This document shows positions 1-22,380 of a stretch of 22,380 bases of DNA, piece by piece. Below the pieces are notes generated by a model that had not been told where the DNA came from, ran no database searches, and saw nothing but the letters and a program-made list of their open reading frames with translations. Origin of the DNA: Campylobacterota bacterium. Lineage in GTDB: Bacteria; Campylobacterota; Campylobacteria; Campylobacterales; Sulfurovaceae. Positions within the stretch are counted from its first letter, which is position 1. The number at the start of each line of letters is the position of its first letter. The DNA lies in assembly GCA_034722955.1 (NCBI GenBank), contig JAYEOM010000024.1:1-22380 (forward strand), written 5' to 3'. The translations under genes and the position numbers were made by a program.

Positions 1-1
1 G

Positions 2-136
2 GGGTTGACAATCGTCAAAAAAGAGAAGTTAGCAGAAGCTTTGCAGTATCCCAAACTCTTGCCTAAAAGTAAAATCATGAGAAGATCCAATCTCGCACCA
101 ATTCTCCAAGAGATAGAAAGTGTTTTAAGTCACTAA
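2..136 (+). CDS. 3' end of upstream gene (partial), probably Kdo transferase WaaA by synteny
   Basis: Open frame from the window edge (GLTIVKKEKLAEALQYPKLLPKSKIMRRSNLAPILQEIESVLSH*) ending TAA at 134-136. Product is inferred only from the usual Campylobacterota order waaA-rluA family-ffh. Confidence 0.45.
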   Translation, partial: GLTIVKKEKLAEALQYPKLLPKSKIMRRSNLAPILQEIESVLSH

Positions 137-150
137 AAAAGGATAAAAAG

Positions 151-882
151 ATGCAGAAAGCCTATAAGCTTCTAGCTCAACAACAGGGTATATCCAACAA
201 TAAGGCAAAACAGCTTATAGATAGAGGTTTAGTCTATGTCGGGGATAAAAAAGTCAAAATAGCGAGAGCTGAGTTGCCGGATGATACGCGTTTTCGTGTA
301 GAGGATGTAGCAGATGTCAAGATCCTCTATGAGGATGAAAATATCGTCGCTATCAATAAGCCTGCTCAGGTCGATAGCTATGATATCCAAGATGCTATCG
401 AGGGGGCGGAGCTTCTGCACCGCTTGGATCGTGATACTAGCGGTGTACTTCTACTTGGCAGAGATGAAGAGTTTATCAAAGATGCTATCAATGAATTTAA
501 AAATCGCCGTGTCAAAAAAGAGTATGTAGCTTGGGTAGAGGGTGTGATTTTTGAAGAGATTGAGATAGAGTCACCCATATTGACTATAAAAAAAGGTAAA
601 GCCTTTTCCCGTATTGATGAGTTGAGAGGAAGAGCTGCTTATACAAAGGTAAAGCCACTGGAGATACAGGGCAAAAAGAGTAAAGTTGCTATAGAGATAA
701 CCACAGGACGAACACATCAGATACGAGTACATCTAGCGAGCATAGGGCATCCTGTAGTAGGGGATGAGCAGTATGGAAGTCGTACTCAGAGCAGACGAAT
801 TTTACTGCACTCTGCTAGGATGAGTATCTTTGACTATGCTTTTGAAGCAGGTGAACCCAAGGATATCTTGAGATATAAATAG
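151..882 (+). CDS. RluA-family RNA pseudouridine synthase with N-terminal S4 domain
   Basis: S4-like N-terminus (ISNNKAKQLIDRGLVYV), motif I NKPA, catalytic HRLDRDTSG, and TGRTHQIRVH, GHPVVGDEQYG, LLHS motifs; AAGGA SD upstream. Confidence 0.95.
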   Translation: MQKAYKLLAQQQGISNNKAKQLIDRGLVYVGDKKVKIARAELPDDTRFRVEDVADVKILYEDENIVAINKPAQVDSYDIQDAIEGAELLHRLDRDTSGVLLLGRDEEFIKDAINEFKNRRVKKEYVAWVEGVIFEEIEIESPILTIKKGKAFSRIDELRGRAAYTKVKPLEIQGKKSKVAIEITTGRTHQIRVHLASIGHPVVGDEQYGSRTQSRRILLHSARMSIFDYAFEAGEPKDILRYK

Positions 883-947
883 CCAGATGTCCAAGGAGCC
901 TCCAAAGGGTATTTAGGATAAAATTACATAAAAAATAGAGAGAAGAG

Positions 948-2315
948 ATGTTTGATACTTTAACCGACAGTTTTAAAAATGCCATTGGAAAGATCCGTTT
1001 TCATGATGATGAGAAAGCACTAAAAAAAGCGACCCTAGAGCTTAAGAAATCACTGCTTAAAGCAGATGTACACCATAAAGTGGTAAAAGAGCTTATTACT
1101 GTTGTAGAGAAAGAGACTAAAAATAGTAGCAGCGGTATAGGAAAAGATAGTTTCCTCTTAGCACTTAAAAATGAGCTTACAAGGATTTTGACCGTTGAGG
1201 GCAATCAAGGTTTTGTCTTTGCCTCCAAGCCTCCAACCGTAGTGTTGATGATAGGTCTACAGGGATCAGGTAAGACTACAACAACAGGTAAATTAGCCTA
1301 TTTCCTCAAAGAGCAAAAGAAGAAAAAGGTTTTAGTAGTAGCAGCAGACCTACAGAGACTTGCAGCAGTTGAGCAGTTGAGACAGATCACAAGCAGTATT
1401 GAGATAGAGCTGGTAGCAGATGAAAATGCTACACCGGTCGATATCGTAAAAACTGCTTTGAAGAGAGCAGAAAAAGAGCTCTATGATGTAGTGTTGATAG
1501 ATACGGCCGGTCGTTTGGCAATCGATGATGAGCTGATGGATGAGTTGTCACAGATACAGAAAGTTGCCAATCCTGATGAACTCTTTTATGTTGCGGATGC
1601 TATGACAGGTCAAGATGCAGTAAGAACAGCACAAACATTTAAAGAGAAGATCGGTATCACTGGTGTGATCTTGAGTAAATTTGATGGCGACAGCAAGGGT
1701 GGAGTAGCATTGGGGTTGGCTCAGCAAGTTGGTGTGCCGCTTCGTTTCATAGGTGCAGGTGAAAAGATGCCTGATATCGATCAGTTTCTCCCCGATAGGA
1801 TCGTTAGTCGTTTGATGGGAGCGGGGGATATAGAGTCACTAGCAGAGAAGACATCTGCTGTGATAGATGAGAAGCAGGCGAAGCGTATCACCCAAAAGAT
1901 CAAAAAAGGTCAATTTAACTTCAACGATTTTGTAGAGCAGATGGAGCAGATGAAGAAGCTAGGATCTATGAAGTCTATAATGGGTATGATCCCAGGTATG
2001 GGTGCTATGTCGAAACAGATTGGAGATATGGACTTGGATAACTCAGATGAGATCAAGCGTATCAAGGCACTCATCTCATCTATGACCCCAAAAGAGAGAG
2101 AAAATCCAGATCTACTCACCAACAGTAGAAAACGGAGGATATCGGCTGGTGCCGGACTAGGGCAGCAGCAGGTAAATCGCATACTCAAACAGTTCAAAAA
2201 TGCTGCCAAGATGGCAAAAAAACTCTCAGGCAAGGGTGGAATGAAGCAGATGCAAGATATGATGCAGCAGATGCAAGGCGGTGGCGGTGGCGGATTCCCA
2301 GGATTGCCACGCTAA
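948..2315 (+). CDS. ffh: Signal recognition particle protein Ffh
   Basis: GLQGSGKTTT P-loop, DTAGR, SKFDGDSKGG, Met-rich M domain with SMTPKER and SRKRRISAGAG. Confidence 0.99.
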   Translation: MFDTLTDSFKNAIGKIRFHDDEKALKKATLELKKSLLKADVHHKVVKELITVVEKETKNSSSGIGKDSFLLALKNELTRILTVEGNQGFVFASKPPTVVLMIGLQGSGKTTTTGKLAYFLKEQKKKKVLVVAADLQRLAAVEQLRQITSSIEIELVADENATPVDIVKTALKRAEKELYDVVLIDTAGRLAIDDELMDELSQIQKVANPDELFYVADAMTGQDAVRTAQTFKEKIGITGVILSKFDGDSKGGVALGLAQQVGVPLRFIGAGEKMPDIDQFLPDRIVSRLMGAGDIESLAEKTSAVIDEKQAKRITQKIKKGQFNFNDFVEQMEQMKKLGSMKSIMGMIPGMGAMSKQIGDMDLDNSDEIKRIKALISSMTPKERENPDLLTNSRKRRISAGAGLGQQQVNRILKQFKNAAKMAKKLSGKGGMKQMQDMMQQMQGGGGGGFPGLPR

Positions 2316-2404
2316 ATAGAGAACTAGACCCCTTGAGATATCCACATAGATACCTATATTTGATCCATCAAAGGGAACCCCTAAAGTTATTTTTAGTCTC
2401 TTTG

Positions 2405-2413
2405 TGGTATTAT
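2405..2413 (+). promoter_or_regulatory. Putative extended -10 promoter (TGgTATTAT) for the rpsP operon
   Basis: TGn-TATTAT about 100 nt upstream of rpsP, preceded by T-rich tracts typical of Campylobacterota sigma70 promoters. Confidence 0.5.
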
Positions 2414-2511
2414 TCCGCTTCCAAAAGTGTTGATGAGTGCTTTAGTCATTAAAAAGCAGTTGTCAGGACTTTAGAGATGCATTAAATTTTATATATAACA
2501 AAGGAAATACC

Positions 2512-2739
2512 ATGACAATGATCAGAATGACAAGAATGGGAAGAAAGAAGAAGCCATTTTATAGAATCGTAGTAACAGATAGCAGAAAAAGAAGAGATAG
2601 CGGTTGGATCGAATCAATCGGTCACTATAACCCAATCAGTGCCAATAAAGAGTTGGTATTGGATGAAGAGAGATTGAACTATTGGTTAAGCGTAGGTGCA
2701 CAGATAAGTCCTACAGTCAAAAGATTGGCTGGTAAGTAA
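2512..2739 (+). CDS. rpsP: 30S ribosomal protein S16
   Basis: [38 protein letters not shown] and WLSVGAQ signature; AAGGA SD. Confidence 0.99.
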
Positions 2740-2745
2740 TCCTAC

Positions 2746-2991
2746 ATGACTCAAGATTTTGTCTCCTCATATGCGAAGCTTTTAGTTAAGCATCCAGAGG
2801 CCATAAAGGTAGAGATCACTTCTATAGATGATGGATTTGATGAGATCACCATCTATGCCAAGAGTGAAGATGTCGGTAAACTTATCGGCAGAGAAGGTCG
2901 AATGATCAACGCAGTCAAAACAGTCATCTCAGGCTGTAAAGCAAAAGGCGGTAAAAACTACCGTGTAAATGTAAAATCCCTAGAGAGTTAA
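2746..2991 (+). CDS. khpA: KH-domain RNA-binding protein (KhpA/YlqC family)
   Basis: DVGKLIGREGRMINAVKT GxxG KH motif; conserved position between rpsP and rimM. Confidence 0.9.
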   Translation: MTQDFVSSYAKLLVKHPEAIKVEITSIDDGFDEITIYAKSEDVGKLIGREGRMINAVKTVISGCKAKGGKNYRVNVKSLES

Positions 2992-3512
2992 TGGATCGTT
3001 TTATTATCGCTCAGATAGGCAAAACGGTTGGGCTCTGGGGAGAGCTCAAATTTCATCTATATACAGATTTTCCAGAACAGTTCAAAATAGGGCAAACTTA
3101 TCAAAGTGGTCGTGGCTCTTTGGAGATCCTAGATATCGATCAATCACGAGCTCTAATAAAGTTTCGTGGTTATGAGACAGTTGAGAGTGCCAAAAAATTG
3201 ACAAATACCAAACTCTATGCAGATAAAAAGCAGACACTCCAAAACTGCATACTAAGTGAAGGTGAACATTTTTGGTTTGATATGATTGGTGTATCTGTTT
3301 TAGAGGATGATGAGGTGTTGGGTAGTGTCACAGAGATACAGCGTTGGATGGAGACAGACTACCTGCTAGTCCAAACTAATCAGCAACTAGTTAATGCTGG
3401 GATGCCCTCCTCATTTTTGATCCCTTATATACCTAGATATATTATTGAGATGGATAGTGTATCAAATACTCTTTTGACTCAAGATACCAAAGAGATACTT
3501 GAGGCTAGTTAA
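2991..3512 (+). CDS. rimM: Ribosome maturation factor RimM
   Basis: IGKTVGLWGELK, EHFWFDMIG, FLIPYI motifs; TAATG overlap with khpA; operon context. Confidence 0.96.
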   Translation: MDRFIIAQIGKTVGLWGELKFHLYTDFPEQFKIGQTYQSGRGSLEILDIDQSRALIKFRGYETVESAKKLTNTKLYADKKQTLQNCILSEGEHFWFDMIGVSVLEDDEVLGSVTEIQRWMETDYLLVQTNQQLVNAGMPSSFLIPYIPRYIIEMDSVSNTLLTQDTKEILEAS

Positions 3513-4210
3513 TGCGTTTTACATTTGTGACACTCTTCCCATCTATAGTGCAAGGATATTTCTCTGACTCTATTTTGGCTAGAGCTGTAGAGAGTGGCAA
3601 GGTAAGTATAGATTTTTTAAACCCGCGAAGATATAGCACCAACAGACATCAAAAAGTTGATGCACCTATGATAGGCGGAGGTGCTGGGATGTTGATGACA
3701 CCTCAACCACTCTCTGATGCTATCTTGGATATCAAAGTTAAATCTCCCGATGCACATGTGATCTTTTTGACACCAGTAGGCAAGAGATTTGAACAAAATG
3801 ATGCAAAGAGGTTAGCAGGCAAGAGACATATTGTTTTGGTTTCAGGGCGATATGAGGGTATTGATGAACGAGTGATAGAGTCAAAAGCGGATGAACTCTT
3901 CTCTATAGGTGATTTTATCCTTACTGGAGGAGAGTTGGCAAGTATGGTACTCTGTGATGCAATCAGTAGAAATGTAGAGAGTGTGCTTGGCAATAGTGAC
4001 TCTTTGATGATAGAGAGCTTCGAAGAAGCACTATTGGAAGCACCATCTTTTACAAAACCGATGAATTACGAAAATAGAGAGGTGATTTCAGAGTTTTCAA
4101 AGGGTAATCATAGTAATATCACAGCCTTAAAAAGAGAGTTATCTTTGTCCAAGACAAAGTATTTCAGACCTGATCTCTATCAAAAGATTAAAATAAAGGG
4201 CATATTATGA
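3512..4210 (+). CDS. trmD: tRNA (guanine37-N1)-methyltransferase TrmD
   Basis: [33 protein letters not shown] motifs. Confidence 0.99.
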
Positions 4211-4566
4211 GAAATAAATATATTGAGAGTTTTGAAAAAGCTCAAATGGAAGTGAAAACTATTCCTGAATTTAGAGCTGGCGACACACTTAGAGTAGCTG
4301 TTAGGATTAAAGAGGGAACAAAAGAGAGAGTGCAGAACTATGAAGGTGTCTGTATCGCTCTTAGAGGTGAAGGTACAGGTAGTACATTTATGGTTAGAAA
4401 AATGGGTGCTAGCAATGTAGGTGTAGAGAGAATCTTTCCACTCTACTCAGACAGTATCGAGAGTATAGAAGTTCTCAGAAGAGGTAGAGTTAGAAGATCT
4501 AAGTTGTTCTATCTTAGAGAGCTTAAGGGTAAAGCTGCTCGTATCAAAGAACTCCGCAGAAAATAG
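4207..4566 (+). CDS. rplS: 50S ribosomal protein L19
   Basis: [33 protein letters not shown] overlap with trmD. Confidence 0.99.
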
Positions 4567-4580
4567 TTTTTTCCTGCTCT

Positions 4581-4611
4581 GCTAAATGGACTCTGTTCCG
4601 TTTGGTCATTT
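4581..4611 (+). terminator. Possible intrinsic terminator between convergent rplS and smpB
   Basis: GCTAAATGGA-ctctgt-TCCGTTTGGT stem (with G-U pairs) followed by a short T run. Confidence 0.35.
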
Positions 4612-4633
4612 ACTATTAGTAGGCTCAAAAGTT

Positions 4634-5092
4634 CTAATAACTTCTCTTCATAGCTTGTTGGGCTTCACGATCTAGTGTCTTCTTCTTTAGATCTTGTCGT
4701 TTGTCATGTAGCTGTTTTCCTTTGGCAAGTCCGATACTGACTTTGGCTAGATTTCGTTCATTGAAGTAGATCATTAGAGGTACGATGGTCAACCCCTCTC
4801 TCCCTACTTTTCCAAAGAGTTTATCTAGCTGTTTTTTGTGGAGTAGAAGTTTTCGGGGTGTTCTGCTATCTGGTGCATAGTGCAGATTGGATGTTTCGAG
4901 ATGGGCTATATGCACATTCATCAAAAATAGCTCTCCCTTGATAAACCTACAGTATCCATCTTTTAGGTTGGCTCGTTTTGCACGGAGTGCTTTTACTTCA
5001 CTTCCTTGCAGTAGGACTCCTGCTTCAAATTTTTCGATGATCTCATAGTCATGATAAGCTTTTTTATTTTTTGCGATTATATTTATAGACAT
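4634..5092 (-). CDS. smpB: SsrA-binding protein SmpB
   Basis: NKKAYHDY, EAGVLLQGSEVKALR, RKLLLHKKQ, LAKGKQLHDKR. Confidence 0.99.
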   Translation of the reverse strand: MSINIIAKNKKAYHDYEIIEKFEAGVLLQGSEVKALRAKRANLKDGYCRFIKGELFLMNVHIAHLETSNLHYAPDSRTPRKLLLHKKQLDKLFGKVGREGLTIVPLMIYFNERNLAKVSIGLAKGKQLHDKRQDLKKKTLDREAQQAMKRSY

Positions 5093-5101
5093 ATCTGTTC
5101 C

Positions 5102-5896
5102 TTATACGAGATTATAGCATAGGTTTAATTTGGGTTTAAAAAAAGTACTTCCGCTTCCACTAAAAAACCAACCTCTTTGAGCATATGATTCTAGTTGCGG
5201 ATAGGCACTTGTAGCTGACAGATAGAGATCATTGAGTAGGACAGGATCTCCTATCTGCTCTAAAAGGTCTCTGGATTTGATATCTTTCCAACTTCTAAAT
5301 AGCTCTGGTTGAATATCTGCTAAAAACTCCTCTCTGAATGTTTTGTATACTTTGGCTGTATCACAGCCTATGGGTGGAGTATATAGTTCAAACGATAGAG
5401 CCTCCTCTTCAAATGGTTCGACAACCTCTCCAAATCCACTCACATTGGCTGAGGGATAGTCGTAGATAAAGAAGGGTAGATCCGCACCTATTGTGCTCCC
5501 TGTCTCTGCTAACTCTTCTATATTGAGTTTGAGGTTGCAGATGGTGTTGACAAGTCGCATGAAGGCTGCTGCATCCGAACTGCCACCACCTAGTCCTGCT
5601 TGTGACGGTATCTGCTTGGTGACTGCTACTTTATGATGATAGAAGAACTCTAAAATATCCCGCTCTCCTGTATAGGTATGGAGTGTTTTATATGCCTTGT
5701 AGATAGTATTGGAGTCTCTCTCTATATCGTCACACCCCTCTATGGTGAAAGTGTCACACTCTTGTGGGATAAATGTGATCGTGTCATATAGATCTTCAAT
5801 ACGCATAAATCGTGAAAGAATGGTATGATATCCATCCCTATGTCCTGTGATCTTGAGAAATATATTGACTTTGGCATGAGCATTTATATGGTACAT
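5102..5896 (-). CDS. ispE: 4-diphosphocytidyl-2-C-methyl-D-erythritol kinase
   Basis: AKVNIFLKITG, KQIPSQAGLGGGSSDAA (GHMP motif), GADLPFF, SGSGS. Confidence 0.97.
   Translation of the reverse strand: MYHINAHAKVNIFLKITGHRDGYHTILSRFMRIEDLYDTITFIPQECDTFTIEGCDDIERDSNTIYKAYKTLHTYTGERDILEFFYHHKVAVTKQIPSQAGLGGGSSDAAAFMRLVNTICNLKLNIEELAETGSTIGADLPFFIYDYPSANVSGFGEVVEPFEEEALSFELYTPPIGCDTAKVYKTFREEFLADIQPELFRSWKDIKSRDLLEQIGDPVLLNDLYLSATSAYPQLESYAQRGWFFSGSGSTFFKPKLNLCYNLV
5111..5119 (-). promoter_or_regulatory. Extended -10 promoter (TGCTATAAT) for smpB, inside the 3' end of ispE
   Basis: Consensus TGnTATAAT on the minus strand about 19 nt upstream of the smpB ATG, followed by AAGGA SD. Confidence 0.7.
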
Positions 5897-6729
5897 TAAG
5901 ATGACTCCTGAAATTTTTCTTGACGGTTGAGCTTGTATGTAACTACTAGATCGCTTATCTCAATGATGGCGAAAAAGCGAGTTGTCTCAATGATATAATA
6001 CCCATCTTTTTTGATCTCGAAGTACTCTATGGAGAGTTTTTTTCCTAGCTCCAGATATGCTTCATCTCCAGTGTAGATATTGAATGGAATAGTGAGATGC
6101 TTGAGGGGGTCAAGTGCTTGTTCATCTGCGTAGTGAAACATACCCTCATTGATCCTCTCAAGACTAGATAGGGTACCATCAACTCCAAGCTTTTTAGTGA
6201 TAAGGTGACCTATACTTCTAATATAAGTCCCTTCACTTACAACCGCCTCAAAGTGAACAAAAGGGTGATTGTAATTGAGTAGTTTGATCTCATAGATAGT
6301 AGAGGTGATCTCTTTGAGTTCTACCTCTACCCCCTCTCGTGCAAGTTCATATGCTCTCTTTCCTCCTATCTTTTTGGCAGAAAACTTTGGGGGATAGTAT
6401 CTGAGGCTGCCCAAGAGGCTCTGTAGTGTTCTCTCTATCGCCTCTATACTGAAAGTCGGTATCTCTAGGATACTGTCAACTTTTTCTATATCCAGTGTAG
6501 GTGAGTTTGCCCCTAGCCATAGTGTAGCACGATAACATTTCGGTGTTTTTTGGAGATAATTAAAAAGTTTGGTATATTGTCCTGTAGCTACTATGAGACA
6601 CCCCGTAGCAAAGGGATCTAGAGTTCCTGAGAAACCTACTTTTTTTGTCTTATATTTGTGCTTTACATAACCCATATAGCCATTTGAGCTACGAAATATG
6701 GGTTTGTTGACTACGAAGAGGCGATTCAT
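5896..6729 (-). CDS. truB: tRNA pseudouridine(55) synthase TruB
   Basis: KVGFSGTLDPFATGCL, PPKFSAKKIGGKRAYELAREG, SEGTYIRS. Confidence 0.98.
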   Translation of the reverse strand: MNRLFVVNKPIFRSSNGYMGYVKHKYKTKKVGFSGTLDPFATGCLIVATGQYTKLFNYLQKTPKCYRATLWLGANSPTLDIEKVDSILEIPTFSIEAIERTLQSLLGSLRYYPPKFSAKKIGGKRAYELAREGVEVELKEITSTIYEIKLLNYNHPFVHFEAVVSEGTYIRSIGHLITKKLGVDGTLSSLERINEGMFHYADEQALDPLKHLTIPFNIYTGDEAYLELGKKLSIEYFEIKKDGYYIIETTRFFAIIEISDLVVTYKLNRQEKFQESS

Positions 6730-8795
6730 CAGATCGACTGAACAAATGAGCTTAGGATCTCTTTTTTGTTGCCACCAAAATTGATCAATAGCTTATACTC
6801 TTTGTTTGATTTATTGACAGCTTGTACACGCCCAATACCAAATATCTTGTGCTTAACAAGGTCTCCTTTTTTATACTCTGAACTCTTAGTGATTTTAAGA
6901 CTGGTACTTTTGATGAGACCGGCTTCTCCTAGAAACCTGCTTTTGTCTATCATCTTTCTGCGACCTTTGTAAAATCTGCTATCCACATAACATAGAGTTA
7001 GATCACTCTTGGCTCTAGTGATAGCGACATATCCAAGACGACGCTCCTCTTCCATGTTGCATCCATCGCCAAGCAGTGGGAAAAACTCCTCCTCCATCCC
7101 TATAACAAACAGATGCTCAAACTCCAAGCCTTTGGCAGCATGAATACTCATAATAGTGATGATATCTCCCCCTACTTGATCTTGTTCACTCTGCAGGGTG
7201 ATATCGTTGAGAAACTCATCTAGTGTAAGTTGTGGATTTTTGATGACAGCATCTCTGAGATATCCGTAAAACTCATCGATATTAAGTACTCTATCAAATC
7301 CATCCGCGAGGTTGGCATAGTAATCTTTGAGTCCAATAGTATCCTCAAAGAGTGTGACAAAGTTATAGAGAGAAATCTCCATCTCAGACTGAAGCTTTTT
7401 GATCTCTATGAGCAGTTTTTTGAGTGAGCCTGCAACCTTCTTCCCTACTAGACTCACCAGCTCTTGCTGTTTAGCACTATCTATGGAGGCATAGAGAGAT
7501 AGCTCCTGCTCATAAGCAACTTTTTGCAGTTTTGCTATAGAGGCTTTCCCTATTCCCCTTTTGGGTTTATTGATGATGCGAAGATATGAAAAGTCATCAT
7601 TTGGGTTAGATAGTACTCTAAAATAAGAGATGATATCCTTGATCTCAGCCCGTTCATAAAAACGCATTCCGCCAATCAACTTAAAGCCTAGCCCCTCTTT
7701 TCCAAAACCCTCCTCTAGTGATCTAGAGAGTGCGTTGATACGGTAGAGAACAGCGATTTCATCTGGATCTACCCCCTGAGTTAGGAGCTCTTTGATCTCT
7801 CTGGCTATCGCTTTGGATTCATGTACTTCATCTAGCGAGTGGTGAAGTTTGATACTTGACCCATCTCCCTTGTCACTTATAAGGTTTTTGCCCAAACGAT
7901 GACTATTGTGCTCTATCAAGGTGTTTGCCGCCTCCAATATCTGGTTGGTTGAGCGGTAGTTTGTCTCAAGTTTGACAGTTTTGGCTCCTTTGAAATAGTC
8001 TGCAAACTCCAGTATATTTCGGATATTTGCACCTCTCCAGCCATATATACTCTGATCATCATCTCCCACTACACATAGATTTTGGTGTGCTGAGGAGAGG
8101 TGCTCTAGTAGTTTGAATTGTAACTCGTTAGTATCTTGATACTCATCAACCATGATATACTGGTAGCGTCTGCTTGTCTCCTCTCTGAGATCACTATTTT
8201 CATCAAGTATTCTATAGGTAAGCATCAAAAGATCATCAAAATCCAAAAGATTGTTTTCGAGAATATTCTCTTGATAGGCTTTATAAACTTGAGCCGCTTT
8301 ACGGTAGTCTGAAAGTTCAGCCTTCTCTTGGGCGATCTCCGGTGTGAGGAGAGAGTTTTTATATTTAGATATTTCACTGGCGAGAAAAGAGATGTTGAGA
8401 TCTACTTTTAACTCTTTGGCGATCGATCTGAGAAGGCGTTTTTTATCATCACTGTCGATAATCACAAAGTTGTTCTTGCGTCCTAGTTTTTCGATATGAA
8501 ATTTTAGAAAGAGTAGACCAAACTTGTGAAAAGTACATAAGAGAGGAGGGTATACACTTTGATTTCCGATCATTTTGAGAGCCCTCTCTCTCATTTCTGA
8601 AGCTGCTTTATTGGTAAAAGTGAGAGTGAGAGTATTGCCAGGATCTATACCTACTTCACCTATGAGATAAGCCAGTCTCGTTGTTAAAGTTTTAGTTTTA
8701 CCGCTCCCTGCACCAGCTAGGATGAGAAGAGGTCCATCAATATGTTCTGCTGCTTTACGCTGATCAGGATTGAGCTCATTTAAGATATTTTCCAT
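6729..8795 (-). CDS. uvrD: UvrD/PcrA-family SF1 DNA helicase
   Basis: AGAGSGKT, TFTNKAA, VDEYQD, VGDDDQSIYGWRGA, NYRS, HAAKGLEF, EERRLGYVAITRAK; C-terminal GDLVKHKIFGIG domain. Confidence 0.95.
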   Translation of the reverse strand: MENILNELNPDQRKAAEHIDGPLLILAGAGSGKTKTLTTRLAYLIGEVGIDPGNTLTLTFTNKAASEMRERALKMIGNQSVYPPLLCTFHKFGLLFLKFHIEKLGRKNNFVIIDSDDKKRLLRSIAKELKVDLNISFLASEISKYKNSLLTPEIAQEKAELSDYRKAAQVYKAYQENILENNLLDFDDLLMLTYRILDENSDLREETSRRYQYIMVDEYQDTNELQFKLLEHLSSAHQNLCVVGDDDQSIYGWRGANIRNILEFADYFKGAKTVKLETNYRSTNQILEAANTLIEHNSHRLGKNLISDKGDGSSIKLHHSLDEVHESKAIAREIKELLTQGVDPDEIAVLYRINALSRSLEEGFGKEGLGFKLIGGMRFYERAEIKDIISYFRVLSNPNDDFSYLRIINKPKRGIGKASIAKLQKVAYEQELSLYASIDSAKQQELVSLVGKKVAGSLKKLLIEIKKLQSEMEISLYNFVTLFEDTIGLKDYYANLADGFDRVLNIDEFYGYLRDAVIKNPQLTLDEFLNDITLQSEQDQVGGDIITIMSIHAAKGLEFEHLFVIGMEEEFFPLLGDGCNMEEERRLGYVAITRAKSDLTLCYVDSRFYKGRRKMIDKSRFLGEAGLIKSTSLKITKSSEYKKGDLVKHKIFGIGRVQAVNKSNKEYKLLINFGGNKKEILSSFVQSI

Positions 8796-8825
8796 TTATT
8801 CCCTTGGGGTAACCTAAGTCTATTT

Positions 8826-8831
8826 ATTATA
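8826..8831 (-). promoter_or_regulatory. Putative -10 (TATAAT) for the uvrD-truB-ispE-smpB operon
   Basis: Minus-strand aGCTATAAT about 30 nt upstream of the uvrD ATG. Confidence 0.5.
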
Positions 8832-8943
8832 GCTAAATAGGATTATAAATATCCTAAAGTATTCAATGACGAAGAGATAATTCTAAAATAGTTAAATTAA
8901 AATAAAACTATCGCAATAAGAATACCTTATCTATTTATTTAAG

Positions 8944-8970
8944 TATAATCAGCTATAATAAACATTATAG
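8944..8970 (+). promoter_or_regulatory. Tandem TATAAT boxes and inverted repeat upstream of the LysR gene
   Basis: TATAAT at 8944-8949 and 8954-8959; CTATAAT-aaac-ATTATAG inverted repeat at 8953-8970. Confidence 0.5.
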
Positions 8971-9010
8971 ATTTAGATTTACGATCTTAAGTGAGAGAAA
9001 GGAATAGATT

Positions 9011-9913
9011 ATGCTAAAAGATTTTGTAAAGTTGGAAACATTTTTGACAGTAGCACGAGAGCGAAGCTTCTCTAAAGCATCTGCAAAATTGGGAATTTCA
9101 CAGCCGGCAGTAACGCAGCAGATTAAGTTTATAGAGAAATATTTAGGTGCCAAGATTATAGAACGAAAAAAGAATGGTATCAAGTTGACAACCGAGGGAG
9201 ATGAACTCTACAAAGTAGCATCGGGATTGGAAAAATCGATTCATGCTGCCGAAAAGGATATATTGAAGATCATCGATAAAAAGATCACTTTTCACTTAGG
9301 TGCATCTTTTACTATAGGAAACTATGTCGTCCCTGGTCAATGTCTCAATACTATAGGTGAAGCGATCAGCAATGATATCACACTCACTATCAGAGATAGT
9401 GAACAGATTATAGAAGCACTAAGAGACCGCAAGCTTGATGTAGGCTTGATCGAGTCTTATGTCCAAAATAATAATATGATATATCGTGAGTGGCTAGAGG
9501 ACGAGTTGGTGGTATTTAGTAATATGCCTATACAGAAGATTTTGCAAACTGAAGATCTTTATGACTTTAAGTGGATCTGCCGAGAAGAGGGTAGTCATAC
9601 CAAACGCATCATCTCTGATGTCTTTGAAGAGATAGGTGTCTCTTGCAAAAGTTTTGATGTCTTAAGTGAAGTGAGTGATACTACGGCAGTACTTCAGACT
9701 ATCAAGAGAAGTGATAAAAATTCTGAATCCCCTGTTGTTTCGATCATCTCTAAATATGCCATCGCAGATGAAGTACAGAGAGGTGAACTGTTTGAAGCTC
9801 GTCTTAGAGGATATAAGATGACACGCAAATTTTTCATTGTCTACTCTAAAGAGAACAAGCACAATGCTTATGTCGATAATGTAGTTGACTTTATCATGGC
9901 AGGTAACTGTTAA
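9011..9913 (+). CDS. LysR-family transcriptional regulator (CysL/CmpR-like effector domain)
   Basis: HTH SFSKASAKLGISQPAVTQQIKFIE, LTTEG, GASFTIGNY, DVGLIE, REEGSHT; 300 aa. Confidence 0.95.
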   Translation: MLKDFVKLETFLTVARERSFSKASAKLGISQPAVTQQIKFIEKYLGAKIIERKKNGIKLTTEGDELYKVASGLEKSIHAAEKDILKIIDKKITFHLGASFTIGNYVVPGQCLNTIGEAISNDITLTIRDSEQIIEALRDRKLDVGLIESYVQNNNMIYREWLEDELVVFSNMPIQKILQTEDLYDFKWICREEGSHTKRIISDVFEEIGVSCKSFDVLSEVSDTTAVLQTIKRSDKNSESPVVSIISKYAIADEVQRGELFEARLRGYKMTRKFFIVYSKENKHNAYVDNVVDFIMAGNC

Positions 9914-9923
9914 GGAGGTGTAT

Positions 9924-10391
9924 CTACTCCTGAAGCTTCTTGGCAAAAAGTTTTTTATTTTCAGGGTTGCTGAGGAGTGCCTCCATGGATTTGTTTGAGT
10001 TGATCTCTGATGCACTATCCTCCTCCTCGATCTCTGAAGGTTCACTGATGTTGATCATGATAGGGTACTCTCCCACAAAGATCTGTTTGATTGCTAAAAG
10101 AGGCAGAGTCACAAGTGAACCAAAACTCTCTTCACCAAAGCCTGCTTCAAAACTGAAATACCCATCTTCAAGCCTAGATGTATCATATGTATACCCTGTA
10201 AGCACAAAGAGAACAGTCTCCCCAAAACTCTCAAAGATCTCTGCTGGAAGTTCAGGCTCAAAATAGAGAGATTTGGTTTCACACGCTAGAGCAAACTCTT
10301 GGTTATTTTCAAATAGGAAGTGTATTGTCTCTTCGAGGTGAGAAGCTATAAGTTTCTGATAGTCAGGCGTTTGAAAGAGTTCTTTTTGCAT
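9924..10391 (-). CDS. Conserved hypothetical protein, possibly SspB-like fold with acidic linker
   Basis: 155-aa ORF downstream of pabC-like gene; LEDGYFSFEAGFG...VTLPLLAIKQIF resembles the SspB core by eye. The CDS is confident, the function tentative. Confidence 0.7.
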   Translation of the reverse strand: MQKELFQTPDYQKLIASHLEETIHFLFENNQEFALACETKSLYFEPELPAEIFESFGETVLFVLTGYTYDTSRLEDGYFSFEAGFGEESFGSLVTLPLLAIKQIFVGEYPIMINISEPSEIEEEDSASEINSNKSMEALLSNPENKKLFAKKLQE

Positions 10392-10413
10392 CAGGTGTCA
10401 CTTTTTATAAATT

Positions 10414-10998
10414 TTATTTTTTAAACCAAATAGGGTTTATAACTTTAAATCCTATCATAGCATTCATTAGAGCAAAGCCATCAAATCGATCAATCTCACC
10501 TATATGGATATCTTTTGGAATTAAAAAACCGTTATCTAGCAGTCTTTGGCGTGTTGTACCCTCCAAAAGAGGTCTGCTTGGTGTGAACCAGACTCCATTA
10601 TCTAGGAAAGCTGTATTGGCTATAGTCGTATCTGTGACAAGTTTATCTTGGATGATCAGTATATCATCACTACCTATAGACTCTCTCATGAGCTGATCCA
10701 GTCCGCTTCTATCTGCAAATTTGTACCTGTAGGTTACATCACTCTCTACAAGAGCTACTCTTTTGATCTCTTTTGGTCTATAGGGGAGATACTCTACACT
10801 TAGGATCTCATCACTATAGAGGAGTCTGCATCGGCAGCTCTCCATCGCTGGTGCTTTTATGATAGTAGCTAAATCAAACTCTCTATAGATCTTGAAAATC
10901 TCTCTTCGTGTTCTATTGAAGCGTTGATTATGATAGTATAGATTGAGTGGTTTGCCATCTTCTATATGGATGGTCTCTAGCAGGATAGGAGAGGTCAT
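10414..10998 (-). CDS. Aminotransferase class IV / aminodeoxychorismate lyase-like protein (PabC-like)
   Basis: LLETI, YHNQRFNRTR, YRYKFADR (PLP lysine), VTDTTIAN, PLLEGTTRQRLL, LMNAM. Start chosen at ATG 10998 (MTSPILLE); the alternative start is 11034. Confidence 0.85.
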   Translation of the reverse strand: MTSPILLETIHIEDGKPLNLYYHNQRFNRTRREIFKIYREFDLATIIKAPAMESCRCRLLYSDEILSVEYLPYRPKEIKRVALVESDVTYRYKFADRSGLDQLMRESIGSDDILIIQDKLVTDTTIANTAFLDNGVWFTPSRPLLEGTTRQRLLDNGFLIPKDIHIGEIDRFDGFALMNAMIGFKVINPIWFKK

Positions 10999-11085
10999 AG
11001 TATCACCAGCTATAAGTTGGAGTTGCCAAGGCATATCATATATAATAACTCAATTAAACTGTCTTGAACCTAATTTTATCTCAAA

Positions 11086-13107
11086 TTAAAAATTCACTTC
11101 AAATCTATTCAGTAAAATTTCACACTCACCTATATCAAAGCTATCTACAGCTGAAGTTATCTGCATCGATATTGTCTTAAAAGATTCTATATTGTATTTA
11201 TTGCCATAGACATCTAACTCATCGGCAAATTTTTGGATCAACTCTATATCTCCGGCTATTTTAGCCTCTTTTAACAACGATACAAGAGCAGGGTGTTTGG
11301 CTAGAGAGATGTTATCTGCATCTGCATCTATATGATCATAATCACTCTCCATCATCTCTATTTTGGATTTTAAATACTTGGACATAGCGTAGATCAACTC
11401 ATAGTTTTTGATCGGTTTATTCATAAAATGATCAAATATAAGATTGTCTTCATTGCTTTTGTCAAATGCAACAGAAGCAGTTATTGCTATGATAGGTATA
11501 TCTCTGAAATCCTTGATCTCTTTTGATGCTTCAAATCCATTTTTAATTGGCATTCTAATATCCATCAATATTAGATCAATTTTATGATTTTTGACTATCT
11601 CAACAGCCTCTTGACCATCTTTGGCTTCCAGTAACTCAAGTGGAGTCTCTTTCAAGTATGCTTTTATTAAATCTCTATTTGCATCAATATCATCCACAAT
11701 TAAAACTGTAGCTTTTTCAAAAATAACTTTTGAGTTTGTCATGTTACTGTTGGGTGCGAGTATATTGCTGATTTTAATATCTCTAAGTGTAACCATAAAT
11801 ATAGAACCAGCATCTCTATCACTTTTGAGTGTAACAGTGCCACCCATCAACTCAACTAGTCTTTTAACTATAGCCAATCCAAGACCTGTACCTCCATATG
11901 CTTTGTTACTCTGCTTTGAGTGTTGCGTAAATGCTTCAAATATATGTTTTTGCTGATCTTCATCTATACCTATGCCACTATCTTCTACTGTCAGGATGAG
12001 ATTTGTAAATCTGTTATGACTAGAAGATGTAGTGATCTCAACATTGACAAATCCCTCTATAGTAAATTTGAGAGCATTACTAACCAGATTAAAAAGAATT
12101 TGCCTTACCCTGACCTCATCTACTATAAGTATATTAGGTACAGATTTATCTACATTTGTACTCAGTTTCAATGCTTTAGCTTTTGCTCTATGAGAAAAAA
12201 CATTATTGACCTCATCTGCTATGACCCTTATATCTGTTGGCACATACTCCATCTTTAGCTTTCCAGCTTCAACTTTGGAGATATCCAATATATCATTTAT
12301 GATAGTCAGTAGTATTCGTGAACTGCTTTGAACTGATCTTATATAGTTTTTATCTGTATCATTTTCAAGATTTTTTTCTAAAAGATCTGTAAAGCCTATG
12401 ATGGAGTTCATAGGAGTCCGGATCTCATGAGACATATTTGCTAAAAATTCCGACTTCATTTGATTTGCGGCATCAGCTTCATCTTTGGCTTGTTTCAGCT
12501 CTACAGTTCTGACTTCAACTATACCCTCAAGGTTCTTATTTATAGACTCTAGCGCCTCCTTGGTTCTATATAGCTCTTTGTGGGTTCTATCCATACCCCT
12601 CATGATCTTATCAAGCACAAGCCACTCCAATACGACAAATGCAGCATGGAGAAAAACTATATCCAGACCACAGCCATAGTTAAAGACCACTATAGGGGTA
12701 CCAAATATGGTTATATTGTACTCTTGGAGATAGTTAAAGATCAAGTGATGGATTATGATAAAAATGGAGGCTAGTGAAAGGATTTTATGATCTCTATAGA
12801 TAACCAAAAAAGAGAGTGCAGCAAAGATATGAAAATGCATCTCTATTCGACCTAAACTCTGCTGCATCATAATGATCGAAAATGTCAATAGAATCAAAGC
12901 GATCAGGTATCTATATGTCTGAGTCCCTCTAAATGATCTATAGGTCAAATATGTAATAGCAAATAGTATCCCGCCGCCAAATATACCAAGCGTATAGGCA
13001 TCAAACAAAAATGCTGTGACAGTAGAGACGATAATCCAGTGATAAAATACCAATTTGAGCATAAATTGATCGGCATCTTCCGATCCTTCAACCTGAAAAC
13101 TATTCAT
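11086..13107 (-). CDS. Hybrid sensor histidine kinase: His-rich multi-TM sensor - HisKA - HATPase - REC - degenerate HPt-like tail
   Basis: N-terminal ~170 aa hydrophobic with [21 protein letters not shown]-box [12 protein letters not shown] (H227), N-box [28 protein letters not shown]...MDIRMP...TA...KP. Confidence 0.96.
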
Positions 13108-13672
13108 CTATAAGCTCCTCTATATCTAAGCTTATCTGCCTGAAATCATAAGGGTAAGCACTATATATATATCTCAACTCTTTTTTATCCGCAGTTCTCT
13201 TTACTATATATAAATTTGCAGTATGGTCATACTCTAATTTATCCATCAAAGATTGAGAAAAAAATACATCAAATGCCTTCGTATAGTCTCTTAAGATATC
13301 TTTAGATAGATATATACCTTTAAAGTTAGGATTGAAAAATTCAGCAAATCTTGCAGGCAGTGTCTCATCGTAAGGAACTGATATATCAAAAAACTCAACT
13401 CCAACTCTCTCTTTTGTATCTCTATCCAAAGTATTATAAAATTCATCTATAGAGTATAATCTGGGGGTGCAGATATCACGACATCCTGCGTATCCAAAAA
13501 ATATAAGTTTTATATCTTTCTCATCACTCAAGAGAAGTGGTAGATTTACCTCTCTATTTAGCGTAAACCTTGAGACACCTTTGGTAAAAAAAGTTGGAAT
13601 GATCATTACGAGTATTGATACTGCGACTACCATAAGCAGCAAGAGAAGAGCATGAAGTTTTCTTCGTATCAT
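13100..13672 (-). CDS. SCO1/SenC-family copper-binding protein, membrane anchored
   Basis: N-terminal TM anchor; [13 protein letters not shown] (C64xxxC68) and distal [10 protein letters not shown] (H150) match the SCO Cu ligand set; overlaps the kinase start by 8 nt. Confidence 0.9.
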
Positions 13673-13681
13673 TTGATTATG

Positions 13682-15061
13682 TTACCCTTTTATCTCTACA
13701 ATCTCATCAATATTTTCCAAAAGAAGATCAACAAGTCTAGGCTCAAATGATCTGCCTCGCTCGCTTTTCATAAAATCTATAACTCTCTCCAATTCCCAAG
13801 CTTTTTTGTAGAGCCTGTCATGACTCAACGCATCAAATACATCCGAGATAGATGTTATGCGACCAAATATACTTATCTCTTCACCCTTTAGCCCTCTTGG
13901 ATAACCGGTGCCGTCCCACTTTTCATGATGTTCATAAGCTATTATGGCCGCATTTTTTAGAAGCAGATGTTTTGATTTGTTAAATATCTCCCAACCGTAA
14001 ATAGTATGTTTCTTCATCCTTTCATACTCCTCTTCTGTCAGCTCGATAGGCTTGAGCAGTATCTCATCTGATATAGCAACTTTTCCTATATCATGCATGG
14101 GTGAAGCCATCTTTAGAAGTTCTATATCCTCCTCTTTGCAGCCATAAAGACGAGCTAAAAGTTCTGAATAGAGCGAGACTCTCTTGACATGATCGCTAGT
14201 CTCTTTTGATCTCCTTTCACCAAGCTCACCTAGAGTAAAAAGAATCTCTTTTTGCGTATCTATGATATCTTTTCTGAGTTCAATCTCTTTGGTTATATCG
14301 ACTCTAAGACTAATATACTCAATGATTTCACCATTGGAGTTCAATATAGGCATCACAGTAGCATCCACAAAATAGGAGCTTCCATCTTTGGCTCTATTTT
14401 CGATATGACCGTTCCATATCTCTCTGCTCTTTATGGTATCCCACATGTTTTTAAAAGTCACTTTACTGACATTTGGGCTTCTAACTATATTGTGATTTTG
14501 ACCTATCAGCTCATCTTTGGAGTATTGAGAAATTTCACAAAATTTATCATTGACATATGTAATAATACCTTTGGTATCTGTCTTTGAAACCAGTGAACTT
14601 GCATCTACGGCTATCTTATACTGCTCCAATAAAACTTTAGTATCATGCACCTCGGATTTAAGTTTCTCTTTAGTCAAAAAGAGTTCAACATGTGTTTTTA
14701 CACGATGAAGTAACTCCTCCTCATCAAATGGCTTGGTAATATAGTCTTCACCGCCATATTCAAAACCTCTTCTGATGCTACTCTTGTTTGCATTTGCCGA
14801 TAAAAAAATGATGGGTATTTTGTTATATAATTCATCTTCTTTTATGATACTGGCCGTTTGATATCCATCTAAACCAGGCATATTTATATCTAAAAGTATC
14901 AGTGCATACTCTCTTGACTTTAACTGTTCTATCCCTTTTTCACCGCTTCTAGCAAAAAAAATATTGTAGAGATTGGTAGATTTCAAAACATTGGCTGCTA
15001 GTTGTATATTTTTTGCATTGTCATCAATAATTAAAATATTTGATCTACTGTTTATATCCAT
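13682..15061 (-). CDS. Response regulator REC-PAS-HD-GYP cyclic dinucleotide phosphodiesterase
   Basis: REC (IDD, D58 in LLDINMP, KPF); PAS (TDTKGIITYVNDKFCEISQYSKDELIGQNHNIVRS...WNGHIENRAKDG); HD-GYP (ETSDHVKRV, MHDIGK, HHEKWDGTGYP, DVFDAL, RLYK). Confidence 0.96.
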   Translation of the reverse strand: MDINSRSNILIIDDNAKNIQLAANVLKSTNLYNIFFARSGEKGIEQLKSREYALILLDINMPGLDGYQTASIIKEDELYNKIPIIFLSANANKSSIRRGFEYGGEDYITKPFDEEELLHRVKTHVELFLTKEKLKSEVHDTKVLLEQYKIAVDASSLVSKTDTKGIITYVNDKFCEISQYSKDELIGQNHNIVRSPNVSKVTFKNMWDTIKSREIWNGHIENRAKDGSSYFVDATVMPILNSNGEIIEYISLRVDITKEIELRKDIIDTQKEILFTLGELGERRSKETSDHVKRVSLYSELLARLYGCKEEDIELLKMASPMHDIGKVAISDEILLKPIELTEEEYERMKKHTIYGWEIFNKSKHLLLKNAAIIAYEHHEKWDGTGYPRGLKGEEISIFGRITSISDVFDALSHDRLYKKAWELERVIDFMKSERGRSFEPRLVDLLLENIDEIVEIKG

Positions 15062-15074
15062 AATCCCTATAACC

Positions 15075-15098
15075 TTAATATCATAATTATGATATTAA
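15075..15098. promoter_or_regulatory. Perfect 24-bp palindrome TTAATATCATAATTATGATATTAA, candidate operator
   Basis: The sequence equals its own reverse complement and lies 14-37 nt upstream of the HD-GYP start codon. Confidence 0.6.
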
Positions 15099-15288
15099 TG
15101 ATAATATCGAAATTATGATTAAAATGCTTAATATTGAATAGTATGTAGTATAATTTTTGCTCATTATGGGAATAACTCTCTAATTTTATACTCTTATCAT
15201 AGCTTCATTATGTCATCTTTTAGTAGATTTTGGGTAATATCACGCTAAATTCTGAAATATACAATATAATTTAGGTAAAGGCTTCTAG

Positions 15289-15759
15289 TTGGAAGAGATA
15301 CTCAGTTCACTCTCGACATATGGTTATATCATCTTGGCACTCTACTCATTTGGCGGTGGCATGGCAGGCTTGGCTGGTGCAGGCATACTCTCTGCTATGG
15401 GAAATATGGATATTACAACCTCTATCGTGATAGCTACGATTTTTAACTATATTGGAGATAGTGTACTCTTCTATATGGCACAGACCAACAAGCAGTCAGT
15501 TATGGGTCATGTCAAGAATTTTAGAGGTCGTATCTATGGCAGAACTGTTCTGATGATGCGTAAATATGGCTGGATGGTTGTCTTTCTGCAAAAATATATT
15601 TATGGTGTCAAGACACTTGTGCCTATCGTGATGGGATTGAGTAAGTATGATTTTAAAAAATTTCTGTTTCTAAATATCTTTGCCTCTATCGTCTGGGGAT
15701 TGGTCGTAGGGCTTTTGAGCTACTATTTTTCTGCTGTAGTGCAGGGGTGGTTTGCTTAA
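15289..15759 (+). CDS. DedA/VTT-family membrane protein
   Basis: YGYIILALYS, GDSVLFY, KYG...FLQKYIYGVKTLVPIVMG, FLFLNIFASIVW; TTG start. Confidence 0.92.
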   Translation: MEEILSSLSTYGYIILALYSFGGGMAGLAGAGILSAMGNMDITTSIVIATIFNYIGDSVLFYMAQTNKQSVMGHVKNFRGRIYGRTVLMMRKYGWMVVFLQKYIYGVKTLVPIVMGLSKYDFKKFLFLNIFASIVWGLVVGLLSYYFSAVVQGWFA

Positions 15760-16713
15760 GTGCTTAACTCCCTAGAGATACTGAATTTTCAAAATCTAAA
15801 AATAGATAATGTAAAAATCATAGATAAACCTCTAGATCAAGTTGGATTTGAGGATGAAGATGCGCTCACTGTAGTTATCCTGCGAGATCCACATGAGTAT
15901 TTTGACAATCTTCTTTTTGAATACCTCTCCAATAAAAAGAGTATACTCTTTACTCAAGATATCATCAACCATATGAAAGTACTGAAGGGTAAAGAGTTTT
16001 TGCAATGGTTTGATGGATTGTATTTTGTACCTTTCCAAAATCCGCAAACATTTCAACTAGATATCCGAAAAAGAGTACCTGAGGCTATAGAGAACCTTGA
16101 AAGTTTTGATTATGTTGTTCCCTATGAATCTATCGATACCTTTTTTGAAAAAGTCTTACCTGGTACCAAGATCATCAGAAGAGAAGAGAAGAAGTTGATA
16201 TTTTCCATGACTGCTATGAGGGGTGAAAACTTGGCAGAGAAGTTTATAGGTAAAGATATAGAACTCTATCGTAGAGCACAAGAGTTGTGGAGATTGATAG
16301 AGCAAAATAACTTTAAATCTCTAAATTCAAAACTAGAGCGAAAGAGAATTGCCCAGAGAAGAAAAGAGAAGAGGAGAGAGGAGGAGGAGTCTAAGAAGAT
16401 GGAAGAGTATAGAGGCTCTGCAGGTAGAATAGGCTCTACTTTTATAGCTGGATGGGTTTTCCACAAAAGAAGACCTGAAAAACTCATGATTGAGATCTAT
16501 AAAAATGATAACTTTTTATGCTCAGCAAAAGCAGATATCATGCGTAAAGATTTGAAAAAGAGAAATATTCACCCTACCGGAGAGTGTGGTTTTGAAGTTC
16601 GTTTTGAAGAGGAGACTTTTAGAAAAGGGGATAGTGTAGAGGTCAAGATACTACCGGACAATATCATACTTCCTCTAGGAGCTAACTCCAAAGAGTTTCT
16701 TGGCTTACAGTAG
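15760..16713 (+). CDS. Hypothetical protein: sulfotransferase-like N-terminal region, charged linker, C-terminal beta-rich domain
   Basis: 317-aa ORF starting (GTG) immediately after the dedA stop; ILRDP, NPQT, AIENLESFDYV, DIELYRRA motifs; C-terminal IAGWV...ADIMRKDL...GECGFEV. Confidence 0.7.
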   Translation: MLNSLEILNFQNLKIDNVKIIDKPLDQVGFEDEDALTVVILRDPHEYFDNLLFEYLSNKKSILFTQDIINHMKVLKGKEFLQWFDGLYFVPFQNPQTFQLDIRKRVPEAIENLESFDYVVPYESIDTFFEKVLPGTKIIRREEKKLIFSMTAMRGENLAEKFIGKDIELYRRAQELWRLIEQNNFKSLNSKLERKRIAQRRKEKRREEEESKKMEEYRGSAGRIGSTFIAGWVFHKRRPEKLMIEIYKNDNFLCSAKADIMRKDLKKRNIHPTGECGFEVRFEEETFRKGDSVEVKILPDNIILPLGANSKEFLGLQ

Positions 16714-16739
16714 TCTGCTGCTGTGCTAAACTAACATCT

Positions 16740-17612
16740 ATGAACCCTACACTGTCACTCCCTACTCCTATCTGCTCCATTACTTTTGATGGGCAATCTT
16801 TTTATCTAAAAAGAGATGACTTGATCCATTCTGATTTTTCTGGCAATAAAGCACGCAAGTTTCACTACTATTTTTTGAATGATTTTCCAAAAGTCAAAAA
16901 GATCATCTCATATGGCTCTAACCAATCCAATGCCATGTACTCTCTCTCTGTTTTGGCAAAGATGAGAGGTTGGGGGTTTGACTATTTTGTAGATCATATA
17001 CCTGACTATTTGAGAGAAAATCCTCAGGGAAACTATAGAGCAGCCCTGGAGAATGGCATGACAATCTTCAGTAGAGAGAGTCTAGATATGGAGATGATAG
17101 CAGGAGATGAGACTCTACTCTTTGTAGAGGAGGGTGGCAGACAGATAGAGGCAGAGGTGGGTTTGAAACTACTCTCCCGAGAGATAGAGGATTGGCAGAG
17201 AGAGCAGGGCATAGATAGGTTAAATGTATTCCTCCCCTCAGGCACAGGTACAACAGCACTCTTTTTGCAAAAAAACAGTTCAAACGATATATATACGACA
17301 CCTTGTGTAGGAGATACACTCTATCTCAAAAAGCAATTTGTTCAGTTAGAGAGTGATGAGTCACTGCATCCGACTACTCTAAATCTGGATAAAAAATACC
17401 ATTTTGGTAAGCTTTATAGAGATTATTACAAAATTTGGCTAAAATTACGACAACAAACAGGGGTAGAGTTTGATCTGTTGTATGATCCTAAAGGGTGGAT
17501 GACAGTGATGGCATATCCTGAGATTTTCTCAAAACCAACACTATATATTCATCAGGGCGGATTGAGAGGAAATGAGAGTATGCTTCCGAGATATATGCGA
17601 AAGTATCCATAA
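16740..17612 (+). CDS. PLP-dependent ACC deaminase/D-cysteine desulfhydrase-family protein
   Basis: LKRDDL...SGNKARK (PLP lysine), SYGSNQSNAM, PSGTGTT, FDLLYDPKG, YIHQGG. Confidence 0.9.
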   Translation: MNPTLSLPTPICSITFDGQSFYLKRDDLIHSDFSGNKARKFHYYFLNDFPKVKKIISYGSNQSNAMYSLSVLAKMRGWGFDYFVDHIPDYLRENPQGNYRAALENGMTIFSRESLDMEMIAGDETLLFVEEGGRQIEAEVGLKLLSREIEDWQREQGIDRLNVFLPSGTGTTALFLQKNSSNDIYTTPCVGDTLYLKKQFVQLESDESLHPTTLNLDKKYHFGKLYRDYYKIWLKLRQQTGVEFDLLYDPKGWMTVMAYPEIFSKPTLYIHQGGLRGNESMLPRYMRKYP

Positions 17613-17671
17613 GGCTACCCCAATGATAGTGTTATCGGTATTTATGCCAGAAAAATATAAGGATTTGAAAA

Positions 17672-18964
17672 GTGAAGATTTTTTATAGCAGTGATGAGGG
17701 TTTTGATGCCCATTTTGCAGAGCTTCTCCAGCGAGGAAAGATGGATATCGATGGGGTGACAGGTATTGTCCAGACTATCCTGAGTGATATCAGGGCAGAG
17801 GGGAATATCGCACTCAAGCGAGATATTGCCAAGTTTGACCATTGGGAAGTCAAATCTGATGCAGAGCTGATGGTCTCTACAGAGGCGATGCGAGAGGCGT
17901 ATGACAGTATCGATGATACCCTTCGTGATGCACTGCATTTAGCTTATGATCGTATAGAGTCTTATCACCAAGATTTGATGCCAAAATCATGGTTTGATTT
18001 TGAAAGAAATGGATCGATACTAGGACAAAAAGTGACACCTGTAGATAGTGCAGGACTCTATATCCCCGGTGGTAAAGCGGCATACCCTAGCTCACTGCTG
18101 ATGAACGCAATCCCGGCTATAGTAGCAGGTGTAGAGGAGATAGTCGTATGTACCCCAACACCAGATAGCCAGATCAATGAGCTGCTGTTAGCCGCCTGCC
18201 ACCTATGCAGAGTCACCAAAGTCTTCAAGGTTGGCGGAGCTTCTGCGATAGCAGCGATGGCTTATGGGACGGAGACGATCCCAAAGGTAGATGTGATCAC
18301 GGGACCGGGCAATATATTTGTAGCAACTGCCAAAAAGCTGGTCTATGGTGAAGTCAATATCGATATGATCGCAGGTCCTAGTGAGATCGGTATACTAGCA
18401 GATGAGAGTGCTAGAGCAGATTTCCTAGCGATAGATCTGCTCTCTCAGGCGGAACATGATGAGATGGCAAGCTCTATCCTCATCACCACAGATAGTGAGC
18501 TGGCCAATAGAGTAAATGATCAAGTTGAACTCTATCTAGGCACTCTATCTAGAGAAGAGATTGCCCGAAAGTCGATCGAAGATAGAGGGGCTATCATAGT
18601 GACTGATACGATGGATGAAGCGATCGACCTCATGAATGATATCGCACCGGAACACTTGGAAGTCATGACTGCTACTCCTATGGAGCTTTTGCCAAAGATC
18701 AAACATGCTGGTGCGATTTTCCTAGGTGCATATACACCTGAACCTATCGGTGACTATATCGCAGGCCCTAACCATACTCTGCCTACCGGCGGTACAGCGA
18801 AGTTCTACTCTCCCCTGAGTGTGGAGAATTTCTTGAAAAAATCATCTATCATCTCGATGAGTCGTCAGGGGATTGATGAGATCGGTGAAGCTTGTGCTCT
18901 GATCGCCAATACAGAGGGGTTGACAGCACATGAAGAGTCTGTGCGTATACGAATGAGAAGCTAA
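17672..18964 (+). CDS. hisD: Histidinol dehydrogenase
   Basis: GLYIPGGKAAYPSS, GPGNIFVATAK, DMIAGPSE, SQAEHD, APEHLE, GDYIAGPNHTLPT; GTG start with AAGGA SD. Confidence 0.99.
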   Translation: MKIFYSSDEGFDAHFAELLQRGKMDIDGVTGIVQTILSDIRAEGNIALKRDIAKFDHWEVKSDAELMVSTEAMREAYDSIDDTLRDALHLAYDRIESYHQDLMPKSWFDFERNGSILGQKVTPVDSAGLYIPGGKAAYPSSLLMNAIPAIVAGVEEIVVCTPTPDSQINELLLAACHLCRVTKVFKVGGASAIAAMAYGTETIPKVDVITGPGNIFVATAKKLVYGEVNIDMIAGPSEIGILADESARADFLAIDLLSQAEHDEMASSILITTDSELANRVNDQVELYLGTLSREEIARKSIEDRGAIIVTDTMDEAIDLMNDIAPEHLEVMTATPMELLPKIKHAGAIFLGAYTPEPIGDYIAGPNHTLPTGGTAKFYSPLSVENFLKKSSIISMSRQGIDEIGEACALIANTEGLTAHEESVRIRMRS

Positions 18965-18998
18965 TCGGTAAGAGTATTAAATTTAAAGGTAGAAGAGT

Positions 18999-20531
18999 AT
19001 GAGAGCATTATTAAGCGTGAGTGACAAGAGTGGTATTGTAGAGTTTGCCAAAGGGTTGGAGTCTCAAGGTTGGGAGATCATCTCAACAGGTGGAACTTAT
19101 AAAAAGCTCAATGAGTCCGGTATCAAAGTCATAGAGATAGATGAGGTGACTAAATTTCCAGAGTGTTTTGAAGGACGAGTGAAGACACTCAACCCTTTTG
19201 TCCACGGTGGTATCCTGCACAAGCGTGGAGATGAGGGGCATGTGGTTCAGGCCAAAGAGCTGGGTGTAGAGGGGATAGATCTAGTATGTGTCAACCTCTA
19301 TCCATTCAAAGAGACGATAGAGCGAACAGATGATTTTGGTGATATTATAGAAAATATAGATATTGGCGGTCCGACGATGGTGCGTTCTGCAGCCAAGAAC
19401 TTCAATGATGTCTTGATCGTTACAGATGCCGATGATTATACTCCTGTACTTGAGGCACTAGAGAGCAGAAGAGACTCTTTAGAGTTTAGAAGAGACTTGA
19501 TGATCAAAGCATTTGAACATACGGCCGCTTATGATAGTATGATCGCCAACTATATGAACGGCAGGTTCAATGGCGGCTTTGGAGAGTACCAGTTTATCAC
19601 AGGAAAAAAATCTTTCCAGACTCGTTATGGAGAAAATCCTCATCAAAAGGGTGCACTCTATGAGTTTGACACTCATTTTAGTGATCACTTCAAACAACTC
19701 AAAGGTGAAGCGAGCTTCAACAATATCAATGATGTCAATGGTGCCTTGAAGATCGCATCAAGTTTTGGAGATGAAGCTGCTGTCTGTATCGTCAAACATG
19801 GTAACCCTTGTGGATTTGCGATCAAAGATGATCTCTTGTCATCATATACGGAGGCACTCAAGTGTGACCCTGTCTCTGCTTTTGGCGGTGTGGTCGCAGT
19901 CAATGGTATCGTTACCAAAGCATTGGCCCAGAAGATGAATGAGATATTTCTTGAAGTCGTTATGGCAGCTGACTTTGAGCCAGAAGCGTTGGAGGTATTT
20001 GAGAAGAAAAAAAGACTCAAGCTCTTTGCTCAGTGCGGAGAGAAGCTTGTGATGTCCAAAGATGCTTATGACTTCAAACATGTAGATGGTGGTTTTGTAT
20101 ATCAAAACTCAGACTGCATCTGTGACAATGAAGTCCACAATGCAGAGAAAAAGAGTGAACTTGCTGCCACCAAGCAGGAGTTGAAAGATTTGGAAATAGC
20201 TTGGAAAGTAGCAGGGCTTACGAAGTCTAACTGTGTAGTCTATGTCAAAAACTCTGCGATGGTAGCTGTAGGTATGGGTATGACCAGTCGTGTCGATGCA
20301 GCACAGTGTGCTCTCAAAAAAGCCAAAGAGATGGATATCGATGTGAGTGGTGCAGCGATGGCATCTGAAGCTTTCTTCCCATTCCGTGACTCTATCGATG
20401 CCGCCGCTACCGCAGGTGTCAAAGCGATCATAGAACCGGGTGGTTCTATCCGTGATGATGAGGTGATAGAGGCAGCCAATGAGCATGGTATTTCACTCTA
20501 CTTTACAACTGTAAGACACTTTTTGCATTGA
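18999..20531 (+). CDS. purH: Bifunctional AICAR transformylase/IMP cyclohydrolase
   Basis: [61 protein letters not shown]. Confidence 0.99.
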
Positions 20532-20532
20532 T

Positions 20533-20889
20533 ATGAGACATTTTGATGATCAGCCAGAGGAGAAGGATCTCAGAGGATTTGTCTGGGCAGTATATGCTCT
20601 GCAACTCTTGACACTCTTCACTGGCGGACTCTCCTTCATAGTTGCCGGAGTGATCGCTTATCTAAAGTATGATGAGAGTATCGGCACGATGGAGCAGTCG
20701 CATTTTAGTTGGCAGGTCAAGACACTCTGGGTAGGTTTGACTGCAACTATTGTGGGAGTAGTACTGTTATTGATTTGGATCGGTACTATTGTACTCGGGT
20801 TGACACAGCTATGGATCGCCTATAGAGTTATCAAAGGTGGTTTTTATCTCTCTCAAAATAGAGAGATAAAAAATAGTGGATTTTTTTAG
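20533..20889 (+). CDS. Small membrane protein (DUF4870-like)
   Basis: VYAL...IAGVIAY, SHFSWQVKTLW, W..YRVIKG pattern; about three hydrophobic segments. Confidence 0.75.
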   Translation: MRHFDDQPEEKDLRGFVWAVYALQLLTLFTGGLSFIVAGVIAYLKYDESIGTMEQSHFSWQVKTLWVGLTATIVGVVLLLIWIGTIVLGLTQLWIAYRVIKGGFYLSQNREIKNSGFF

Positions 20890-20898
20890 GAGTATGAG

Positions 20899-21291
20899 AT
20901 GAGAAGAGTACTATTTGGATTGATGGTTATGGGATCACTTCTGTTTGCAGAGGTTCAGCATATCACCGCATCGGAGGATTTCCTGAAAAAAGGGATTACT
21001 GTGGTTGATATCCGTACTCCTGGAGAGTGGAGAGAGACTGGTATTGTGAAAGGTTCACATACGATTATGTTTTTTGATGAGCGTGGTGGATATGATGTAG
21101 ATAACTTTTTGATAGAACTCAACAGAGTTGTCAAAAAAGATGAACCTTTTGCTCTGATCTGCAGGACAGGTAGCCGTACAGCTATGATATCAGATTTTTT
21201 AGATAAAGATTTGGGCTACAGAGTTATAAATCTACAAGGCGGCATTATGAATCTTATGAGAAGCGGATACAAGACAACAGCATATAGGTGA
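20899..21291 (+). CDS. Exported single-domain rhodanese (sulfurtransferase-like)
   Basis: Signal peptide MRRVLFGLMVMGSLLFA; VDIRTPGEW..TG...GS, active loop CRTGSRT, NLQGGI; AGGAG SD. Confidence 0.9.
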   Translation: MRRVLFGLMVMGSLLFAEVQHITASEDFLKKGITVVDIRTPGEWRETGIVKGSHTIMFFDERGGYDVDNFLIELNRVVKKDEPFALICRTGSRTAMISDFLDKDLGYRVINLQGGIMNLMRSGYKTTAYR

Positions 21292-21386
21292 GAGTCTAAA
21301 ATCCCATTAGACTACTGTGGCGATGACAAAGCACCATAACCCCTACCGTGAATGGCACTAAATTAAGTAGAGAAAGTAGAGAGTAG

Positions 21387-21410
21387 AGGGGTCTGGTAAC
21401 AACTACAACT
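21387..21410 (+). repeat. 24-bp direct repeat, copy 1 (AGGGGTCTGGTAACAACTACAACT)
   Basis: 23/24 identical to 22045-22068. Confidence 0.9.
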
Positions 21411-21463
21411 CTTCCCCCTCACATTAAACATACGCTAATATAACCCAAAAAGGAAAGAGCATA

Positions 21464-21736
21464 ATGCCATACCTAAAACCTCTTTTGCTTCTCCTGCTCC
21501 TCACCCTAACCCTAACCGCCAACATCCCACCACCCATACAAAGCACAACTTACGACCCCACAGGAAACCTCTCCACCATCACCCACGCTAACAATACTAA
21601 AGAACACTATAGCTATGATGATCTCAATAGACTCACAGCTATCACGCCAGCACTCTCAAGTATGCCATCCCACCAAGTGATAAAACTCTCTCCAACCATT
21701 CACCCAAAACAAGATATAATCTCCCGTACCCTTTAG
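21464..21736 (+). pseudogene. Truncated Rhs/YD-repeat protein remnant with signal peptide
   Basis: AAGGA SD; hydrophobic signal peptide; two YD repeats (TYDPTGNLSTITHANN, YSYDDLNRLTAIT), then non-Rhs sequence and a stop at 90 aa. Confidence 0.75.
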
Positions 21737-21740
21737 GTAA

Positions 21741-21944
21741 ATGGGGTAGTGTTCTTTACTTTTGTTCTTTTTAGGGTTCGGGCTTGGAAATTATAGCGTG
21801 GGTGGTAAAAATTTAGAACAAGGGTACATAGTGGAAGTAATTTCAGTATTGGCTCTTATTGTTTCTGTAGCAAAAGTCACGATTATGTGGTGGAGTTATA
21901 GAGATTGTAAGAAAGCTAAAGAAACACAGACTAAGACAAAATAG
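21741..21944 (+). pseudogene. Small hydrophobic ORF remnant (possible membrane or immunity-like gene fragment)
   Basis: 60-aa ORF 21762-21944 with hydrophobic segments; an in-frame ATG at 21741 is followed by TAG at 21747-21749; a hairpin follows the stop. Confidence 0.35.
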
Positions 21945-21953
21945 TCTCACAAG

Positions 21954-21984
21954 ATGATAGGAATTCGCACTTCCTATCATTTCT
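21954..21984. terminator. Hairpin, probable intrinsic terminator
   Basis: ATGATAGGAA-ttcgcac-TTCCTATCAT, perfect 10-bp stem, 10 nt after the stop at 21944 and between convergent genes. Confidence 0.65.
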
Positions 21985-22044
21985 GTGTACCCTTTCCATA
22001 ATTGTACAACAAAAAGATTAAATCAAAATAAAAGTCATAAATTA

Positions 22045-22068
22045 AGGGGTCAGGTAACAACTACAACT
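22045..22068 (+). repeat. 24-bp direct repeat, copy 2 (AGGGGTCAGGTAACAACTACAACT)
   Basis: 23/24 identical to 21387-21410. Confidence 0.9.
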
Positions 22069-22240
22069 AAGTATTCATAATATATTGATGGTCCATACTT
22101 AGAGGATTGTCGGGTATTAAAAATATCAATTTTTCAAGTTCATAAGCAAAATTAATACTTGCACTAACTTTATCTTTGGCTATATAATTGACAATATGTA
22201 GTAATTGCTTTTCAAAAGTCTTTTTGTAGATTATTTGCAT
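22067..22240 (-). pseudogene. RelE/ParE-family toxin, frameshifted and truncated
   Basis: Manual translation: MQIIYKKTFEKQLLHIVNYIAKDKVSASINFAYELEKLIFLIPDNP matches the ParE-like N-terminal half (YIAKD..SA..F...L). The expected continuation KYGPSIYYE is in another frame and runs into the repeat. Confidence 0.75.
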
Positions 22241-22380
22241 TTAGTTATTTGTAGATTTTAGGTGCTGGTTTATATTGTTCCACAAATCATCATGTGAAAT
22301 CATTTCAGCTTTTCCGCTTTCTACTTCTTCTAAGTCTTGATGCAATTGTTTTTGTCGTTCATAAAAATATGGGTCAAGTT
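22241..22380 (-). CDS. Probable antitoxin, C-terminal part (partial)
   Basis: Manual translation ...LDPYFYERQKQLHQDLEEVESGKAEMISHDDLWNNINQHLKSTNN*; the stop directly abuts the toxin ATG; acidic ESGK..IS.D pattern typical of antitoxins upstream of RelE/ParE. Confidence 0.7.
   Translation of the reverse strand, partial: LDPYFYERQKQLHQDLEEVESGKAEMISHDDLWNNINQHLKSTNN

Follow-up and report, generated by a model that had tools for sequence, protein, structure and literature searches.

Sco proteins are known for helping to assemble copper enzymes, and ever since senC/prrC turned up next to regBA they have also been suspected of a part in signalling. The locus described here raises the question of what an SCO/SenC protein does between a membrane sensor kinase and a response regulator when no copper enzyme is encoded nearby. 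In the window (the whole analysed stretch, 22,380 nucleotides from a Sulfurovaceae genome), three open reading frames on the minus strand are separated by a 9-nt gap and then joined by an 8-nt overlap of the SCO and kinase genes, and the open reading frame list of the whole window holds no gene for a copper enzyme; on both points the sequence-only reading was right. The spacing suggests co-transcription of the operon; a scan for promoters and terminators found 16, no more than in shuffled sequences (mean, 22.9).

The three proteins and the sensor domain

Table 1. Features of the SCO-sensor locus, in window coordinates
Feature	Position	Strand	Basis
REC-PAS-HD-GYP response regulator, 459 aa	13682..15061	-	Pfam, motifs, co-occurrence counts
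Sensor-linked SCO/SenC protein, 190 aa	13100..13672	-	PF02630, similarity to 2k6v
SCO membrane anchor, aa 7-27	13592..13654	-	hydropathy; predicted packing on sensor helices 2, 3, 5
SCO C64-x-x-x-C68 motif	13469..13483	-	C64, C68 conservation
SCO third ligand H150	13223-13225	-	H150 conservation
Hybrid sensor histidine kinase, 673 aa	11086..13107	-	Pfam, motifs
Six-helix membrane sensor domain, aa 1-175	12583..13107	-	model, conservation; no curated family
Outer loop joining helix 5 to helix 6, aa 129-148, short hairpin and C146	12664..12723	-	conservation

The key residues that had been described as intact in all three proteins are indeed present. The SCO protein matches the SCO1-SenC profile (PF02630) with 39.9 bits against a cut-off of 22.8, resembles the solved SCO 2k6v (E = 3.6e-13), and is predicted to consist of a single N-terminal membrane anchor and a periplasmic thioredoxin-fold domain; anchor, thioredoxin-type domain and CxxxC motif with a distal His are common to the SCO1/SenC family. 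C64, C68 and H150 are invariant in all 54 sensor-linked SCOs and match the Cys-Cys-His set given as the Sco copper ligands in PMC7558416. All seven of the distant sensor-linked SCOs score above the PF02630 cut-off; the sensor-linked proteins nevertheless score low (36-58 bits) compared with ordinary Campylobacterota SCOs (about 135).

The kinase has HisKA (217-282), HATPase_c (330-442) and REC (468-573) domains in Pfam, and H227, the N and G boxes and D516 identify it as a hybrid histidine kinase, which also carries a conserved helical tail. The regulator (REC 9-122, PAS 158-258, HD_5 286-442) retains D58, H323-D324, H378-H379-E380 and G386-Y387-P388, the HD, HHE and GYP motifs included, and is predicted from these to be a cyclic-di-GMP phosphodiesterase.

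The membrane domain of the kinase belongs to no curated family. Residues 1-186 match no Pfam family, no NCBIfam model scores above its cut-off, a PDB sequence search gave no match at E 10, and Foldseek gave none at E 0.001, with nothing further from re-alignment. No curated MASE profile matches the window protein or the 19 members of A1; the language-model neighbours of the domain include MASE11, MASE7 and MASE8 clusters. The predicted model has six helices (pLDDT 89), and the helix positions in it place E89, H91, H93, H120, H121 and H154 in the presumed outer half of the membrane. H23 is not counted among the core ligands, since several subclades paired with an SCO have N or Q in its place. 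The C146 loop marks the SCO-paired clade: at least 90% of 54 SCO-paired sensors carry this cysteine, and the seven distant relatives aligned have no Cys there.

Linkage of the SCO gene to the sensor gene

In a gene-neighbourhood survey, the linkage proposed from this single locus recurred in several phyla and with several outputs. The sensor gene is abutted by an SCO gene in 71 of 80 related metagenome loci, and the adjacency persists after clustering by identity (61/67 clusters at 90%, 18/22 at 70%, 9/12 at 60%), far above chance; in 48 of the 71 loci the two genes share 4 or 8 nt. Among the nine loci lacking an adjacent SCO, three are cut upstream and six are not. In 401 Campylobacterota genomes, after removal of one weak, stop-containing match (G409), 12 of 14 full sensor genes lie next to an SCO gene; the others are the sensor of G401, a genome with an oxidase-type SCO only, and a second copy in G040. 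Conversely, every one of the 13 SCOs reaching at least 130 bits on a profile of the sensor-linked SCOs abuts a sensor gene, and the next score down is 94; the profile itself was built with 10 of these 13. Distances among the SCOs correlate with those among the sensors (0.59 overall, 0.28 when limited to 28 diverse pairs), but this was not counted as evidence, because shared ancestry yields it.

Close homologues of both proteins are present in Sulfurimonas gotlandica, which is available in culture. Outside the Campylobacterota, the pair was found on a Marinobacter plasmid and on a Pseudoalteromonas plasmid (whose SCO-like gene runs across the record origin), and other loci have SCO clusters named Fodinibius and Balneolaceae. 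Its taxonomic reach thus includes Gammaproteobacteria and Balneolaceae, with Marinobacter nanhaiticus as a cultured carrier.

The pair is kept across kinase, chemoreceptor and GGDEF outputs, whereas the HD-GYP gene is not. It lies beside 32 of 34 kinase-type loci having at least 900 nt upstream, and beside none of 15 chemoreceptor-type or 12 GGDEF-type loci; furthermore, three loci have kinase and HD-GYP genes without an SCO. The three-part architecture controlling cyclic-di-GMP, as first proposed, is therefore not supported: the conserved unit is two genes, SCO and the six-helix His-rich sensor domain, and the HD-GYP regulator accompanies only the kinase-type version, as its local output partner.

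The sensor domain itself reaches further than the SCO. The unnamed family comprises 2265 representatives at 50% identity, and its distant members conserve E/D89, H91, H120, H121 and H154 with non-SCO partners or none seen; thus the His core does not need an SCO everywhere. Some of these distant relatives adjoin DUF6436 proteins or CPC-bearing thioredoxin-like proteins, and homology of the sensor domain to the DUF6436- and CPC-linked sensors was established.

Structure prediction also joined the two proteins. The SCO-sensor complex scored 0.65 (best control, 0.00), a level reached by 116 of 157 solved pairs and 2 of 215 mismatched pairs; runs agreed on at least 69% of contacts, with partner pLDDT of at least 79. 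The SCO probably docks on the sensor, but on the SCO side confident contacts come from anchor helix residues 7-27 only, with the CxxxC domain unplaced. The predicted interface includes sensor H120 against SCO S19 (numbering +6), and the anchor-helix docking may be non-specific because the controls are not stated to be membrane proteins.

Possible roles of the SCO

One possible explanation of the locus is an ordinary one: the SCO may assemble the cbb3 oxidase or NosZ and lie beside the kinase for co-regulation, as senC lies beside regBA. The source genome encodes a cbb3 oxidase (C20), a clade II NosZ (C113) and a cNor (C69), gives no match to PCuAC, and has the sensor-linked protein as its sole SCO; in G004 the pair sits two genes from ccoN; and SenC, although co-transcribed with regA and regB, serves cbb3 assembly according to PMC9147068. 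However, the copper enzymes are distributed without the SCO. Among 81 genomes of the family, ccoN is above cut-off in 71 and nosZ in 36, whereas clear SCO matches are confined to the same three genomes as the sensor, with one weak SCO-like match besides (G469); of the 77 genomes with no SCO match, 67 have ccoN above cut-off and 34 have nosZ. G004 carries the pair with no nosZ match, three genomes (G040, G205 and G287) carry an ordinary SCO alongside the sensor-linked one, and the pair persists through output-domain swaps. The sensor-linked SCO thus tracks the sensor rather than the oxidase or NosZ, and neither co-occurrence nor linkage with CcoN, CoxB, NosZ or PCuAC assigns it to their assembly. 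In the SCO phylogeny, where the ordinary SCOs were from Campylobacterota only, the sensor-linked proteins form a separate branch, but its support is weak (78/83). We therefore regard a housekeeping role as very unlikely. Linkage across outputs and phyla, the presence pattern, this branch and the complex prediction all uphold the earlier proposal of an SCO dedicated to the sensor, which we hold to be highly probable.

What passes between the two proteins is less certain, and a fairly good case can be made for copper. The CxxxC motif of the SCO could instead exchange thiols with sensor C146 in a redox relay without metal transfer, the pair reporting periplasmic redox. The near restriction of C146 to SCO-paired sensors, the cysteine-bearing thioredoxin-like partners of distant clades, and the oxidoreductase activity proposed for Sco proteins in PMC7558416 fit such a relay. 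It leaves the invariant His cluster of the sensor unexplained, however, as well as the invariance of the copper ligand H150, and three loci (L075, L079 and L090) retain the SCO without C146; we consider the relay rather improbable. It seems equally doubtful that the SCO is a ligand-binding subunit that signals its copper occupancy through the anchor helix while the sensor histidines hold heme or a structural metal. The stable helix interface predicted, with H120 facing the SCO, would suit this arrangement, and a review (PMC13401364) states that the six-helix HtrVIII domain probably binds heme. On the other hand, the anchor sequence is only loosely conserved in the alignment of sensor-linked SCOs, all core histidines lie in the presumed outer half of the membrane, and the fold search led to ImcA and adenylyl cyclase anchors, with no heme protein, and no heme-copper oxidase or cytochrome, among the best 50 matches listed.

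We lean towards a two-protein membrane sensor in which the SCO hands copper over to, or presents it at, a His/Glu/Cys site on the periplasmic side of the six-helix domain. Linkage, independence from oxidases and residue conservation are results of computation, and the pairing suggests a bacterial sensor that depends on copper. Such a sensor would plug into interchangeable outputs. With its anchor docked on the helix bundle, as predicted, the SCO would bind copper at its periplasmic Cys-Cys-His site, to judge from the intact ligand set, and give it to, or share it with, an outer-face site of H91, H121, H154 and E89, assisted by H93 and loop residue C146. Occupancy of this site, or a small ligand of the O2, NO or sulfide type on the metal, may shift helix 6 and the underlying coiled coil. 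In the source genome, the shift would set autophosphorylation of H227 and transfer to D516 as well as to D58 in the regulator, which the linkage of the two genes suggests to be the cognate partner of the kinase; by standard two-component chemistry, phosphotransfer to D58 would alter cyclic-di-GMP breakdown.

Comparison with known systems

We found no publication on an SCO paired with this six-helix domain in a search of the openly available literature, and the accessible parts of PMC12617631 and PMC9680633 contain nothing on the pair. Caulobacter HmrABCX was rejected as a match, having a two-helix kinase and no SCO mentioned in the accessible part of PMC11481889. The sensor-linked clade offers a clean test of Sco signalling, because its distribution follows the sensor and not the oxidase, and copper provides a concrete cofactor hypothesis for a sensor family that is large, has no name and supplies input to chemotaxis, kinases and cyclic-di-GMP enzymes. 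A wider reading, which we put forward tentatively as less likely to hold than to fail, is that chaperone-inserted copper at the periplasmic face binds a gas or small ligand (O2, NO, sulfide) throughout this widespread family, as in the ethylene receptor. This SCO clade would then be reassigned from assembling respiratory enzymes to arming a sensor, and the Cys-x-Cys partners of sister clades would do the same job.

RegB, the sensor of RegB/RegA, reads ubiquinone and a cysteine. The membrane domain described here differs from RegB in its invariant His cluster and in having no NCBIfam match above cut-off. By Pfam, the present kinase is a REC hybrid and its regulator, REC-PAS-HD-GYP, is without a DNA-binding domain, unlike RegB and RegA. 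A precedent in gene order is nevertheless this system, in which the Rhodobacter SenC/PrrC gene is co-transcribed with those of the six-helix sensor kinase RegB (PrrB) and RegA (PrrA), as stated in PMC9147068. SenC there serves cbb3 assembly, whereas the present SCO tracks the sensor while the output varies; it adjoins the sensor gene rather than PCuAC or oxidase genes, a difference from the SCO1/SenC family at large.

The sensors of the Cys-x-Cys thioredoxin-like and DUF6436 systems conserve E89, H91, H120, H121 and H154 as here, but the present partner is a true CxxxC/His SCO, and H93 and the C146 loop come on top of the shared residues; no DUF6436-like protein was found in the source genome. 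For Myxococcus redB, whose product may belong to such a system, PMC2755868 reports no phenotype. The sensor domain may share its predicted fold with the six-helix anchors of ImcA and of adenylyl cyclases of class III, at 6-10% identity. The fold matches, all below the caution line of about 13 for helical bundles, were 8wcn (Z 11.6, rmsd 3.1, 157 aligned), 6r3q (Z 11.5, rmsd 3.3, 154 aligned) and 8sl3 (Z 11.0, rmsd 4.0, 160 aligned). HtrVIII (Htr8) of Halobacterium salinarum has a motif that we take to be similar to that of the sensor domain. Its six-helix N-terminal domain stands on a chemoreceptor, with a heme/O2 role proposed in PMC13401364. For the proposed division of labour, the plant ethylene system offers an analogy only. 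ETR1 is a kinase-type receptor in the membrane, and the copper with which it binds gas has to come from a dedicated pathway (RAN1); it has three helices and a Cys/His site, and is loaded by a P-type ATPase, whereas the sensor described here has six helices and an SCO as its partner.

The locus and its sensor domain

Inspection of ORFs, domains and motifs agreed throughout with the sequence-only reading of three minus-strand genes separated by a 9-nt gap and an 8-nt overlap, with the named residues in place. The transcription order is REC-PAS-HD-GYP regulator, SCO, hybrid kinase; the G+C content of the block is 34.7%, as against 39.6% and 41.0% in its flanks, and the nearest named homologues are from Campylobacterota, several of them Sulfurimonas. 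The kinase tail, in which no conserved His was found among the 14 homologues compared, could serve for docking or represent a degenerate phosphotransfer domain.

Positions of features in the window and in loci examined around sensor genes (L numbers; G numbers are surveyed genomes)
Sequence	Positions	Strand	Feature
Window	11086-13107	minus	Hybrid kinase, 673 aa; membrane sensor domain, aa 1-175
Window	11089-11385	minus	Conserved helical C-terminal tail of kinase, aa 575-673 (about 90 aa)
Window	13100-13672	minus	SCO, 190 aa; anchor aa 7-27; C64, C68, H150
Window	13682-15061	minus	REC-PAS-HD-GYP regulator, 459 aa
Window	15760-16713	plus	317-aa protein, no Pfam match; begins directly after DedA/VTT gene
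Window	21300-22380		ORF with YD-repeat-like sequence (21464-21736) and GC-skew change; possibly RHS fragment
L009 (G056)	2007-3468		Interrupted sensor gene; real split or assembly error
L080	3677-6895		Sensor-GGDEF gene divergent from aa3-type oxidase operon having its own oxidase-type SCO
L114 (Marinobacter plasmid)	3264-8345		SCO-chemoreceptor pair, then Crp/Fnr regulator and GGDEF-EAL gene; IS3 element nearby
L119	2441-4416		Distant sensor chemoreceptor flanked by small membrane-anchored Cys-containing protein
L134 (G008, contig C185)	2696-5587		Sensor gene separate from kinase part; real split or assembly error
L173	2330-4233		Distant sensor chemoreceptor flanked by small membrane-anchored Cys-containing protein

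Kinase residues 1-175 matched neither a family in Pfam or NCBIfam nor the sequence of any solved structure; 2265 relatives of this domain were found among 50%-identity representatives. In the best 150 of these, E89 and H91 are present in all 149 aligned rows, H93 in 142/149, H121 in 145/147 and H154 in 144/145, and the outputs are chemoreceptor (74), kinase (33), GGDEF (5), PAS/HD only (7) or none detected (31). The predicted structure (pLDDT 89) has six helices and matches best the membrane anchors found in ImcA and adenylyl cyclases (Z 11.0-11.6, in the range where the tool advises caution with helical bundles; rmsd 3.1-4.0; 154-160 residues aligned). Since helix 6 runs into the cytoplasmic kinase, E89, H91, H93, H120, H121, H154 and the loop with C146 would lie at the periplasmic face or in the membrane's outer half, the side where SCO domains work.

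Linkage of SCO and sensor

The pairing of SCO with this sensor, taken in the sequence-only reading as that of a dedicated accessory, recurs widely. SCO adjoins the sensor gene in 71 of 80 metagenome loci, a set that leans to close relatives because only the best 80 of 432 confirmed matches were kept; counted in the same set by clusters with enough upstream DNA, the figures are 61/67 (90% identity), 18/22 (70%) and 9/12 (60%). Three of the nine loci in this set without an adjacent SCO lack upstream sequence, and no SCO lies directly upstream at L043, L074, L080, L086, L098 and L108, two of which end early downstream. Of the 401 Campylobacterota genomes, 13 hold full sensor genes, 14 in all (one weak, broken match is left out); 12 adjoin SCO, which is downstream in G310, and the G401 sensor and the second G040 copy have no adjacent SCO. 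Beyond this phylum, a Marinobacter and a Pseudoalteromonas plasmid carry the pair, as do loci whose SCO falls in clusters named Fodinibius and Balneolaceae. At L133 (G004, contig C67), an SCO-kinase pair without the HD-GYP gene lies within the order carA-ddl-ccoN, which the source genome of the window, G000, has on contig C20 without the pair; this comparison suggests that the pair is a mobile cassette.

Approached from SCO, which has a match in 164 of the 401 genomes, the sensor-SCO profile gave 13 matches of at least 130 bits, the next being 94. All 13 adjoin a sensor gene, with G205, G310 and G358 the only independent cases because the other ten built the profile; the G358 sensor gene, available only in part, escaped the scan for sensor genes. 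In a tree of 62 SCOs, whose comparison members are all from Campylobacterota, the 36 sensor-linked SCOs lie on one side of a weakly supported branch (78/83). C64, C68 and H150 are invariant in 54/54 sensor-linked SCOs, and the sensors paired with SCO have H93 and C146 on top of the family core residues.

The regulator did not hold up as a third part of the architecture. Among loci that extend at least 900 nt upstream, 32 of 34 of the kinase type have an HD-domain regulator, as against none of 15 chemoreceptor-type or 12 GGDEF-type loci; two kinase-type loci carry REC-GGDEF in its place. It is the local partner of the kinase, outside the sensing unit.

Distant plasmid sensors retain E/D89, H91, H120, H121 and H154. 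C146 is missing from them, as is H93 from six of seven. Their neighbour is DUF6436 at three of nine loci, a CPC-bearing thioredoxin-like protein at one and other small membrane proteins at two, with no evident partner at three. The small Cys-containing neighbours at L173 and L119 may be further partner types.

Predicted complex and the role of SCO

Structure prediction from paired alignments of 54 rows supports, but does not prove, binding of SCO to the sensor. The complex scored 0.65 (best control, 0.00), a mark that 116 of 157 solved pairs reach, and 2 of 215 mismatched ones, counts which apply only approximately to these alignments; the runs share at least 69% of contacts, with partner pLDDT of at least 79. 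On the sensor, the confident contacts of SCO residues 7-27 are with the outer loop and helices 2, 3 and 5; the CxxxC domain is unplaced.

Sco proteins hold one copper by a distal His together with CxxxC, and an additional oxidoreductase activity is possible (PMC7558416). The simplest reading, and a fairly probable one, is that a docked SCO would deliver or present copper at the outer His/Glu/Cys site, the state of which would control the output. A thiol relay, to which an oxidoreductase activity would be suited, seems unlikely, and we hold it equally doubtful that SCO is the ligand-binding subunit, with another cofactor in the sensor. G000, with one SCO and no PCuAC match, encodes cbb3 oxidase, clade II NosZ and cNor, all on other contigs; thus the lack of copper enzymes in the window is no proof by itself, and a housekeeping role of SCO needed testing. 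Most genomes of the family carry cbb3 oxidase, and many NosZ, with no detectable SCO. Among 81 of them, which are kin and not independent, ccoN exceeds the cut-off in 71 and nosZ in 36, whereas clear SCO matches follow the sensor, both being confined to the same three (G000, G004 and G008), and G469 has one weak SCO-like match; the same profile found about 150 ordinary SCOs elsewhere. The 77 genomes without an SCO match have ccoN in 67 and nosZ in 34, and therefore CcoN and NosZ are evidently assembled without detectable SCO in this family. A housekeeping SCO is thus very improbable, and the sensor-linked SCO could still serve an oxidase secondarily.

As for the signal, the chemoreceptor outputs make O2 or some other small ligand plausible, and so does HtrVIII as a precedent (PMC13401364). 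HtrVIII may be homologous to the sensor domain.

Comparison with known systems

All parts except the membrane domain belong to known families. For sco next to a gene for a sensor kinase, senC with regBA is a precedent (PMC9147068). In the literature searched, which was that outside subscription journals, we found no report of an SCO clade that accompanies an unnamed sensor through different outputs and phyla; this association is real and directly testable.
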